A DNA stretch of 64,000 nucleotides from Lewinellaceae bacterium (GTDB lineage: Bacteria > Bacteroidota > Bacteroidia > Chitinophagales > Saprospiraceae). A model generated the notes under the pieces. The model worked only from the letters and a program-made list of their open reading frames with translations, ran no database searches and had not been told where the DNA came from. Position 1 is the stretch's first letter, and every line of letters starts with the position of its first letter. Both the position numbers and the translations under genes were made by a program. Where the stretch lies: positions 2,269 through 66,268 of the forward strand of contig JBEIGB010000001.1 in the NCBI GenBank assembly GCA_040382095.1, written 5' to 3'. Shown here piece after piece: positions 1 through 64,000 of this stretch.

Positions 1-1205
1 TGATCCTCTTCAAAAAAAATAGGCACACCTTCATAAATCAACGATAGTTGACCATTTGCCTCTTCAATTGAAAGGGTGTACTGCGGTACTTGCCCGCGCT
101 TACGCTTCAAAGCCTTATTTATATACCTGAATAAAAAGTAGCCCCCTATAAGCAATAACAAAGGTACCACCCCGACAAGCAGCAGCATTTCCCACCATGG
201 CAGGTAATAACGCTGCGATAACGTAGCGTTGTACTCCAGGTCCCCCCTTGGAATTGCCTCGATTGACAACTGCTCCCGGACATCACCGTTTCGCTTTTTG
301 GCCAGGACAAAATGCTGGTTGATCGGACTATAGGCCCCTCTGAAACGGTATTCGATCGCCTGATTGATCTTTTCTTTCGATTCAAAACAATCCAGCCTGT
401 TCTCCCCAATACACACACGACAAAAATTCCTTTCTTTATCCGGATAGGTCAGATAAGTATATTTTTCGCTGAAAAATAAATTATCCGTCATCGGAATGGA
501 TTCAAATGCAGTCATTAAACCCAGTTTGCGCCATTTCCTGGAAGCCATGTCCAACTCCCAAACATCTTTGTAGCTTTTGTTTTCCGAACGATAAATACTG
601 GGGTTCGTATTTACCACCCCACCCGAAATATAAAACTTGCCATTCCGTGTATCAAATTGATACAGGCTGTGGGAGCGCGCCCCGGGTATCCGCGACTTTT
701 TATCATAATAAAATATGAACCACTGCGGGTTTTTCAGCGAAAATTCCGTCATGTACCCTTTGTACATAAAGAATCCATACCCGCCATAATGGAAAATCCT
801 ATCGCGATAGGAAAAAAATGCACCCCCAAACTGATTTCGGTGGAGAAAGGAACTGTCCACCCTCAGGAGCGAAGAATCCTTGTACATATAAACAATCCCG
901 CCACCATCCCTAAAAAACAAACACTCCCGGTTATTGGGAACAAAACGGATTTCTTCAGGATAGTTGATAAACGGCGTAAGATCGTTGCGCTTATACCGAA
1001 TGGACCGCCACGCCGTATCTTTCCCGGGATTGAACGCATAATACTGGCTGTCCGTGAATACCAGCAAATCCCCGTTCCCGGGATCCACGCCAAAGAAAAA
1101 TCGGATGTGGTCTATAAGTAGGGACTTCCCGTTAACCTGCGGCTCCTGGCTATATACTGCGGCGCTTACCAGCAAAAAACAAATAATGAGGTATCGGCTT
1201 AGCAT
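1..1205 (-). CDS. Membrane-anchored hypothetical protein, 3'-truncated by window edge (signal peptide, Kelch/beta-propeller-like outer region, single TM helix)
   Basis: Absent from the ORF track because it runs off the window. Manual minus-strand translation from ATG at 1205 stays open to position 1 (about 401 codons). It starts MLSRYLIICFLLVSAAVYSQ (signal-like) and has repeated aromatic/Gly blocks (FFSYRDRIFHYGGYGFFMYKGY, GKFYISGGVV). A TM segment WWEMLLLVGVVPLLLLIGGYFLF is followed by KALKRKRG. Track ORF 657..1121 (+) is its antisense shadow. Confidence 0.6.
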   Translation of the reverse strand, partial: MLSRYLIICFLLVSAAVYSQEPQVNGKSLLIDHIRFFFGVDPGNGDLLVFTDSQYYAFNPGKDTAWRSIRYKRNDLTPFINYPEEIRFVPNNRECLFFRDGGGIVYMYKDSSLLRVDSSFLHRNQFGGAFFSYRDRIFHYGGYGFFMYKGYMTEFSLKNPQWFIFYYDKKSRIPGARSHSLYQFDTRNGKFYISGGVVNTNPSIYRSENKSYKDVWELDMASRKWRKLGLMTAFESIPMTDNLFFSEKYTYLTYPDKERNFCRVCIGENRLDCFESKEKINQAIEYRFRGAYSPINQHFVLAKKRNGDVREQLSIEAIPRGDLEYNATLSQRYYLPWWEMLLLVGVVPLLLLIGGYFLFRYINKALKRKRGQVPQYTLSIEEANGQLSLIYEGVPIFFEED

Positions 1206-1286
1206 TCCCCGGATAAATTTAGTAGTCGTAGGTGTCAAAATAGGTTCGGAACAACTGCTGAAAACTATTTCAAAATCAAATTTATT

Positions 1287-1318
1287 GCATTTCCCCTAAT
1301 TTCAAATAGGGGAAATGC
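1287..1318. promoter_or_regulatory. Perfect 11-bp inverted repeat GCATTTCCCCT-N10-AGGGGAAATGC in the divergent intergenic region upstream of uvrB
   Basis: Read directly: 1287-1297 is the reverse complement of 1308-1318. The half-site TTCCCCTAATTT recurs as a direct repeat at 1291-1302 and 1322-1333. No gene ends here, so an operator is more likely than a terminator. Confidence 0.4.
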
Positions 1319-1635
1319 GGGTTCCCCTAATTTTTCTTGCAAGTTACTTTAACAATTTTTAACTTTCCACATCATTTCGATTTTTTACTTACTCCGTGAA
1401 AATCAAACGCCTGTTTCTCAGAATATTTTTCAACGACCAAACACGATATCCTTTTGTCAGCCCCATAATTGATCATACCTGATTTTGACAAACTTTCATT
1501 ATTATTTCAGGGAGTCATCCCTGGTAAAACTAACCCCACCCATTTTTTCCAGGCCATACCTTTTTTCAGGCCTGTACGGAAATTTATGGCACCTCGTTGA
1601 ACCGGCGAAATAGTGCTTCCGTTCTATATTTTGCC

Positions 1636-3657
1636 ATGCAATTCAAACTCACTTCCAATTATCGCCCTACCGGCGACCAGCCAACGGCTATCGAACAGCT
1701 TTGCGCCGGAATCAAAACAGGGGCACCTTCCCAGGTACTTCTCGGTGTAACCGGGTCCGGGAAAACCTTTACAATCGCCAATGTCATCGAACGCATACAA
1801 AAACCTACCCTGGTACTGACCCACAACAAAACCCTTACCGCTCAGCTATACAGCGAGTTTTGTGAGTTTTTCCCCGATAATGCAGTAGAATACTTCGTCT
1901 CCTATTACGATTACTACCAGCCGGAAGCTTATATCTCCGTTACCGATACTTATATCGAAAAAGACCTCGCCATCAACGAAGAAGTGGATAAACTTCGTCT
2001 GAGGGCTACCTCCTCCCTGCTCTCGGGAAGAAGAGACGTGATTATCGTTGCCTCTGTCTCCTGTATCTATGGTATGGGCAACCCGGAAGACTACAAAACC
2101 GGGATCATCCGGATCCGTAAAGGTCAAACCATTACCCGGAACAGTTTCCTGCTCCGGCTCGTGGAAAGTCTCTACTCCCGCACCGAAACCGACTTCCGCC
2201 GCGCTACCTTCCGCGTCAGGGGCGATACCGTTGATATCAACCTTCCTTATGTGGACTTCGGCTACCGCATCACTTTCTTCGGCGATGAAATCGAGGAAAT
2301 CGAACAAATCGAAATAGAAAGTGGCAAACGCATCGAACGCATGGAGGTAGCCGCTATCTTTCCCGCTAACCTCTACATCGCACCCAGGGAACGCATCCAC
2401 CATATTATTCGCGAAATCGAAGACGAACTCTACAGCCAGGAAAAATATTTCGAACGCGAAGGAAAACTCCTCGAAGCCCGCCGTATCCACGAACGCACGA
2501 CCTTCGATCTCGAAATGATCAAAGAACTCGGATATTGCAGCGGCATCGAAAACTACTCCCGCTTCTTTGACGGAAGGCTCCCCGGTACCCGACCTTTCTG
2601 CCTCCTGGATTACTTTCCCGATGACTATCTCATGGTCATTGACGAAAGCCACGTCACCGTCCCACAGGTAAGAGGCATGTATGGCGGCGACCGCGCCAGA
2701 AAACTCAGCCTTGTCAACTTCGGCTTCCGCCTACCCTCCGCAATTGACAACCGCCCCCTTAATTTCCCGGAATTCGAAAGCCTGATCAATCAGGTCGTAT
2801 TCGTCAGTGCTACCCCGGGAGACTATGAGCTCGAAAAAACCGGCGGCCTTATCGTAGAACAACTCATCCGACCTACCGGCCTGCTCGATCCCCCCATCGA
2901 AGTCCGTCCCAGCCTTAACCAAATTGATGACCTGCTCGAAGAGATCAACGAAAGAATCAAACGACAGGAAAGGGTACTCGTTACTACCCTTACAAAACGC
3001 ATGGCAGAAGAACTGTCCAAATACCTCGCCAAAATCGGCATTAAAGTGCGCTATATCCACTCCGAAGTCGAAACCATGGAACGCGTCGAAATTATCCGCG
3101 ACCTCCGGCTCGGCGGATTTGATGTACTCGTCGGCGTAAACCTCCTCCGCGAAGGCCTCGACCTGCCGGAAGTATCCCTGGTAGCCATCCTCGATGCCGA
3201 TAAAGAAGGCTTCCTCCGAAACGACAGATCCCTCACCCAGACCGCAGGACGCGCCGCCCGTAATGCCAACGGCCTCGTCATCTTCTATGCAGATACCATC
3301 ACCGATTCTATGCGCAAAACCATTGACGAAACCCTGCGCCGAAGGTCTATTCAAATGGACTATAACCAAACCAACGGAATCACCCCAACCACCGTATTCA
3401 AATCCCGCGAAGAAATCCTCAACCAAAAATCCATACTCGATATCCGGGGAAAAGCCAATGCTTATGTCGAACCCGAAAAACCCGACATCGCCGCCGACCC
3501 CGTAATCAACTACCTGTCCCGCGAACAACTGGAAAAATATATCGCCGAAACAGAAAAGAAAATGAAACAGGCAGCAAAAGACCTCGACTTCGTCTCCGCC
3601 GCCCAATTCCGGGATGAACTGCTCGCCCTGCGCGAAAAACTGCGGCTCGCTGTTTAG
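1636..3657 (+). CDS. uvrB: Excinuclease ABC subunit B
   Basis: Track ORF 1597..3657. It shows [22 protein letters not shown], Walker [13 protein letters not shown] box, helicase motifs, and a C-terminal UVR motif [15 protein letters not shown]. Start trimmed to the conserved ATG at 1636. Confidence 0.97.
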
Positions 3658-3776
3658 TTTTCTACCCCTTCTCTTCATTTCCCCGCTCCCAAGGCAGCCG
3701 CCAACAAAAAATTCCTTATTTTTGGTTCTGAACTACCTTTAAAAGCACCCGTTTCACCTCAATTTGTCTTCCTACA

Positions 3777-6641
3777 ATGGATATACTCTACTATACCGAT
3801 ATTGATTCCTCAAAAATCAAAAAACAGTTTAGCAAAGTCGTCACCCAACTCCAAAATGGAAATTTCAGCGGAGCAGATGTAAAAAAAATGGCCAACACCG
3901 GCTTATACCGGGCAAAACTCGATGACGCAAGCCGGCTTATTTTCCGCTTCGCACGGTTCGGGAATAAAAAATTCCTCCTCTTACTCGAAGTGGTCATGCA
4001 CCACGATTATGCATCCTCCAGGTTCCTTAACAGGGCCGAAGTGGACGAAAGTAAACTACTCCCGATTGCCAAACCCGAGCAAATGGCAGAAGAAGATTTT
4101 TTCCCGCTGCCTTATGTGAACCCCAAATCCGCTTATTTCCACCTCCTCGATAAGGTCATATCCTTCGATGATGACCAGGATTCCATATTCCGCCTCCCAC
4201 CACCCGTGATTATTATCGGCTCTGCCGGAAGCGGAAAAACCGCCCTTACCCTCGAAAAAATCAAAACCCTGCGCGGTACTGTCCTCTATGTCACCCTTTC
4301 CCCCTTCCTCGTCGAAAACTCTCAGCAACTCTATGCCTCCAATAACTACAGCAATGAAAGTCACGAAGTAGATTTTCTCTCGTTTAAAGAGTTCCTGGAA
4401 ACCCTCCGCATACCCCCGGGCCGCGAAATATCCTTCCGCGTATTCGACGGCTGGTTCTCGCGACACCGAAATACCCTCAAAACCCGCGATAGCTATAAAG
4501 TATATGAAGAATTTAAAGGTGTACTCGTCGGTATGAATACAGACCAACCCCACCTCTCCCGCCAACAATATATATCCCTCGGAATCCGCCAGTCCGTTTT
4601 TCCTCCAGATGAAAGACCCCAAATCTATGACCTCTTCGAAAAATATCTCCGCTTCCTCAACGAAAACAACTACTATGACCCCAGTATGATCGCTGTCCAA
4701 TGGCAGCCACTTTGCCTACCTAAATACGACTTCATCATCGTGGACGAAGTACAGGACCTCACCAATGCCCAGCTCTTCCTCTTGTTGAAATCCCTCAAAA
4801 CAACAGGCAATTTTATCCTCTGTGGCGACTCCAACCAAATCGTCCACCCTAATTACTTCTCCTGGGCCAATGTCAAATCCATGTTCTATTCCCAGGATGC
4901 AATGCCTGATGATGTACGAATACTCCACGCTAACTACAGAAACTCCCCACAAGTGACTGAAGTGGCCAACCGTATCCTGAAAATCAAAAATGCCCGCTTC
5001 GGCTCTATAGACCGCGAAAGTACATACCTCGTACGGCCCGTCTCCCAAAAATCCGGAGAAGTCGTTTTCCTCCCCGATAACCCTCAGATCAAACAGGAAC
5101 TCAACAGGAAAACTTTCAAGTCTGCCCAATTCGCTGTAATCGTAATGAACCAGGAAGATAAAGCAGAAGCCGCAAAAGCTTTCCAAACACCACTCCTCTT
5201 CTCTATCCAGGAAGCAAAAGGCCTCGAATATGAAAATATCATCCTCGTGAACTTTGTCTCCCAGTATGCCCGCGAATTTATGGACATCGCCAACGGCGTC
5301 ACCCCGGAAGACCTCGAAACTGACGAACTTAGGTACGCCCGCGCCAAAGATAAATCCGATAAATCCCTCGATGCTTATAAATTCTATGTCAACTCCCTCT
5401 ACGTGGCAATCACCCGAGCTGTCAGAAATCTCTATATCCTCGAAAATGCCCGCAAACACCCTTTGCTCGATTTACTCGGCTTTGGCGACCAACGCCAAAA
5501 ACTCGATATGAAAGAATCCCAGTCTTCTATCGAAGAATGGCAACAGGAAGCGCGCCGCCTCGAACAACAAGGCAAATTAGAACAAGCCGAACGCATCCAC
5601 CACTCTATACTCAAAACCCAAAAAACCCCCTGGATTCCTATCACCCTCTCAGAACTCACCAAAATTAAAGCAGAAGCCCTCAACCCTGAATTGTTCAACA
5701 AAAAAGCTAAAGACCGCTTATTTGATTTCGCACTGATCTATCACGACAACGCAACCATCAAAAAGCTCTCCGAACTGAAATATCGCCGCGCCGACAAAGC
5801 AAGTGAAGAACGAAACGCAATCTTCCGCCGTGGATATGCCATGTATAAAGCTGACGACATCAAAAAAATTAACGAAAACATCAAAAAATATGGCATCAAC
5901 TACCGGGACGAGTTCAATCTGACCCCATTGCTCGCAGCAGCCAAAACCGGCGCCATTAAAATCACCCACTTCCTGGTCGAACAAGGCGCCGATATCCATG
6001 CATGCGACAACTTCGGCGCCAACGCTTTCCGTATCGCTTTTCAATCTGCCGTCACCAACCCCAAATTCCTGAGCAACCAATTCCCTTCCCTCTATTCAAG
6101 CCTCCGACCGGACTTCCTTAAGGTCAAAGTGGAAGGACATCTCGTTAAAATCCACGCCAGAAGCGCCGAATTCTTTCTCTTCCATCTCTTCCTCGCCGTT
6201 CAGCCTGTCGTCGTATTTAAAAAAGAAGAACACCAGGACCAGGGTATGCTCATGGACGATGTTACCCATGCCACCGCTTCCTTCCCCGACCTTATCCTGC
6301 CCCAATATCGCAAAAAACGCAACTACCTCAATGCCATGCTCTCTAAAAACGAAATTGACCGCGACGACCCCTACAATAAAAAATTATTCCTCCGCATCAA
6401 CAGAGGGGCCTATGTGCTCAACCCCGATCTGGAAATACTGGCGGACGAGGAAACCTGGATGAACGTTTATGATATTATGCTCATCCCTAAAATGACCCGG
6501 GAAAAAAATCAGGAAATCCTGTCAGAAGGCCACCGAAAACTCCACCAAAAATACCAGGAACACAACCGGATGCTTAGAGAAAAAATGCTCGCCCAGCGTA
6601 AAAAAGATGAAGAAGAATGGCGAAAACGCTGGAATTGGTAA
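3777..6641 (+). CDS. SF1 (UvrD/REP-like) helicase with N-terminal RelE/ParE-like domain and C-terminal ankyrin-repeat region
   Basis: Helicase motifs: Walker A IIIGSAGSGKT, motif II FIIVDEVQDL, CGDSNQ, YRNS, and C-terminal VAITRA. The N-terminal 80 aa show a RelE/ParE-type pattern (LYRAKLDDASRLIFRF...KFLLLLEVVMHHDY). An ANK-like repeat is present (NLTPLLAAAKTGAIKITHFLVEQGADIHACDNFGANAF). Confidence 0.8.
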   Translation: MDILYYTDIDSSKIKKQFSKVVTQLQNGNFSGADVKKMANTGLYRAKLDDASRLIFRFARFGNKKFLLLLEVVMHHDYASSRFLNRAEVDESKLLPIAKPEQMAEEDFFPLPYVNPKSAYFHLLDKVISFDDDQDSIFRLPPPVIIIGSAGSGKTALTLEKIKTLRGTVLYVTLSPFLVENSQQLYASNNYSNESHEVDFLSFKEFLETLRIPPGREISFRVFDGWFSRHRNTLKTRDSYKVYEEFKGVLVGMNTDQPHLSRQQYISLGIRQSVFPPDERPQIYDLFEKYLRFLNENNYYDPSMIAVQWQPLCLPKYDFIIVDEVQDLTNAQLFLLLKSLKTTGNFILCGDSNQIVHPNYFSWANVKSMFYSQDAMPDDVRILHANYRNSPQVTEVANRILKIKNARFGSIDRESTYLVRPVSQKSGEVVFLPDNPQIKQELNRKTFKSAQFAVIVMNQEDKAEAAKAFQTPLLFSIQEAKGLEYENIILVNFVSQYAREFMDIANGVTPEDLETDELRYARAKDKSDKSLDAYKFYVNSLYVAITRAVRNLYILENARKHPLLDLLGFGDQRQKLDMKESQSSIEEWQQEARRLEQQGKLEQAERIHHSILKTQKTPWIPITLSELTKIKAEALNPELFNKKAKDRLFDFALIYHDNATIKKLSELKYRRADKASEERNAIFRRGYAMYKADDIKKINENIKKYGINYRDEFNLTPLLAAAKTGAIKITHFLVEQGADIHACDNFGANAFRIAFQSAVTNPKFLSNQFPSLYSSLRPDFLKVKVEGHLVKIHARSAEFFLFHLFLAVQPVVVFKKEEHQDQGMLMDDVTHATASFPDLILPQYRKKRNYLNAMLSKNEIDRDDPYNKKLFLRINRGAYVLNPDLEILADEETWMNVYDIMLIPKMTREKNQEILSEGHRKLHQKYQEHNRMLREKMLAQRKKDEEEWRKRWNW

Positions 6642-6670
6642 TGACAAACCAATGATTAACAATTTTTTAT

Positions 6671-9418
6671 ATGGAAATCTTACCGCCCAAACACAGCGCA
6701 CATCTATCTATCGAAAACCAAGGTATTCAGAAAAATAAGGACGACCTGAAAGAAATCCTTCTGCTGTTCCGCGAAGTTCTGCTCTCCCTGGGAGAAACCG
6801 AAGTCGCCGCCGCCGTCCCGGTGGACGGAATGGAAAATAGCAAAAACAGCCCGCCCATAAATCCCGGTACCGATGAAAAACTCATCCAGGCCCTGAGTAT
6901 CTCTTTCCAGCTTATGAACCTGGTAGAAGAAAATACCTCCGTCCAGTTTCGCCGAAAACTGGAAAATGCACTCGGCATCCCGGCAATCCGCGGCTCCTGG
7001 GGGCAAACCTTTCAACGATTGAAAAAACTCGGCCTCGAAGAAGATCAAATCGCCACCCTGCTCCCCAAAATCTCCGTGACCCCCGTCCTCACCGCACACC
7101 CCACCGAGGCTAAACGTATCTCTATCCTCGAACTCCACCGGGAAATCTACCTCCTCCTCGTAAAAAAAGAAAATTCCACCTGGTCCGACTCCGAACGCAC
7201 TGCAATTGACGAAGATATTAAAGCCCTACTCGAGTGCTGGTGGCGTACCGGCGAAGTCAATCTCGAAAAACCCGATGTGGTCTCCGAGCGAAATAATGTT
7301 ATGTATTATTTCTCAAAGGTCTTCCCCCTTGCCCTCGCCCAAAGCGACAGACGCCTCAAGTACGCATGGAAAGATGCCGGGTTTAGTCCCGACAAACTCC
7401 TTTTTCCCGAACAATTCCCCATCCTGCGTTTCGGTAGCTGGGTAGGTGGCGATCGAGATGGCCATCCCTATGTCAACGCCGCCGTTACCAAAAGTACTTT
7501 GCAGGAACATCGAACCGCCGCCCTCCGCATCCTGCAAAAACAAATCAACGACCTCGCAGCCAGAATCAGCTTCTCCGAATACATCAACCCTGTACCCAAT
7601 ACCCTCCGCTCAACCATCGAACAGTGGCAGCAAACACTGGGTGTGGCCGGCATATCCGCCGTGAATCGAAACCCCAAAGAACCCTGGAGACAATTTCTTA
7701 GCCTCGTCTGGCTCAAACTTGAAAATACCATCGCAGGTATCCATCAAAACCCAACCGTAGCCTATCCCTCACCATCCCACCTCCTGGCCGACCTGCGCAT
7801 ATTCAGGGAGAGCCTCCTCGCTATCGGCGCTAATCGCATCGCTCAAGACCTCCTCTTTCCGGTAGAAAGGCAGGTACAATGCTTCGGCTTCCACCTGGCA
7901 AGCCTCGATATCCGCCAAAACAGCAGCTTCCACGAAATAGCCCTCGAACAAATTCTCGCCGCCGCTGCAATCCCCGACTACAAATATGCCGAATGGCTCG
8001 AAAACATACGGGTCGCATTCCTGACCCATGAGCTGAATGGTAAAAGACCTTTCCTCACCGCCCACGCATCGGCAGGTAGAGAAGCCGACGAACTGTTGGC
8101 TTACTACAGGGCCACCCAGGAACATATCTCCGCTTTTGGCCCTGAAGGTGTCGGAGCTTTTATCGTCAGTATGACCCGCAGCCTCAGCGACTTACTCGTC
8201 GTTTTTATCTTCATGCGGGAAGTAGGTATGCCCGATTTCCCCATTCAGGTCGTACCCCTCTTCGAAACAATCGAAGACCTCCGCAATGCCCCAGCAATCC
8301 TCGATGCTTTCCTCTCCCATCCCGCAGTGATAAAACACCACAATAAAACCGGACAGCTCCAGGAGGTCATGCTCGGATACAGCGATAGCAATAAAGACGG
8401 CGGTATCCTCGCCAGCCGCTGGGAAATCTACAAGGCCGAATGGGCCCTCTCCAATGTAGCTACTAAACATGGCATCCAACTCTGCATCTTCCACGGAATC
8501 GGCGGAACCATCAGCAGAGGGGGCGGAAAATACCACCGCTTCCTCGAAAGTATGCCCCCAGGGTCGGTCAATGGACAAATTAAACTTACCGTTCAAGGCG
8601 AAACCATTGCCCAACAATTCGCCAATATGCTCAACGCTACCTACAACCTCGAAATGCTCCTCGCTGGCACCGCCCTGCAATCCGCCCTCCCGCTTCCAGA
8701 CAACCCCGCACCAGAAAATATCGCCGACGCCATGGAATCCCTGGCTCTCCACTCCCTCGAAAAATATCAGCGCCTCATCCTCCATCCCGACTTTATCCAG
8801 TTCCATAGCCAGGCAACCCCCATTGACGTCCTCGAGCAAAGCAGGATAGGTTCCAGGCCTTCACGCCGTTCCGGCAAACGCACCCTCGCCGACCTGCGCG
8901 CAATCCCCTGGGTATTCAGCTGGAACCAGTCCAGGTTCAACCTCACCGCCTGGTATGGCGTCGGATATGCCCTCCAGTCCCTCCAACTTCACGACCCTGA
9001 CAAATACCTCCAAATCCAGAAACTCGCCGATAAATGGCCCTTCCTGCGCTACTCCCTCATCCATGTCGAAACGAATCTCCTCAATGCCGATCCGCTCATG
9101 ATGAAAGCCTACGCAGGCCTCTCCAATGACCCCGGAACCAGCAACCCATTCCTGGAAAATATCCTCGAAGAATTCAATCAAACCCTCCTGCAAATAACAA
9201 AACTATTTGGCTCCGCCGCCGAAAAACGCCGCTTGACCCTGCTCGAAAATGTCAATCGCCGCCAACAAACCCTCCGCTATCTCAACCAACTTCAAGTCGA
9301 AAATATTAAGCACTGGAGAGCTGTCGGGCAATCTTCACCAGATTCCTCAGCACCATTGCTCAATAAATTGCTCCTGATTACCACCGCAATCTCCGGTGGC
9401 CTGAAAAATACCGGTTAA
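6671..9418 (+). CDS. ppc: Phosphoenolpyruvate carboxylase
   Basis: Hallmark motifs VLTAHPTEAKR, GYSDSNKDGG and FHGIGGTISRGGG, plus the C-terminal ...NTG. Length is 915 aa. Confidence 0.95.
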   Translation: MEILPPKHSAHLSIENQGIQKNKDDLKEILLLFREVLLSLGETEVAAAVPVDGMENSKNSPPINPGTDEKLIQALSISFQLMNLVEENTSVQFRRKLENALGIPAIRGSWGQTFQRLKKLGLEEDQIATLLPKISVTPVLTAHPTEAKRISILELHREIYLLLVKKENSTWSDSERTAIDEDIKALLECWWRTGEVNLEKPDVVSERNNVMYYFSKVFPLALAQSDRRLKYAWKDAGFSPDKLLFPEQFPILRFGSWVGGDRDGHPYVNAAVTKSTLQEHRTAALRILQKQINDLAARISFSEYINPVPNTLRSTIEQWQQTLGVAGISAVNRNPKEPWRQFLSLVWLKLENTIAGIHQNPTVAYPSPSHLLADLRIFRESLLAIGANRIAQDLLFPVERQVQCFGFHLASLDIRQNSSFHEIALEQILAAAAIPDYKYAEWLENIRVAFLTHELNGKRPFLTAHASAGREADELLAYYRATQEHISAFGPEGVGAFIVSMTRSLSDLLVVFIFMREVGMPDFPIQVVPLFETIEDLRNAPAILDAFLSHPAVIKHHNKTGQLQEVMLGYSDSNKDGGILASRWEIYKAEWALSNVATKHGIQLCIFHGIGGTISRGGGKYHRFLESMPPGSVNGQIKLTVQGETIAQQFANMLNATYNLEMLLAGTALQSALPLPDNPAPENIADAMESLALHSLEKYQRLILHPDFIQFHSQATPIDVLEQSRIGSRPSRRSGKRTLADLRAIPWVFSWNQSRFNLTAWYGVGYALQSLQLHDPDKYLQIQKLADKWPFLRYSLIHVETNLLNADPLMMKAYAGLSNDPGTSNPFLENILEEFNQTLLQITKLFGSAAEKRRLTLLENVNRRQQTLRYLNQLQVENIKHWRAVGQSSPDSSAPLLNKLLLITTAISGGLKNTG

Positions 9419-9470
9419 TATTTGCACAGTCAAAATTTATATTTTAACTTTGTATTATAAAGTACTTTTT

Positions 9471-10094
9471 ATGAATTCTTCCAAAATACAGGATGACCTC
9501 TCGGAAATCCGCTCTATCATGGAGCGCTCTACTAAATTCCTTTCCCTCAGCCCCTGGTCGGCAATCATGGCAGGGATTTACGCCCTCGCAGGTACCGCAA
9601 TTGCCTTCCCGATGATTTATTCACCAGGCGGACAGGACAACCTGAACCCCGGCTCCCCCAATACCCTGCTTCTGGCCGCCATCGCAACAATCGTCTTGAT
9701 TACAGCAGCAATTACTGCCATAGCTGTAAACCATATAAAAGCAAAAAAAGCAGGGCACAACCTCTGGAACGCTCCGGCCAAAAGAGCTTTTATCAATTTT
9801 TCTATCCCCATGGCCGCCGGTGGTATTTTCTCCATAACCCTCTTTATTCAGGGATATTTTAGCCTGATTGCAGCCTCTACCCTGATCTTTTACGGCCTCG
9901 CCCTGGTCAATGCAGGCAATTTCACTTTTGCTGATATCCGGATACTTGGCTTGTGGCAACTCGCCCTGGGACTGCTCGCCGCTATTTTCCCATTTTATGG
10001 CCTCCTGATCTGGGCAACCGGATTTGGGCTCCTGCACCTGGCTTACGGCGGTATCCTTTATTGGAAATACGATCGAAAATCCGGCCAACCGTGA
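9471..10094 (+). CDS. Multi-pass membrane protein, function unknown
   Basis: Track ORF 9450..10094 trimmed to the ATG at 9471 (MNSSKIQDDLSEIRSIMERS...). About 5 hydrophobic helices. Its stop overlaps the next gene's start (GTGA). Confidence 0.6.
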   Translation: MNSSKIQDDLSEIRSIMERSTKFLSLSPWSAIMAGIYALAGTAIAFPMIYSPGGQDNLNPGSPNTLLLAAIATIVLITAAITAIAVNHIKAKKAGHNLWNAPAKRAFINFSIPMAAGGIFSITLFIQGYFSLIAASTLIFYGLALVNAGNFTFADIRILGLWQLALGLLAAIFPFYGLLIWATGFGLLHLAYGGILYWKYDRKSGQP

Positions 10095-10387
10095 AAAATT
10101 ACCTGCAGGACCTGAATAAAGCCTTTGAAAGCCGTGCCCGCCTGGGGATTATGTCCTCCCTTATGGTCAACGATTTTATGGACTTCAATGCCCTCAAGGA
10201 ACTCCTCGAACTCACCGATGGCAACCTGGCAGGCCATACCCGCGCCCTGGAGCTCGCCGGCTACCTCCGGGTCGAAAAATCTTTTGTAGGACGAAAACCC
10301 AACACCCGCTTCTCGATTACCCCGGAAGGCCGCGTCGCTTTCGAACAACATCTCGAAGCCCTCGAAAAAATCATCCGGAACCTTTAG
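10091..10387 (+). CDS. Small winged-helix (HTH_34/ArsR-like) transcriptional regulator
   Basis: Sequence VKNYLQDLNKAFESRARLGIMSSLMV...FNALKELLELTDGNLAGHTRALELAGYLRVEKSFVGRKPNTRFSITPEGRVAFEQHLEAL. The GTG at 10091 overlaps the upstream TGA. The 5' part of track ORF 9953..10387 overlaps the upstream gene and was trimmed. Confidence 0.7.
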   Translation: MKNYLQDLNKAFESRARLGIMSSLMVNDFMDFNALKELLELTDGNLAGHTRALELAGYLRVEKSFVGRKPNTRFSITPEGRVAFEQHLEALEKIIRNL

Positions 10388-10479
10388 ACTGGCCTAAAGG
10401 ATATTCACCATTTTCTTCCCTGCCCACCCAGATTTACCTCTGGCCATGGGCATAAAACGCTACTCTTAAACAAACTATC

Positions 10480-11805
10480 ATGGAAAATCCAAACCATTCC
10501 ACCCTCAACCGCATTGGCGAACGCCTGCGCGGCTCACTGCTCGTCAAACTCCTTTCTATCGGCTTCATCGCCCTGTTGCTCATGATCCCGCAGTCTCTCA
10601 CCTATGACCTCATCCGCGAACGCCAAACCCGGCAACAAGAAGCCGTGAAAGAAATCAGCGAGTCCTGGGGCGGACAACAATTTATCGCAGGTCCTGTCCT
10701 TACCGTGCCATATACCATTTGGACAGAAGAACAGGACGGCAGCCGAACTTTATCCACACACAAACTCCACCTGCTGCCACAGGAACTGAACATAGAAGGC
10801 GACGCACGCCACGAAATGCGCAAACGCGGTATCTTTGATGCCATCCTTTACCAATCCTCCCTCCGGCTAAGCGGTAAATTCGATGCCCCCAACCTCGATG
10901 AACTCAATATCTTACCAGAACAACTCGTATGGAATGAAGCCAGGGTCTCCCTGGGCATATCCAGCATGGTCGGTATTCAAAATACCATTGAACTGGAATG
11001 GAATGGCGAAAAAAAACGCATGGGCCCCGGCACCGCTAATGCAACACTGCTCCCCTCGGGGGTCGGGGTGGCCGTCCGGATACCAGATACCCTGAAACAG
11101 TGGACCTTCTCCATCCCTTTGGAGCTAAATGGTACCGAAGCAATATTCTTCGAACCCGTCGGCCGTGTGACAAAAGCAGCACTCAAAGCCTCCTGGCCTT
11201 CCCCCAGCTTTACAGGTAAAATGCTCCCGGATACCCGTAAAATTTCCCAAAACGGCTTCAACGCACATTGGAAAATCCTCGACCTCAACAGAAATTATCC
11301 ACAGCAGTGGAAAGATGATGCCTATAATTTCGCCGATTCCGCCTTCGGTGTACGCCTCATCCGGCCAGTTGACGAATACCTCAAAAATGAACGTACCGCC
11401 AAATATGCCATCCTGGTCATCGGCCTCACTTTCCTAATCTATTTTTTCTTTGAAACCCTTCGAAAATTCCGTATCCACCCCTTCCAGTACTTGCTCATCG
11501 GTCTCGCTTTGGTCGTTTTCTACCTCCTGCTGCTCTCGTTTTCCGAGCAAATCGGTTTCAATGCCGCTTATGGCGTCGCCGCTGTTGCTACCATCGGCCT
11601 GATCAGCTTCTACAGTGCTTCCGTACTCCGTTTGCCCATTCTCCTCATCCAACTGACGATCCTGTTGGGTATTATCTTCGGCTTTATCTTTGTCGTACTG
11701 CAACTGGAAGATTTCGCCCTGCTCGCAGGAAGCCTCGGCATATTTGTCGCCCTCGCAGCCGTGATGTTCTATTCAAGGAAAGTGGACTGGTATAATCTGG
11801 AATAG
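10480..11805 (+). CDS. creD: Cell envelope integrity inner-membrane protein CreD
   Basis: 441 aa with an N-terminal TM helix, a large periplasmic domain and a C-terminal cluster of about 5 TM helices (FLIYFFFETL..., LLIGLALVVFYLLLLSFSEQIGF). This is the typical CreD architecture and sequence. Confidence 0.85.
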   Translation: MENPNHSTLNRIGERLRGSLLVKLLSIGFIALLLMIPQSLTYDLIRERQTRQQEAVKEISESWGGQQFIAGPVLTVPYTIWTEEQDGSRTLSTHKLHLLPQELNIEGDARHEMRKRGIFDAILYQSSLRLSGKFDAPNLDELNILPEQLVWNEARVSLGISSMVGIQNTIELEWNGEKKRMGPGTANATLLPSGVGVAVRIPDTLKQWTFSIPLELNGTEAIFFEPVGRVTKAALKASWPSPSFTGKMLPDTRKISQNGFNAHWKILDLNRNYPQQWKDDAYNFADSAFGVRLIRPVDEYLKNERTAKYAILVIGLTFLIYFFFETLRKFRIHPFQYLLIGLALVVFYLLLLSFSEQIGFNAAYGVAAVATIGLISFYSASVLRLPILLIQLTILLGIIFGFIFVVLQLEDFALLAGSLGIFVALAAVMFYSRKVDWYNLE

Positions 11806-12065
11806 TGACTTGCCGCAACGACTGGCCCGCCGGGAAAACATAGCTTGCTAAACCCTTCCTGTCAAAATGGTCGTCGGGTACCGATATATCTTTAAGACAA
11901 AATAACAGCGCGTTGCCATTTTGTCAGTTTTGTGCTGCCAACCCACCTCTATCGCCACTTTGGCACTGCAATTGATGCGCTGTTGACGACTGCCCGAATC
12001 AAGGATCCAACGCACTCCTTGCCGGGCAGCCGTCTTTTTTTATTTGTCCAAAAACATTTGCAAAT

Positions 12066-12344
12066 ATGGCAGGATTCAAAATGCGGCCCGTCAACGACCG
12101 CGTCGTTGTAAGGCCCGCAGCAGCAGAAGAGAAAACAGCAGGCGGCATTATCATTCCCGATACCGCCAAAGAACAACCTCAACGCGGCGAGGTAGTAGCC
12201 GCAGGTCCGGGCAAAGACGGCAGCCTCATGACGGTCAAAACCGGCGACAATGTTTTATATGGGAAATATGCCGGGCAAAAAATTGAATTCGAAGGGGTGG
12301 AATACCTCATCATGCGCGAAGATGATATCCTCGTCATCCTTTAA
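12066..12344 (+). CDS. groES: Co-chaperonin GroES
   Basis: Sequence [44 protein letters not shown]. 92 aa, immediately upstream of groEL. Confidence 0.97.
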
Positions 12345-12392
12345 TCCCGAAAATCCCTTTTTTTCTTTCAATTATTTAAATTCTTACCCAAT

Positions 12393-14027
12393 ATGGCAGC
12401 TAAGGAAATTTCACTCTCCAACCATGCCCAGGAAAGGCTGAAACGCGGCATCGACAAACTTGCAAACGCCGTGCGCGTTACCCTTGGGCCAAAAGGCCGC
12501 AACGTGGTAATCGAAAAAAAATTCGGCGCACCACAGGTCACTAAAGATGGTGTTACCGTAGCAAAAGAAATCGAACTGGAAGACGCACTCGAAAATATGG
12601 GCGCACAACTGGTCAAACAGGCCGCTTCCAAAACCTCCGACCTCGCAGGCGACGGCACCACCACGGCAACCGTCCTCGCCCAGGCCATGATTACCGCAGG
12701 ACTCAAAAATCTCTCCGCCGGAGCAAACCCTATGGACCTCAAGCGCGGAATTGACAAGGGCGTAGCAGCAGCCGTCGCAAATCTCCGCGAACAGGCCGAA
12801 GTCATCAGCGACGATTTTGAAAAAATCAAGCAGGTAGCCAGTATCTCCGCCAATAATGATGATGAAATCGGCGAACTCATCGCCGACGCTATGAAGCGCG
12901 TCACCAAAGATGGCGTAATCACCATCGAGGAAGCAAAGGGTACCGACACTTATATCGAGGAAGTAAGCGGAATGCAATTCGACCGGGGATATCTTTCCCC
13001 CTACTTCATCACCGATTCGGAAAAAATGATCGCCGAATACGACCACCCTTTCATCCTCATCCACGATAAAAAAATCTCTAACGTCAAGGAACTTCTCCCT
13101 GTGCTGGAAAAAACCGCACAGATGAACCGCCCCCTGCTCATTATCGCAGAAGACGTGGACGGCTCCGCGCTCAGCACCCTCGTCGTCAACCGCCTGCGCT
13201 CCGTACTCAACGTCGTTGCAGTTAAAGCTCCCGGCTTTGGCGACCGCCGCAAAGCAATGCTCGAAGATATCGCCATCCTCACCGGCGGCGTAGTCATTAG
13301 CGAAGAACAAGGCTACAAACTCGAAAATGCTACCGTGGATATGCTGGGCCAGGCAGAAAAAGTCTCCATTGACAAAGACAATACCACCATCGTAAACGGT
13401 GCAGGTGATGCCGCACAGGTACAGGCCAGAACAGCCCAGATCAAGGCGCAAATTGAAAATACCGTCTCCGACTACGACCGCGAAAAACTTCAGGAACGCC
13501 TCGCAAAACTCGCCGGCGGCGTAGCCGTACTCTATGTGGGTGCCGCAACAGAAGTGGAAATGAAAGAAAAGAAAGATCGCGTTGATGATGCCCTCCATGC
13601 TACCCGTGCCGCTATCGAAGAAGGTATCGTCACCGGTGGGGGCGTAGCCCTCGTGCGCGCAATCAAAGCACTCTCTGCAATCAAAGGTTTCAACGAAGAC
13701 GAACATATCGGGATTGATATCGTCCGCAAAGCACTCGAAGCACCCCTGCGCACTATCTCCGAAAATGCAGGCGTCGAAGGCTCTGTCGTCCTCCAGCGCG
13801 TCCTCAACGGTAAAGACAGCTTTGGATACAACGCCCGCACCGATAAATATGAAGACCTCAAAGCTTCAGGGGTCATTGACCCTGCCAAAGTCGCACGTGT
13901 GGCTCTGGAAAATGCAGGCTCTATCGCAGGTATGGTCCTTACTACCGACTGTGCCATCAGCGACAAACCAGAAAAGAAAAAACAGATGCCCGCTCATGGC
14001 GGAGGAGATTATGACGATATGATGTAA
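12393..14027 (+). CDS. groEL: Chaperonin GroEL
   Basis: Sequence [10 protein letters not shown]...[36 protein letters not shown]...[12 protein letters not shown]. 544 aa with tail GGGDYDDMM. Confidence 0.98.
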
Positions 14028-14118
14028 GGTTTTTTCAAATTACCGTTCCCCGGTAAAACGGTTGTCTCAAAGGTCTTTTTTGGGCGCTACGCGCCAAATG
14101 ATAATCTGCCTGAGGTGG

Positions 14119-14185
14119 CTGCCTCAAAAGTCCTATGGCGCCTTGCGCTGCCAAAGAACTTCTGAGGCAGCCCCTTTGTTTTTTT
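14119..14185 (+). terminator. Candidate intrinsic terminator of groES-groEL
   Basis: 13-bp stem CTGCCTCAAAAGT (14119-14131) pairs with ACTTCTGAGGCAG (14158-14170) with 1 mismatch. It is followed by CCCCTTTGTTTTTTT. It is embedded in a larger nested inverted-repeat region, 14061-14195. Confidence 0.4.
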
Positions 14186-14231
14186 GAGACACCCCATCAT
14201 CGCATCATCACCCCTTCACAATAAATTCAAT

Positions 14232-14279
14232 TGTAAAACAAAAAATGTTTTTGTTTTACACAAAATGTTTATTTTTGTG
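14232..14279. promoter_or_regulatory. Two adjacent palindromes upstream of the PBP1A start
   Basis: Perfect 13-bp inverted repeat TGTAAAACAAAAA-ATG-TTTTTGTTTTACA at 14232-14260. It is followed by CACAAAA-N7-TTTTGTG at 14259-14279. Both share an AAAATGTTT core. They lie 23-70 nt upstream of the ATG at 14302. Confidence 0.4.
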
Positions 14280-14301
14280 CTGGAATTACCGCCCTCATAC
14301 T

Positions 14302-16842
14302 ATGAAATATAGCAAAAGAAAAAAAAAGCAACCTTTCTACATTGCCTTCGCCCAAAACACCCTCGGAGGAATCAACGCCGTATTCGCACACGTCGTTAAA
14401 ACCCTCTCCCGTCGCCCAACCGATTGGCCGATGATCGCCGCCTATGGAACCGTACTGGCAGGTGCAGGCGCACTTTCCGCTTTTATCCTCACTACGTGTA
14501 TCTACCATGGCGTATTTGGCCATCTGCCCAGCGAACGCGAGCTCAGGGAAATCCGGAATCAAAATGCCTCCGAAGTCTATTCGGAAGATGGGGCCGTGCT
14601 GGGCCGCTATTTTATTCAAAACCGCGTCAACGCTTCATTTGACGAAATCCCGGAACTCCTGCGCAATGCACTCATCGCTACCGAAGATGCACGGTTCCAG
14701 GATCACAAAGGGATTGACCTGAGGGCAATGCTACGGGTACTTATCAAATCTATCCTCCTCGCCCAGGATTCCGCCGGAGGAGGAAGTACCCTGAGCCAGC
14801 AACTTGCCAAAAACCTCTACCCGCGTTCAGGCCACGGACGCTTCTCCCTCCTGGTAAACAAAATAAAGGAAATGATTATCGCAAGAAGGCTGGAAAGGCT
14901 CTACGATAAAAGCGAACTCATCGGCCTTTACCTCAACACCGTCCCATTCAGCGATAATATATATGGTGTGAAAGTTGCCGCACACCGCTTTTTCGGAAAG
15001 ACTCCCCAACTGTTGAAACCAGAAGAAATGGCCGTCCTCGTCGGCATGTTGAAAGGTACCGCACTCTACCATCCCGTCAAACACCCCGAACGCGCACTGG
15101 AACGCAGGAATACCGTCCTCCGTCAAATGCAAAAATATGGCTACATAAGCCCGGAAGAAGCCGATGTACTCTGCGCAAAGCCCATGCGGCTCAAGTACTC
15201 CGCCGATGGCCATAATACAGGTACTGCTACCTATTTCCGCGAACATCTGCGCCAGGAAATCCTGGAAATTCTGAAAAATCACCGAAAAAAAGATGGCACC
15301 CCCTATAATTTATACAGCGATGGGCTGAAAATATATACGACGATTGATTCCCGCCTCCAGTATTATGCCGAACTGGCCGTGAAAACCCATCTGCCGGCAC
15401 TCCAGCAGCTCTTCAACCGGGAATGGAGAAACAGCGATCCCGTAGGTAATAAGAATGTGTTGTACAAAATGATGCAAATGACCCCCAGGTTCAAGGATAT
15501 GAAAGCCCGGGGATACTCCGAAAAAGAAATTCTGGCGGCTTTCAACACCCCCAGAGAAATGTCCGTCTTTCAATGGGGAAAAGACCCCCTGGAAAAAGTG
15601 ATGAGCCCCCTGGATTCCCTAAAATACTACCTGCGCCTCCTCAATACCGGCTTCGTCGCCATGGACCCCGCCTCGGGCGGAATTAAAGCATGGGTCGGCG
15701 GCATTGATATCGCCTATCTCCAATACGACCACGTCAAATCAAGGCGGCAGGTGGGCTCTACGTTTAAGCCCTTTGTCTATGCACAGGCTATCGAATCGGG
15801 TGTGGCTCCCTGCCGCATGTTCCCCAATGACCTGCTCACCTATGAAGATTTCGAAGGGTGGACTCCTGAAAATGCCGACGGAGAATACGGAGGCCTCTAC
15901 TCCATGGAAGGGGCCCTCACCAAATCCGTTAATACAATCTCCGTGCAACTGATCATGGAGACCGGGGTCTCCGCCGTCCGGGATATGGCCCGGGCCCTGG
16001 GCCTGAAAGGCTTCTTACCCAAAACACCCTCTATCGCACTCGGCACCGCAGAAGCCAGCCTCCTGGAAATGGTCCAGGCTTTCAGTGCTTTTGCTAATAA
16101 TGGCGTCAAACCGGAATACTATTTCCTCAAACGCATTACCACCGAAGACGGCGAAATCATCGCCGAGTTTGACCCGCCCCGGGCCCGTAATAAACCCTTG
16201 TCCGAAACTACCGCTGCCTTTATGCTCCAAATGCTTCGAAGTGTGGTAAACGATGGCACCGCAAGCAGGCTAAGATGGCGATATGGACTCTCTAACCTCG
16301 ATCTGGCAGGAAAAACCGGAACGACACAAAACCAATCCGACGGCTGGTTCATCGGAATCACCCCCCGTCTCGTCGCAGGTGCCTGGGTAGGCGCAGAAAC
16401 CCCCGCCGTACATTTCCGAACCCTCGCCAATGGCCAGGGCGCCAATACCGCCTTGCCTGTCTTCGGCGAGTTCATGCGCCGTGTCAACCAGGACCGACGC
16501 TTCCGAACACTCACCAACGCACGCTTCGACCCACTCCCGGATAGCCTGTACGCATTACTCGATTGTCCCGCTTTCATCCATCCGGATTCTACGTACCAGG
16601 TCGAAGAATTGCTCAACGACCCCGGCGATCTCAATTTCTTCCAACGCCTGCAGGCTGAACTCACAGAACCTCAAACAAACACCCTTCCTATACGCCTGAA
16701 ACCTCAACGCGTAAATGAAGTGGACAGCCAATACCTCAATCGGATGCAACAATACAACGAACGCCTCCAGGACCGTGAGGAACGAAAAAACAAATGGAAA
16801 AAAATCCTCTTTGGCAATAAAGACCAGGAACAAGACCCATAA
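14302..16842 (+). CDS. mrcA: Class A penicillin-binding protein 1A (transglycosylase/transpeptidase)
   Basis: Glycosyltransferase motifs EDARFQDHKGID and GGSTLSQQLAKN. Transpeptidase motifs STFKPF (SxxK), SVN and KTGTT. Start trimmed to the ATG at 14302 (MKYSKRKKK, then a TM helix); the track alternative is 14245. Confidence 0.9.
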   Translation: MKYSKRKKKQPFYIAFAQNTLGGINAVFAHVVKTLSRRPTDWPMIAAYGTVLAGAGALSAFILTTCIYHGVFGHLPSERELREIRNQNASEVYSEDGAVLGRYFIQNRVNASFDEIPELLRNALIATEDARFQDHKGIDLRAMLRVLIKSILLAQDSAGGGSTLSQQLAKNLYPRSGHGRFSLLVNKIKEMIIARRLERLYDKSELIGLYLNTVPFSDNIYGVKVAAHRFFGKTPQLLKPEEMAVLVGMLKGTALYHPVKHPERALERRNTVLRQMQKYGYISPEEADVLCAKPMRLKYSADGHNTGTATYFREHLRQEILEILKNHRKKDGTPYNLYSDGLKIYTTIDSRLQYYAELAVKTHLPALQQLFNREWRNSDPVGNKNVLYKMMQMTPRFKDMKARGYSEKEILAAFNTPREMSVFQWGKDPLEKVMSPLDSLKYYLRLLNTGFVAMDPASGGIKAWVGGIDIAYLQYDHVKSRRQVGSTFKPFVYAQAIESGVAPCRMFPNDLLTYEDFEGWTPENADGEYGGLYSMEGALTKSVNTISVQLIMETGVSAVRDMARALGLKGFLPKTPSIALGTAEASLLEMVQAFSAFANNGVKPEYYFLKRITTEDGEIIAEFDPPRARNKPLSETTAAFMLQMLRSVVNDGTASRLRWRYGLSNLDLAGKTGTTQNQSDGWFIGITPRLVAGAWVGAETPAVHFRTLANGQGANTALPVFGEFMRRVNQDRRFRTLTNARFDPLPDSLYALLDCPAFIHPDSTYQVEELLNDPGDLNFFQRLQAELTEPQTNTLPIRLKPQRVNEVDSQYLNRMQQYNERLQDREERKNKWKKILFGNKDQEQDP

Positions 16843-16932
16843 CGACCTGCCGTGGGCCTATCTCAACAAAATCTATCCATTTTATCAAAAATCCTCTGAA
16901 TCCTGTCTTAAATTGCGCCTAAAATCCGAAAT

Positions 16933-18936
16933 ATGGCCGATACGCGCTTCGAACCAATGGTCTTTAACAGATACGACCTCACCGACCAAAAACTATTGGA
17001 GCTATATCGCGCCCTGCTGTATCCCCGCCTGATCGAAGAAAAAATGCTGATTCTCCTCAGACAAGGCAAAATCAGCAAATGGTTCTCCGGGATCGGGCAG
17101 GAAGCAATCTCCGTCGGCGCTGCTTTAGCCCTCGACCCCGATGAAATGATCTTTACCCTCCATCGCAACCTCGGGGTTTTTACCGCCCGAAATATGCCCC
17201 TGTCCCGCCTTTTTGCCCAATGGCAGGGAAAATCAGATGGGTACTCAAAAGGCCGGGAACGCTCTTTCCACTTCGGTACCATAGAACACCACATCGTGGG
17301 TATGATCTCCCATCTTGGCCCCCAACTCGCCCTTGCAGGCGGCGTAGCACTGGCACACCGCCTTAGAAACGAAGGAAAAGTCTCCCTCGCTTTTACCGGT
17401 GACGGGGGCACCAGCGAAGGTGATTTCCACGAAGCCCTCAATGTCGCCGCAGTATGGCAACTGCCCGTCATCTTCCTGATCGAGAATAATGGCTACGGGC
17501 TCTCTACACCCGTTAATGAACAATATCGCTGCGAAAAACTCGCCGACCGCGGCCCGGGATATGGCATGAAGTCCCTCACGATTGATGGAAACAATATGCT
17601 CGAAGTCTATCTAACAATCGCCCGGCTTGCCAACGAAATGCGCAAAAACCCCGAACCCGTCCTCCTGGAATGTATGACCTTCCGAATGCGCGGCCACGAA
17701 GAAGCCTCCGGTACAAAATATGTCCCCAAAAAATTGATGGAACACTGGGCCCTGCGCGATCCCATCAGCAACTATGAACAATTCCTCCGCGATGCCGGAC
17801 TGCTCGACGATACCGAAATCAAAAATATCCGGCAAACCCTCAAAAAATCAATCGAAAAAGATCTCGAAACAGCTTTCAAAAGCCCCGACCCGGAATGTGA
17901 CGAAACAACCGAACTCGCCGATGTCTATGCCCCTTTCATCCAAACTCCCGTCCCGCCCACAGCCAACACCCCATATAAAGAAATGCGCTTCATTGACGCC
18001 CTCTCCCAAGGCCTTAAAATGGCGATGGAAAAACATGATAACCTCGTGCTCATGGGACAGGATATTGCAGACTACGGCGGGGTGTTCAAAATTACCGAAG
18101 GCTTCGCCGCTCAATTCGGCCATGACCGTGTGCGCAATACCCCTTTGTGCGAAAGTGCAATCATAGGAAATGCCCTCGGCCTGAGCCTGAAAGGCTTCAA
18201 GGCAATGGTCGAAATGCAATTCGCCGACTTCGTGTCCTGCGGATTTAACCAAATCGTGAACAACCTGGCAAAACTCCACTACCGCTGGGGCCAATGCGCA
18301 GATGTCGTCGTCCGGATGCCAACCGGAGCAGGGACAGGTGCCGGCCCATTCCATTCTCAAAGCAACGAAGCCTGGTTCTTTCATACACCAGGGCTGAAAA
18401 TACTTTACCCCTCAAACCCAGCCGATGCGAAAGGCTTGATCCTCGCAGCTTTCGAAGACCCCAATCCTGTCATGTTTTTTGAGCACAAAGCCCTCTATCG
18501 AAGTATCTCCGCAGATGTCCCCGAAGGATATTATACCGTGGAAATCGGAAAAGCCGCCGTCGTGCGCAAAGGCAAAGAATTATCCGTCATCACCTATGGA
18601 ATGGGGGTACACTGGGCACTCAAAACCGTAGAAGAACTCGGTATAGACGCTGAAATCCTCGACCTGAGAACCCTCCTACCACTGGATTTTAATGCGATCG
18701 GAGAAAGCGTGAAAAAAACCGGTAAAGCCATCGTTTTACACGAGGATACCCTGACCGGAGGTATCGGCGCAGAAATTGCCGCCTATATCTCAGAACACCT
18801 CTTCGAGTATCTCGATGCACCCGTCGTCCGATCAGCTGCCCTCGATACCCCGGTACCGTTCGCTATCCTCCTGGAACAACAATTTTTACCCCCACGCCGA
18901 TTCAAGGAAAAACTACTGAAACTCTGGCAATATTAA
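16933..18936 (+). CDS. Fused alpha/beta E1 component of a 2-oxoacid (branched-chain/pyruvate type) dehydrogenase, TPP-dependent
   Basis: TPP motif GDGGTSEGDFHEALNVAAVWQLPVIFLIENNGYG in the N-terminal half. The C-terminal half is E1-beta/transketolase-like (RVRNTPLCESAIIG..., MPTGAGTGAGPFHSQS). 667 aa. Confidence 0.85.
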   Translation: MADTRFEPMVFNRYDLTDQKLLELYRALLYPRLIEEKMLILLRQGKISKWFSGIGQEAISVGAALALDPDEMIFTLHRNLGVFTARNMPLSRLFAQWQGKSDGYSKGRERSFHFGTIEHHIVGMISHLGPQLALAGGVALAHRLRNEGKVSLAFTGDGGTSEGDFHEALNVAAVWQLPVIFLIENNGYGLSTPVNEQYRCEKLADRGPGYGMKSLTIDGNNMLEVYLTIARLANEMRKNPEPVLLECMTFRMRGHEEASGTKYVPKKLMEHWALRDPISNYEQFLRDAGLLDDTEIKNIRQTLKKSIEKDLETAFKSPDPECDETTELADVYAPFIQTPVPPTANTPYKEMRFIDALSQGLKMAMEKHDNLVLMGQDIADYGGVFKITEGFAAQFGHDRVRNTPLCESAIIGNALGLSLKGFKAMVEMQFADFVSCGFNQIVNNLAKLHYRWGQCADVVVRMPTGAGTGAGPFHSQSNEAWFFHTPGLKILYPSNPADAKGLILAAFEDPNPVMFFEHKALYRSISADVPEGYYTVEIGKAAVVRKGKELSVITYGMGVHWALKTVEELGIDAEILDLRTLLPLDFNAIGESVKKTGKAIVLHEDTLTGGIGAEIAAYISEHLFEYLDAPVVRSAALDTPVPFAILLEQQFLPPRRFKEKLLKLWQY

Positions 18937-19113
18937 CCCGCTAACCCTCCACCCTCAATTCATCCCTGCTTAAACTATCCCTTATTATATTATTTTTTTT
19001 TGCATTACATCTTTTTTTTCTTATATTTGCAGTGAGCTATCTATCTACATCCATTCTTTTTAGCCGTTCCTACTTCTTTGACGCATTCTACAGGTTTTAA
19101 ATGCATTTGTTCT

Positions 19114-19121
19114 TACATTTG
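19114..19121 (+). promoter_or_regulatory. Bacteroidota-type -7 promoter element TAnnTTTG (TACATTTG)
   Basis: TACATTTGCACC lies 20 nt upstream of the ATG at 19141. The same TAnnTTTGCACC string recurs upstream of atpB. A second match, TATATTTG, is at 19022-19029. Confidence 0.35.
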
Positions 19122-19140
19122 CACCTCAAAACCATACACG

Positions 19141-19554
19141 ATGAACTTAGAAAAATTTGTTGCTGTAAGCGGAATGCCCGGCTTGTTCAAATTAGTAGCC
19201 AACAGAAACAACGGCTTAATCCTTGAAGACTTGAGTTCGGGAAAACGCAATTTTGTGCCCTCCAGGGGAAACCAATTCACGCCACTTGGCACAATTGGTA
19301 TCTACACCAACGATGGCGATTCCACTGAGCTGAAAATCGTATTCCAAAATATGCTCGATCGCCTTAAAGACCTTCCTCCTGTAGAAATCAACGCTGATCA
19401 TGACGCGCTGCGCAGTTATTTTGCACAAATCCTTCCCGAATACGATCGTGACAAAGTGAGCATCGGCGATATTAAAAAAACAATTAAGTGGTTCTCTTTC
19501 CTTAATGAAAGAAATCTACTCGCTGCCGAGGTCGCAAAGGAAGAAGAAGAGTAG
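19141..19554 (+). CDS. DUF5606 family protein
   Basis: MNLEKFVAVSGMPGLFKLVANRNNGLILEDL... matches my memory of the conserved N-terminus of Bacteroidota DUF5606 proteins. Track ORF 19078 trimmed to the ATG at 19141. Confidence 0.7.
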   Translation: MNLEKFVAVSGMPGLFKLVANRNNGLILEDLSSGKRNFVPSRGNQFTPLGTIGIYTNDGDSTELKIVFQNMLDRLKDLPPVEINADHDALRSYFAQILPEYDRDKVSIGDIKKTIKWFSFLNERNLLAAEVAKEEEE

Positions 19555-19647
19555 TCTGCACAACGGCTCCTGCCGTACACAAAGGCTACCCTTATAATCC
19601 CAAACGGCCTTTGTGTAATCAACTGTTCAGATAACCTCTAATATTTT

Positions 19648-21408
19648 ATGAAACTGGCAACTTCAACGAAGGAAGGGCAACGCCGTTTTGTTCCCCTGCA
19701 TTTAGAAATTCAAAACTGGGAGAACGATCTGCTGCCTATTTATACAGACCTGCTGCAGCGGCCGATTAATCGTGCCGCAGACCTCGAGCAATGGATCGCA
19801 GATAAAAGTGAACTGGATGCCTTTCTCAGCGAAATATTCTCAAAAAAATATATCCGGCTTTCCCAAAATAATAAGGACACCGAGGCCGTCGAACGTTATC
19901 GCTTTGCTATTCAGTTCATTTATCCCAATATCACCCTCTGGGAGCAAAAACTCAACGCTAAACTGATCGCCTGCCCCTTCACCGATGAACTGCCCACCGA
20001 TACCTACGCCATATACCTCCGAATGGTCAATAATGCATGCCAAATTTTCAAAGAGCAAAATGTGCCCCTACTCACACAGGTACAACTCCAAACCAAAGAA
20101 TACGGACGTATTTTTTCTCAAATGACCATAGGCCTGGATGGTAAACAAATGACACTCCAAAAAGCAGGCTTCCTGCTCGAAGAACACGACCGAAGCAAAA
20201 GAGAAAAAGTTTACCAAAAAATAAACGAACGTATCCTCGAAGATTCTGAACACCTCGAAGACTTGTTCGACCAACTCCGCTCACAACGGCATCAATTGGC
20301 TACCAATGCAGGATTCAAAAACTTCAGGGATTTCGCCTTCCGTCAACTCAACCGATTCGACTACTCCCCTCAAGACTGTAACCATCTGCACAGTGCCATC
20401 ATCGCTGAAATCCTTCCCATACTCGACGAATTAAATGAGATCAGACGCCAAAAACTGAACCTCGATATCCTACGACCCTGGGACCTCAACGTGGACGTAA
20501 TGGGCGATAACCCCCTCAAACCTTTCGATAATACCTCCGACCTAATCGAAAAATCTATCCATTGCCTATCCGATATCCATCCACAATTCGGCGCAATCAT
20601 CTCCATGATGAAAGCTCAAAATTTACTCGATGTCGAATCAAGGCCGGGAAAAAGCCCCGGTGGGTATAATATCCCACTACAAGTGCAAAGAATGCCCTTT
20701 ATCTTTATGAATGCCACCGGATCCTTGAACGATGTCCGCACGCTGATGCACGAATCCGGCCATGCAATACACTTCTTCCTCACCCGCGATTTCAAACTGC
20801 TTAGTGCCCGCCGCTTCCCCTCCGAAGTCTCAGAACTTGCAGCCATGACTATGGAGCTCCTCGCCATGGACCACTGGAATGTCTTCTTCCCCAAACGCCA
20901 CGAACTCCTGCGCGCCAGAATTAATCAACTCGAAAACGTCCTGAAAGTCCTCCCTTGGATCGTGGCTGTTGATAAATTCCAGCACTGGCTCTACTTAAAT
21001 CCTCAACATTCCCGGACCGAACGCAAAGAGAACTGGCTCCAGATACTGCAATCCTGTTCTTCTTCTGTCGTAAACTTCACCAACCTCAACCGCTACCAGG
21101 AATTTCTCTGGCATAAACAACTCCATATCTTCGAAGCGCCTTTCTATTATATCGAATACGCTATCGCCCAATTAGGTGCTATCGCAATCTGGAAACAATA
21201 CCGCCAAAACCCGGAAAGAGCCATACATAACTATATGACAGCAATGAAAATCGGCAACACCCGGCCGATTAAAGAAGTTTATCAGGCAGCTGGAATTGAA
21301 TTTCGTTTCGACCGCGCCTACATCAGCGAACTCTCTAACTTCGCATTGCAGGAAATCCACATGCTTACCGCTCAACTCGACGAATGCCGCGAACCCGCTA
21401 TCCGCTAA
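19648..21408 (+). CDS. M3 family oligoendopeptidase (PepF-like)
   Basis: Zinc motif HESGHAIH with a downstream E (SEVSELAAM). 586 aa, overall PepF-like. Confidence 0.85.
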   Translation: MKLATSTKEGQRRFVPLHLEIQNWENDLLPIYTDLLQRPINRAADLEQWIADKSELDAFLSEIFSKKYIRLSQNNKDTEAVERYRFAIQFIYPNITLWEQKLNAKLIACPFTDELPTDTYAIYLRMVNNACQIFKEQNVPLLTQVQLQTKEYGRIFSQMTIGLDGKQMTLQKAGFLLEEHDRSKREKVYQKINERILEDSEHLEDLFDQLRSQRHQLATNAGFKNFRDFAFRQLNRFDYSPQDCNHLHSAIIAEILPILDELNEIRRQKLNLDILRPWDLNVDVMGDNPLKPFDNTSDLIEKSIHCLSDIHPQFGAIISMMKAQNLLDVESRPGKSPGGYNIPLQVQRMPFIFMNATGSLNDVRTLMHESGHAIHFFLTRDFKLLSARRFPSEVSELAAMTMELLAMDHWNVFFPKRHELLRARINQLENVLKVLPWIVAVDKFQHWLYLNPQHSRTERKENWLQILQSCSSSVVNFTNLNRYQEFLWHKQLHIFEAPFYYIEYAIAQLGAIAIWKQYRQNPERAIHNYMTAMKIGNTRPIKEVYQAAGIEFRFDRAYISELSNFALQEIHMLTAQLDECREPAIR

Positions 21409-21681
21409 AGGATGCCTGGGATTTTATGCCGCGACAACCATCTTTAAAGTGTGACCATCCCGAAAAACCTGGTGTTGTAAAAGCCCTGTGATTCTCCTTC
21501 AGCAGCTTGCACCGCCAAAAATCCTGTAGCCGGAGCTACATGACCAAAAAAAGGAAGACACTGCAAAATGAACCCTCTTTGAGCCGGTGAGAAATCCCAA
21601 ATGCGTACTATGCACAATCTTTTTCCATTGACCTGAAAAATCCGGCCAGCTACCCTATTTTTACCGGAAATTTATACCGTT

Positions 21682-22431
21682 ATGGTCAATGGAAAAAAAG
21701 TCGTTGTCGTCTTACCCGCTTACAACGCAGAGTTGACGCTCGAAAAAACCTATCGGGAAATCCCGATGGATATAGTGGACGAAATCATCTTGTGCGATGA
21801 TGCAAGTAAGGATAATACCTCACGTATCGCGCGAAGTCTTGGCATCCCTCATGTGATTGTCCATGAACAAAACAGGGGGTATGGCGGAAATCAAAAATCT
21901 CTTTACAGAAAAGCCCTTGAAATACAGGCAGATATCATTATTATGCTCCACCCAGACTATCAATACACGCCGAAATTAATCCCCGCTATGGCAAGTATTA
22001 TCGGCTCTGACCTGTATCCCGTCGTACTGGGCTCCCGTATTCTTGGCAAAGGCGCACTTGCCGGCGGTATGCCCCTTTATAAATATGTCGCCAACCGTTT
22101 CCTCACCTTCTTCCAGAACCTGCTCGTCAATTACAAACTCTCGGAATACCACACCGGATACCGCGCTTTCGACCGCAAAGTCCTCGAAAAAATCCGTTTC
22201 GAAGCCAACTCGGATGATTTTGTATTTGATAATGAAATGCTCTCCCAAATCATCTTCGCCGGCTTCCACATCGCCGAAGTCACCTGCCCGACCAAATACT
22301 TCAAAGAGGCTTCTTCTATCAATTTCCGCAGAAGCATTACCTATGGTACCGGCGTAATCCGCGTGTCCTTCATGCACCTCCTTCAGCGCCTTGGTTGGGC
22401 CAACTTTCCCATCTATACCCCTACAAAATAA
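21682..22431 (+). CDS. Family 2 glycosyltransferase (polyprenol-phosphate sugar transferase-like)
   Basis: VVVLPAYNAELTLEKT...CDDASKDNT..., a DxD-type GT-A fold signature. 249 aa. Confidence 0.85.
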   Translation: MVNGKKVVVVLPAYNAELTLEKTYREIPMDIVDEIILCDDASKDNTSRIARSLGIPHVIVHEQNRGYGGNQKSLYRKALEIQADIIIMLHPDYQYTPKLIPAMASIIGSDLYPVVLGSRILGKGALAGGMPLYKYVANRFLTFFQNLLVNYKLSEYHTGYRAFDRKVLEKIRFEANSDDFVFDNEMLSQIIFAGFHIAEVTCPTKYFKEASSINFRRSITYGTGVIRVSFMHLLQRLGWANFPIYTPTK

Positions 22432-24019
22432 TCGTCTGAATAAATGCCTGCTTATCCGGATAATCCGTGGTGTAGTGCAAGCCCCTGCTTTCCCTGCGCA
22501 TACTCGCTGAACGGGTAATCAGATAGGCAATCGTGATCAGATTCCGCAGCTCACACAATTGAGGGCTGATCGTCGTGGCATTGTACATCTCCTCCGTCTC
22601 CCGGTACAGCAAATTCAAACGATCAAGGGCACGCTGCAAGCGCACGTTAGACCGGACAATACCGACATAGTTACTCATGATTTCCTTTAACTCCTTAGTG
22701 CTCTGAGTAATCAATACCATTTCTTTGGGATCTGTCGTGCCGGCCGCATTCCATTCAGGTATATCGTTCCTCAGCAAAAAACCGCCCGCATACCCCAGAA
22801 TATGCCGCGCAATACGCTCTGCAAATACCAGCGCTTCGAGCAGAGAGTTAGAGGCAAGGCGGTTGGCACCATGAAGGCCTGAACTGGTGCACTCTCCGAC
22901 AGCATATAAACGTTTTATAGAGGTCTGACCATCCGTATCCGTTTTCACCCCACCGCAAAGGTAATGACAGGCAGGTACCACAGGGATCATCTGCTTTGCC
23001 GGATCAATGCCAATACTCACACATTTACTGTGGATCGTGGGAAAATGCGCTATAAAAGCCTCCATATCCAAATGCCGGCAATCCAAAAACATACATTCCT
23101 CGCCCCGGAGCTTCATTTCATTGTCTATGGCCCGCGCAACAATATCCCGCGGCGCCAATGAAGCACGACGGTCATATCGTTCCATGAAACTTATCCCGTC
23201 ACGGGTCTTTAATATCCCCCCAAAACCGCGTACTGCCTCCGAAATAAGAAAAACGGGATTCTCACCTGCCGGGTTAAATAATGCAGTAGGATGGAACTGT
23301 ACGAATTCCATATTCTCCGTCCATCCCTTTGCCCGATAAACCATAGCAATGCCGTCTCCGGATGCAATGACCGGGTTCGTCGTGTTCCGGTAAACCTGGC
23401 CAGCTCCGCCTGTAGCAAGAATGGTGAGCCGGGACAAAAAAGTCTCAATCCCGCCAGTCCGCTTATTCAATACATAAGCCCCGTAACATTCTATATCAGG
23501 CATCAATCGGGTCACAACATAGCCAAGATGGTGCTGCGTAATCAGGTCAACTGCAAAAAAATGCTCATGGACGATAATATTGGGAAACTGCTTGGCTTTT
23601 TCGATGAGCGTCCGCTGGATCTCCCACCCGGTTAGGTCTTTGTAGTGCAATATCCGGTTTTCTGAATGCCCGCCCTCCCGGCCAAGATCATAAAGATTAT
23701 CTTTTTTGTCAAATCGTGCCCCCCAGGAAATAATATCCCGCACCCGCTCCGGGCCCTCGGTCACAACAATATCCACCACCCCCTCGTCGCACAGCCCATC
23801 CCCGGCATCGAGGGTATCCTCTTTGTGCTTGAAAAAAGAATCGGTGGTTTCATCCCACACTGCGGCTACACCACCCTGTGCATAGCGGGTATTGCTCTCC
23901 CCTTCACTGGTCTTGGTCAATACGGTGATCTCCCAATCAGGCCGTGCTTCCGCAAGTTTGATCGCCGTTGTCAGCCCTCCTATCCCCGAACCAATAATCA
24001 ATAGGTCTGTCTTATTCAT
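22421..24019 (-). CDS. nadB: L-aspartate oxidase
   Basis: FAD-binding LIIGSGIGGLTTA, RYAQGGVAAV, and the C-terminal ESRGLHY motif. 532 aa. Confidence 0.93.
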   Translation of the reverse strand: MNKTDLLIIGSGIGGLTTAIKLAEARPDWEITVLTKTSEGESNTRYAQGGVAAVWDETTDSFFKHKEDTLDAGDGLCDEGVVDIVVTEGPERVRDIISWGARFDKKDNLYDLGREGGHSENRILHYKDLTGWEIQRTLIEKAKQFPNIIVHEHFFAVDLITQHHLGYVVTRLMPDIECYGAYVLNKRTGGIETFLSRLTILATGGAGQVYRNTTNPVIASGDGIAMVYRAKGWTENMEFVQFHPTALFNPAGENPVFLISEAVRGFGGILKTRDGISFMERYDRRASLAPRDIVARAIDNEMKLRGEECMFLDCRHLDMEAFIAHFPTIHSKCVSIGIDPAKQMIPVVPACHYLCGGVKTDTDGQTSIKRLYAVGECTSSGLHGANRLASNSLLEALVFAERIARHILGYAGGFLLRNDIPEWNAAGTTDPKEMVLITQSTKELKEIMSNYVGIVRSNVRLQRALDRLNLLYRETEEMYNATTISPQLCELRNLITIAYLITRSASMRRESRGLHYTTDYPDKQAFIQTIIL

Positions 24020-24373
24020 CCCTCTGTGTTCATTAATTTACGTAAATATAACCGCTGAACCAATCCTTTATGTTTTATTCTTATATTTTTATCTTTCCCC
24101 GTTTATCACGGACCATCCTGCATTCCCCATCAGGTACTTTGTCATAAAAATCTTTTTAGAAAAAGGATTCCACAGCAAACCCCAATAATCGCAGCATAAA
24201 ATTTGGGTTTTTATACCCTTGCGATACTTTTTTTGCCATCAATTCGCCGCCGTTCTTCAGTCCGATTGAAACAAGACGGGTAAAAAATCCTAATTATTTG
24301 GCTATCAAGTGCTCGAGACTGGCGTTACCTTGAAAAAAAGTTAATTTCCTTTTCTTAAACGCGCTAAAGATTT

Positions 24374-24381
24374 TACCTTTG
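24374..24381 (+). promoter_or_regulatory. Bacteroidota-type -7 promoter element TAnnTTTG (TACCTTTG) upstream of the atp operon
   Basis: TACCTTTGCACC lies 39 nt upstream of the atpB ATG at 24420. Confidence 0.35.
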
Positions 24382-24419
24382 CACCGGCTTAGAAAAAACT
24401 AAATATTGAAAGGATTTTT

Positions 24420-25556
24420 ATGAAAATTCGCGCCACTTTTATCATCGCTGCCCTGCTCGTCTTTTGTGTTTCCCATGCTCGCGCAGGTCAGGAATCCCAT
24501 GAAGAAAAACCATATTTCGAATACGTTATCGAACACATCTCGGACGCCAACGAGTTCCACGTCTTCGGCGATGTCCATATACCATTGCCCTGCATCCTCT
24601 ATGCCAAAGACCGCGGCCTCGATGTGTTTATGTCCAGTGCCTTCGAACATGGCCACAAAGTCGTCAATGGCTATGTACTCGACCACGGGGATGTAAAACG
24701 CATCAAAGGATGGTCAGAAAATATGGGGGTCCACCACATCGAACGTACAGGTGAAGAAGAAGGCAGTGAGGCCCGTTTCGCCTTCAGCGACGGAAAAGCC
24801 TATGAACTGGAAAGCCCAGGTCATTTCCTCCAACCCACTTCGTGGATCGATTTCTCCATTACCAAAAACGTCTTCACGATGTTACTGGCCTCGCTGATCC
24901 TCTTTGTCATTTTCTTCAGCGTGCGCAAATCTTATGAACAGCGGGACGGCCAGTCCCCGAAGGGACTCCAGTCTTTCATCGAGCCGATTTTCACTTTCAT
25001 CAGGGACGAAGTAGTGAAACCGAATATCGGCCATCACTACGAAAAATATATGCCGTTCGTAATGTCCCTGTTCTTCTTTGTGCTCATTTGCAACCTATTA
25101 GGCCTCATTCCCTTTTTCCCCGGTAGCGCCAATGTCACCGGCAACCTCGCAACAACTGCCGCGCTGGCTTTCTTTACCCTCATCATCGTAACGATCAGCG
25201 GCAACCGCCACTATTGGCAGCACATCTTCTGGATGCCCGGCGTGCCCGTACCAATCCGCTTTATGCTCGCCCCAATAGAATTCGCAGGGGTATTCATCAA
25301 GCCTTTCACTCTGCTTATCCGTCTTTTTGCCAATATCACAGCAGGTCACGTCATTATCCTTTGCCTCGTCGGTATGGTCTTTATCCTGGGCGATAATGGC
25401 AAAAACCTGGGCGGAGTCATTAGCGGAAGCTTCCTGACCGTCGCTTTCGTCTTCATTATGAATCTCCTGGAACTCTTTGTAGCCTTCCTCCAGGCTTTTA
25501 TCTTCGCGCTGCTGACTTCGCTCTACATCGGCGCAGCTATCGAAGAACACCACTAA
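24420..25556 (+). CDS. atpB: F0F1 ATP synthase subunit a
   Basis: The C-terminal half carries conserved LLIRLFANITAGH (essential Arg). It is multi-pass and first in the a-c-b-delta-alpha-gamma gene order. Confidence 0.93.
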   Translation: MKIRATFIIAALLVFCVSHARAGQESHEEKPYFEYVIEHISDANEFHVFGDVHIPLPCILYAKDRGLDVFMSSAFEHGHKVVNGYVLDHGDVKRIKGWSENMGVHHIERTGEEEGSEARFAFSDGKAYELESPGHFLQPTSWIDFSITKNVFTMLLASLILFVIFFSVRKSYEQRDGQSPKGLQSFIEPIFTFIRDEVVKPNIGHHYEKYMPFVMSLFFFVLICNLLGLIPFFPGSANVTGNLATTAALAFFTLIIVTISGNRHYWQHIFWMPGVPVPIRFMLAPIEFAGVFIKPFTLLIRLFANITAGHVIILCLVGMVFILGDNGKNLGGVISGSFLTVAFVFIMNLLELFVAFLQAFIFALLTSLYIGAAIEEHH

Positions 25557-25587
25557 ACCCGATATGCTCGAACATTTTTTAACTTAA

Positions 25588-25806
<219 letters not shown>

Positions 25807-25837
25807 AAGCCGCCCTCCGGGCAAAAAAAGTGAAGCC

Positions 25838-25860
25838 GCGGCCTGCGGTTGGCAGGCCGC
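25838..25860 (+). promoter_or_regulatory. GC-rich intra-operon hairpin between atpE and atpF
   Basis: GCGGCCTGC-GGTTG-GCAGGCCGC is a perfect 9-bp stem located 32 nt after the atpE stop. No U-tract follows. It sits in an unusually long 136-nt atpE-atpF spacer. Confidence 0.4.
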
Positions 25861-25942
25861 CCGCTCCTTGCACTAAAATACCCGGGCAGATATGCCCCCG
25901 CACCTATAATATTTTAATCATTTATATAAAGTCATCTGCATC

Positions 25943-26461
25943 ATGGCCTTCTTATTTGGTTCGACTTTCTCACCGATTCTCCCGGATTTTGGGATATTCT
26001 TCTGGACTACCCTCATCTTCTTTATCGTATGGAGTGTATTGGCCCGCTTCGCGTTTAAACCTATCCAAAAAATGCTCAAAAAACGGGAAGAAGATATCCA
26101 AAATTCCCTCGACGAAGCAAAACGCGCCCGCGATGAAATGGCCAAGCTGCAGGCGCATAACGAACAGCTTCTGAAAGAAGCACAGGAAGAGCGCTCAAGG
26201 ATACTGAAAGAAGCAAAAGAAGCAGGAGAAAATATTGTAAAAACCGCAAAGGAATCGGCCAAAGAAGAAGCCCGCAATATCGTCGTCGCAGCCAAAAAAG
26301 ATATTGAGCTCATGAAACTCGAAGTCATGACCAATATCAAAAACGAAGTGGGCGCCATGGCAATTTCTGTCGCCGAAAAAATACTGGCGCGTGAACTCCA
26401 GGATAAATCCTCGCAGGAAGCCCTGGTTCAGAAATTAGTAGATGATTTCAAGCTCAATTAA
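25943..26461 (+). CDS. atpF: F0F1 ATP synthase subunit b
   Basis: An N-terminal TM helix (FFWTTLIFFIVWSVLARFAFKPI) followed by a long charged helix. Position in the operon also fits. Confidence 0.9.
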   Translation: MAFLFGSTFSPILPDFGIFFWTTLIFFIVWSVLARFAFKPIQKMLKKREEDIQNSLDEAKRARDEMAKLQAHNEQLLKEAQEERSRILKEAKEAGENIVKTAKESAKEEARNIVVAAKKDIELMKLEVMTNIKNEVGAMAISVAEKILARELQDKSSQEALVQKLVDDFKLN

Positions 26462-26487
26462 TTTCCCTGAACCCAAAACTGTAACGT

Positions 26488-27060
26488 ATGTCCGTTAAAA
26501 AAGTCGCATCCAGATACGCGAAGTCCTTACTCGACCTCGCCGTGGAATCCAATAAACTGGAAAGTGTAAAAGGGGATATGGATGGCCTGCTCGCTCTGGT
26601 CCGCGAAAACAGGGAATTCAAAACTTTCCTCAAAAGCCCCGTAATTCAATTTACCAAAAAAAAGGCAATCCTGGAGCAGCTGTTCACCGGCAAACTGGAT
26701 GAGCTTACTCTAAAATTCATCCTGCTGCTTGCAGGTAAACAGCGCGAAGCAATCCTCATCGAGGTCATCGCCGCCTTTCTCGACCAATACAGACAACTCA
26801 AACATATCTCCATCGTAAAAATCATCTCCGCCACACCCCTGCCAAAAGAACAAATAGAACAACTCAGGCATAAACTCGAAGCCAGTGCAATCGGCTTCGA
26901 AAATGCGGAGGTAATCACCGTTGTAGATCCAAAGCTGATGGGAGGCTATATCCTCGAAGTCGAAGGAAATGTGTATGATGCCAGCGTCCGCCATAAACTG
27001 GACAATCTCAAAAAAGAATTCAAAATCAACTTGTACGAATCCAAAATCGAAGCCCGTTAA
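26488..27060 (+). CDS. atpH: F0F1 ATP synthase subunit delta
   Basis: Sequence VASRYAKSLLDLAVE...GGYILEVEGNVYDASVRHKL. 190 aa, between b and alpha. Confidence 0.9.
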   Translation: MSVKKVASRYAKSLLDLAVESNKLESVKGDMDGLLALVRENREFKTFLKSPVIQFTKKKAILEQLFTGKLDELTLKFILLLAGKQREAILIEVIAAFLDQYRQLKHISIVKIISATPLPKEQIEQLRHKLEASAIGFENAEVITVVDPKLMGGYILEVEGNVYDASVRHKLDNLKKEFKINLYESKIEAR

Positions 27061-27145
27061 CCCTGTGGTCTTCCAGCTGTACTAATTTATTCTGCCTCTA
27101 AAACTTGATTCATCCTGCTCCGCAAGGGCACAAAAATTATCGAAT

Positions 27146-28750
27146 ATGATTGATGTAAGACCTGAAGAAATATCTCAGATTCTCAAACAGCAAATTTCCG
27201 GCTTCAACAATACAGCCGAATTGGAAGAATACGGCACCGTCCTCCAGGTTGGCGACGGTATCGCCCGTGTGTATGGCCTCAATAATGCACAATCCGGCGA
27301 GCTCGTTGAATTTGAAACTGGTGTGCAGGCAATCGTACTCAACCTCGAGGAAGATAATGTCGGCGTCGTCTTAATGGGTGCCAGTGATAATATCCGCGAA
27401 GGCTCCCGCGTACACCGCACCGGACGTATCGCCTCTATCGAAGTTGGCGAAGGCTTCATCGGCCGTGTCGTCAATCCGCTCGGCCAACCTATTGATGGCC
27501 GCGGCCCTATCGCAGGGGAAAAATTCGAAATGCCCCTCGAACGCAAAGCACCTGGCGTTATCTTCCGCCAGCCGGTATCCGAGCCACTCCAAACCGGAAT
27601 CAAGGCAATTGATGCCATGATCCCTATTGGCCGTGGTCAACGCGAACTTATCATCGGTGACCGCCAAACCGGAAAAACCGCAATCGCCCTCGATACCATT
27701 ATCAATCAAAAAGAGTTTTTCGAGGCTGGTAAGCCTGTTTATTGTATCTATGTGGCTTGTGGCCAAAAGGCATCCACCGTGGCACAGGTTGCTAAAATCC
27801 TGCAGGACAACGGCGCAATGGATTATACAGTGATTGTCTCTGCATCTGCATCCGACCCTGCGCCCATACAATTCTTCGCACCCTTCGCCGGGGCTTGTAT
27901 CGGTGAATTCTTCCGCGATACTGGCCGCCCCGCGTTGATTATCTATGATGACCTCTCCAAACAGGCCGTCGCATACCGCGAAGTCTCCCTCCTGCTCCGC
28001 CGCCCTCCTGGCCGCGAAGCATACCCCGGCGACGTATTCTACCTGCACTCCCGACTACTGGAACGTGCAGCTAAAGTCATCGCCAATGACGAAATTGCAC
28101 GAAATATGAACGACCTCCCGGCTTCCCTGATCGCAGCCAAAGACAGCAATGGCAACCCACTGGTCAAAGGGGGAGGCTCGCTGACGGCGCTGCCTATCAT
28201 CGAAACCCAGGCAGGTGACGTGTCCGCTTATATCCCGACAAACGTGATCTCTATCACCGATGGGCAAATATTCCTCGAATCCAACCTTTTCAACGCAGGG
28301 ATCCGCCCAGCAATTAACGTCGGTATCTCCGTCTCCCGTGTCGGAGGCGCCGCTCAAATCAAATCTATGAAAAAAGTGGCCGGTACACTCAAACTCGACC
28401 AGGCCCAATACCGCGAACTGGAAGCTTTCTCTAAATTCGGCTCCGATCTCGATGCCGCTACTATGGCCGTTCTGGAAAAAGGAAAACGCAACGTGGAAAT
28501 CCTCAAACAGCCACAGTATGCCCCCGTTTCCGTCGAAAAACAAGTAGCCATCATCTTCCTCGGTACCAATGGCCTCCTTAGGGATGTCCCGGTCAACCAT
28601 ATCCACGATTTCGAAATGGTGTTCCTCACCACCCTGGAACAACGATACCCGGAAATCCTCGAAAACTTCAAGGCCGGCAAACTGGAAAAAGAGGATACCG
28701 ACCGCATGCGCGCACTCGCTTCCGAATTGGCAAAACAATACAAAAAGTAG
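27146..28750 (+). CDS. atpA: F0F1 ATP synthase subunit alpha
   Basis: Walker [20 protein letters not shown], and [21 protein letters not shown]. Confidence 0.97.
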
Positions 28751-28844
28751 TGCTGCCCCCCAACAGTCACTACTAAAGTAAACCTATGCTACGTCTTTTT
28801 TATAGATATTTCCATGCGCGCCGCGCATACAATAATTCTTGCTT

Positions 28845-29744
28845 ATGCCAGGGAATTTAAAAGAAGTCAGGGAACGCATCCGCTCGGTAGTCAATACCCA
28901 GCAAATTACGAAAGCTATGAAAATGGTCTCGGCCGCAAAGTTGCGCCGCGCCCAGCAAGCTATTCAACAAATGCGCCCTTATTCCGACAAACTAAACGGG
29001 ATGCTGCGCAATATCCTGTCCAACCTCGAAGGGGATGTCGCTTCCGTCTTTAGCCAGGAACGCCCCGTCGAACGGGTGTGTATCGTAGTGGTCACTTCGA
29101 ACCGCGGTCTTTGTGGAGCTTTCAACTCCAATGTTCAAAAAGCAGCGGTTGCGGCAATCGAACATAAATACGCTGCCCAAAGGGCCAAAGGAAACCTCGA
29201 AATCCTTTGCATCGGTAAGCGTGGTTATGAATTCTTCCGCAAACGATACCCGGATTGCAAAATCCATGGCGAATATGCCCTGCTCTTTAATAACCTGAGC
29301 TTCGAATCGGTATCCGAGGTATCACAGCTACTTATGGATGGGTTCCTGTCCAAAACTTTCGACCGCGTGGACGTCGCTTATGGAAGATTCAAAAATGCCG
29401 GTGTCCAGATCGCAGAACTGGAGCAGTTCCTCCCGGTTCCAAAACTGGCTTCCCAGGGGAAATCCTCTGGCCTGCGTGCCGATTATATCTTCGAACCGGA
29501 TAAAGCCCAACTGCTCGAATACCTCATACCGAGTATCCTCAAAACACAGTTCTTTAAGTTCAATCTCGATACCCAGGCTTCTGAGCACGGCGCACGTATG
29601 ACCGCAATGGACAAAGCGACAGAAAATGCCAGTGATTTGCTCCGCGACCTCCGGCTCAGCTACAACAAAGCCCGACAGGAAACCATCACCAAGGAAATAC
29701 TGGAAATTGTCGGTGGCGCAGCAGCCCTATCCGGCGGCGAATAA
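28845..29744 (+). CDS. atpG: F0F1 ATP synthase subunit gamma
   Basis: MPGNLKEVRERIRSVVNTQQITKAMKMVSAAKLRRAQ... with C-terminal ITKEILEIVGGAAAL. Start trimmed to the ATG at 28845. Confidence 0.95.
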   Translation: MPGNLKEVRERIRSVVNTQQITKAMKMVSAAKLRRAQQAIQQMRPYSDKLNGMLRNILSNLEGDVASVFSQERPVERVCIVVVTSNRGLCGAFNSNVQKAAVAAIEHKYAAQRAKGNLEILCIGKRGYEFFRKRYPDCKIHGEYALLFNNLSFESVSEVSQLLMDGFLSKTFDRVDVAYGRFKNAGVQIAELEQFLPVPKLASQGKSSGLRADYIFEPDKAQLLEYLIPSILKTQFFKFNLDTQASEHGARMTAMDKATENASDLLRDLRLSYNKARQETITKEILEIVGGAAALSGGE

Positions 29745-29749
29745 AAATA

Positions 29750-29809
29750 TTTTGAAAGCGCTGCTTTTTGGTCTTAACTTCGCAGGATCAAAAAACAGCG
29801 CTTTCAAAA
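29750..29809. repeat. Long inverted repeat (about 21-bp stem with 1 mismatch, 18-nt loop) between atpG and the next gene
   Basis: TTTTGAAAGCGCTG (29750-29763) is the perfect reverse complement of CAGCGCTTTCAAAA (29796-29809). Pairing extends through CTTTTTG / CAAAAAA. No downstream U-tract on the + strand. Confidence 0.5.
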
Positions 29810-29828
29810 ATGCGCCCAAATTATCGCC

Positions 29829-30833
29829 ATGAAAGCTGTCATTCCTGTCGCAGGGGTAGGCACAAGGCTCCGCCCCCTAACCTATACCCAACCCAAACCC
29901 CTCATCCCCGTAGCAGGAAAACCTATCCTCTCTTTTATCATCGATCAGCTCATTGAGGTCGGCGTCCGGGAATTTATCTTCATTATCGGGTACCTGGGCG
30001 AAAAAATCCGCGATTACGTCGAACAGGCCTATCCCAATATCTCTAAAGTATTCGTCACCCAGAATGAACGGAAAGGCTCAGCCCATGCCCTGTGGACCGC
30101 AAGGGAATCCTTCCGGTATGCCAACGAATTGATCGTCTTCTTCGGCGATGCAATCATAGATATGGACTTCCAAAAGGTACTGAAAGAACCTCATTCCTGT
30201 CTGGGCGTTAAAAAAGTACAAGACCCCAGGGCATTCGGAGTGGTCGAATATGGAGAAGGCAACCAGGTCAAATTCATGGTCGAAAAACCCCGTATCCCAA
30301 AGTCAAACCTCGCTATGGTCGGATTCTACCGGATCCGGGAAGTACCTATGCTGATCGAAGCACTCGAATATAATATCGAAAATAATATTAGCAATGACGG
30401 GGAATTCCCCCTTACCGACGCCCTGATGCACATGATCCAAAATGGCGTTATATTTACAGGGATCGAAGTGGATAACTGGTTTAATTGTGGAAAAAAAGAA
30501 GTACTCCTCCAAACCAATGCGACCTTGCTCGACCGGGAAGGATATGCCTCCTCTAACCTCCCTCCTTTCGATAACTCCATTATTATCCACCCGGTAAGTA
30601 TTGGTGAAAATTGCCATATCGTCAATTCAATTATTGGCCCACACGTCACAATTGGCAATAATGTCCACATCAATTATGCTATAGTCGTGGATTCTATTAT
30701 CGGAAATTTCGCCTCGATAAAGGAAGTTATCCTACAGAAATCTGTCGTCGGCAATGATACCGCAATTACCGGCCTTCGTCAAAGCTTCAATATCGGCGAT
30801 AATACTGAAATTGATTTTAGCCTCCCCGCTTAA
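29829..30833 (+). CDS. Sugar-phosphate nucleotidyltransferase with C-terminal left-handed beta-helix domain
   Basis: The N-terminus MKAVIPVAGVGTRLRPLTYTQPKPLIPVAGKPIL carries the GxGTRL NTP-transferase signature. The C-terminus has hexapeptide-like repeats (IGENCHIVNSIIGPHVTIGNNVHI). Confidence 0.8.
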   Translation: MKAVIPVAGVGTRLRPLTYTQPKPLIPVAGKPILSFIIDQLIEVGVREFIFIIGYLGEKIRDYVEQAYPNISKVFVTQNERKGSAHALWTARESFRYANELIVFFGDAIIDMDFQKVLKEPHSCLGVKKVQDPRAFGVVEYGEGNQVKFMVEKPRIPKSNLAMVGFYRIREVPMLIEALEYNIENNISNDGEFPLTDALMHMIQNGVIFTGIEVDNWFNCGKKEVLLQTNATLLDREGYASSNLPPFDNSIIIHPVSIGENCHIVNSIIGPHVTIGNNVHINYAIVVDSIIGNFASIKEVILQKSVVGNDTAITGLRQSFNIGDNTEIDFSLPA

Positions 30834-32058
30834 TCGCGCTCAGATATCCCCCTCCAACCTGCTTCTTCTTTAATGGCTGCCACTTCAGGTAAGTCCCCGA
30901 ACGCCATAACCACTCCAACGGGCCGTACCGAAAATATCTAAGCCAAATCTTGCTGGCCACTATCTGCAATGCCGTGATTCCTTGCCCAATCAAAACCGCA
31001 CTCCCGGCACCTATACTGCCTATCAACCCCAGGCCCCAGCCAAAAAACACAAAAGTGCCTGCTATCGTCTGACCAATATAATTACTCAATGCCATCCGCC
31101 CGTACGGCTCAAATACCCCAAGAAACTTTCGCGGAACAGAATAGGTAAATAATATCAAAAATGCCGAAACAATAGAACTACTTATCGAAAGATTGGAAAT
31201 GTCCTGTATCGTCAATCCAATAATTGTTCTCCACGACCGTCCGTCAAACCCTTTGAGCAGCGTTGTATGCACAGGAAATAAAAAATACGCAACGAGCAAC
31301 CCTCCTACGAATACAGCATACAACGTATGCTTACGCCTCGAAAACTGCTCAAAAAAACCGTTGCGCCCTAACCAAAGCCCAAGTAAAAACATCGCAAAGG
31401 TCAAATACCCCCGCCCAAAAATGTCAAACTGGAAAGCCATCTTCCCCAGCCAGCCATCCCAAATGTTTAACGCAAAAATGTCGAAAAGACCTCCATTCTT
31501 CGCCACTTGAAAATAATGCGTATTCGCTGCCTCAAATATTGCACGCTCCCCCATGCTCATCGCCGACCCCCACCGGAGCTTCGCCCAAAGCACAAGGTAC
31601 CTGGGTAAACCCAAAATTATTCCGGAAGCCGTCAAAAGTATTACCCAGGATGGTAAGCGGTAAAAAACCACAAGCACAAAACCCAGTAAAGCATATACTG
31701 TAAGGATGTCCCCACGAAAAAAAATATTATGGAACACCCCTATGAAAAAAAGCAGCACAAGCCGCCATAGAAACTTTCCGGCAAATGGCTGCCCTCTGCG
31801 ACCAGCCCGGTCCATCTGTATAAAAAAACTCAGCCCAAACAATAAGGAAAAAATCGTGAAAAATTTGCTCAGAAAAATCGCCCGGTTAACTGCTTTTACC
31901 TGAAGATCTATCGGCGCATGCACCGCATAATCCCCCATCCCCGGCGGCGGATAACCTCCTAAAAATTGCTCCACCATATGTACAATGACAATTCCCCAAA
32001 GCGCAAAGCCACGCAACGCATCAATAACGTGTATCCGGTCATCCGATGCCTGTACCAT
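30817..32058 (-). CDS. DUF418 (YeiB-like) membrane protein
   Basis: RIHVIDALRGFALWGIVIVHMVEQF at the N-terminus, multi-pass, and C-terminal YGPLEWLWR motif. Confidence 0.75.
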   Translation of the reverse strand: MVQASDDRIHVIDALRGFALWGIVIVHMVEQFLGGYPPPGMGDYAVHAPIDLQVKAVNRAIFLSKFFTIFSLLFGLSFFIQMDRAGRRGQPFAGKFLWRLVLLFFIGVFHNIFFRGDILTVYALLGFVLVVFYRLPSWVILLTASGIILGLPRYLVLWAKLRWGSAMSMGERAIFEAANTHYFQVAKNGGLFDIFALNIWDGWLGKMAFQFDIFGRGYLTFAMFLLGLWLGRNGFFEQFSRRKHTLYAVFVGGLLVAYFLFPVHTTLLKGFDGRSWRTIIGLTIQDISNLSISSSIVSAFLILFTYSVPRKFLGVFEPYGRMALSNYIGQTIAGTFVFFGWGLGLIGSIGAGSAVLIGQGITALQIVASKIWLRYFRYGPLEWLWRSGTYLKWQPLKKKQVGGGYLSAIKRGG

Positions 32059-32102
32059 TGAAGTTTTTACTTATTCATTAGATTTGTTCGCGCTGGCATC
32101 GC

Positions 32103-33347
32103 TTATTTTGGTAAAGCCCCTAACACGCGCCCCACTAACCCATCCATCGCATTGCTCTTTATCCATCGCGCAACAATGACCAGGTCATGTACAGGATCTA
32201 CATATACCATATTCGTGCCATTACCCAAATGGTAAAACGATTCGGCAGGGGCGCTGGGTAAAAGCTTTTTCTCTGTGTTCAAAAAGTAATTCATAAAACC
32301 GTACGTCGGCTGCGATGGGGTAGGAGTCAATGCCATCTCCAACCAGCGCTCTGAAATCAATTGCTGATCCTTCCAACGCCCCCGCCGCAAGGTCAGATAA
32401 CCAAAACGTGCCATATCGTAAGCGTTGATAAACATACCCCCGCCCCAATGGCCTCCACCACTCACCGACTGAACCATGCTGCCATCCATTACTACCCAGG
32501 AATCCTTGTACCCAAACCAACGCCAGGTTGCCGAAGCACCTATCGGATCCATGATATTGGTGCGGAGCACCTCCGGCAACGGCCTGCGCCAAATATTCAG
32601 GGCTGCCAAAGAAAGTACGTTTACGCGCACATCATTGTATTCATAAACGCTGCCCGGTATTTGATAGCGCCGCCTATACCACTCCGAAGGATCCGCAGCA
32701 GGCCGATCCGCCCAATCCGGCTTCCCCCAGAGTACTCCCTCCCAGTCACTCGTCTGCCGCAGTAAATGATCCCAGGTAATTTCCTGATTGTGCGCCGTCG
32801 AAAAAAGATCCAATAACATCGGCTGACCAATCCGCTCTGCCCTGTTCGCAAATGGATTTGGCTCCAATACATGCACCGGCGCTTGTGATAAATACACTTT
32901 TTCGTGTATATCCGGGATTAATTTCCGGTCAAATGCTATGCCCACAACCGTCGAAAGAAAACTCTTCGTCACACTATGCGTCATGTCCACACGTGCCGGT
33001 TCTCCCCAGGATGCCACAATATACCCTTTATAAACAATAATCCCGGTAGGCGCCCCACGTTCCTTAAACAACCCGGTGCCATCACCAAAAGGCTCTTTGC
33101 CAAAGGACTGGTAATGGGAAAACTCCATGTTCCTCGGGTTCTCACTTTCCGATTCAATAGCAAAGGCCACCGCATTCCCGATCTCCACACTATCCAGACC
33201 CATTGCCGAAGGCAAACGCTCCTCCCATTCCCTGCCCGGAAAATATACCCCGCTGATCTTGACTGCATTTGCCTTGCCCTGCGCATACCCCCCATGAATA
33301 TCCAATACCTGAATTGCAAGAAACACCAATAAAACGATTGCTCTCAT
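32103..33347 (-). CDS. Secreted serine hydrolase (beta-lactamase/PBP4*-like family)
   Basis: Signal peptide MRAIVLLVFLAIQVL. SxxK motif in THSVTKSFLSTVVG. 414 aa. Confidence 0.75.
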   Translation of the reverse strand: MRAIVLLVFLAIQVLDIHGGYAQGKANAVKISGVYFPGREWEERLPSAMGLDSVEIGNAVAFAIESESENPRNMEFSHYQSFGKEPFGDGTGLFKERGAPTGIIVYKGYIVASWGEPARVDMTHSVTKSFLSTVVGIAFDRKLIPDIHEKVYLSQAPVHVLEPNPFANRAERIGQPMLLDLFSTAHNQEITWDHLLRQTSDWEGVLWGKPDWADRPAADPSEWYRRRYQIPGSVYEYNDVRVNVLSLAALNIWRRPLPEVLRTNIMDPIGASATWRWFGYKDSWVVMDGSMVQSVSGGGHWGGGMFINAYDMARFGYLTLRRGRWKDQQLISERWLEMALTPTPSQPTYGFMNYFLNTEKKLLPSAPAESFYHLGNGTNMVYVDPVHDLVIVARWIKSNAMDGLVGRVLGALPK

Positions 33348-33419
33348 ATTGATTTATTGTGAGATCATTTCTCTGACAGCAAAAATTATTTTGAATGAGC
33401 CTGTCTCATAAACGTGGGG

Positions 33420-33494
33420 TTGTGAAAAAGCCCCGTGGCTGTCCTTTGACCGCGCAAGCCGCCAAAAATTATTTCCAACAGGGCTTTTTCATAA
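33420..33494. repeat. Intergenic inverted-repeat element (termini TTGTGAAAAAGCCC / GGGCTTTTTCATAA)
   Basis: 14-nt arms at 33420-33433 and 33481-33494 match 13/14, separated by 47 nt. The element lies between the stop of the M28 peptidase gene and the start of the serine hydrolase gene. The left terminus resembles the elements at 45484 and 51749. Confidence 0.55.
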
Positions 33495-33514
33495 CTGTTT
33501 GCCGCCTTCAATAC

Positions 33515-35092
33515 TTAATTTCCTGATCCTGCAGGACGCACGGTAGGGGCAGGTTTCCTCGGAAGCATGCCATCACGCATCGCAGAATGCATTACAAATG
33601 AAGCGATGACTGTTGCAGCCTGTTTAAGATCTTCTTCTACAAGATGGTCCCAATTATCCATATTGGAGTGGTGCGTCCGCGTTGAATAAGCAATCGGATC
33701 TTGAATGAACTGAAAACCAGGGATGCCCACTGCGTCGAAAGCAAGGTGGTCTGTACCGCCTGTATTGGACAACGTGAGCGTATTGGCACCAAGATCTTTA
33801 AATGCATCAAGCCAGGCACGGAATACAGGAGCCACCGCACTATTGCCCTGCAGATACACTCCCCTGACTTTACCTGTGCCATTGTCCAGATTATAATAGG
33901 CAGAAACCTTGGCCTGGCCAGGCTTCACTTCCTGAAAGCTACCATCTGGTGCTGTCACCGCAAAATGCTCGCGTACATAAGCCCTGGAACCCAATAACCC
34001 CTGCTCTTCCCCAGTCCATAATGCCAGCCGCAACGTACGGCGCGGACGTATTCCTGTTTCTTTGATGGTTTGAAGTAATATACGGGCCGCTTCCATCATC
34101 ACCGCCGACCCCGCAGCATTATCCGTCGCCCCGGTCCCCGTATGCCAGGAGTCAAGATGGGCTCCAAACATGACCACCTCGTCTTTAAGGTCGGTACCCG
34201 GGATCTCTGCAATAACATTATGCTCCATTTCGTCCGGATTGGTATAGTTGGCCTTGAGCTCCATGGAAACAGTAACCGGAATACCCTTCTGGAGCAATCG
34301 GAACAGCCGGTTATAATGCTCTACAGAAACGGTTGCCTGTGGGATGATTTTTGCATCCTTGGCTTGTACACGCCCCTCGGCCGCACGTGCCCCAGTAGCA
34401 AATACCGTCCCCAGATCCCCCTTATAACTCCTGTCGAGAATGGCTGCAGGCTGCTCTTCGGTCAGGAATTTCCACAACTGGTTGTTAAAAGAAAATCCCC
34501 CAAGGCGGTTATAGTCGCGGTCCGGACGGGGACCCGGAGCCGGTGCATTGGCCATATCGAGCAACTCGCTGTTATCAAGGCGCTTTGCAGGCGCGTCCAT
34601 CCATTCCGTTACCTCCCGCAATGTATCTAAAAGAATAAATTTTCCCTTGATCTTCCCCTTGTAGTTCGCTAAATCTGCTTCACTGTTGGCTTGTAAATAT
34701 ATGACCTCTCCCGTCACCATCCCGTTTGTCGAGGGCGACCAGGCTTTGGGGTAGGCGATGATGGGGAAATAGTTCGGGGTCCTGGCATGCATCTGAAAAT
34801 ATGTCATTTCCCATCCACGGCCAAACGGGCCCCATACCTCCGTATGTACGTTTTCCATGCCCCACTCCTTGAGCGTCTTTTGTGCCCATTCCGTCGCTTT
34901 TTCCAACATCGGCGAGCCGGTAAGCCTGGGCCCATATACATCCGTCATCCAACCCGCGATCTCCATGACTTTACCCTGCTCCAGCCCGTGCTTGCGGATC
35001 GCCTCATTTAACCTGGCATCCACGGGCTCCTGTGCAGATGTACTATGCAATACGATGCTAATAAGCACCATCACAAATAAAAAATGCTTCAT
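33515..35092 (-). CDS. M28 family metallopeptidase (aminopeptidase) with PA-like insert
   Basis: Signal peptide present. Zinc-ligand region AHLDSWHTGTGATDNAAGSAVMMEAARIL...WTGEEQGLLGS. Confidence 0.8.
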   Translation of the reverse strand: MKHFLFVMVLISIVLHSTSAQEPVDARLNEAIRKHGLEQGKVMEIAGWMTDVYGPRLTGSPMLEKATEWAQKTLKEWGMENVHTEVWGPFGRGWEMTYFQMHARTPNYFPIIAYPKAWSPSTNGMVTGEVIYLQANSEADLANYKGKIKGKFILLDTLREVTEWMDAPAKRLDNSELLDMANAPAPGPRPDRDYNRLGGFSFNNQLWKFLTEEQPAAILDRSYKGDLGTVFATGARAAEGRVQAKDAKIIPQATVSVEHYNRLFRLLQKGIPVTVSMELKANYTNPDEMEHNVIAEIPGTDLKDEVVMFGAHLDSWHTGTGATDNAAGSAVMMEAARILLQTIKETGIRPRRTLRLALWTGEEQGLLGSRAYVREHFAVTAPDGSFQEVKPGQAKVSAYYNLDNGTGKVRGVYLQGNSAVAPVFRAWLDAFKDLGANTLTLSNTGGTDHLAFDAVGIPGFQFIQDPIAYSTRTHHSNMDNWDHLVEEDLKQAATVIASFVMHSAMRDGMLPRKPAPTVRPAGSGN

Positions 35093-35121
35093 TTGCCAAT
35101 TATTTTTAGGTGAAAAAGAAC

Positions 35122-36498
35122 TTATTCTTCCTGGGCGTATAAAGGTATCCCGGCAAGGTTCAACAAACTGATCTCAATTTGCTTTAAGCGGTAAAGGTTT
35201 TGAATGACCCGGTCGTTGGCCTGGATTCCCTGCAAAATAGCTTCGCGGACTTCAAAATTAGTGGTGCGGCCCAGGCGGTATAATTCCCGTGCCAACGTTG
35301 CTTGCTCTTCCGCAACTTTAAGGTTGAGCGCTTCTAAATCGGCCAACTGCCGAAGTGCCTGGTAATCCCCATAACGCGTCCGGATTTGTCCTTCTACAAT
35401 CTGACGCAGCTCTGATTCCCGCAATGCAGCATTCTCCTCTGCAATACGGGCGTTGGCAATATTCCGGGTACGATTGTCGCCATCGTAAATATTGTAGCGT
35501 AAGGTCAGCCCAATTGTGGGGCCAAAGTTCCTGTTGGAAAGCAAAAAACCAATATCGTTTCGCTGAAAGTTATAGTTCAGTGTTCCTTGCAAACTCAATT
35601 CGGGCCATAAGTTGCTTTTAAGACCTGATGTGGATAATGCCGCAAGCTCCCGCTCAATCCTGCTTAGCAACAAGCCCGGGTTGGCTTGCCGCCCACGCTC
35701 CAACAACTCGTCCAGACTGGGAAGAAGTGCGCTGCTCAATGCACTATCCACCTGAAACCCCTCATCTACAGACCGGTTAAGCAGCTGATTGAAATTCTTC
35801 CGGGCACGCTGGATATCCGTCTCCAACTGCACAAGCCGCGCACTGTCTGCCGTAAACCGCGACCGCGACTGCAATAGTTCGAGCCCGGTCGCCGTTCCAA
35901 TCCGTTTCTTATTTTCTACAAGCTGTAGTAAATCCCGGTCCAGACTTACCGCATACCGCAAATTATCCGTGGACAATTCAAGCTGAACGAGGTTGTAGTA
36001 CGCATCCAGTATGCGTGCTGCCAGGTCCTGCATCTGTGCCGTCGTCTGTATGCGGCTCTGCGATTCAAGCGCCTGTAACCGATCTTGCTCCACAAACATC
36101 CGGAACCCATCGAACGCGGTCCAATTCACTTCAAGACCCGTGCGAAAGCTGATATTGCTTGCCCCCTTGCCCCCACGTGTCTCCCCATTGAAAAACTTCT
36201 GCTCGGTATTGTTGACCGCATACGATGCCGTCCCAACGGTAGAAATAGTGGGTAGCATCCCCGCATTACCAGGTGTATTGTTGTTGCTGGCAACAGCTTC
36301 CTGATTGCGTAGTATCCTGATGCTGAAATTTTGCTCTATCCCAATTTTTACAGCATCCTGCGCACTCAATACCTCCTGCGCGCTTAACCCCGAAAAACCA
36401 AAGCCTATCGCTATACAAGTATGTACAAAAAATACCCTGGAAATATATTTGCCGCCCAAGCGGTAATTTGAAATATTTTTATTGTCCATTTTCAACAT
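35122..36498 (-). CDS. TolC-family outer-membrane efflux protein
   Basis: 458 aa with a repeated alpha-helical/beta-barrel TolC pattern. It is the last gene of the MFP-RND-OMP operon. Confidence 0.85.
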   Translation of the reverse strand: MLKMDNKNISNYRLGGKYISRVFFVHTCIAIGFGFSGLSAQEVLSAQDAVKIGIEQNFSIRILRNQEAVASNNNTPGNAGMLPTISTVGTASYAVNNTEQKFFNGETRGGKGASNISFRTGLEVNWTAFDGFRMFVEQDRLQALESQSRIQTTAQMQDLAARILDAYYNLVQLELSTDNLRYAVSLDRDLLQLVENKKRIGTATGLELLQSRSRFTADSARLVQLETDIQRARKNFNQLLNRSVDEGFQVDSALSSALLPSLDELLERGRQANPGLLLSRIERELAALSTSGLKSNLWPELSLQGTLNYNFQRNDIGFLLSNRNFGPTIGLTLRYNIYDGDNRTRNIANARIAEENAALRESELRQIVEGQIRTRYGDYQALRQLADLEALNLKVAEEQATLARELYRLGRTTNFEVREAILQGIQANDRVIQNLYRLKQIEISLLNLAGIPLYAQEE

Positions 36499-36509
36499 TT
36501 TCCTTTGAT

Positions 36510-39500
36510 TCAGATGTTTCCCTCGACAAGCTCGGCCTTCTTGCTCTCTTCTTCAACAATTTTCGCTTTTTCCGATCTGTTGAAAAATGGATAAATGGCA
36601 GGAATGACATACAAGGTCAATACAAGCGAAAATAACAACCCGCCAATAATGGCTACCCCCATCGGTATCCTGCTCGTAGCTGCAGCACCTAAGGCCAGCG
36701 CAATGGGCAACACCCCCAAAATAGTGGCAATACTCGTCATCAAAATTGGACGAAGGCGAAGTGTGGCAGATAAAATCGCCGCATCCCGCGGACTCATGCC
36801 ATCTTCTTTTTTCTGGTTGGCAAACTCCACAATCAATATCCCATTTTTAGTGACAATACCGACCAATACAATGATACCGATCTGACTGAATATATTCAGG
36901 GTATGCCCGAAATACCACAATGCAGCCAAAGCCCCCGTTAATGCCAGTGGAACAGTAATCATGATAATCAAAGGATCAAAAAAGCTTTCAAACTGCGCGG
37001 CTAGCGTCAGGTAAACCAATACCAGCGCCAGTAAAAAGGCGAAATATAACCCGCTCGAACTCTCTTTGAAATCCTTTGAAGCACCAGAAAGTGCCGTTTG
37101 GAACGATTCGTCTAAAACCCGTTTTGCAATTTCGTCCATCGCCTCGATACCCTGGCCCAAAGTGTATCCCTCCGCCATGCCCGCAGATACCGTCGCAGAT
37201 AAATACCGGTTAAAACGGTACAACTGAGGAGGACTGGATTCTTCCACAAAGCGCACTAAATTGCTCAACGGAATCAACTCTCCACGGGTGCTGCGCACGA
37301 ATAAAACAGAAAGGTCGCCCGGATCGTCCCGGTAAGGCCGTGCTGCTTCTCCGATAACCTCGTACTGCTTGCTGTCCCGGATAAAAAACCCATAGCGCGT
37401 ACCACTCAGGTAAAGCTGGAGCGTCTCCGCAATATCCCTGACCGTAACGCCGAGCTGTCGTGCCCGCTCACGGTCTATATCTATCCGGATTTCCGGCTTG
37501 TTGAATTTCAGGTCAAGATCAGAAATTGCAAAAGCAGGATGCTTCCCCACTTCTTCCATGAAACGTGGAATCGCTTCCTTCAACTTCTCAAAATTTGGTG
37601 CCTGGATCACAAATTGAACTGGTAGCCCGCGCTGGTTCCGGTCCACGCTGATCGTCTGCTCCTGTGCAATAAACGCCCTGGCGTAATTCAACCTGCCCAA
37701 CTGAGGGAACACACTCTTTACAATATCGTCCTGGCTCCGCTCCCGCTCATGCGGCCGCAACAGCGATACGTTTACAAAAGCCGAATTGACCGAAGTGGAA
37801 GCGCCAAAACCCGGTGAAGTAACTGCTGTATATGCACGCTTCTCGGGAATCTGCTCAACAATCTTAAGTACCTCAAGCTGATATCGGTCCATCATTTCAT
37901 ACGATGTGCCCTCCGGAGCTGTAGAAATAATCCGGAAGCTACTCTTGTCCTCCATCGGCGCAAGCTCAGAAGGGATTTTTTTACCAAACGCAAAAATCCC
38001 ATACCCACAAATCGCTACGATAACCCACGCCAGCCAATTCACGCGCATAAACCTGCTCAACGAACGGTTGTATGCTTCTGTCATCCCTGTAAAAAACCGC
38101 TCCGTGAAAAGGAAAAACCGACTGTGCTTCTGCTGCCGCAAAAGCCGTGAACTCATCATCGGGGTTAACGTCAGCGATACCAGGGTAGATATGATAATCG
38201 CACCTGCTACGACTACCCCAAATTCGCGAAACAACCTACCCGTCAAACCCTGTAGGAAAATAATGGGGAGAAATACAATCACAAGCGTCACAGAAGTGGC
38301 AATAATCGCAAAATATATCTCCTTCGATCCCTCGTGTGCCGCTTCTCTGGGTTCCTGGCCCTCTTCTATCCTCCGAAAAATATTTTCCATCATGACAATC
38401 GCATCATCCACTACCAACCCCGTGGACAATACGATACCCAGCAACGTCAATACATTGATAGAATATCCAAACAAATACATGACGAAAAACGAACCGATCA
38501 ACGAAATCGGAATTGCTACCACCGGGATTAACGTCGTGCGCCAGGTCCGCAGAAAAAATAAAATCACCAGTACGACAAGCCCAAATGCAATTAAAATCGT
38601 CTCCTCGACCTCAGATATTCCCTGCCGGATATTAAGCGTAGTATCAAAGGCATAATCAAGCTGAATATCTGGCGGGGCACTTTTCTTTAACTCCTCGATG
38701 CGCTTGTACGCCTCGTCTGCAATATCAATGTAATTCGCACCAGGCAATGGCGTGATCGCCACCCCCATCATAGGAATCATGCCCTTTCCCCGAAGAATAC
38801 TGCGCACGTTTTGTGGCTCCAGGTCAACATTGGCAACATCCTTGAGCTGAACGACAGAACCCCGCTCCTCCCGGAGCACAAGCTCAGCAAATTCTTGCGG
38901 AGAGTTGAGCCTCCCCTGGGTACGCACACTGAGCTCAGTGCGGTAACCCTCGATCTTCCCGGAAGGAAGCTCCAGGTTCTGCCGCTGTAGTGCGTTGCGC
39001 ACATCTATCGGCGTTAGCCCATACCCCGCAAGTTTTACAGGGTCGAGCTTAATCCGGATCGCATACTTTTTTTCTCCCCATATCCGAACCCCCGATACTC
39101 CAGGTATCGTCTGGACTCTTTCCTTGATCACATTGTTCGCATATTCGCTCAGCGACATCAGATCCCGCTTATTGCTCTGCACCGTCACCGCAAGAATCGG
39201 GGAAGCATTGGCATCCGCCTTCGAAACAATCGGCGGATCGGCATCCGGAGGCAGCAGCCGTTGCGCTTGTGAAACTTTGTCCCGTACATCGTTGGCAGCC
39301 GCCTCAAGATCGGTACCCAACTCAAACTCCACCGTTATGCTGCTCCGGCCAGGTGCACTCGTACTCGACAATGACCGGATACCGGCAATCCCGTTGAGCG
39401 ATTCCTCCAACGGTTCCGTAAGCTGGGATTCAATAACGTCTGCATTCGCTCCCGTATAATTCGTCGAAACGGAAATAACCGGCGGGTCAACACTTGGGTA

Positions 39501-39608
39501 TTCCCTTAGACCAAGAAATGAAAACCCAATGATGCCAAATAACAGGATGACAATGGAAATTACCGTTGCCAACACAGGCCGTTCAATACTTACTGATGCT
39601 AAGCTCAT
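36510..39608 (-). CDS. RND efflux transporter permease (AcrB/HAE1 family)
   Basis: 1032 aa with 12-TM topology and two large loops. Conserved VVDDAIVMMENI and IVTKNGILIVEFAN motifs. Confidence 0.95.
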   Translation of the reverse strand: MSLASVSIERPVLATVISIVILLFGIIGFSFLGLREYPSVDPPVISVSTNYTGANADVIESQLTEPLEESLNGIAGIRSLSSTSAPGRSSITVEFELGTDLEAAANDVRDKVSQAQRLLPPDADPPIVSKADANASPILAVTVQSNKRDLMSLSEYANNVIKERVQTIPGVSGVRIWGEKKYAIRIKLDPVKLAGYGLTPIDVRNALQRQNLELPSGKIEGYRTELSVRTQGRLNSPQEFAELVLREERGSVVQLKDVANVDLEPQNVRSILRGKGMIPMMGVAITPLPGANYIDIADEAYKRIEELKKSAPPDIQLDYAFDTTLNIRQGISEVEETILIAFGLVVLVILFFLRTWRTTLIPVVAIPISLIGSFFVMYLFGYSINVLTLLGIVLSTGLVVDDAIVMMENIFRRIEEGQEPREAAHEGSKEIYFAIIATSVTLVIVFLPIIFLQGLTGRLFREFGVVVAGAIIISTLVSLTLTPMMSSRLLRQQKHSRFFLFTERFFTGMTEAYNRSLSRFMRVNWLAWVIVAICGYGIFAFGKKIPSELAPMEDKSSFRIISTAPEGTSYEMMDRYQLEVLKIVEQIPEKRAYTAVTSPGFGASTSVNSAFVNVSLLRPHERERSQDDIVKSVFPQLGRLNYARAFIAQEQTISVDRNQRGLPVQFVIQAPNFEKLKEAIPRFMEEVGKHPAFAISDLDLKFNKPEIRIDIDRERARQLGVTVRDIAETLQLYLSGTRYGFFIRDSKQYEVIGEAARPYRDDPGDLSVLFVRSTRGELIPLSNLVRFVEESSPPQLYRFNRYLSATVSAGMAEGYTLGQGIEAMDEIAKRVLDESFQTALSGASKDFKESSSGLYFAFLLALVLVYLTLAAQFESFFDPLIIMITVPLALTGALAALWYFGHTLNIFSQIGIIVLVGIVTKNGILIVEFANQKKEDGMSPRDAAILSATLRLRPILMTSIATILGVLPIALALGAAATSRIPMGVAIIGGLLFSLVLTLYVIPAIYPFFNRSEKAKIVEEESKKAELVEGNI

Positions 39609-40756
39609 AAGTCATTGGGTTTGGGGGATTCGATAATTTGTGATGGCATTACCGGCATTCCTTCGCGCAATGCAAGCAGACCACTCAGGATTACGGTATC
39701 CCCTGGATTAAGCCCGGCCGTGATCGCAATATAATTCTCCAGACGTTGTGCCACCTCGACCTGCTGCCCGTGTGCAACACCGTTTTGCATAACAAGTACC
39801 TGTTGTCCATTCAGGATAGGGATTACCGCATCCGTAGGGACTAATACCACCTTCTGGCTTTGGCTGGTAGTCACTTTTACCTTCGCAAAATTCCCAGGCT
39901 GAAGGGTGTTGCCCCCATTGCCACACCTCGCACGTACCGTCAGGGTCCGGGTAGAGGATTCCACCTCATTGCTCAACGCATACACCTCGGCCTGAAACGT
40001 CGTCCGCAAACCTTCTACCGTAAAGGCGATCTGCTGACCTATCCGCAAGTCCCTGCTGAACCGTTCCGGTATGTCAAACTCCAGTTTTATAGGGTTGGTC
40101 TGTTGTAACCGCACCAATATATCACTGCTCGAAACATACGCCCCCTCGCTGATCTGGCGCAACCCCAGCCGCCCGGTGAACGGGGCACGGATCCTGGTTT
40201 TATCTATCGCAACTTCTGTGATGCGGATATCCGCACGGGTCTGGTCAAGACTGAGCGAAATCCGGTCGAATTCTTCCTGAGCAATCCCGTCAATCGCCAG
40301 CAAGTCCTTCGCACGCGCAATTTCCCGGAGGTAATACGCTTCGTTTACCCTCAACTTTGCTAACTGTGCCTCTAATTCGACCCGATCCAGCTCTGCAAGT
40401 AAAGCACCTTGTTGTACCTGACCACCCTCCTTGAATAGGATTTTTGTCAACCGCCCACTCCGCTCCGGACGAATATCTACGAATTCGTTCGCCACCAGGT
40501 TGCCCGTCGTCTGAATCGTATTCTCCAGCGACTGTGCGGCAACAACCATATAGTCAACCGGCGTGACTGGTACCGGGCCACCCGGGCCACCCGGACCGCC
40601 CCCGGCTGAAGGACCCTCTGTTGTCTTCTTTTTGGAACACCCCCCGGAGGCAACAACCACCAAAGAAAAAGCTAAAATAACAAAAGCAGGACCCAGCCAC
40701 TGCCGAAGGCTATTCGTACCGGATACCCGCCGACCATGCAAATAAAAAGGGAACAT
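39605..40756 (-). CDS. RND efflux periplasmic adaptor (membrane fusion protein), lipoprotein
   Basis: Lipobox VVASGGC, a Gly/Pro linker, then a barrel-sandwich/coiled-coil MFP pattern. Its stop overlaps the RND gene start (ATGA). Confidence 0.9.
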   Translation of the reverse strand: MFPFYLHGRRVSGTNSLRQWLGPAFVILAFSLVVVASGGCSKKKTTEGPSAGGGPGGPGGPVPVTPVDYMVVAAQSLENTIQTTGNLVANEFVDIRPERSGRLTKILFKEGGQVQQGALLAELDRVELEAQLAKLRVNEAYYLREIARAKDLLAIDGIAQEEFDRISLSLDQTRADIRITEVAIDKTRIRAPFTGRLGLRQISEGAYVSSSDILVRLQQTNPIKLEFDIPERFSRDLRIGQQIAFTVEGLRTTFQAEVYALSNEVESSTRTLTVRARCGNGGNTLQPGNFAKVKVTTSQSQKVVLVPTDAVIPILNGQQVLVMQNGVAHGQQVEVAQRLENYIAITAGLNPGDTVILSGLLALREGMPVMPSQIIESPKPNDL

Positions 40757-40948
40757 AGAATGATTTGATCGTGTAAAAAATTATCGAAAATTAATAAGAT
40801 TATGGTATTAACTAAAACCATTGGGCGATTGCCTGTCGACCAAAATTCACGGGTGTGCTGTTGGTCGGATATTTACGGTCATTTGTATGTGAAAATCAAC
40901 CGTTTGCCCTCATTTTTTTTGCCCGGTGCCCGCATCCGGTCTTATTTA

Positions 40949-42391
40949 TCACCGAAGGCGTAATGCCGTACCCGTTACAATGGTATCCCCTTCTATACTA
41001 TTCATCGCCCGCAAAGCCCCCACACTAATCCCATACTTCATCGAAATACGGTAAAGGGTATCTCCAGGCTCTACAACGTGGTACACCGCCCCGGCGGCTC
41101 CCGCATTGCGGGAAGGGGGCACAGGTAATGATCCACTGGCTTTCGGAATAATAGGTAGTGGAAGCGGCTCTACGCCACCCTGAGCGGGCAGCGACCTTTC
41201 CTGAACCCCACCCTTCCGAGGGTTCCCTGTAGCTGGATGGAGTAGGGGATCCGGACGGAAAGCCACTTTTGCAACCTCTGAGGGTCTGTTCTGTACCGGC
41301 ACAGAAAAAATTTCCGGCGCAGACTTTACTTTACCGCCCTTGAGCTTGATCCGCTGGCCAGCAGCTACCTCGCTGCCGGCCGCGAGCAGGTTACGCGCAT
41401 ATAATGCCGATAGCTCTATGCAATATCTCCTCGATATATCCACCATCAGCTCATTCGGCCGGACAATATGCCATACCTGCTTTCCCCGGTATCTGCTTTT
41501 CCCGTAATGCGGGTTCCGCCGCCCAAACGAACGCAGTACTACCGCCGGATGATCGCGGCCTTCCTTATACGTCAGTAATAACCCCGAAGCTGGCGCCGCA
41601 CGTAGATGGGCATCAGAAAAAAAACGATCCCGAAGGTCACATAATACATACACCGCAACTGGGGCAAGAGACTTAAATACCTCGCGCTTGGGTACTTCTT
41701 GCACACTACTCCGGTAATAGCTTGGGATTAAAGCCCCGGCCAGTGCCTCAAATCGTGCCTCTACCTGCGAGGGCTGCTGCCCACCGTTACCCGTGACTAC
41801 CGCATGCTCAAAAGACATCCGATCGTACTGCGATAACCCCAAATCCTCAATGATGCGGACCAGCTTTAGATGATACGTTGCATCTGTAGCATATCCGGCT
41901 TTTTTTAATCCGCGCGCCCACCCCTTATAATCCGTTGGATCCAGCTCAAACAAAAAACCGTACCGCTCTTCCTTGAGCGGGTTGCGCAGGAATTCCGAAT
42001 GGGCAATGAAACTCTCTTCAACAGAATTGTAATGCCGGAAACAAGACTTCAACGCTTGACCCTGCCGATCGTACTCATCATCAAATTTATAGTATTGAGG
42101 ACCGTTCCAGGAATCACGGCCCCCACATTTTATGCCAAAATGATTGTTGGCAATTACCGCAAGATCTGTCGTCCCCCAACGTGATTCCAGAATCGCCTGC
42201 CCAAGCTTGATACTGGCAGGAACACCGCGACGCTCCATCTCCCAAATCGCCAGTGCCTTATACCTTTCGACGTATCGCAACTGCTCTTCAATTGGCTGTG
42301 CTTGTACTGCCCTGCAGAACAAAAATACCAGGATAGTCGTAAAAACGAACTTTCGTCTCATGCAGTTCTTAGCTTTTATATCTGTTGCCAA
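40949..42391 (-). CDS. Peptidoglycan hydrolase: N-acetylglucosaminidase (FlgJ-like GH73) domain with two LysM domains
   Basis: GH73 region: ASIKLGQAILESRWGTTDLAVIANNHFGIKC. LysM-like segments: WHIVRPNELMVDISRRYCIELSALYARN and YHVVEPGDTLYRISMKYGISVGALRAMN. Confidence 0.8.
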   Translation of the reverse strand: MATDIKAKNCMRRKFVFTTILVFLFCRAVQAQPIEEQLRYVERYKALAIWEMERRGVPASIKLGQAILESRWGTTDLAVIANNHFGIKCGGRDSWNGPQYYKFDDEYDRQGQALKSCFRHYNSVEESFIAHSEFLRNPLKEERYGFLFELDPTDYKGWARGLKKAGYATDATYHLKLVRIIEDLGLSQYDRMSFEHAVVTGNGGQQPSQVEARFEALAGALIPSYYRSSVQEVPKREVFKSLAPVAVYVLCDLRDRFFSDAHLRAAPASGLLLTYKEGRDHPAVVLRSFGRRNPHYGKSRYRGKQVWHIVRPNELMVDISRRYCIELSALYARNLLAAGSEVAAGQRIKLKGGKVKSAPEIFSVPVQNRPSEVAKVAFRPDPLLHPATGNPRKGGVQERSLPAQGGVEPLPLPIIPKASGSLPVPPSRNAGAAGAVYHVVEPGDTLYRISMKYGISVGALRAMNSIEGDTIVTGTALRLR

Positions 42392-42718
42392 CGCTTATGC
42401 AAGAATTGAACTGCTTCAAAAATAGCCATTTTTTTACTGCGCCGCCTCTTTTTAACCCACATTGCAGGTGGCTAATGGAATTTTAACGGAAATTTTCTAA
42501 AAAGTGCATCCCGCCAATGAATATTACCTCCTGAAAATCTCCCTTTATTTACTGTTTTTGCGGTAAATTCATCCATAAATAGTAAAATCCGCTTATATTG
42601 CAGGCAGCATACTAAAGAAGACGAATAGCTCTATTATAAGCATTGCCGCGACGGAATGACCCACCGATTCTTTCCCTCGCATGTGATTTTTTACCGCTAA
42701 AACAGCAAATTAAAACTA

Positions 42719-42958
42719 ATGGACACCTCGGAACTCGGCCAGATTATTCGTCAACACCGAAAACTTAGCGGCCTCACCCGCATCGAGTGCGCACGCCTCG
42801 CAGGTGTAGGAAAAACCGTCGTTTACGATATCGAACATGGAAAGCCCTCCGTTCAACTGCTTACGCTACTCAAAATCCTCCATGTACTCAATATCCGGAT
42901 CCAACTCTCAAGCCCGGTCATCAATGGTTTTCCTGACGAAAAACCAAAAGAAATATGA
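42719..42958 (+). CDS. XRE-family HTH protein, HipB-like antitoxin candidate
   Basis: Sequence LGQIIRQHRKLSGLTRIECARLAGVGKTVVYDIEHGKPSVQLLTLLKILHVLNI. 79 aa. The stop overlaps the downstream start (ATGA). Confidence 0.8.
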   Translation: MDTSELGQIIRQHRKLSGLTRIECARLAGVGKTVVYDIEHGKPSVQLLTLLKILHVLNIRIQLSSPVINGFPDEKPKEI

Positions 42959-43866
42959 GCCGCTGCCCAATATCTTATCAAATCTGCAGCCCGGAAAAAT
43001 ATAGTGCAGCAGGATTGAGAAAACTCCGCCGGGGACTGACGGCTGTTGCACCGTTCAACAACGACGCCATTCAAGGCCAGCCTCCATCTAAATTCGAAAT
43101 CAACTGGCACGGTAACTGGGCTTTCGGAGATGTTTCGCCCGAGTGTGAAGAAATGAAAATCAACAATAAAAAAAGCAGGTTCATCCTTATTCCGCCCGCA
43201 AAACCCTTCCTCCAAACTTCTGAAAATATCGACCTTAGTACACGCATCGCCCAAAAATGTGAAATCGAAACCGTCTTCCATGGCATGATCTTTAACATAG
43301 ACCAAACCCTCAGCTTCTTTGCCGAAGTACCGGGAATGTCCAGTCCAAAGTCCTCCCAGCTCACAAAATGCGCAGATGCACTCAAATCGCTGAAAAAACC
43401 GCTGAAAGCAGATACTGTTGAAGGAATTGTGGAAATGATTGACAACTACTGCACCTTCCCCGTCATCGAAAAGTACCGCCTCTTTCAAAGAATCCTGTTC
43501 TCCTGGCTCGTCGGATATCAGACTGCCTGCTGGAAAGACTATCTCCTCCTCCAATATCCTCAAAAAACAATCCTGGCCCCTCCTTTATTTTTTGCCAATA
43601 CCCACCTGTTTTTTGGCCGACAGGACCGCGAACTGAACCTCACCATACAGGGTAAAAATTCCGCTTTCGAGGCTAAAGATTTCACTCAGCTTCTTGGACG
43701 TGAAATCCTACAGCTACCTGAAGAACCCATCGCTTACTTCCTGAACTCCATCAAAAACAACTATTCCGATATCCGCCATCTGGTGCTGAACAGCTTCCTG
43801 AGCGAAGAACTCAAAGAACTTTTCCTGGATGGAATCGTAGGTAGGTTCAGCCGGCTTAGGCTTTGA
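42955..43866 (+). CDS. Short HipA-family homologue with apparently degenerate kinase motifs
   Basis: By my recall of family consensus, it aligns with HipA toxins at several points. It has a Cys-containing N-terminus (MSRCPISYQICS) and FILIPPAK. LFSWLVGYQTACWKDYLLLQY sits where LIGNxDxHxKNFS is expected. ILAPPLFFANT sits where LSPAYDLL is expected. ELNLTIQGKNS and NSFLSEELKELF also align. The catalytic D/H/N positions are not conserved. Confidence 0.65.
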   Translation: MSRCPISYQICSPEKYSAAGLRKLRRGLTAVAPFNNDAIQGQPPSKFEINWHGNWAFGDVSPECEEMKINNKKSRFILIPPAKPFLQTSENIDLSTRIAQKCEIETVFHGMIFNIDQTLSFFAEVPGMSSPKSSQLTKCADALKSLKKPLKADTVEGIVEMIDNYCTFPVIEKYRLFQRILFSWLVGYQTACWKDYLLLQYPQKTILAPPLFFANTHLFFGRQDRELNLTIQGKNSAFEAKDFTQLLGREILQLPEEPIAYFLNSIKNNYSDIRHLVLNSFLSEELKELFLDGIVGRFSRLRL

Positions 43867-44008
43867 ACCCCCCTTTTGCGATTACTGCGTTTTCAGGAAT
43901 TACAAGGAAACACCTGTACCATTTTTAACTGCCCCGAAGCCATCAAAACAACTTCTCAAACCCCTCACAAATTGCCGCTTTATATATTACCTCCAAATAC
44001 CTTCTTCT

Positions 44009-44995
44009 ATGAATGCCCTCTCCGACCCGATCCGTAAATGGCGCGCCCTCTGGAATCCCGAAATGTACCATGGCTGGGGCAAAAAAAATAACTTCTTCGA
44101 GGGCTGGTATTTTAAAATGATCGCACCTTCAAACGAACAGGCGATCGCGGTAATCCCCGGGATTAGCATGGATAAAAATGGCCAAAAACACGCATTCGTC
44201 CAGGTCTTCGACGGTACCCAAAAACAGGCGTTCTATCATGCATTTGATGAAAAAGATTTTTTACCTTCCAATGATAGCTTCGCCCTCCACCTCGGCCAAA
44301 ATTTCTTCTCCCCCGAAAAAATACTCCTCGACTTGCCAGAAATCCAGGGCGAACTCCACTTCCAAAATCAACACACCTGGCCTAAAATGATGGGAGCACC
44401 CGGTATCATGGGTTGGTATGGATTCGTTCCTTTCATGGAGTGCTACCACGGTGTGGTCAGCCTGCACCATACCATTTCCGGAAACCTCAATTTTCGCGGA
44501 AAATCCCTCCCAATGGATAAAGGTATTGGCTACCTCGAGAAAGACTGGGGAACTTCTTTCCCAAGCGCCTGGATATGGATGCAAAGCAATCATTTTCCCC
44601 ACGACCAGCCCGTTTGCCTCATGGTCTCAGTAGCTAAAATCCCATGGCTTACAACGTCTTTCACCGGTTTTATCGCCGGCTTCCTCTTCGAAGGACACCT
44701 CTATAGATTCGCTACCTACACAGGTGCCGTGCTAAAGGCAGAACTGAAAGAAAATACCGTTCATATCGTCCTGCAGGACAAACGACACCGTCTCGAAATT
44801 ACCGGCTACCCCGCCGAAGGTGCTGATTTATTCTCCCCAATGAATGGAGAAATGCGGGGAAAAGTGAACGAAAGCCTTCAATCTCACTTAGATATCCGCT
44901 TTTTTTCTAACGGTAGCTGCCGCTATCAAGGCACTGGTCGGCATGCCGGCCTCGAAATCGCCGGAAACGTTGAAGCAATGATCAAAAGGAACTAA
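44009..44995 (+). CDS. Tocopherol cyclase-like family protein
   Basis: NNFFEGWYFKM near the N-terminus, GYLEKDWGTSFPSAWIWMQSNHF in the middle. 328 aa. Family assignment is from motif memory only. Confidence 0.6.
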   Translation: MNALSDPIRKWRALWNPEMYHGWGKKNNFFEGWYFKMIAPSNEQAIAVIPGISMDKNGQKHAFVQVFDGTQKQAFYHAFDEKDFLPSNDSFALHLGQNFFSPEKILLDLPEIQGELHFQNQHTWPKMMGAPGIMGWYGFVPFMECYHGVVSLHHTISGNLNFRGKSLPMDKGIGYLEKDWGTSFPSAWIWMQSNHFPHDQPVCLMVSVAKIPWLTTSFTGFIAGFLFEGHLYRFATYTGAVLKAELKENTVHIVLQDKRHRLEITGYPAEGADLFSPMNGEMRGKVNESLQSHLDIRFFSNGSCRYQGTGRHAGLEIAGNVEAMIKRN

Positions 44996-45039
44996 TCCCT
45001 GAATAAAATGGTTGTTCTATTTGGATCAGACCCGTATCT

Positions 45040-45462
45040 ATGGGTCCTATATGCCTGAAACAGATGATAGATAAGAAAAAAATCAACCTCGAACGTTATC
45101 GCCGCTTCTTTAGCGAACGGAACTTCTGGAGTGTCATCGGCAGATTCGCGCAACGCCTTGGCATCAAAACCGTATATACGGCCCTGCTCATGTACTACGC
45201 CTATCGCCGCAAGGAAACACCCTTCTGGGCCAAAAATATCGTCATCGGTGTACTCGGTTACCTGCTCACACCACTCGACTTTCTGCCAGACCTCACTCCA
45301 ATTATCGGTTTTACCGACGACATCGGCTTGCTTAGCTTTGGCCTCGTAACGATTGCTTCTTTCATCAATCAGGATGTCCGCAATCAAGCCCGGGAAAAAC
45401 TTACAAAATGGTTCCCAAAATTTGTGGAAAACGATATCCGGGAAGTCGAAGAGAAACTTTAA
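45040..45462 (+). CDS. DUF1232 (YkvA-like) membrane protein
   Basis: VLGYLLTPLDFLPDLTPIIGFTDDIGLL is the DUF1232 signature. An alternative start exists at the ATG at 45064. Confidence 0.75.
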   Translation: MGPICLKQMIDKKKINLERYRRFFSERNFWSVIGRFAQRLGIKTVYTALLMYYAYRRKETPFWAKNIVIGVLGYLLTPLDFLPDLTPIIGFTDDIGLLSFGLVTIASFINQDVRNQAREKLTKWFPKFVENDIREVEEKL

Positions 45463-45483
45463 ATTTCCAGCTTAAACAAAAAA

Positions 45484-45569
45484 GGTTTTGCGAAAGCCCT
45501 TGGTGCCCGGCCGGCAACACAGAGAACCTGCTATGCCGTTAGCCGCGCACAACTAACTTTCACAAAACC
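45484..45569. repeat. Intergenic inverted-repeat element (termini GGTTTTGCGAAAG / CTTTCACAAAACC)
   Basis: 13-nt arms at 45484-45496 and 45557-45569 match 12/13, enclosing a GC-rich 60-nt core. The element lies between the convergent ends of the DUF1232 gene and atpC. Confidence 0.55.
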
Positions 45570-45614
45570 CTTTCATCTAGCGATTAGCAACCCTTTTGAC
45601 AGAAAAAACAACTT

Positions 45615-45929
45615 CTAATTTTCTTCCCGGGCACTACTCAAAAGAACGGATATACTGTTGTTCAGCACTTCAATAAATCCACCACCAACTTTGAAATTCA
45701 ATGTCTTGCCCGCCTCATCAATCGTTTTGATCGTTCCGGAGGCATCGTCAAAATAGAGGCTTTCACCAACAGCAGTCACCACAGTCACCGTTCCGGATTC
45801 CAGTGCGGAAACAACAGGGGCGTGGTTTTTGAGCACCTGAAATTTACCCCCTACCCCAGGTACAGTGATTCGCTGCACCTGGCCTTTGAATATTTCCCGC
45901 TCGGGCGTAAGCATCGTTAATTGCATCAT
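45615..45929 (-). CDS. atpC: F0F1 ATP synthase subunit epsilon
   Basis: Sequence LTMLTPEREIFKGQVQRITVPGVGGKFQVLKNHAPVVSAL. 104 aa, directly downstream of atpD. Confidence 0.9.
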   Translation of the reverse strand: MMQLTMLTPEREIFKGQVQRITVPGVGGKFQVLKNHAPVVSALESGTVTVVTAVGESLYFDDASGTIKTIDEAGKTLNFKVGGGFIEVLNNSISVLLSSAREEN

Positions 45930-45960
45930 CTCTTTGGTTTATGCTAAGGTGCAGTTCTTA

Positions 45961-47625
<1,665 letters not shown>

Positions 47626-47663
47626 TCAAGCCGGGTTCAATCTTGAAAAACGATCCTGAATAC

Positions 47664-48671
47664 ATGGAAAATACCATCAGCATTATTATGCCTGTCTTCA
47701 ATGAGGAAAAACACCTTCGGGCCTGCCTCGACAGTATCCTCGTACAATCCTGCAGCGATTGGGAACTCCTCGCGGTGGATGATGCCTCCACAGACCACTC
47801 CCTCGATTTACTCCTCACATACAACAAAAAAGACCCACGTATCCGCGTTCTGGAAAATTACGAAAAAGGAATTATCCCTGCTTTGCGCGTAGCGGTAAAC
47901 GCCGCAAAAGGGTCCTTTATCACCCGTATGGACGCCGATGATTATATGGCCCCCCATAAACTGGAAGCCCTCCGGAAACCCCTCCTCGAAAAGGGTCCTG
48001 GCCATCTTTCTACTGCACTGGTCGAATATTTTTCCGATGAATTCGATCTCGGGCCTGGCTACCGCCGTTATGCAGATTGGCTCAATCAGGTAATCCGGCA
48101 AGAAAGAAACTGGGAGGAAATCTATCGGGAATGCACTATCCCTTCACCCTGCTGGATGTGCTGGCGACAGGATTTTTTCTCTGCCGGCGCCCACAACTCC
48201 AATATTAACCCGGAAGATTACGACCTCGCATTCCGTTTCTATAAATCCGGCCTGAAAATAACTTCCGTTCCCGATATCCTCCACTTCTGGCGGGATCACG
48301 CCCGGCGAAGCTCGCGAAATCTCGAAAGCCACGCTAATCAAGAGTATTTCCGCCTAAAAGTACCCAGTTTTATCGAAATTGACTACGACGCCAACAGGCC
48401 ACTAATCTTGTGGGGAGCAGGAAGAAAAGGTAAAGAAATTGCAAAAATGCTGCTCGAAAAATCCCTGAACTTTCATTGGTGCTGCGAAACACCAGCAAAA
48501 TGGGGACATAATATTTATGGTGTCATTGTGGAAAGCCCCCAGACAATTGACCGCTTACCCAATGCTCAAATCATCCTGGCGGTTTCAGCCCCCAGCGAAC
48601 AACCCGGGATCCACCAGCACCTCACAGATAAAGGCCTCCTCCCGGGAAAAGATTTCTTTTGGTTTTGTTGA
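47664..48671 (+). CDS. Family 2 glycosyltransferase with extra C-terminal Rossmann-like domain
   Basis: ISIIMPVFNEEKHLRACLDSILVQSCSDWELLAVDDASTDHS and RMDADD (DxD). The C-terminus reads LILWGAGRKGKEIAKML. Track start TTG 47643 trimmed to the ATG at 47664. Confidence 0.8.
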   Translation: MENTISIIMPVFNEEKHLRACLDSILVQSCSDWELLAVDDASTDHSLDLLLTYNKKDPRIRVLENYEKGIIPALRVAVNAAKGSFITRMDADDYMAPHKLEALRKPLLEKGPGHLSTALVEYFSDEFDLGPGYRRYADWLNQVIRQERNWEEIYRECTIPSPCWMCWRQDFFSAGAHNSNINPEDYDLAFRFYKSGLKITSVPDILHFWRDHARRSSRNLESHANQEYFRLKVPSFIEIDYDANRPLILWGAGRKGKEIAKMLLEKSLNFHWCCETPAKWGHNIYGVIVESPQTIDRLPNAQIILAVSAPSEQPGIHQHLTDKGLLPGKDFFWFC

Positions 48672-48687
48672 CCTGATTATACTTGTT

Positions 48688-49581
48688 ATGCACCTGCCCG
48701 CCCATCTACTTGCCCAAAAGCTTAACCTTATACTCCTGCTCGGGCTCCACCGGCTGGATATTGACGAAAGTACGCGCGATGCCCTTCAGGCACTCGGTAT
48801 TGACCCCATGCTCCCCGACGAAGAACAGCTCCTCCAGGGTATTGCAATCGTCCATCAATGGGAAAAATCAGGACAAGGGGTCAAAATAGCAGAAAAAGAT
48901 AAGATTACTCCATTCCCGGAAGAATCCCTCCCGGTCGCAGGTGCCGAAATGGAACCTTTTTTCATGGCAACAATTGCCGGCGATTTTATCCCCCTCCTGC
49001 CCGAACTACTCTTCCTTCTACAGCGTCAACAGCTTTTGCTCCCGCTGCATTGGATACCAAAAGCAATGACCCACGCTATAGAGCATCCCGAAATATGGCC
49101 GTACCTCAAACCAGTATCAGGAAAAAGAGGGATGCTACTACTTGCCCATCTTCCCACTACATCTGAATTTTTAGCCTCCCAAACGCAACAAGCCAATCCG
49201 CCGGATATTCAACTTGCGCTCAGGCATCAATTCATCCAGACCCTCGCCGGTGAAGGTGGACAGGTCTATACCAGAAATGTCGAAAAAATTGCCGCGCCCC
49301 CTGATAAACCCTGGGAGGAAAGCTTTGCTATCCAGGTATTGGAGCTCGCCGCCATGCGTACCACAATGGCATCTCCATGGAACGATGAAGGAATCGCAGC
49401 CTTACTGATTATCGCGGCAAAAAGTTGCCCTGCATCCATTTTTTACCGCTATAGCAGCTATTTGTGGCCCGAAGACGGATATTTTTGGCGGTATTGGCAA
49501 CCTATTGTCCAAAAATTTACCGCTATACTGGAATTTCGAAAAGCAATGCACAACGTACTGCCAAACGCATTTACCCATTAG
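48688..49581 (+). CDS. Hypothetical protein (helical, Leu-rich)
   Basis: Track ORF 48517..49581 overlaps the upstream GT2 gene. The first in-frame ATG after that gene's stop is 48688 (MHLPAHLLAQKL...). I recognise no motif. Coding-like composition. Confidence 0.5.
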   Translation: MHLPAHLLAQKLNLILLLGLHRLDIDESTRDALQALGIDPMLPDEEQLLQGIAIVHQWEKSGQGVKIAEKDKITPFPEESLPVAGAEMEPFFMATIAGDFIPLLPELLFLLQRQQLLLPLHWIPKAMTHAIEHPEIWPYLKPVSGKRGMLLLAHLPTTSEFLASQTQQANPPDIQLALRHQFIQTLAGEGGQVYTRNVEKIAAPPDKPWEESFAIQVLELAAMRTTMASPWNDEGIAALLIIAAKSCPASIFYRYSSYLWPEDGYFWRYWQPIVQKFTAILEFRKAMHNVLPNAFTH

Positions 49582-50656
49582 CCGCTTTTTCATTTTTTAT
49601 TATGCGTGCCAAATCTTTTTCCTGCCGTACCAGCGACTGATATAATGCCATCTGATTTCGCGCCCTGACCAGATTGTGCTGTGGAAAACGCACCTTATAA
49701 TAAGTATCTCCATTCAGGTAATCCCCTAAAAAACGGATCATCTGTTCCAGAATTATCCATTTTGCGCCCAGGAGCAGGCCATCCTGCTCTTCCGGGTGCA
49801 TAAATGCCTTCAAAGGAGGGATAAACCCCTTCACAAGTGCTTCGAACCAGTCTTTCCGCACGACAACCTGTTCAAAACAGTCATTGTCTTCAGGAAGCGA
49901 GGCTGTCATCGTCCGCACCATATCACCGAAATCCGATACGATTGCCCCTGGCATCGTGGTATCCCAATCAATGACCGCAAGCACCTTTTTTTTCCGTATA
50001 TCAAACAGAAAATTCCCCATCTTGGCATCGTTATGGACAATCCTTTGCGGAAATGCGGCCGTTTCAACTGCTTTGAATACTTCCCCTGCTTCCAATGCGA
50101 ACGCAATCTCCCGCCCTGCTTCCCCTTTACGCCCCGCCATATCCTGTTGAACCGCTTCCTCAAAGCGGTGAAAACGCCAAACCCCATCGTGAAAATGAGG
50201 GATGACTTCATGAATCATTAATGCATCAAAATCCCACAAGCCACCAAGAAAGTATGCCATCGCACGGGAGGCTTCGAAAGCAAGGGCAGGTTCCGAAGCA
50301 TACGCATAACTCTCCGTATCAGGAATATAGCGAAATGCCCGCCAATAATCCCCTTCGCCATCTATAAGGAACAAACGCTCCGGATAATCGTGCAGTGCAC
50401 GCGGTTCAAGCAGCTGCATGGGCAGTCGCCTGCCCGAAAGGTGCCTGTGTAACTTAACCGCATTGTCAATCACCGCTTCCGGCTGCGGGAATACGCTCTT
50501 GTTAATCTTTTGAAGGACGAATGCCGCCGCCCCACCCTCGGGTACCGCCAGGAACGTATCATTGATATTCCCTTCCCCTAAAGCAGTGATCGAAAGAAAG
50601 CGGTGACCCCGGGGGCAGAAAGCCCCCGCTATCGAAGAAAGTATCGTGTTATCCAT
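49571..50656 (-). CDS. APH-family phosphotransferase, N-acetylhexosamine-1-kinase (NahK)/AmgK-like
   Basis: GEGNINDTFL nucleotide-binding loop region. Catalytic region IVHNDAKMGNFLF (HxDxxxxN) and DWDT. 361 aa. Confidence 0.75.
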   Translation of the reverse strand: MDNTILSSIAGAFCPRGHRFLSITALGEGNINDTFLAVPEGGAAAFVLQKINKSVFPQPEAVIDNAVKLHRHLSGRRLPMQLLEPRALHDYPERLFLIDGEGDYWRAFRYIPDTESYAYASEPALAFEASRAMAYFLGGLWDFDALMIHEVIPHFHDGVWRFHRFEEAVQQDMAGRKGEAGREIAFALEAGEVFKAVETAAFPQRIVHNDAKMGNFLFDIRKKKVLAVIDWDTTMPGAIVSDFGDMVRTMTASLPEDNDCFEQVVVRKDWFEALVKGFIPPLKAFMHPEEQDGLLLGAKWIILEQMIRFLGDYLNGDTYYKVRFPQHNLVRARNQMALYQSLVRQEKDLARIIKNEKAANG

Positions 50657-50673
50657 TAAACGATTTGAACCTT

Positions 50674-51576
50674 TTATTTACCCCATAAACCTAAGGGGTA
50701 CTTTCCCGCGGAGGTCAGTACCTTAAACGCTTTTTCGACTTCCGGCTTGTCTTCCTGATAGGTAATCCCGTACCAGTGATCCTCACTCGCCAATACCGAT
50801 AACCTCACCCGCTGCTCCTGCACAAGACGGTTAACAGTAATCGGAATATAAAATTCTGCCTTCGGATTTTCGGTGTGCTCGTGAACAAAACGGACGAAGT
50901 CTTCGTGAAAATAATGGAACACACTAGGGTGAAAACCCCAAAAATTCATAGATACCAGTGTGTCGTCCGCCAATTTTATTTGCCTGCCGTCTTCTTCATA
51001 GTAAATATGGCCGTCCCCACGTGCGATTTTCGTACGTTCGTTGACACTGGTAAGAAAATGTGCAGGATCCATAGAACATACGCCCCGCGAAACAGTACCA
51101 AAATCTGAGACCGTCTTACCTAATTCGTAGCCGATCATGGCGTAATGCTCCGCCGAACATGGTCCACTCAAAAATTCCGCCATACGCTGGAAACCACTGA
51201 TACCATAATAATCATCGGCATTGATGACCGCAAAAGGCGTTTTTACTACATCCCGGGCAACTAAAACCGCATGGCCTGTACCCCAGGGCTTCTCGCGTAC
51301 CGGAAATTTCTCTATGCCTTCAATTGGGGAGTCCAGTTCCTGGAACACATATTCGACAGGGACCTGGGCTTCGATTCTTACCCCAACTTTATCGCGGAAA
51401 TCCCGCTCGATGCTTTTGCGGATAATGAACACAACTTTTCCAAAGCCCGCCCGCAATGCATCATAGATGGAATATTCGATAATCGCTTCTCCGCCGGGAC
51501 CAATACCGTCCACCTGCTTTAATCCTCCGTACCTGCTGCCGATACCAGCAGCAAGTACTACCAATGTAGGTTGCAT
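50674..51576 (-). CDS. Sugar-1-phosphate nucleotidyltransferase family protein
   Basis: N-terminus LVVLAAGIGSRYGGLKQVD (GxGxR NTP-transferase loop), 300 aa. It lies 17 nt upstream of, and co-oriented with, the kinase gene. Confidence 0.8.
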   Translation of the reverse strand: MQPTLVVLAAGIGSRYGGLKQVDGIGPGGEAIIEYSIYDALRAGFGKVVFIIRKSIERDFRDKVGVRIEAQVPVEYVFQELDSPIEGIEKFPVREKPWGTGHAVLVARDVVKTPFAVINADDYYGISGFQRMAEFLSGPCSAEHYAMIGYELGKTVSDFGTVSRGVCSMDPAHFLTSVNERTKIARGDGHIYYEEDGRQIKLADDTLVSMNFWGFHPSVFHYFHEDFVRFVHEHTENPKAEFYIPITVNRLVQEQRVRLSVLASEDHWYGITYQEDKPEVEKAFKVLTSAGKYPLGLWGK

Positions 51577-51748
51577 AATTTTATTTTTTTACCGCCTGAT
51601 TGCGACGGGTCAGCAGGACGGGAAAAAGCTCTTTTCCGTCTGTACAAAGGCTTTTGAAAGAACATAGCCCAGCTACGCAACCGAAAAAAGACATAGTGTG
51701 CCCTGGAAAAAGCCATTTTTAGCCTGCAGTAATCCCCTCACAATAAGG

Positions 51749-51921
51749 GGTTGTGTGAAAAGTATTTACCATTTACCCACCCTCAACCGTAAAACAAAAT
51801 TTTGAAATAACACTGCTTTTATTGATTTAGCTTCTTAAAATCAATAAAAGTAGCATAATTTCAAAATATTATTTGGTTCTATTAGTTGTCTTTTGTGGCA
51901 AAAGTACCTTTTCACACAACC
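51749..51921. repeat. 173-bp nested palindromic element with perfect 14-bp terminal inverted repeats GGTTGTGTGAAAAG
   Basis: 51749-51762 is the exact reverse complement of 51908-51921. Inner stems: ATTTTGAAAT (51799-51808) pairs with ATTTCAAAAT (51858-51867). CTTTTATTGATTT (51816-51828) pairs with AAATCAATAAAAG (51838-51850) around a 9-nt loop. Confidence 0.7.
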
Positions 51922-51927
51922 TGATCA

Positions 51928-53329
51928 TTAGAAAATATCGTTTGTCGCAAAATCTGGTTTCCGTTGTATCCACCGGCCGCGGGTAAAATCCGGAAAAGCT
52001 ACCGGCTGGCCTCCCAGCGCGATGGATTCTTCTGAAAGTGGAGTGATTGCCATCCAGGTAGCCGCATCATATACATCAATCACCGCAGCACTGTTCGATT
52101 TTGCACATTCCACGAATGCGTTTAACACAAAAAAATCCATACCCCCGTGCCCCGCACCCGTCGCGTCGGCTTCATAGCGTTTCCAAAGCGGGTGGTCATA
52201 GGTTTTCAGATAAGATTCGGCAGCTTCCCATTGATGGCCAGGACTTTTTCCTTCGATATGAATGGATTTATTGATGTCCATCCACAAGCCACGCGACCCT
52301 TGTACGCGAAATCCCAGCGAATAAGGCCGCGGCAGGTTCGTATCGTGAAAAAGGGTAATACTTTCCCCCTCCACCGTCTGTATCATCGTAGTCACTACAT
52401 CACCAAGTCGGAATTTAACTTTCGCATTCGGATGCTCTGGGCCCCCTTTGGGATGCCGGACGATATAATCATGCAAGCCCACGGCCTTCGTGCTCATCGA
52501 AGTAAGATATGCAAAGCGGTTACCCCGGTTGATATTGATAAAGTTGGCCACCGGGCCGATCCCATGGGTTGGATACAGGTCGCCATTGCGGTAAACAGAA
52601 TGCTGGGTGCGCCAACGGGCCTCGCTAAAGCCTTTCTCCCCAAACTCTACCCCACTATCGTATGCAGTAGCCCCATCATTGAACTTTACCCCGCGAAGGT
52701 CATGCTGGTAACCCCCTTCCAAATGTAACAGTTCTCCAAATATACCCTCACGGACCATGTTCAGCACTGCCATGATATCACGACGGTAACAAACGTTTTC
52801 CAGAAAAAATAAATGTGCCCCCCGTTGACTCATGCGTGCGTACCATCTCCCAGCATTCGTCGAGCGAAAATGCCCCGCATACCTCCACTCCCGTATATTT
52901 GCCGGCATTCATTGCCGCCACCGCCATCTCCGTGTGCAATTCCCAGGGCGTCGAAATGATCACCGCGTCAATGTCTTTCTCCGCGATCAGCCGAAGATAA
53001 TCCTTAGGCCCCTGATCAAATACTTTTACCGCTCCGGCAGCTTTTTTCTTGATAATTGCCTGCGTACGGGCAAGCATCTTTGCGTCAATATCGCAAATTG
53101 CCGCCACTTCGCAATCTTTGCGGTTGAGGATCAAATCAACATGGGATTGACCGCGCAACCCAACACCGATAAAACCAACCCGCAGCTTCGAATTTGGATT
53201 AGGCGATTTGTTGACCATCGGCGCCGGTTTATCCCCTGCCAATACAGCGCCCGGCTCCAGGAGCAACCCTGCACCGGTTACAGCTAATGCTTTTTGAAGA
53301 AAGGTTCTTCTGCTGCCTTCTTTTCCCAC
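51928..53329 (-). pseudogene. Gfo/Idh/MocA-fold, GH109-like (NAD-dependent glycosidase/oxidoreductase) gene with Tat signal, interrupted by a +1 frameshift
   Basis: Track ORFs 52778..53329 and 51928..52908 are the two halves. The N-terminal half carries SRRTFLQ, the Rossmann segment LRVGFIGVGLRGQSH and ...[13 protein letters not shown]. The C-terminal half reads [23 protein letters not shown].... Removing one G from the G6 run (plus-strand C6 at 52818-52823) gives the continuous [19 protein letters not shown]. Confidence 0.8.
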
Positions 53330-53500
53330 TTTGTTTGTTTTTTAAAGGAACAATTACTTTCAATTACTATTACTGCTATAACAGTAAAAATAAGTACAAA
53401 AACCCGCAGCAATCAATACCGCAGCCCACCATACTGCTGGCTATCCGAAAAATCGTAGCGGATTTGTACGGGCAAAATAAGAAAAAGGAAGCGAACATTT

Positions 53501-54181
53501 TTAGAAAAAACCCCGGTCCTGTTTTGGTGAAATTCCGCAAAGAAAGCGGCGCGTGTCACGCCTGGCAAGGAGAGCGACAACAACGTTGCCAGTAAAAAAT
53601 ACACAGACCCCCGAAAAAAATACCCCCGTGCGAAAATCGGCCAGAGCGTATGCGTATTGAGTATAAAAGGGAATGACAAACAGGATTTCCGCCGCTATTA
53701 TACAGGCGCTGATCAGAAACAACAGGATACTCAGGGCCCGGAATTCACCAATCAACCCAGGATAGCGCCGCTGCCTGCACCTGGAATACAGGAAAATCGC
53801 CTCGCGGTCCGAGGGATCCATTTTCATAAGCTCTTTTAAGATATGCTCGGCCTGTTCTCCTTCAAAAAGATTGTACAACGCCGCAGCTTTACGAAAGAGA
53901 AAATGCCGAAAAACATCCCTCCCTTCAAATAAATGGACATTACGCCGCATTGTAAGCTCTATGACAACATCCCCCATTAGAATGTGCTGCCGGTATGCCG
54001 CCGTCTCAAAAAGTGCGTCGCAATAAGCCATCAGGATTTCATAATACTCATTAAACGCCAGCTTTAAGATTCCCTCCTCTTCCCGCTCGAAAAAACGGAT
54101 AACCCCCTGGTGATCGCCGTCCTCCAGTCCTTTGAATGCCCTGTACAACCTGGAATGATAAGTCGTGGCAAAAAAAGCCAT
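53501..54181 (-). CDS. Hypothetical protein, helical (TPR-like) N-terminal domain plus two C-terminal TM helices
   Basis: 226 aa. The C-terminus has ALSILLFLISACIIAAEILFVIPF and GVFFSGVCVFFTGNVVVALLA. No recognised catalytic motif. Confidence 0.5.
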   Translation of the reverse strand: MAFFATTYHSRLYRAFKGLEDGDHQGVIRFFEREEEGILKLAFNEYYEILMAYCDALFETAAYRQHILMGDVVIELTMRRNVHLFEGRDVFRHFLFRKAAALYNLFEGEQAEHILKELMKMDPSDREAIFLYSRCRQRRYPGLIGEFRALSILLFLISACIIAAEILFVIPFYTQYAYALADFRTGVFFSGVCVFFTGNVVVALLARRDTRRFLCGISPKQDRGFF

Positions 54182-54215
54182 TATATTTTCATGTTTATGG
54201 TTCTACATCGCTCAC

Positions 54216-54983
54216 TTATATTTTCCCGCTTTCGGTGATGCGGTACAGCACAGGTTTGCTGGGCACTGCATCAAGAAAAAGCGAAGCAACCTGTAAATTA
54301 AGCAGATAATCGCCATCGGGAATAGCAGAGCCTACATAAATCAACTCCGTAATCGTACACTCTTTCCTCACCGAAGGACCAGGGTACTGCCAGAATATCC
54401 GGTGTGCAGCCAACTTACCCCCATCTTCCTCCCGATCAACAGAAGGCAAATCTACCAGTAAATGCATAATCCCACAATCAACAATATACTGCATCGCATC
54501 AGCAGATATATAGGGGGGGTTAGTACCGGAATAATTCATCCGGCATTTCCTCGCGTCATTGGGCATGGTGCGAAGGATGAGGGCCTCCGCAGATTCCGGT
54601 GCGATAATTTCCCGGACATCCTCCAGAGCGATTATGCGATCACCGTTTTCCTGCTTCCGCGGGTAAACCGATGCCAGCCTGGCAAAAAAATGAAACCGGC
54701 GCAGGCTTTCATAGATATTGATCCGCTCATGGGCAATATGCCCGACACACTCCGTATGGGTACCGTTGCCGTGCGGGTTGACTTTTAGATTAAAAAAATT
54801 GACCGCGCCCCCTTTCCGGGTATCCCCAATGAAATCCCCGGATTCCACAGGCCAGGCTTCCGGCCAGGGAGCATAAAAACAATTGACCCCCTGCTCCCCA
54901 GGAATTAATGGAATGCTGATATCTACGGGCTCGTCAAGCTGAACAGATATATTGTCAAATTGCCGCTTAAGCAGTATTTTCAT
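54216..54983 (-). CDS. Cyclase-family protein (kynurenine formamidase-like fold)
   Basis: HGNGTHTECVGHI resembles the HxGTHxDxPxH metal-binding motif of the putative cyclase family. 255 aa. Confidence 0.65.
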   Translation of the reverse strand: MKILLKRQFDNISVQLDEPVDISIPLIPGEQGVNCFYAPWPEAWPVESGDFIGDTRKGGAVNFFNLKVNPHGNGTHTECVGHIAHERINIYESLRRFHFFARLASVYPRKQENGDRIIALEDVREIIAPESAEALILRTMPNDARKCRMNYSGTNPPYISADAMQYIVDCGIMHLLVDLPSVDREEDGGKLAAHRIFWQYPGPSVRKECTITELIYVGSAIPDGDYLLNLQVASLFLDAVPSKPVLYRITESGKI

Positions 54984-55130
54984 TTGTAAAAAGCATTTTG
55001 GGCTCGCTTAAAGTGAAAATACTGGTCCACATACGCTCCCTTTTCCAATAATAAATTCAGGGCTCTTACCGTAGGGCCATCAGTACACACAGATGGCCTT
55101 TATTATGGCTCGCCTACCTTCGCAACAAAG

Positions 55131-56015
55131 CTAATAATTCCTGGAATCTACACCCCAGGACAACTTATTCCGCAGGGTCTCCATAAAACTGATATCCTGT
55201 AACTGAATCAATCGGACACTAAAGTCATTCTTGCGAAGCGCGAGTTGGTGCTCGGTGGTAATGCTCTCGAATCGGGAATCCAGGGTACAGAGAAAATTTT
55301 CGGTCCTTCCTTCGAGTTCAAAAGAAATGATGGAATCGTCCGAAATGACTACCGGACGGACATTGAGGTTATGCGGCGCAACCGGCGTAATGATGAAATT
55401 CCCGGAACGGGGAAAAACAATTGGCCCGCCACAGCTCAGGGAATAACCAGTCGAACCGGTAGGCGTTGCGATAATAAGGCCATCGGCCCAATAAGAATTC
55501 AGATATGCCCCGTTTACGTAGGCGTGAATAGTAATCATTGACGAAGTATCCCGCTTGAGCAGGGTACAATCGTTTAAGGCAAAACGTGTATTCCCAAATA
55601 AAGGCAGGTTAGATTCGAGGTAAAGCAATACCCGCTGATCCAGCCAGTACCTGCCGCGATGAAGCTGGGAAACCGCTTCTCCAATCCGCTTTTTCTCAAT
55701 ACCTGCCAAAAAACCCAGACGGCCCAGGTTAATCCCCAACACAGGTATTTCTGCATCGCGGATATGGGTGATCGCACTAAGGATGGTCCCATCCCCACCC
55801 AAAGCAATTACCGCATCGAATTTTTTAAGGCTAAAGTCAATATACCCTTCGAAAATACCCACATCCCGCCTGAAATCCACTTTATCTTTGAGCTGGTGGA
55901 ACAATGGCCTGTACACATACGAAATTATCCCTTCCTGATGCAGCGCGTCGAAAAGATCCTGGAAATAGGGCTGGTCCTTTTCCTTCATAATCTTACTAAA
56001 AACCACCACCTGCAT
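55131..56015 (-). CDS. nadK: NAD(+) kinase
   Basis: Motifs GGDGTILSA, NLGRLGFLA and ATPTGSTGYSLSCGGPIV. 294 aa. Confidence 0.9.
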   Translation of the reverse strand: MQVVVFSKIMKEKDQPYFQDLFDALHQEGIISYVYRPLFHQLKDKVDFRRDVGIFEGYIDFSLKKFDAVIALGGDGTILSAITHIRDAEIPVLGINLGRLGFLAGIEKKRIGEAVSQLHRGRYWLDQRVLLYLESNLPLFGNTRFALNDCTLLKRDTSSMITIHAYVNGAYLNSYWADGLIIATPTGSTGYSLSCGGPIVFPRSGNFIITPVAPHNLNVRPVVISDDSIISFELEGRTENFLCTLDSRFESITTEHQLALRKNDFSVRLIQLQDISFMETLRNKLSWGVDSRNY

Positions 56016-57419
56016 CTATAAATTCGTATTGAAGTGAAAAAACAATCCCGTTTCGCCGATATGGTTCATACTGGCTTCTATACGTAATACAAAATTAAAC
56101 AATATCACTGTATCCAGGCCTACCCCGCGCCCCCATAATAAGTGCCGGTTGAAGCTGTTCTGAAACATATTCCAGGGGTCATTGGCAAAACCCCAGTCGC
56201 TGTTGAGGGTGAGCATAAACTTGAACGGCACCTTTCGAAACGCGGCGATTGGAATAATTTTTCCAAATTTAACTTCGTCCTCCCATAATTTTATCCTGAA
56301 ACTGGATTTAAACAACACCATGTCCAATCCATCTACCACATAGTATTCATAACCGCGCAAAGTATTCCTTTGGTATCCAATGGCGCGGTAATCGTTATAA
56401 GGCTGCTGCTCACGGATTAAAGAAATTTTTCCCTTGGCAGATACTGCCAGGTTGAAGGGGCTTTCCCCAAATGGGAAGTACCGCTGATAATCTGCCCATA
56501 ATGTAAGTGCATTGCGGTCGTTAAAGACACCCAAACCGTCTTTTTTTGCCTCGGCCCAGAAATAAGTGCCTTGCATAGGATAAGGCCGGGCATCCCGGTA
56601 GTCGGCAGTATAAGAAACCCCCAGGGAAAAATACCGCTGCACCGTATCTCCATTGAGGAATACGTCCACACCTAGAGATTCCTGTACTTTTGACGAAATT
56701 TCGTTCTGTATATATCCCAGGCTTAGCCGGTAGTATTTTGCCAGGTTTGGCCGGTAAACCAAAGCGAAATTACTGGCAAAGCGGGTAATCGAAAAATCAT
56801 CCTCCAGCCTGAAAAATGCCTGCTTGTTGTCAATCGTAGCATAATTAACCTCTCGGTTGCGTGCGTAAAGATGGTTCATTGAAACCCCCAATGTCTTTGC
56901 CGCATTGAGATAGGGAAGGGTATATTGCAACAAAAGCATCTCGCTGTAACCCTGTTTAAGGGAAATATTCAGCCGGTCAGAACGGCCGGTGGAGTTGCGG
57001 TAGAGAAAATCCAGGCCGTAATTCACCCGCTCAAAGCTACGACGGTAATCTACCCACCAAACGTTAAAGTTGCGATCGGCAAGCTCAAACAGAGGTACCG
57101 GATAAAAATACCAGGCTTCTTCCAGCTCTACCTGTAATTGTATCTTGTTTGAGGCCCCTTCCCAGTTATGAAAAAACACCCTGGCCCTGTTAAATAACCC
57201 GGAATTCATTAGCCAACGCTCTGCGGCAAGAAGCTTCCCCTCCAGTTCTGCCACCAAAAGACTGTCGCCCTGCCTGAATGGAAGCTCCCGAAGGACGATC
57301 TCCCTTCGCGTTTTCTTATTGCCCGATATGACAATGGAATCAATGTGGACATAGGCGTCCATGGACAGCACAGGAATGGCATTCAGGTAAAATAATATGG
57401 CGATGATTGTGTGCCGCAT
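56016..57419 (-). CDS. BamA/TamA-family (surface antigen D15) outer-membrane protein with one POTRA-like domain
   Basis: Signal peptide MRHTIIAILFYLNAIPVLS and a POTRA-like segment (IVISGNKKTRREIVLRELPFRQGD). A beta-barrel with alternating aromatic pattern ends ...LFFHFNTNL. Its TAG stop abuts the nadK ATG. Trimmed from 57488 to the ATG at 57419. Confidence 0.8.
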   Translation of the reverse strand: MRHTIIAILFYLNAIPVLSMDAYVHIDSIVISGNKKTRREIVLRELPFRQGDSLLVAELEGKLLAAERWLMNSGLFNRARVFFHNWEGASNKIQLQVELEEAWYFYPVPLFELADRNFNVWWVDYRRSFERVNYGLDFLYRNSTGRSDRLNISLKQGYSEMLLLQYTLPYLNAAKTLGVSMNHLYARNREVNYATIDNKQAFFRLEDDFSITRFASNFALVYRPNLAKYYRLSLGYIQNEISSKVQESLGVDVFLNGDTVQRYFSLGVSYTADYRDARPYPMQGTYFWAEAKKDGLGVFNDRNALTLWADYQRYFPFGESPFNLAVSAKGKISLIREQQPYNDYRAIGYQRNTLRGYEYYVVDGLDMVLFKSSFRIKLWEDEVKFGKIIPIAAFRKVPFKFMLTLNSDWGFANDPWNMFQNSFNRHLLWGRGVGLDTVILFNFVLRIEASMNHIGETGLFFHFNTNL

Positions 57420-57480
57420 CTTTGTAAAATAACAACCTTGTGGCAACGGATGGGCTAATGCAAACGAGGGAGTCCCGCCC

Positions 57481-58146
57481 TCATACATTCAGGTAGGCCA
57501 TAAGCGCATCGTACCGTTCCCGCAGGCCCTGCCCATAATCGCTTTCACCGAAATAAGCCTTCACTTCATAGTTAAAGCGCTGATAACAGGCGATCAAGCC
57601 CTGTATATTCTGTCGGTTTACTTTTAAAGTCACTTCCATACGCGCAGAATCCGGGAAATGATGTACAAACGCACTGAGGATTATCGCATTTTCAGACTCT
57701 GCAATCCGTGCAATCTCAGAAAGAAAGTAATCCCGCTTGTCCATTTCCAGCACAATGATACTCCCGGCATCAGAAATTGCCGCTATAGCGGAAAAATGGA
57801 AAAGTATAGTGTCCAGGGAAATACAACCAAGATATCCTTCTTCATCATCCAAAACAGGGACTGCTGTCAACGCTTGTTCCGCAAATATGCGCATGACCTC
57901 CAGGATATGATCGCCAGATCTCGTATATGGGCGCTGTAGCATTTGCTTTGACCCCGTTAATACAGGCTTTGTGAGGTCAGTATCCAGAAGTTCCGCTTCG
58001 CTGACGACGCCCAGCAGTGTTTTGCCATTGACGACAGGCAAATGGCGCACATGCATCTCCTCCATCATTTCGAGTGCGATGTCGCCAGTGTCTGATCCCT
58101 GCAATGGAACAATAGAACCTGAAATGAGCTGTTCGGCCGTCATCAT
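57481..58146 (-). CDS. CBS-domain pair protein with C-terminal ACT-like domain
   Basis: Two CBS-like repeats (...MHVRHLPVVNGKTLLGVVSEAELL; ...LTAVPVLDDEEGYLGCISLDTIL). Start trimmed to the ATGATG at 58146. Confidence 0.8.
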   Translation of the reverse strand: MMTAEQLISGSIVPLQGSDTGDIALEMMEEMHVRHLPVVNGKTLLGVVSEAELLDTDLTKPVLTGSKQMLQRPYTRSGDHILEVMRIFAEQALTAVPVLDDEEGYLGCISLDTILFHFSAIAAISDAGSIIVLEMDKRDYFLSEIARIAESENAIILSAFVHHFPDSARMEVTLKVNRQNIQGLIACYQRFNYEVKAYFGESDYGQGLRERYDALMAYLNV

Positions 58147-58204
58147 TTGGATATAAAAGTCTTTTGGCTGCTTAATTAACAAAAAAAAGGCGGATAAAAA
58201 AATT

Positions 58205-59011
58205 TTAACCGGTTATTTTTCGGCGCTGATAGGCATACTCTTCGTCTGTAAGTAAGCCTTTTCCCCGAAGTTCCTCGAGTTTTCTGAGTTGTAACAGTAA
58301 ATCTGGGTTCGTTATTTGCCCCAATAAATCATTTTCCGGATTTACAGGCCCGATCTGGGGTATAATCCGGTACCCCCTTTGCTCGAAAGCCAAAAACTCC
58401 GGCTGTATCCTCAAAAAAGCCAGGGCATCATGCGTTTTTATGCGGTCAAAGTCGTTGAAACCCAATCCAACTGCCTGGTCGAGGTGATGGAAAGCTTTTT
58501 CAGCTTGCTCAGTAAGTGAGAAAGCACAGGCCAGATTAAAATGAACGGCCACATCGTTGGGGGAAAGCTGCAGGGATTTCGTGAAATCCTCAATCGCTCC
58601 TTCAAAATCATAGTCTTTGTATTTTGCGATCCCCGCTTTCTTTAGTTCTGCCACTTTACCAGAGGTCATTGCCCCGTCCCTGCCCCGTTGAGGTACCCGA
58701 CGGGTGTCCGTTTGGCGGCTTTCAGGACGTTTAGGGGCAACAGGACGTTCTTCACTGTTGCGATTGCGCGCTGCCCCCTTTTTATTTACCCGCTCTGCAC
58801 GAAAATAGTCCCTGTTATACTTGATATCAAACCTATCCTCATCCATTGAAAAAAATAAATAGGCATCTATGAACCCAAGAATCGTGGAAATCCCGGTCAT
58901 AGCAAAGATAATATAAAGGAAACCCAGGCCTGGCTGGCCAAGATAAAAACGATGAATGCCCAAAGAACCTAAAAAGAGCGCAAGCAGCCCGGCAATATGC
59001 TTTTCCTTCAT
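58205..59011 (-). CDS. TM2 domain - TPR - SHOCT domain protein
   Basis: TM2 signature LALFLGSLGIHRFYLGQ. A basic linker, then TPR-like repeats (YDFEGAIEDFTKSLQLSPNDVAVHFNLACAF). A SHOCT-like tail follows (LRKLEELRGKGLLTDEEYAYQRRKI). Confidence 0.75.
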   Translation of the reverse strand: MKEKHIAGLLALFLGSLGIHRFYLGQPGLGFLYIIFAMTGISTILGFIDAYLFFSMDEDRFDIKYNRDYFRAERVNKKGAARNRNSEERPVAPKRPESRQTDTRRVPQRGRDGAMTSGKVAELKKAGIAKYKDYDFEGAIEDFTKSLQLSPNDVAVHFNLACAFSLTEQAEKAFHHLDQAVGLGFNDFDRIKTHDALAFLRIQPEFLAFEQRGYRIIPQIGPVNPENDLLGQITNPDLLLQLRKLEELRGKGLLTDEEYAYQRRKITG

Positions 59012-59091
59012 GAAGTGTGAAAATTATTTGGGGGTAGTGCGATGATCATACTTAAAAATGCGTTTTACCGCTGAAATTTATGAAAATCTGG

Positions 59092-60348
59092 TCAATGCCG
59101 ATATACTTTACAGGTGAGTACTGTAAAATCATCCGGTATATTTTCATTCCCGCGGAAACGATCAATGTATGCCATCAGTTTTTTATTGAACTCGCCTGTC
59201 GGATACTTGTAGTTGAGCGCCACAAAATCTACAAGCGCTTCTTCATTGAAATAACGCCCCTTTTCGTCCCGGATTTCTACCAGACCGTCCGTATAGGACA
59301 AAATCATGGCTTCTGACCCTTCGATATCGCAATATCCAATTTCAATTTCCGGGATTTCCGGGTATGAACCAAGCATAATACAACCTTTATTGAGCAATTG
59401 TTTCTGTTGTGTACCCATAAGGATTGGGGGGTTATGCCCGGCATTGACATACTTTAGCTGTCCGGTATTGAAATCGTATTCCGCAATAAAAAAAGTGATG
59501 AACTTGTCCCCGTCCGTTATCCGGTTGACGGATTTGTTCATTGCCCTGATGAAAACGTCCAGCCCCAGGCGTTGATTGATTAAAGTATGGAAATTCGCCT
59601 GAAAGTTTGCCATGAGCAGCGCTGCAGCTAACCCTTTCCCTGTAAAGTCCCCGATACAAAAAACAATCTTGCCATCCTCAAACTCGATGAAATCAAAGTA
59701 ATCCCCCCCGACGCTGAGCTGCGGCTTGTAGATACTCCCAAACTCATAACGGTCATTACCGGGCAGTCGTTTAGGGATAAGCATCTGCTGCACTTCTGCG
59801 GCAAGTTCCATCTCCTTGCGCAGTCTTTGCTGTTCCAATTGCTTTTTAAACAAACGCTTGTTCTCTATGGCGACTGCAATGATGTTCGTGATTGTAGTGA
59901 TGAATTGTATCTTGTTATAAACATCTTCATCCTCCCCAAAACCACCTATGAATACATACGCGATGGGTACTTCCTTGTGCTTCACCGGAATCACAATATC
60001 GAACTCCCTGATGAGCGGGTGGTCAAATCCGTCCAGGCTTTTCAATCGCTCGAAAGACGGAAGAAAATCCCCGAGATCCAGGTGGAGCAGCTCTGGCAGA
60101 ATATCTATGGATGCCGTACAGTCCCATCTGCCATCCTCCTCTTTTACATATAAGGCCATTTTATGCACCCCCAATTCCCAACCTAAAAAAGATCGGTACA
60201 TCTCATACAATCCATGCGCCGATACGTTATTATTGATGGCTTGCGTTATGCCCAGGAGCCGGTTGATCTGCAATTGTTTTAAGTGCAGGTCATTCTGGAG
60301 GTTTTCTACCAGTTTTGCATAATTATCAGATTCAAAGGTTTTGGCCAT
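59092..60348 (-). CDS. GAF-domain PP2C/SpoIIE-family serine/threonine phosphatase
   Basis: The C-terminal half carries SVGGDYFDF..., GDFTGKGLAAALLM and LSYTDGLVE, which are SpoIIE/PP2C motifs. The N-terminal half is GAF-like. Trimmed to the ATG at 60348. Confidence 0.8.
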   Translation of the reverse strand: MAKTFESDNYAKLVENLQNDLHLKQLQINRLLGITQAINNNVSAHGLYEMYRSFLGWELGVHKMALYVKEEDGRWDCTASIDILPELLHLDLGDFLPSFERLKSLDGFDHPLIREFDIVIPVKHKEVPIAYVFIGGFGEDEDVYNKIQFITTITNIIAVAIENKRLFKKQLEQQRLRKEMELAAEVQQMLIPKRLPGNDRYEFGSIYKPQLSVGGDYFDFIEFEDGKIVFCIGDFTGKGLAAALLMANFQANFHTLINQRLGLDVFIRAMNKSVNRITDGDKFITFFIAEYDFNTGQLKYVNAGHNPPILMGTQQKQLLNKGCIMLGSYPEIPEIEIGYCDIEGSEAMILSYTDGLVEIRDEKGRYFNEEALVDFVALNYKYPTGEFNKKLMAYIDRFRGNENIPDDFTVLTCKVYRH

Positions 60349-60416
60349 GTAAGCACATTTTAGGACCCGTAAATTCCCCTTTAGCGATCTTTTCAACACA
60401 AAATAAAATAATACCG

Positions 60417-61094
60417 ATGATCTTCCAATTGCTGCTGGCTGTTGTACCTGGGTTGGCCATTGCCTGGTTTATCTATCGGATAGATAAATACGAGCGGGAA
60501 AAATTTTTTCCACTGACCCTGGCTTTTTTACTGGGCATGTTGATTACTCTCCCTATCATGGAAGCCCAAAAATGGTTCTTCACAATGGGCTGGGAGCAGT
60601 CGGCGTCGCTCTTTCCCGCCCTGTTTGTTTCTTTTATCCTTGTTTCCCTTCCCGAAGAAACGGTAAAATTCCTTGCACTCCTGTTCTCCTCTGCCCATAA
60701 ACGGCATTTTAACGAGCCTTTAGACGGTATTGTGTATTCAGTAATGATCAGCATGGGGTTTGCCACACTCGAAAATATCTATTACGCCCTGGAATTTGGG
60801 ATGCCGACGACCGCCTTACGTGCCCTCACCGCCGTACCAGCACATGCCGTATTTGCCGCTATGATGGGCTATTATGTAGGCAAAGCAACATTCCAAACAC
60901 AAAAAAAGCGACCGCTGCTCTTGAAGGGTTGGGCTGTAGCCATCACCGTACATGGCATCTACGACTTCTTCATCATCCAGGAAATATACGATGCACTCGC
61001 CTTACTCGCTATTGTCACCCTGACCATCAGCCTGTTTTTTGCCTTTAGGCTGATCAGGGAAGGGCAGGAAGCTTCACCGTTTAAAAAAGAGTAA
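60417..61094 (+). CDS. PrsW-family intramembrane protease
   Basis: Sequence LLAVVPGLAIAWFIYRIDKYEREKF. ExxK-type motif PEETVKFLAL and HGIYDF (HxxxD). Multi-pass. Trimmed to the ATG at 60417. Confidence 0.8.
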   Translation: MIFQLLLAVVPGLAIAWFIYRIDKYEREKFFPLTLAFLLGMLITLPIMEAQKWFFTMGWEQSASLFPALFVSFILVSLPEETVKFLALLFSSAHKRHFNEPLDGIVYSVMISMGFATLENIYYALEFGMPTTALRALTAVPAHAVFAAMMGYYVGKATFQTQKKRPLLLKGWAVAITVHGIYDFFIIQEIYDALALLAIVTLTISLFFAFRLIREGQEASPFKKE

Positions 61095-61126
61095 GATCGC
61101 CGGTCGTTGTACCTCCGCTCCTGGTT

Positions 61127-61468
61127 TTATTTACTAAGCTTTTCATTCCCCGCATGACGCTCCGCGTCCCGCACCGTTTTCTTTTCCAGATTTTTTTTCA
61201 ATGCTTCACCAAGATCAACCCCAGTTTGGTTCGCGATACAAACCAGCACAAATAATACGTCCGCCAACTCATCGCTGAGATCCTCCCTGGCACTCAGCGC
61301 TTCCTCAGGTCGCTTAAAAGATTGTTCTCCATATATCCTCGCCATAAGACGGGCCACCTCGCCAACTTCCTCCATCAAAATCGCAGTATTCGTCAATTCG
61401 TTATAATATCGTACCCCGATAGTCCTGATCCAGGTATCTATTATTTGCTGCACTTCCCGGATTTCCAT
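61127..61468 (-). CDS. MazG-like nucleotide pyrophosphohydrolase
   Basis: LMEEVGEVARLM...ELADVLFVLVCIAN is the EExxE...ExxD MazG pattern. The ATG at 61468 overlaps the dtd stop by 1 nt (TGATG). Confidence 0.8.
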   Translation of the reverse strand: MEIREVQQIIDTWIRTIGVRYYNELTNTAILMEEVGEVARLMARIYGEQSFKRPEEALSAREDLSDELADVLFVLVCIANQTGVDLGEALKKNLEKKTVRDAERHAGNEKLSK

Positions 61469-61920
61469 CACTCTTTTGTTTTTGTGTCTATAATGATCGT
61501 GACCGGCCCGTCATTAATCAAAGCGACCTGCATATCCGCACCAAACTCCCCCGTCACCACAGGTACTTTTGCCCAAAAAGTCAGTTGTGCAATAAATTCC
61601 TCGTAAAGCGATATGGCCACCTCCGGACGGGCAGCCCGGATAAACGAAGGCCGGTTCCCTTTTTTTGTACCCGCAAATAAAGTGAACTGGCTGATGACCA
61701 GTATTTCTCCTCCGGCCTGCTGTATCGAAAGATTCATCAGCCCGGCTTCATCTGAAAAAATACGCAGGTTGGATATTTTCGCCGCTAACCATTCAACATC
61801 CTCCCTGCCGTCGGCATCCTCCACCCCTAAAAGGATTAAAAGACCCTTGCCAATGGAAGACTTTACCCTTCCTTCAATGGTCACAGAAGCTTTACTTACC
61901 CTTTGAATGACTGCACGCAT
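61468..61920 (-). CDS. dtd: D-aminoacyl-tRNA deacylase
   Basis: [17 protein letters not shown]...[10 protein letters not shown]...ISQFTLFA...GNRPSF. Trimmed to the ATG at 61920 (150 aa). Confidence 0.93.
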
Positions 61921-61953
61921 TCGCTTCCTAATTTTTTTATGGAAAAAAGCCAT

Positions 61954-62460
61954 TTTTGCCGCACGACGGAGCCTGGCGCAACGAGCCGATTTTTCAGAAC
62001 TTTGAGCAATATGTTTTCAACATCTTTCTTTGTGTATTGGTGTGGAATACACAGACTTTATCAACAATTGACCACTTTCCCTTTTTTTATGCACAATTGT
62101 CGTGTATTTTTCCCCGGTATTTAACGATTTATACCCGTAAAATTAAACGAAATCCACAGCATTATCACATTTTAAAACCCAACTGTGGAATTGTGGACTA
62201 AAAATACCAACATAACGGGGATAAAGTCTTTTAATCCCCTGAAATATGATTTTTAAATGTCAATATCCTGTGGATAACTCTACTTTTACAGGGAATCATT
62301 ATTTTTTTTGCATTGGCTGTGTACTCGCTTTCCACAAATCCACAGCACTAATGATGACTGGTAGTAATATTTTTTTTAAAAAGTTATTTTATTGTCATTA
62401 TTATAGGATTGTGGAAAACGCAGGGAACAATGTCTGCAAAATTTGTTTTGCATTGAAAAA
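61954..62460. other. DnaA-box cluster with AT-rich tract: candidate chromosomal replication origin (oriC) or DnaA-titration locus
   Basis: Eight or more TGTGGAWAA/TTWTCCACA-like 9-mers in both orientations. One is a perfect TGTGGATAA at 62269-62277. A 44-nt, 89% A+T tract at 62365-62408 abuts the box at 62410. The 507 bp show no convincing ORF. Flanking genes are divergent. Confidence 0.55.
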
Positions 62461-63552
62461 ATGGATACGATGGTTCATGAAAAACATGCTTTGCAAGTCC
62501 CCCGTACCTATCCACGGGCGGTTACGATTTGGTTGATGACGGGTATATTACTTGTTTTTTTTCAGGTGGTGATTGGAGGGGTCACCCGGCTTACAGGCTC
62601 TGGGCTGTCTATTACCAAGTGGGAAATTATTACCGGTACGTTTCCACCAATGAGCACTGAAGCCTGGCAAGAGGCTTTTGATCTGTATAAAGCAACGCCT
62701 CAATATCAGAAAATCAACCAGGGGATGACGATGGGGGAGTTCCGCTTCATTTATTTCTGGGAATATTTCCATCGTCTTTGGGCGAGGATGATGGGGATGG
62801 TGTTTGTGATTCCTTTCTTTATTTTCTGGCGAAAGGGATGGATTGACAAGATGCTTATGCGCCGCCTGCTGGTGGTTATCGCACTTGCAGCGCTTGTCGC
62901 TTCTTTTGGCTGGATAATGGTCGCGAGCGGGTTGACAGACCGCCCCTGGGTAAATGCTTACAAGTTGTCCATACATCTTTCCCTCGCACTGATCCTTTAT
63001 AGTTATTTGTTTTGGACGATGTTGAAAACTTATGGGTTTTTTCCACAGGTTATTAACAATTTTGCCCTGAAAAGATGGGGGCTGGCTGTTGGGGTACTGC
63101 TCGCGGTCCAGATTGTCATCGGTGGGGTAATGTCGGGGATGAAAGCGGGAATATATTACCCAACCTGGCCCGACTACAACGGGGCGTATATCCCCGGGGT
63201 ATTAATGGACCCGGAGGCATGGGATACGGGTAATCTTTCCGGCTACGATAGTAGTCCTTTTGCTCCGTCATTGATCCATTTTTTGCATAGAAATATCGCT
63301 TATGTATTGATTGTCATTGGATTAATTTTCAGTGTATATGTATTGCGGGCGACAAGCTCACCCATATTGCGCCGCGGTGTCTGGGCGATGGCAGGCCTGT
63401 TTTTAGTGCAGATAATGTTAGGGATCATAACGGTCATTAACAGCCTTGGGATTATCCCGGTAGGCTGGGGCGTATTGCATCAGGCAGGCGCGATGTTACT
63501 GCTCTCGGCAGTATTATATGTGAATTTTCATCTATATATAAAAAGCAAATAA
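62461..63552 (+). CDS. ctaA: Heme A synthase (COX15/CtaA family)
   Basis: FQVVIGGVTRLTGSGLSITKWEIITG, about 8 TM helices, with conserved His in FHRLWA and LHRNIAY. Trimmed to the ATG at 62461. Confidence 0.85.
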   Translation: MDTMVHEKHALQVPRTYPRAVTIWLMTGILLVFFQVVIGGVTRLTGSGLSITKWEIITGTFPPMSTEAWQEAFDLYKATPQYQKINQGMTMGEFRFIYFWEYFHRLWARMMGMVFVIPFFIFWRKGWIDKMLMRRLLVVIALAALVASFGWIMVASGLTDRPWVNAYKLSIHLSLALILYSYLFWTMLKTYGFFPQVINNFALKRWGLAVGVLLAVQIVIGGVMSGMKAGIYYPTWPDYNGAYIPGVLMDPEAWDTGNLSGYDSSPFAPSLIHFLHRNIAYVLIVIGLIFSVYVLRATSSPILRRGVWAMAGLFLVQIMLGIITVINSLGIIPVGWGVLHQAGAMLLLSAVLYVNFHLYIKSK

Positions 63553-63558
63553 ATTAAA

Positions 63559-63579
63559 TGTGGAAAAATATGTGGATAA
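63559..63579 (+). promoter_or_regulatory. Two direct DnaA boxes in the 33-bp ctaA-aat spacer
   Basis: TGTGGAAAA (63559-63567) and a perfect TGTGGATAA (63571-63579), 3 nt apart. They lie 7 nt upstream of the aat ATG. Confidence 0.45.
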
Positions 63580-63585
63580 CTTATT

Positions 63586-64000
63586 ATGGCAATTTATAGG
63601 CTTTCTAAAAACAATTTTGCATTTCCCCCGGTACATTTGGCCGACCAGGACGGTCTGCTGGCCATTGGTGGGGATTTAAACCCTCAGAGGCTTTTACAGG
63701 CGTATTCGGAAGGGATATTCCCCTGGTTTGGAGCGGACGAACCTTACCTTTGGTGGTCTCCTGATCCAAGGTTTGTACTGTTCACGGATGAATTGAAGGT
63801 CTCTAAAAGCATGCGTAATTACTTTAATGGCCAAAAGTTCCAGGTGACCTTTGACCGTGCATTCCGAAAGGTAGTGGAAAGCTGTAGGGACTCCTTCAGA
63901 AAAGGGCAGGATGGAACATGGATTACTTCTGAAATGCTGGATGCATATCATGCGTTACATCTTCTGGGCTATGCCCATTCAGTAGAGGTTTGGCAGGACG
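63586..64000 (+). CDS. aat: Leucyl/phenylalanyl-tRNA--protein transferase, 3'-truncated by window edge
   Basis: Manual translation from the ATG at 63586 gives MAIYRLSKNNFAFPPVHLADQDGLLAIGGDLNPQRLLQAYSEGIFPWFGADEPYLWWSPDPRFVLF...GTWITSEMLDAYHALHLLGYAHSVEVW. It is not in the ORF track because it has no stop in the window. Confidence 0.85.
   Translation, partial: MAIYRLSKNNFAFPPVHLADQDGLLAIGGDLNPQRLLQAYSEGIFPWFGADEPYLWWSPDPRFVLFTDELKVSKSMRNYFNGQKFQVTFDRAFRKVVESCRDSFRKGQDGTWITSEMLDAYHALHLLGYAHSVEVWQD

Follow-up and report, generated by a model that had tools for sequence, protein, structure and literature searches.

Probable Domestication of a HipBST Toxin Module: HipB and a HipT-Type Pseudokinase Retained in a Saprospiraceae Genus

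Introduction

The locus studied here raises the question of why a bacterium would keep a Hip-type kinase gene in which every catalytic motif appears to be replaced. An earlier note had suggested that the protein may be a HipA derivative that is non-catalytic, retained and coupled to a HipB-like helix-turn-helix (HTH) gene. Hip kinase families described to date were reported to keep four kinase motifs (PMC8262856), and no dead branch was described in the literature searched for HipA and pseudokinase. The homology, catalytic residues, selection and upstream DNA of the pair were evaluated, and the possible roles of the dead kinase, denoted HipT*, were compared.

Results

Layout of the Locus

The features found in the window (the whole 64,000-nucleotide stretch of DNA that was analysed) are listed in Table 1. 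The ATG of hipT* overlaps the TGA of hipB (42956-42958) by 4 nt (ATGA), and the ORF coordinates confirmed the earlier description of the overlapping genes. The HipB-like nature of the HTH protein was borne out by matches to the TIGR03070 couple_hipB/Y4mF antitoxin profile (E 3.5e-18) and HTH_3 (E 3.6e-9). Its identity across the clade was 58-91%, with a dN/dS of 0.05-0.15 for unsaturated pairs, and hipB preceded the dead kinase in 8/8 other clade loci read.

Table 1. Window coordinates of the genes and predicted DNA sites.
Feature	Position	Strand	Description
LysM/glucosaminidase gene	40949-42391	-	Pfam Glucosaminidase and LysM in orthologous loci; divergent from hipB
O1, distal predicted HipB operator	42548-42567		TTTACTG-TTTTTG-CGGTAAA; exact consensus match; PWM 27.7 bits
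Conserved block CCGCTTATATTGCAG	42589-42603	+	About 25 nt downstream of O1; candidate promoter -7-like element
O2, proximal predicted HipB operator	42690-42709		TTTACCG-CTAAAA-CAGCAAA; one mismatch; PWM 28.1 bits, the top site of the genome
hipB	42719-42958	+	79 aa; Cro/C1-type HTH of the HipBST (Y4mF/couple_hipB) kind
hipT*	42955-43866	+	303 aa; HipT(Lp)-type kinase fold (modelled); catalytic motifs all lost (predicted pseudokinase)
Tocopherol-cyclase-like gene	44009-44995	+	Co-directional, downstream of hipT*
DUF1232 gene	45040-45462	+	Co-directional, downstream of hipT*
GH109/Gfo-Idh-MocA-like gene	52778-53329	-	
Extra operator-like palindrome ATTACTGCTATAACAGTAAA	53369-53388		PWM 27.9 bits; intergenic

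The divergent LysM/glucosaminidase arrangement was kept in every clade locus, and the operator-bearing intergenic region is common to both sides, through which this gene may be co-regulated. No terminator-like site was found between 43866 and 44009, and the gap between hipT* and the downstream gene was 19 nt in locus L001. The tocopherol-cyclase-like and DUF1232 genes are possibly co-transcribed with hipB-hipT*; the cyclase gene was missing from the L003/L010 subclade.

Homology and Fold of HipT*

In profile searches against the PDB, HipT* matched HipT(Lp) over its full length, with E values of 1e-106 for a mixed profile and 9e-58 for a profile built from dead members only. The two proteins were collinear from residue 1, and subdomain 1 of the HipA N-terminal region was absent. 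The AF2 model had a pLDDT of 88 and a Foldseek TM of 0.90 to 7vkc/7wcf; the activation-loop/hinge region was indel-rich, with a pLDDT of 52-61. HipA structures matched residues 174-281 alone (E about 1e-3). The Pfam HipA_C score was 13.3 bits, below the gathering cut-off of 30.5, and 13/14 clade members matched HipA_C only weakly. The profiles and model thus indicate that the 303-aa ORF is homologous over its whole length to HipT, the short kinase of Legionella-type HipBST. The description as a non-catalytic, retained and HTH-coupled protein was supported, but the parent is HipT of the tripartite HipBST system rather than full-length HipA. This parentage explains the approximately 100 aa that are missing relative to HipA, which in HipBST form a separate protein, HipS. 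Close relatives carry the name "serine/threonine-protein kinase HipA" in JGI annotation, which is regarded as an annotation error.

Loss of the Catalytic Motifs

Environmental motif-intact relatives served as the motif reference, and HipT(Lp) residue numbers were taken from HMMER alignments and the published papers. The catalytic loop GNxDxHxKNFS aligned with GYQTACWKDYL (HipT* residues 187-197), and the D-x-H-x-x-N motif in it was gone (GNEDMHLKN to GYQTACWKD). SPAYDLxNT was replaced by APPLFFANT (208-216), the Mg-binding Asp becoming F212, and the ATP lysine of YILKPQ became I79. The Mg-binding Asp and ATP-binding Lys were missing in all clade members, and the lysine position was hydrophobic throughout. 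The Gly-rich loop SIQGVQPK aligned, after a 5-residue deletion, with EINWHGNW (48-55), in which the autophosphorylated Ser had changed to E48, Gly to W51 and Lys to W55. The activation-loop RFDR became VPGM (125-128), and the hinge EDFAQL became KCADAL (138-143). Replacement at the catalytic loop and at the PAYDLL position, as originally proposed, agreed with the alignment to motif-intact relatives. The Gly-rich loop had been misplaced at IQGQPPSKF (39-47), about 9 residues too early.

Seven positions were checked, which were either residues mutated in HipT(Lp)/HipT(O127) or conserved motif residues (PMC9325769, PMC10653801). All seven were replaced (HipT(Lp) residue to HipT* residue: loop Gly to W51, K61 to W55, K85 to I79, D197 to T190, H199 to C192, N202 to D195 and D219 to F212), and the profile alignment placed no catalytic Asp or Lys in the ORF. 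In relatives, toxicity or activity was abolished by D197Q, D219Q and H199A and by changes at the residues of E. coli HipT that correspond to K61, K85, N202 and D219 (PMC9325769, PMC10653801). The former active-site positions varied by subclade: T/S/I for the catalytic Asp, C/S/H/Q/D for the His, then K/S and D/N/C, and F/L/Y for the Mg Asp. Hence, no new catalytic set was conserved. Sixteen positions were conserved in the dead clade only, with many lying in the C-terminal helices (270-299); W51, from what was the Gly-rich loop, and W184, beside the former catalytic loop, are two of the sixteen.

With the Gly-rich loop, ATP lysine, activation-loop/hinge, catalytic loop and Mg Asp all gone, HipT* is predicted to be incapable of conventional kinase activity. 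Its assignment as a pseudokinase, in which the fold is kept, the catalytic residues are lost and purifying selection acts, is well supported by the alignments and the model.

Absence of hipS

The order hipB-hipS-hipT was present in all 12 motif-intact relatives read. At the present locus hipS was absent, and there is no room for it between hipB and hipT* because of their 4-nt overlap. A HipS profile search of the 97.7%-complete source genome returned nothing, the best match (E 0.29) lying within a 709-aa frame, and no second Hip kinase was found there. A hidden active partner kinase or a hipS gene elsewhere in the genome was therefore rejected. Six further metagenomic lineages with degenerate motifs likewise consisted of hipB-hipT only, without hipS. 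These gene orders suggest that the locus is probably a degenerate descendant of a tripartite hipB-hipS-hipT toxin-antitoxin (TA) module that lost hipS and now has two genes, while hipB, the translational coupling of hipB to hipT* and the palindromic operators have been kept.

Selection and Distribution

In one Saprospiraceae genus, whose NCBI records are labelled Haliscomenobacter, hipB-hipT* forms a core gene pair that is single-copy and syntenic. The hipT* gene was intact, stop-free and syntenic in 7/7 genomes of the genus; its dN/dS was 0.08-0.15 for unsaturated pairs, versus 0.06 for active HipT. Pseudogene decay was ruled out by these intact frames and dN/dS values, and the orthologues contained none of the frameshifts or stops by which simple pseudogenisation had been expected to reveal itself. 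Synteny with the LysM-glucosaminidase gene and DUF1232/atpCD persisted down to 39% identity, whereas active HipT relatives sat in unrelated genomic contexts. HipT* evolved fast, with 40% identity within the genus versus 91% for AtpD; such a rate would also suit an arms-race function. In the phylogeny, the stem branch had a length of 1.06. Another, active Hip kinase was present in two genomes of the genus, and no active module of the HipT(Lp) type was found in the genus genomes.

Operators and Promoter Region

Two copies of a 20-bp palindrome (consensus TTTACYG-N6-CRGTAAA) were located upstream of hipB. O2 starts 142 bp after O1 and ends 9 nt before the hipB ATG. Both were within the top three PWM sites of the genome, and the maximum for the reversed genome, used as the control, was 22.9 bits. 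O1 coincided with a conserved island in the footprint alignment of orthologous upstream regions, and O2 was conserved at -29/-30 in orthologues. Loci with a dead and loci with an active kinase both carried the palindrome upstream of hipB; at the threshold used, it was not found in three other dead lineages (L031, L035 and L036). The operator period in active hipBST loci was 71-72 bp, and 142 bp is twice 71; a 71-bp period was likewise reported for Legionella HipBST (PMC10653801). HipBA-type operators (TATCC-N8-GGATA) were sought upstream of hipB, and none was present.

The two sites had been perceived as a 15-bp inverted repeat, matching at 14/15 positions, and proposed as an operator pair. 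The repeat was real, as a 14/15 pair occurred in 0/500 shuffles of the intergenic region, but it was longer than stated: its arms (42544-42567 and 42690-42713) are 24 nt and 88% complementary, and each itself holds a 20-bp palindrome. The operator reading was supported, with two copies of one palindromic operator in place of two arms of a single one. A long-range RNA/DNA stem between the arms was rejected as the main reading, since the half-site palindromes were conserved in orthologues; by hand count, the central 6 nt of O1 and O2 were complementary at 5/6 positions in the window and at 3/6 in L007 and in L001. When four orthologous upstream regions were aligned, three islands of conservation emerged, of which the block CCGCTTATATTGCAG was one; a sigma-70 consensus scan over this block, which is uninformative for the phylum of the host, gave nothing.

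Candidate Sites Beyond the Locus

The GH109/Gfo-Idh-MocA-like gene has the palindrome ATTACTGCTATAACAGTAAA 40 nt upstream, with a score that matched those of O1 and O2 and exceeded the control maximum. The position of this palindrome was not conserved: in G154 and G155 the strong sites lay at the opposite end of the gene, and no operator site at this gene was found in G151, G152, G153 or G052. Of the non-hipB sites of at least 18 bits in the source genome, 5/13 were on contig C1, mostly inside coding regions, and in the 60-kb flanks of hipBT* in G151 and G152 no site other than the hipB operators exceeded 20 bits. A general local regulon around the locus was consequently given a low probability.

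Discussion

Because purifying selection acts on the pair in one Saprospiraceae genus, hipB-hipT* is most likely a gene-regulator pair and not a poison. The explanation that we favour, and consider probable, is that a domesticated, non-catalytic HipT has been kept as a co-repressor acting with HipB on DNA, i.e., that a toxin became a regulatory subunit. A HipB dimer would bind O1 and O2, and HipT* would join it as a non-catalytic co-repressor or scaffold subunit. The complex would autoregulate hipB-hipT* and would probably also act on one or both flanks, where the LysM-glucosaminidase gene lies divergently and the downstream genes are co-directional. This co-repressor mechanism is modelled on characterised relatives. 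HipB(Lp) binds phased 18-nt operators, and HipT(Lp), in the absence of HipS, binds directly to HipB and produces a supershift of HipB-DNA (PMC10653801). In E. coli, low-level hipBT or hipBST lowers transcription, an effect for which hipB on its own has to be highly expressed (PMC10627512). HipB binding is proposed as the surviving role because, of the HipT activities, it alone requires neither catalysis nor HipS. The HipB-HipT* interaction would be expected by analogy with relatives that are only 24-30% identical. A point against the co-repressor explanation is that a repressor acting on itself only would have no obvious reason for long-term retention, and targets outside the pair are thinly supported. 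The lack of the palindrome in L031, L035 and L036 at the threshold used and the fast evolution of HipT* also count against it. A wider version, in which "HipBT*" modules (Hip kinase toxins turned into non-catalytic HipB partners) form an unrecognised recurrent class and were exapted in this genus as a host regulator of cell-wall/amino-sugar turnover genes, appears rather doubtful. Its candidate targets would be the LysM-glucosaminidase gene on the other side of the operator region, an arrangement present in every genus genome, and, in the subclade of the window, a GH109-like/NTP-transferase/APH-kinase cluster with operator-grade palindromes.

It is unlikely that the pair is still a two-component TA module, in which HipT* would be toxic without catalysis (e.g., by stoichiometric sequestering of the ancestral substrate) and HipB would be the antitoxin as in HipBA. 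The substrate of E. coli HipT is an aminoacyl-tRNA synthetase, TrpRS (PMC10627512). Type II TA modules typically show such a gene order, a short overlap and autoregulatory operators, HipT and HipB bind directly in the Legionella system (PMC10653801), and the protein evolves quickly. However, the vertical, syntenic, single-copy inheritance in 7/7 genomes and the native base composition (the GC of the pair equals that of its surroundings) are unlike mobile TA modules, and the active relatives lie in unrelated contexts. Moreover, HipB fails to neutralise HipT in both characterised HipBST systems, where toxicity is strictly kinase-dependent (PMC9325769, PMC10653801). The substrate-facing motifs, e.g., the activation loop, are also lost in HipT*, in the low-confidence and indel-rich region of the model. 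A second reading, in which the old kinase cleft acquired a new ligand-binding or enzymatic activity and HipB-DNA binding became ligand-responsive, is quite improbable. Some pseudokinases have proved to be AMPylases or sensors, and the intact fold, the high model confidence and the 16 clade-specific positions, including both tryptophans, would fit such a gain. Against this, the former active-site positions vary between subclades, the Gly-rich loop is 5 residues shorter, the lysine is hydrophobic in all members and the hinge EDFAQL is lost.

The dead kinase might also serve as a defence decoy or guard that titrates phage or mobile-element factors, or HipB might silence an incoming hipBST with the same operator. 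Cross-repression is physically plausible because active hipBST modules, both within this family and outside it, carry this operator too, and the fast evolution and the other, active Hip kinase in two genus genomes also point this way. This role is nevertheless very improbable: the surroundings consist of housekeeping genes and not a defence island, and the genus genomes yielded no HipT(Lp)-type active module. Membership of a defence system was rejected, since PADLOC gave no match for HipT* or the neighbouring genes. Finally, the low HipA_C score and the JGI kinase name would suit a reading in which the gene is decaying into a pseudogene or still encodes an active kinase whose motifs went unrecognised. 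This reading is extremely unlikely, as frames are intact in all relatives, the dN/dS is low and the gene is retained down to 39% identity, while the seven key positions were all lost together with the Gly-rich loop.

Under the favoured co-repressor explanation, the locus would be a clean, datable case of TA domestication, with the antitoxin gene gone, the toxin disarmed yet under selection, and the DNA-binding partner and operators untouched. HipT* would offer a natural separation-of-function variant for the role of HipT on DNA besides phosphorylation. The hipB-hipT layout without hipS recurs in at least the six metagenomic lineages above, and the case is relevant to the long-standing question of why chromosomes carry TA modules.

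Comparison With Known Systems

The closest solved relative of HipT* is that of Legionella pneumophila HipBST (Lpg2368-2370; PDB 7vkb, 7vkc, 7wcf, 8ezr and 8ezs; PMC9325769, PMC10653801). Full-length collinearity, the modelled fold, the HipB type and phased palindromic operators related by a 71-bp period are common to both. In contrast to that system, the present locus is without hipS, has lost all HipT catalytic motifs, carries two operators spaced by 142 bp where Legionella has three spaced by 71 bp, and is a vertically inherited, syntenic chromosomal core pair of a genus. The second-closest solved relative (E 1e-24) is E. coli O127:H6 HipBST (PDB 7ab3-7ab5; PMC10627512), whose HipT is about 15% identical to HipT* in the structural alignment. 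HipB is the DNA-binding subunit there too, and the drop in transcription with low-level hipBT is the activity proposed to survive here; unlike HipT*, its HipT is an active kinase that targets TrpRS and is neutralised by HipS.

The degenerate HipT-like proteins of the metagenomic lineages (P0021, P0029, P0030, P0032, P0045, P0054 and others) belong to the same HipT(Lp) subfamily and are likewise encoded by bicistronic HTH and kinase-fold genes without hipS. They are 24-30% identical to HipT*, lie in other genomic contexts and have lost the key residues to a varying degree, some keeping the catalytic Asp. The literature search found nothing on them. HipBA of E. coli K-12 and of Shewanella oneidensis resembles the locus in having two genes, hipB and then the kinase, and on operator DNA HipA joins HipB as a co-repressor. 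At about 440 aa, HipA includes N-subdomain 1 and is catalytically active, whereas HipT* lacks this subdomain; the sequence relation is distant (E about 1e-3), and the HipBA operator type is absent upstream of this hipB. The features kept here from tripartite HipBST are hipB as the first gene and upstream palindromic operators common to active hipBST.

Identity of the Gene Pair

The earlier note had described a 79-aa HTH gene overlapping a 303-aa ORF, and its coordinates and frames were borne out: the hipB TGA and the hipT* ATG overlapped within ATGA. HipB matched NCBIfam TIGR03070 (couple_hipB/Y4mF antitoxin; E 3.5e-18) and Pfam HTH_3. HipT* scored 13.3 bits against Pfam HipA_C, which was below the cut-off of 30.5, and an NCBIfam scan of it gave no match. 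A search of ~5.8 billion proteins yielded 18 relatives of HipT* (293–316 aa each). Thirteen of the 18 were 38–100% identical to HipT* and had its odd motifs in common with it; the remaining five (27–30% identity) carried the textbook Hip kinase motifs SIQGVQPK, YILKPQ, RFDR, EDFAQL, GNxDMHLKNFS and SPAYDLxNT. The profile of all 18 relatives matched HipT(Lp), the short kinase of Legionella pneumophila HipBST, over its whole length (E 1e-106), with weaker matches to E. coli O127 HipT (1e-24) and full-length HipA (only ~1e-3). The profile of the odd-motif clade only matched HipT(Lp) with E 9e-58. The AlphaFold2 model of HipT* (mean pLDDT 88, pTM 0.89) was superposed on 7vkc and 7wcf, structures of HipT(Lp), with a TM of 0.90. 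Because of these profile matches and this superposition, HipT* is a HipT rather than a shortened HipA. The ORF had been regarded as ~100 aa short of HipA; the length was right, but the parent is HipT, and the ~100 aa are those of N-subdomain 1, which HipBST systems encode separately as HipS (PMC8262856).

Coordinates of the genes, operators and related loci
Feature	Position	Strand	Description	PWM (bits)
hipB	42719-42958	+	79-aa ORF, Cro/C1-type HTH	
hipT*	42955-43866	+	303-aa ORF, HipT fold	
W51 codon	43105-43107		within hipT*	
O1	42548-42567		distal operator, exact pattern match	27.7
O2	42690-42709		proximal operator, one mismatch; hipB ATG 9 nt beyond its end	28.1
Tocopherol-cyclase-like gene	44009-44995		after hipT*	
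GH109 site	53369-53388		intergenic	27.9
Contig C2 site	C2:55893-55912		ATTACCGCAAAAGCGGCAAA; fourth site above control maximum	24.2
Reversed-genome control maximum				22.9
G154 site	L039:455-474		genus genome	23.3
G155 site	L040:2905-2924		genus genome	25.6
P0020 locus	L034:1951-3436		hipB-hipS-hipT	
Second Hip kinase, G052	L030:1179-2246		~355 aa	
Second Hip kinase, G153	G153:C10:2118-2876		~355 aa	

Loss of the Catalytic Apparatus

HipT* was aligned column by column with motif-intact relatives, and the replacement of the HipA-type catalytic motifs read earlier from the sequence was confirmed. A profile alignment for the catalytic Asp and Lys residues gave D197 to T190, D219 to F212 and K85 to I79.

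Active-site positions of active HipT and their counterparts in HipT*
Active HipT	HipT*
Gly-rich loop	5 residues shorter, EINWHGNW (48-55)
Autophosphorylated Ser	E48
Loop Gly	W51
Loop Lys (K61 of HipT(Lp))	W55
ATP lysine (K85)	I79
RFDR	VPGM (125-128)
EDFAQL	KCADAL (138-143)
Catalytic Asp (D197)	T190
His (H199)	C192
Asn (N202)	D195
Mg Asp (D219)	F212

Toxicity or activity of HipT(Lp) is abolished by H199A, D197Q and D219Q, and that of E. coli HipT by substitutions of the residues equivalent to K61, K85, H199, N202 and D219 (PMC9325769, PMC10653801). Across the dead clade (HipT* and its Saprospiraceae orthologues), the catalytic Asp position was T, S or I and the His position was C, S, H, Q or D, depending on subclade, and no conserved replacement active site was found in the clade alignment. 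The former activation loop and hinge were indel-rich and formed the sole low-confidence part of the model (pLDDT 52–61). Conservation was classed for 14 dead-clade members and 15 motif-intact relatives. The 33 positions conserved only in the active group spanned the four motif regions; the 25 conserved in both groups formed the core of the fold and, at the N-terminus, the mini-domain (M1, C4, Y16, G20, L21, L28). Sixteen were conserved only in the dead clade; among them were W51, P81, W184 and a cluster in the C-terminal helices (Y270, R274, L286, D292, V295, S299).

Every clade member had a Trp at position 51, where active HipT has the Gly-rich-loop Gly. In E. coli HipBST, HipS inhibits HipT via a Trp inserted into the Gly-rich-loop cavity (PMC10627512), and W51 could conceivably be an intramolecular mimic of this plug. 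P0002 and P0004, close relatives of HipT*, were named "serine/threonine-protein kinase HipA" by JGI; this name cannot hold because all catalytic motifs are lost.

Loss of hipS and Other Degenerate Lineages

The order hipB-hipS-hipT was found in all 12 motif-intact relatives with loci examined (hipB 74–98 aa, hipS 104–120 aa, hipT 308–321 aa). These loci, from Saprospiraceae, Lewinella, Simkania and Myxococcales, had overlapping genes and unrelated genomic contexts. The window had no space for hipS because hipB and hipT* overlap. A HipS profile search of its 97.7%-complete genome found nothing, and no further Hip kinase was found there. A second Hip kinase of another subfamily, with intact catalytic and Mg-loop motifs, a TGVQAK Gly-rich loop and an N-terminal C-x2-C...H-x2-C knuckle, was observed in G052 and G153 of the same genus and was missing from the window's genome.

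An exhaustive search of 1.84 billion representatives returned 95 full-length relatives of HipT*; all seven key positions were kept in 59 and at least one was lost in 36, proportions that are biased because the query was itself a dead protein. The window clade contributed 14 of the 36, which shows that degenerate motifs reach beyond the window's genus. Six of seven other degenerate lineages examined were bicistronic, with an HTH and a HipT-like gene and without hipS (P0021, P0029, P0030, P0032, P0045, P0054). The seventh, P0020, kept hipS, and its losses were confined to the Mg Asp and the catalytic-loop Asn. Loss of hipS goes with the loss of catalysis. The P0020 kinase changed only Mg Asp to Gly and the catalytic-loop Asn to Lys, and its locus had three phased operators; it is possibly an intermediate. 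The degenerate proteins clustered together in the tree with weak support (SH-aLRT 88); they may have one origin or several, and long-branch attraction is possibly involved.

Retention Under Selection

Decay of hipT* was weighed against its retention. The dead clade occurred in Saprospiraceae MAGs, several labeled Haliscomenobacter sp., and each of the 7 genomes in the GTDB genus of the window had a single intact hipT*. Elsewhere in the family, across 150 further genera, the four best-scoring matches examined were motif-intact kinases. All dead-clade loci, down to 39% identity, kept the order of a divergent LysM/glucosaminidase gene, hipB, hipT*, an optional tocopherol-cyclase-like gene, DUF1232 and atpC/atpD. 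The optional gene was present in the window, L001, L006, L007, L008 and L009; in the L003/L010/L011 subclade it was absent and DUF1232 directly followed hipT*. The dN/dS of hipT* was 0.126, 0.123, 0.121 and 0.079 (Nei–Gojobori, pairs with unsaturated dS), and the same method gave 0.05–0.15 for hipB and ~0.06 for active hipT. HipT* evolved at about the pace of the neighboring glucosaminidase (40–79% versus 46–75% identity) and faster than HipB, DUF1232 and AtpD. Its GC content equaled that of the window. In the maximum-likelihood tree, the dead clade was monophyletic (SH-aLRT 100), and its stem was long, at 1.06 changes per site.

Thus, hipT* is kept and not decaying, as the earlier note had supposed from its intact frame; the copies in 7/7 genomes and the purifying dN/dS of 0.079–0.126 agree with this. 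HipT* is very probably a HipT derivative that is dead as a catalyst, is kept by selection and is coupled to HipB, having arisen from HipBST by hipS loss. Overall, the original observation was confirmed and its interpretation was supported with corrections.

Operators and Possible Further Targets

The inverted repeat upstream of hipB had 24-nt arms that were 88% complementary and 122 nt apart. It had been proposed as a 15-bp operator pair; the repeat is real (14/15 was reached in 0/500 shuffles), but each arm is itself a palindromic operator, TTTACYG-N6-CRGTAAA. This palindrome lay upstream of hipB in every dead-clade locus and also preceded hipB in active hipBST loci (Saprospiraceae, Simkania, Myxococcales), typically at ~-92 and ~-20. 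L034 and L037 had three copies at 69–72 bp spacing, which agrees with the Legionella HipBST architecture of three 18-nt operators with 53-bp gaps, bound by HipB in EMSA (PMC10653801). At a spacing of 142 bp, O1 and O2 stood two operator periods apart, the site between them having decayed. Three conserved islands emerged when four orthologous upstream sequences were aligned: O1, O2 and, ~25 nt downstream of O1, a further block. The arms could also pair as a long-range nucleic-acid stem. However, the half-sites were conserved across orthologues and the central-spacer complementarity was not (5/6 in the window but 3/6 in both L007 and L001, by hand count), and this favors a predicted protein operator. 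No HipBA-type TATCC-N8-GGATA operator was found upstream of hipB. In L031, L035 and L036, other dead-HipT lineages, the palindrome was absent upstream of the HTH gene at the threshold used, and their HipB may differ in specificity.

Twelve clade operators were combined into a symmetrised PWM for a whole-genome scan, with the reversed genome as control. The GH109 site preceded the start of a GH109/Gfo-Idh-MocA-like gene by 40 nt; the C2 site fell where a 240-aa ORF has its 3′ end, and a 418-aa ORF lay ~230 nt downstream of it at C2:56140. In G154 and G155, the closest genus genomes, the sites were at the opposite end of the GH109-like gene, between its stop and the start of an NTP-transferase (MurU-like) gene. 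Three members of the window's subclade thus had operator-grade palindromes flanking this gene, and the positions were not orthologous. No PWM site occurred at the gene in the four more distant genus genomes, and in the 60 kb on each side of hipBT* in G151 and G152 the hipB operators alone exceeded 20 bits. Since sites occurred in the window, G154 and G155 and none in the distant genomes, these motif matches make outside targets in one subclade possible but not established. The 4.0-Mb genome had 13 non-hipB hits that reached 18 bits, and five of them fell on contig C1 (3.5% of the genome); C1 hits were at window positions 9711, 36448, 49442, 53369, 54959 and 57776, most within coding regions. 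Such clustering around hipBT* was not seen in G151 or G152.

Proposed Function

The locus combines a dead HipT fold under purifying selection with a conserved HipB, to which it is translationally coupled, and with conserved operators, and it has lost hipS. HipT(Lp) needs no HipS to bind HipB directly, and it supershifts HipB–DNA complexes (PMC10653801). In E. coli, low-level hipBT or hipBST lowers promoter transcription and hipB alone needs high expression; conserved basic residues of HipT are close to the modelled DNA backbone (PMC10627512). The surviving function of HipT* may be that of a non-catalytic HipB partner on DNA. The kinase may have died first, which would leave hipS with nothing to neutralise and lead to its loss; the reverse order is possible too, in which hipS loss may have selected for disarming mutations. 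The pair would target at least its own promoter. The divergent glucosaminidase gene, which had the operator region in common with hipB in all genus genomes, and the downstream co-directional genes are plausible co-regulated candidates. No terminator-like site was found between hipT* and these downstream genes, and in L001 the downstream gene started just 19 nt past hipT*. The full statement, a retained dead HipT derivative from HipBST acting as a co-repressor, appears moderately probable.

Comparison With Known Systems

Full-text literature searches on HipA with pseudokinase, and on TA toxins that had become inactive or domesticated, turned up no account of a dead branch among the Hip kinases. 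HipT* is homologous to HipT but lacks all four motifs that define active Hip kinases (PMC8262856). The pair differs from HipBA in size and operator, and from HipBST in having no hipS. The hipB-hipT* pair would work as HipBST reduced to its DNA-binding half, the toxin–antitoxin half having been removed.

Follow-up and report, generated by a model that had tools for sequence, protein, structure and literature searches.

A candidate chromosomal replication origin beside ctaA in an uncultured Saprospiraceae bacterium

In the 64-kb stretch of DNA that was analyzed (hereafter called the window), a 507-bp gap separates dtd on the left from ctaA on the right (Table 1). The dtd gene is transcribed away from the origin proposed here. 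Gene calls on JGI contigs place its start at the ATG at 61953, and its true start is probably at 61920 (MRAVIQRV), in which case the spacer would measure ~540 bp. The three genes that follow ctaA are also on the + strand, and the ORFs between 49.5 and 62.0 kb are all on the - strand except that at 60315-61094, in agreement with the switch in gene orientation described in the original prediction. Housekeeping genes lie on both flanks (among them the atp genes, dtd, ctaA, and rsmG), and rsmG/gidB, ~4.6 kb to the right of the site, is the sole classically origin-linked gene seen. Among relatives the left neighbor differs by lineage, being either dtd or a gene starting MCGRYS, and the element is unchanged.

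To compare the gap between species, a footprint alignment of the window and two related loci, L004 and L005, was used, the CtaA proteins of the three species being 100, 90, and 77% identical. Most of the DnaA boxes, the unwinding core, and the right-hand box stood out as conserved islands, with the rest of the spacer diverged and containing indels. Mechanical ORFs are present at 61956-62201 and 62246-62536, and a protein-coding function for the gap was rejected on this pattern of islands at boxes, indels, and diverged spacers. No structured RNA or tRNA was found in the whole window using Rfam at gathering thresholds and ARAGORN.

Table 1. Features of the dtd-ctaA gap and its surroundings, with positions in the window
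Feature	Position	Strand	Remarks
dtd (D-aminoacyl-tRNA deacylase)	61468-61953	-	PF02580 Tyr_Deacylase on identical JGI contigs
Degenerate DnaA box TTTTCAACA	62014-62022	+	One mismatch to family consensus TTTTCCACA; perfect TTTTCCACA in L005
DnaA box TGTGGAATA (TATTCCACA on - strand)	62041-62049	-	Invariant in three species
Degenerate DnaA box TTATCAACA	62058-62066	+	Perfect TTATCCACA in both L004 and L005
DnaA box TTATGCACA	62087-62095	+	Regex match TTWTNCACA; unchanged in all three species, inside a conserved island (ATGCACAATT) common to them
Box AAATCCACA	62150-62158	+	AA[A/T]TCCACA kept in all three species
Degenerate box ATTATCACA	62161-62169	+	Kept in window and L004
Overlapping pair TGTGGAATT / TGTGGACTA, 8-bp offset	62184-62200	-	Box at 62184 kept in L005, one mismatch off in L004; box at 62192 not conserved
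Perfect E. coli-type box TGTGGATAA	62269-62277	-	TGTGGATAA in L004, TGTGGAAAA in L005
DUE-proximal tandem pair CTTTCCACAAATCCACA	62328-62344	+	CTTTCCACA at 62328 and AAATCCACA at 62336; invariant in three species
Candidate DnaA-trio element: spacer GCA (3 nt) + CTA ATG ATG	62345-62356	+	Family-wide pattern
AT-rich DNA-unwinding element (DUE, predicted)	62362-62408	.	Least stable duplex and lowest GC in window
Perfect family-type box TGTGGAAAA	62410-62418	-	Right DUE edge; invariant in three species
ctaA leader and predicted promoter region	62419-62460	+	Conserved block, three-species alignment
ctaA (heme A synthase, COX15/CtaA)	62461-63552	+	PF02628; conserved right neighbor, between two box clusters
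Tandem pair TGTGGAAAA-ata-TGTGGATAA	63559-63579	-	34-bp ctaA-aat spacer; second small DnaA-box cluster

The eight boxes with a TGTGGA core on which the original prediction was built were all confirmed in the sequence of the gap, as was the degenerate 9-mer TTATCACA at 62162. Five boxes absent from that list were added, comprising degenerate ones at 62014, 62058, and 62087 and perfect ones after ctaA, starting at 63559 (TGTGGAAAA) and 63571 (TGTGGATAA). The criterion of Mackiewicz (2004), as quoted in PMC7561715, is at least three DnaA boxes averaging less than 100 bp apart; the gap holds eight core and four degenerate boxes within 62014-62418, at a mean spacing below that value. Eight of the 41 TGTGGA/TCCACA hexamers of the window fall within the 375 bp at 62041-62415, with a density of ~0.5 per kb elsewhere. 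In 20,000 simulations under a first-order Markov model built on the gap itself, the mean number of core hexamers expected was 0.30 and the maximum was 4, giving an empirical P of < 5e-5 for the eight observed. Seven 9-mers with at most one mismatch to TTWTCCACA occur in the gap versus 0.79 per kb elsewhere, and every other 507-bp segment contains three or fewer. AT-richness as the source of the box density was ruled out using AT-matched segments, as the 20 others with a GC content of ≤0.40 each contained 0 or 1 such 9-mers compared with 7 in the gap.

Adjoining the box cluster is the predicted DUE. The 44-nt tract at 62365-62408, with 5 G/C, had been likened to a DNA-unwinding element in the original prediction, and its composition was verified; the least stable 40-bp duplex of the whole 64 kb (-38.2 kcal/mol) starts at 62365, and position 62362 is the start of the 44-mer with the lowest GC content in the window. 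The box at 62410-62418 is oriented toward the left pair, and it extends into the upstream portion of the predicted ctaA promoter region. On the other side of the DUE, the tandem pair is followed by a candidate DnaA-trio element whose lower strand at 62348-62356 reads 3'-GAT TAC TAC-5', with central adenines. The family-wide form of this element is [C/A]T[G/A] ATG AT[G/A], located 3 or 6 nt past the proximal box.

This core was compared with the rules for the basal unwinding system (BUS). For the boxes, at most two mismatches are allowed in the first and at most four in an optional second box; here CTTTCCACA has one mismatch to TTTTCCACA and two to TTATCCACA, and the second box-like 8-mer after it is AATCCACA, identical to B. 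subtilis box #7. The spacer from the first box to the trios, which should be ≤16 bp with a short GC-rich cluster at its end (Pelliciari 2021), is 11 nt, made up of the 8 nt of the second box and GCA. On the strand that runs 3'→5' away from the boxes, three or more trinucleotides in a row have adenine at the center, and such runs were found in all 68 motif-bearing loci, three being guaranteed by the search pattern. The trio sequence 3'-[G/A]A[T/A]-5' (consensus GAT) is matched by the first trio only, with trios 2 to 4 being TAC or TAT across the family. The central adenine is the key contact in DnaA-trio recognition, and 3'-GA-5' is preferred (PMC10721633). Because trios 2 and 3 read 3'-TAC-5' and most relatives carry a G-rich block between the trios and the AT tract, the putative assignment of the core to the BUS rests on its layout. 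A "mirror-image" trio, with 5'-GAT-3' on the other strand as in the B. subtilis DnaA-triosMUT control scaffold, was considered. Moving the register by one base, to take in the final C of the GC cluster, places 3'-GAT TAC TAC-5', with its central adenines, on the canonical strand. This less exotic reading was adopted, making the canonical strand the putative one for DnaA binding at the trios. A hairpin or cruciform formed by the GC clusters that flank the trinucleotide repeat in several relatives (cccc...gggg) was rejected, as the mean best stem around the repeat was 2.93 nt, compared with 2.91 ± 0.08 nt when flanks were permuted between loci. A candidate scaffold sequence for the unwinding core is CTTTCCACAAATCCACAGCA + CTAATGATG...

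In 2-kb bins, the GC skew of the + strand is negative throughout positions 1 to 62,000 (-0.07 to -0.29), and it is positive from 62,250. Over the 70 kb available (the window plus a same-species extension), the cumulative G-C minimum is at 62,348, inside the element and 4 nt past the tandem pair at 62328-62344; as the right-hand sequence spans 7.6 kb only, this is a local minimum and a candidate for that of the whole replicon. The skew is positive for 7.5 kb on contig L001 of the same species, through - strand genes too. To the left of the gap, all 26 of the 26 long ORFs have a negative skew on either strand, and that of ctaA is +0.157. The AT skew reverses sign ~3 kb further to the left than the GC skew. 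The original prediction had held against an origin that the groESL and atp operons would be head-on to a fork leaving it; this argument falls away because the long ORFs to the left of the site amount to 20.5 kb on each strand, and thus the genome shows no gene-strand bias. In 58 of 60 Saprospiraceae loci the skew on the right exceeds that on the left, and precisely at the core the mean family skew goes from about -0.04 to values of +0.05 to +0.10.

In about 60-80 other species of the Saprospiraceae, the region upstream of ctaA has the same box cluster, core, and skew switch. Box density in the 800 bp upstream of ctaA is 2-8 per kb, versus a background of ~0.5 per kb (80 loci), and the family logo gives a consensus of TT[T>A]TCCACA, with TTTTCCACA preferred over TTATCCACA. 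The core motif was located in 68 of 81 loci, with a box and a second box-like 8-mer at the place of the tandem pair and an AT-rich block at the place equivalent to the DUE. Of the 68 listed loci, roughly 12, from a count made by eye, have a box at the position equivalent to 62410.

Within the conserved block upstream of ctaA, AAAATTTG at 62438-62445 resembles the Bacteroidota -7 element TAnnTTTG, and in relatives its place is taken by TAGTTTTG or TAATTTTG; the assignment as a ctaA promoter is a prediction from the published Bacteroides promoter consensus. The matches from a scan for sigma-70 promoters and terminators carry no weight, those in the AT tract being expected and the consensus used differing from that of Bacteroidota promoters. 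Directly past the ctaA stop, the pair TGTGGAAAAnnnTGTGGAAAA is kept family-wide, with 120 core matches in the first 50 bp across 80 loci and a logo of T96 T96 T82 TCCACA. Most relatives also have a box inside ctaA that is under synonymous-site constraint. On its two sides, ctaA has the main cluster, which includes the DUE, and a conserved cluster of two boxes.

An oriC typically, and not obligatorily, adjoins an indicator gene such as dnaA, dnaN, or gidA, and neither dnaA nor dnaN lies beside this site. As the original prediction had observed, dnaA was not found in the 64-kb window: no GKTHL or RDHTTV signature was detected in any of the six frames, and none of the 10 ORFs of 378 to 535 aa examined by Pfam was DnaA. 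Using the signature regexes in six frames, dnaA was also not found within 6 kb of ctaA in 80 relatives, the loci covered numbering 83 in all.

Explanations other than an origin were weighed against these data. The boxes could serve solely as transcription factor sites in a DnaA-regulated divergent dtd/ctaA promoter region. DnaA acts as a transcription factor in other bacteria, the 62410 box lies just upstream of the conserved promoter-like block of ctaA, and the pair at 63559-63579 lies immediately upstream of aat. However, a promoter would need far less than ~12 boxes together with a trio-like repeat and an AT tract this extreme, the strand-independent skew switch is left unexplained, and the element stays constant where the left neighbor changes between dtd and the MCGRYS gene. 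Promoter control as the whole explanation is considered very unlikely, and some boxes may well regulate transcription as a secondary function besides serving the origin. More unlikely still is the alternative put forward in the original prediction, a datA- or DARS-like titration or reactivation locus that binds DnaA without firing, with the true origin elsewhere. Such a locus would share with this one a dense DnaA-box cluster without a nearby dnaA, but it would be located away from the skew minimum. This alternative is not supported because one would not expect a locus of that kind at the skew minimum, and here the cluster contains the cumulative minimum and the DUE, with the switch found likewise in 58 of 60 related species. 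Furthermore, the window's least stable duplex directly adjoins the cluster and the pair-spacer-trio layout is that of an unwinding module, and a titration site has no reason for any of these three properties.

The skew switch could also stem from a rearrangement, lying at the breakpoint of an inversion or where an acquired island ends, with the box cluster there by coincidence. The family-wide variation of the left neighbor and the short reach of the known right-hand sequence (7.6 kb) are compatible with such a rearrangement, which is nevertheless the least likely of the three alternatives, given that this element carries a switch of the same sign in 58 of 60 species, that the box enrichment has an empirical P of < 5e-5, and that housekeeping genes lie on both flanks.

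The anatomy, the box enrichment, the skew switch, and the conservation, all shown by computation, make up the computed part of the case for an origin. The candidate oriC first proposed for this gap is supported because of the skew switch, the excess of boxes, the DUE, the layout of the core, and the conservation. On these grounds the dtd-ctaA gap is very probably the chromosomal replication origin (oriC) of this uncultured Saprospiraceae bacterium (Bacteroidota). Judged from its sequence features, it would be of the ordinary DnaA-dependent type, situated beside ctaA rather than dnaA, at a position conserved in the family. In the mechanism we propose, DnaA would occupy ~12 boxes (TT[T>A]TCCACA) across 62014-62344, and the tandem pair at 62328-62344 would act as the double-strand anchor, as do boxes #6/#7 of B. 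subtilis. From this anchor a DnaA-ATP oligomer would grow over the 3-nt GC spacer onto the lower-strand trios at 62348-62356 and melt the AT-rich tract at 62362-62408, where the replicative helicases would be loaded. Bidirectional forks leaving this point would give rise to the GC-skew switch at 62,348. The 62410 box and the post-ctaA pair would be auxiliary DnaA sites, which may stabilize the complex through DNA loops, in the manner of split origins, and/or link the transcription of ctaA and aat to DnaA.

The closest parallel to the core is the incC/BUS of B. subtilis oriC (Richardson 2016, 2019; Pelliciari 2021, 2023). Its pair, TTATCCACAAATCCACA (boxes #6/#7, taken from the supplement of Pelliciari 2021), has the identical 8-bp offset to CTTTCCACAAATCCACA, and in both a short GC spacer is followed by at least three central-adenine trios on the strand leaving the boxes 3'→5' and then by an AT-rich region. 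The B. subtilis arrangement, TTATCCACAAATCCACA-GGCC-CTACTA..., has a spacer of 4 nt, whereas that of the window is 3 nt. It also differs in that only the first trio of the window is 3'-GAT-5', the next being 3'-TAC-5' (TAT in some relatives), and in the G-rich block of most Saprospiraceae relatives. Moreover, the B. subtilis origin lies between dnaA and dnaN, whereas the Saprospiraceae candidate is beside ctaA and is known from sequence. The same layout of tandem pair, GC spacer, and trios is seen in the tested unwinding modules of S. aureus (...AATCCACA-GCAC-CTACTA...) and S. elongatus (TTTTCCACATTTTCCACA-GCCC-CTACTA...).

The oriC regions of cyanobacteria such as Synechococcus elongatus and Anabaena PCC 7120 share the preference for TTTTCCACA over TTATCCACA (DoriC 5.0, PMC3531139), and in some cyanobacteria the origin lacks linkage to both dnaA and dnaN (PMC4009838). 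Cyanobacterial origins belong to another phylum, are typically beside dnaN, and have canonical CTA-repeat trios on the upper strand. Within the Bacteroidota, the origin of Cytophaga hutchinsonii, from a different class, was a box-based DoriC prediction that was then reportedly confirmed by experiment, working on plasmids (Xu et al. 2012, as cited in PMC3531139); its BUS prediction is weak and unlike the Saprospiraceae core (Pelliciari 2021 supplement). In the Saprospiraceae, in silico origins already exist for the cultured members Haliscomenobacter hydrossis (NC_015510, ORI94030375) and Saprospira grandis (NC_016940, ORI95030458) (DoriC/Ori-Finder), and the BUS strings listed for these are unlike the core conserved upstream of ctaA. 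With box clusters flanking a gene and the DUE confined to one of them, the arrangement around ctaA has the layout of a putative bipartite origin; in the bipartite origins of B. subtilis, Helicobacter pylori, and Clostridioides difficile the clusters interact via DnaA-mediated looping (PMC8235120, PMC7561715). The ctaA arrangement differs from these in that the gene between the clusters is ctaA and not dnaA, and the second cluster consists of two boxes only.

It is possible, although we regard it as doubtful, that the Saprospiraceae use a split origin with ctaA embedded between the box/DUE cluster and the tandem pair, a selected box within ctaA in most species, and lineage-specific TAC trios preceded by one GAT. 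Provided that every one of these sites is functional, such an origin would represent a separate variant on the bipartite and BUS plan. It would then tie initiation physically to a gene of respiratory-chain assembly and serve as a natural experiment on the stringency of DnaA-trio recognition. The conserved non-GAT trios and the boxes in and after ctaA would be natural variants for probing trio recognition and auxiliary clusters. As a defined fragment, the candidate would be suitable for oriC plasmids, which have been useful before in the Bacteroidota, e.g., in C. hutchinsonii. The origin call would fix the replichore layout for this uncultured lineage and offer a family-wide anchor for orienting metagenome assemblies (MAGs), where dnaA was not found near the origin; this anchor is the core TTxTCCACA-(8-mer)-GC-[C/A]TR-ATG-ATR-GGG-AT tract upstream of ctaA.

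Each of the DnaA boxes reported for the dtd-ctaA spacer in the original prediction was found again at its position, and three degenerate boxes that it had missed are included in the table. Eight of the 41 TGTGGA/TCCACA hexamers in the 64-kb window lie within 62041-62415; a first-order Markov model built from the gap gives 0.30 on average, with a maximum of 4 in 20,000 simulations. Nine-mers with at most one mismatch from TT[A/T]TCCACA numbered seven in the gap, versus 0.79 per kb elsewhere in the window and no more than three in any other window of 507 bp. As the 20 other windows with a GC content of ≤0.40 held 0 or 1 of these nine-mers, AT-richness was ruled out as the source of the cluster; a density no higher than that of other AT-rich spacers, which had been named as counting against an origin, was not observed. 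The AT-rich tract likened to a DNA-unwinding element (DUE) starts (62365) at the least stable 40-bp duplex of the window (nearest-neighbor ΔG, −38.2 kcal/mol), and the lowest-GC 44-mer starts at 62362. Rfam and ARAGORN searches over the full window returned no match.

Features in and around the candidate origin (window coordinates unless L001, a same-species JGI contig, is given)
Feature	Position	Strand	Context
dtd	gap-side end 61953 or 61920	-	left flank of spacer
Degenerate box TTTTCAACA	62014		aligns with perfect box in another species (three-species alignment)
Degenerate box TTATCAACA	62058		aligns with perfect boxes in other species (three-species alignment)
Degenerate box TTATGCACA	62087		unchanged in 3/3 aligned species
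Island ATTTTTCCCCGGTATTT	62106-62122		kept in three species; poor DnaA box
Island AATACCAACAT	62203-62213		kept in three species; poor DnaA box
Island CGGGGATAAAG	62216-62226		kept in three species; poor DnaA box
ctaA	starts 62461	+	right flank of spacer
Perfect box TGTGGAAAA	63559		34-bp ctaA-aat spacer
Perfect box TGTGGATAA	63571		34-bp ctaA-aat spacer
atp operon ORFs	24420-28750	+	ATP-synt_A at 24420-25556
ATP synthase alpha/beta-family ORF	45961-47568	-	opposite strand to atp operon ORFs, ~17 kb away
rsmG/gidB (PF02527)	L001:7601-8227		~4.6 kb right of candidate origin

GC skew of the + strand, taken in 2-kb bins, stayed between −0.07 and −0.29 over 1-62,000 and turned positive only in the final bin; at 500-bp resolution, the sign change falls between 62,000 and 62,250. 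Three JGI metagenome contigs from this species carry the exact CtaA protein, and their spacers have two differences from that of the window. L001 reaches 6.5 kb past ctaA, and its skew is positive throughout, four − strand genes included. Left of the gap, all 26 long ORFs have negative skew on either strand; that of ctaA is +0.157. Across the window and L001 together (70 kb, with 7.6 kb right of the site), the cumulative G-C minimum lies at 62,348, 4 nt past the tandem box pair, and is the minimum of this stretch of the replicon. Because the leading strand is G rich, a negative-to-positive switch marks an origin and not a terminus. The head-on groESL and atp operons had been raised as a caveat; as long-ORF coding sequence left of the site amounts to 20.5 kb on each strand, the region is without gene-strand bias and these operons are no argument against an origin. 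Despite the lack of such bias, the skew over 1-62000 is unusually strong (mean, ~−0.17, down to −0.30 per gene). AT skew changes sign ~3 kb left of the GC-skew switch, probably because the genes at 58000-62000 are coded on the − strand. The rsmG/gidB gene seen on L001 is classically origin linked in other bacteria.

CtaA homologs placed the window in the Saprospiraceae, with Haliscomenobacter, Lewinella, Phaeodactylibacter, and Flavilitoribacter among the named matches. Using a profile scan with one genome per species, 80 loci were identified, almost all of them under titles that name Saprospiraceae or one of its genera; CtaA identity was 54 to 90%. The box cluster upstream of ctaA recurs across them, bearing out the conservation suggested as a check: TGTGGA/TCCACA density rises from ~0.5 per kb in the flanks to 2 to 8 per kb over the 800 bp preceding ctaA, and 120 matches lie within the first 50 bp past its stop. 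The box logo reads T69 T76 T54/A29 TCCACA upstream of ctaA and T96 T96 T82 TCCACA downstream, giving TTTTCCACA as the family box, a type earlier described as typical of cyanobacteria (PMC3531139, PMC4009838). Mean GC skew (500-bp bins) changes exactly at the core (in the window, the DUE-proximal tandem box pair, GCA spacer, and trinucleotides at 62328-62356) from ~−0.04 on the left to +0.05 to +0.10 on the right, with right exceeding left in 58 of 60 loci. No DnaA signature was found in the window or any relative locus, and none of ten window ORFs of 378 to 535 aa examined is DnaA, in agreement with the earlier placement of dnaA outside the window. The left neighbor varies, being dtd in the window and three relatives (L004, L012, and L016) and a gene starting MCGRYS in most other loci examined; ctaA is the sole constant neighbor among the relatives examined. 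The MCGRYS/MCGRFS gene, at a guess SRAP/YedK-like from its N terminus, borders the box cluster on its upstream side and diverges leftward in L005, L007, L009, L028, L043, and L044.

In an alignment of three species (CtaA 100, 90, and 77% identical), most boxes are conserved islands separated by spacers that have diverged with indels. The best-kept block is CTTTCCACAAATCCACA-GCA-CTA-ATG-ATG, followed by the AT tract and TGTGGAAAA. The same module occurs in 68 of 81 loci, 50 to 370 nt upstream of ctaA: a good TTxTCCACA box is followed by a second element of 8 nt (AATCCACA, with TATTAACA and AACTAACA as degenerate forms), by 3 nt of GC spacer, and by three or four triplets ([C/A]T[G/A]-ATG-AT[G/A]); next come a block rich in G and ~35 to 40 nt of AT-rich sequence. 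The upper strands of tested modules, taken from oligonucleotides of published strand-separation assays, are TTATCCACAAATCCACA-GGCC-CTACTATTACTTCTACTA in B. subtilis, TTATCCACCAATCCACA-GCAC-CTACTACTATTACTA in S. aureus, and TTTTCCACATTTTCCACA-GCCC-CTACTACTACTG... in S. elongatus; the Saprospiraceae pair shares their 8-bp-offset arrangement and has a similar spacer. However, the trinucleotides that a DnaA oligomer would read (trios) differ from the GAT consensus from the second onward, being TAC; the lower (canonical) strand of the window core reads 3'-GAT TAC TAC-5', and only the first triplet fits. The core contains at least three central-adenine triplets no more than 16 bp from the first box, as in the published search rule for a basal unwinding system (BUS). 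DnaA contacts a trio chiefly through its central adenine, with a preference for 3'-GA-5' (PMC10721633), so function of the TAC trios is plausible. A reading of the repeat as wrong-strand (GAT)n was dropped, the register-shifted canonical reading being more economical, and pairing of the flanking GC clusters into a hairpin was tested and rejected. The three nonbox islands may be boxes of very degenerate sequence, or another origin-binding protein may bind there. The box at 62410 is present in close relatives of the window and in ~12 of the 68 loci (counted by eye from the listing), and downstream of it lies a conserved ctaA leader with a Bacteroidota −7-like AAAATTTG.

Boxes also fill the ctaA-aat spacer (63559-63579), and the pair TGTGGAAAAnnnTGTGGAAAA straight after the ctaA stop is kept across the Saprospiraceae (first 50 bp in L004 to L083), with TGTTGAAAA or TGTTGGTAA replacing it in some loci. 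Within ctaA, ~+750 from its start (L006 to L083; e.g., L007:6758 and L011:6770), the motif W-x-V-E/D-N is written as TGTGGA[A/T]AA, an in-frame box, in 50 of 58 relatives; this box is missing from the window ctaA (62461-63552), the lineage of which has WDTGN. Codon choice at the motif departs sharply from overall use in ctaA (Val GTG, 51/58 versus 30%; third-base T in the preceding codon, 57/58 versus 33%; Glu GAA, 40/40 versus 61%; Asp GAT, 18/18 versus 65%), pointing to selection on the nucleotide sequence as such. With boxes upstream of it, after it, and in most relatives also within it, ctaA thus lies inside a predicted DnaA-binding region, a formal likeness to dnaA between the box clusters of split origins in B. 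subtilis, H. pylori, and C. difficile (PMC8235120, PMC7561715). A split origin that has ctaA embedded in it and a trio peculiar to the lineage is a possible, though rather doubtful, reading of these sequences.

A datA/DARS-like site for DnaA titration or reactivation, offered as the alternative in the original prediction, gives no reason to expect the skew minimum, the least stable duplex of the window, and the layout of an unwinding module at the same place. A purely transcriptional role of the boxes leaves the skew switch and the box number unexplained, and a rearrangement breakpoint does not account for a switch conserved in 58 of 60 species; even taken together, these three explanations are very improbable. 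Box enrichment, the skew minimum, the DUE, the core layout, and family-wide conservation all favor the candidate oriC as proposed, and on this sequence evidence the dtd-ctaA gap is very probably an oriC of the standard DnaA-dependent kind, its core being BUS-like.

At such an oriC, DnaA would fill the left cluster, and the proximal pair would anchor a DnaA-ATP oligomer extending over the spacer and trios to open the AT tract at 62362-62408; helicase loading and bidirectional forks would follow, giving the skew switch at 62,348. The 62410 box lies beyond the DUE and faces the left pair; it could nucleate another filament on the opposite strand or, alternatively, act on the ctaA promoter. DoriC already holds predicted origins for cultured Saprospiraceae, and that of Cytophaga hutchinsonii (Bacteroidota) is referred to as experimentally confirmed (PMC3531139). 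Specific to the Saprospiraceae origin would be its linkage to ctaA with no dnaA found nearby, the preference for the TTTTCCACA box, the TAC trios, and the boxes conserved inside ctaA and past its stop.
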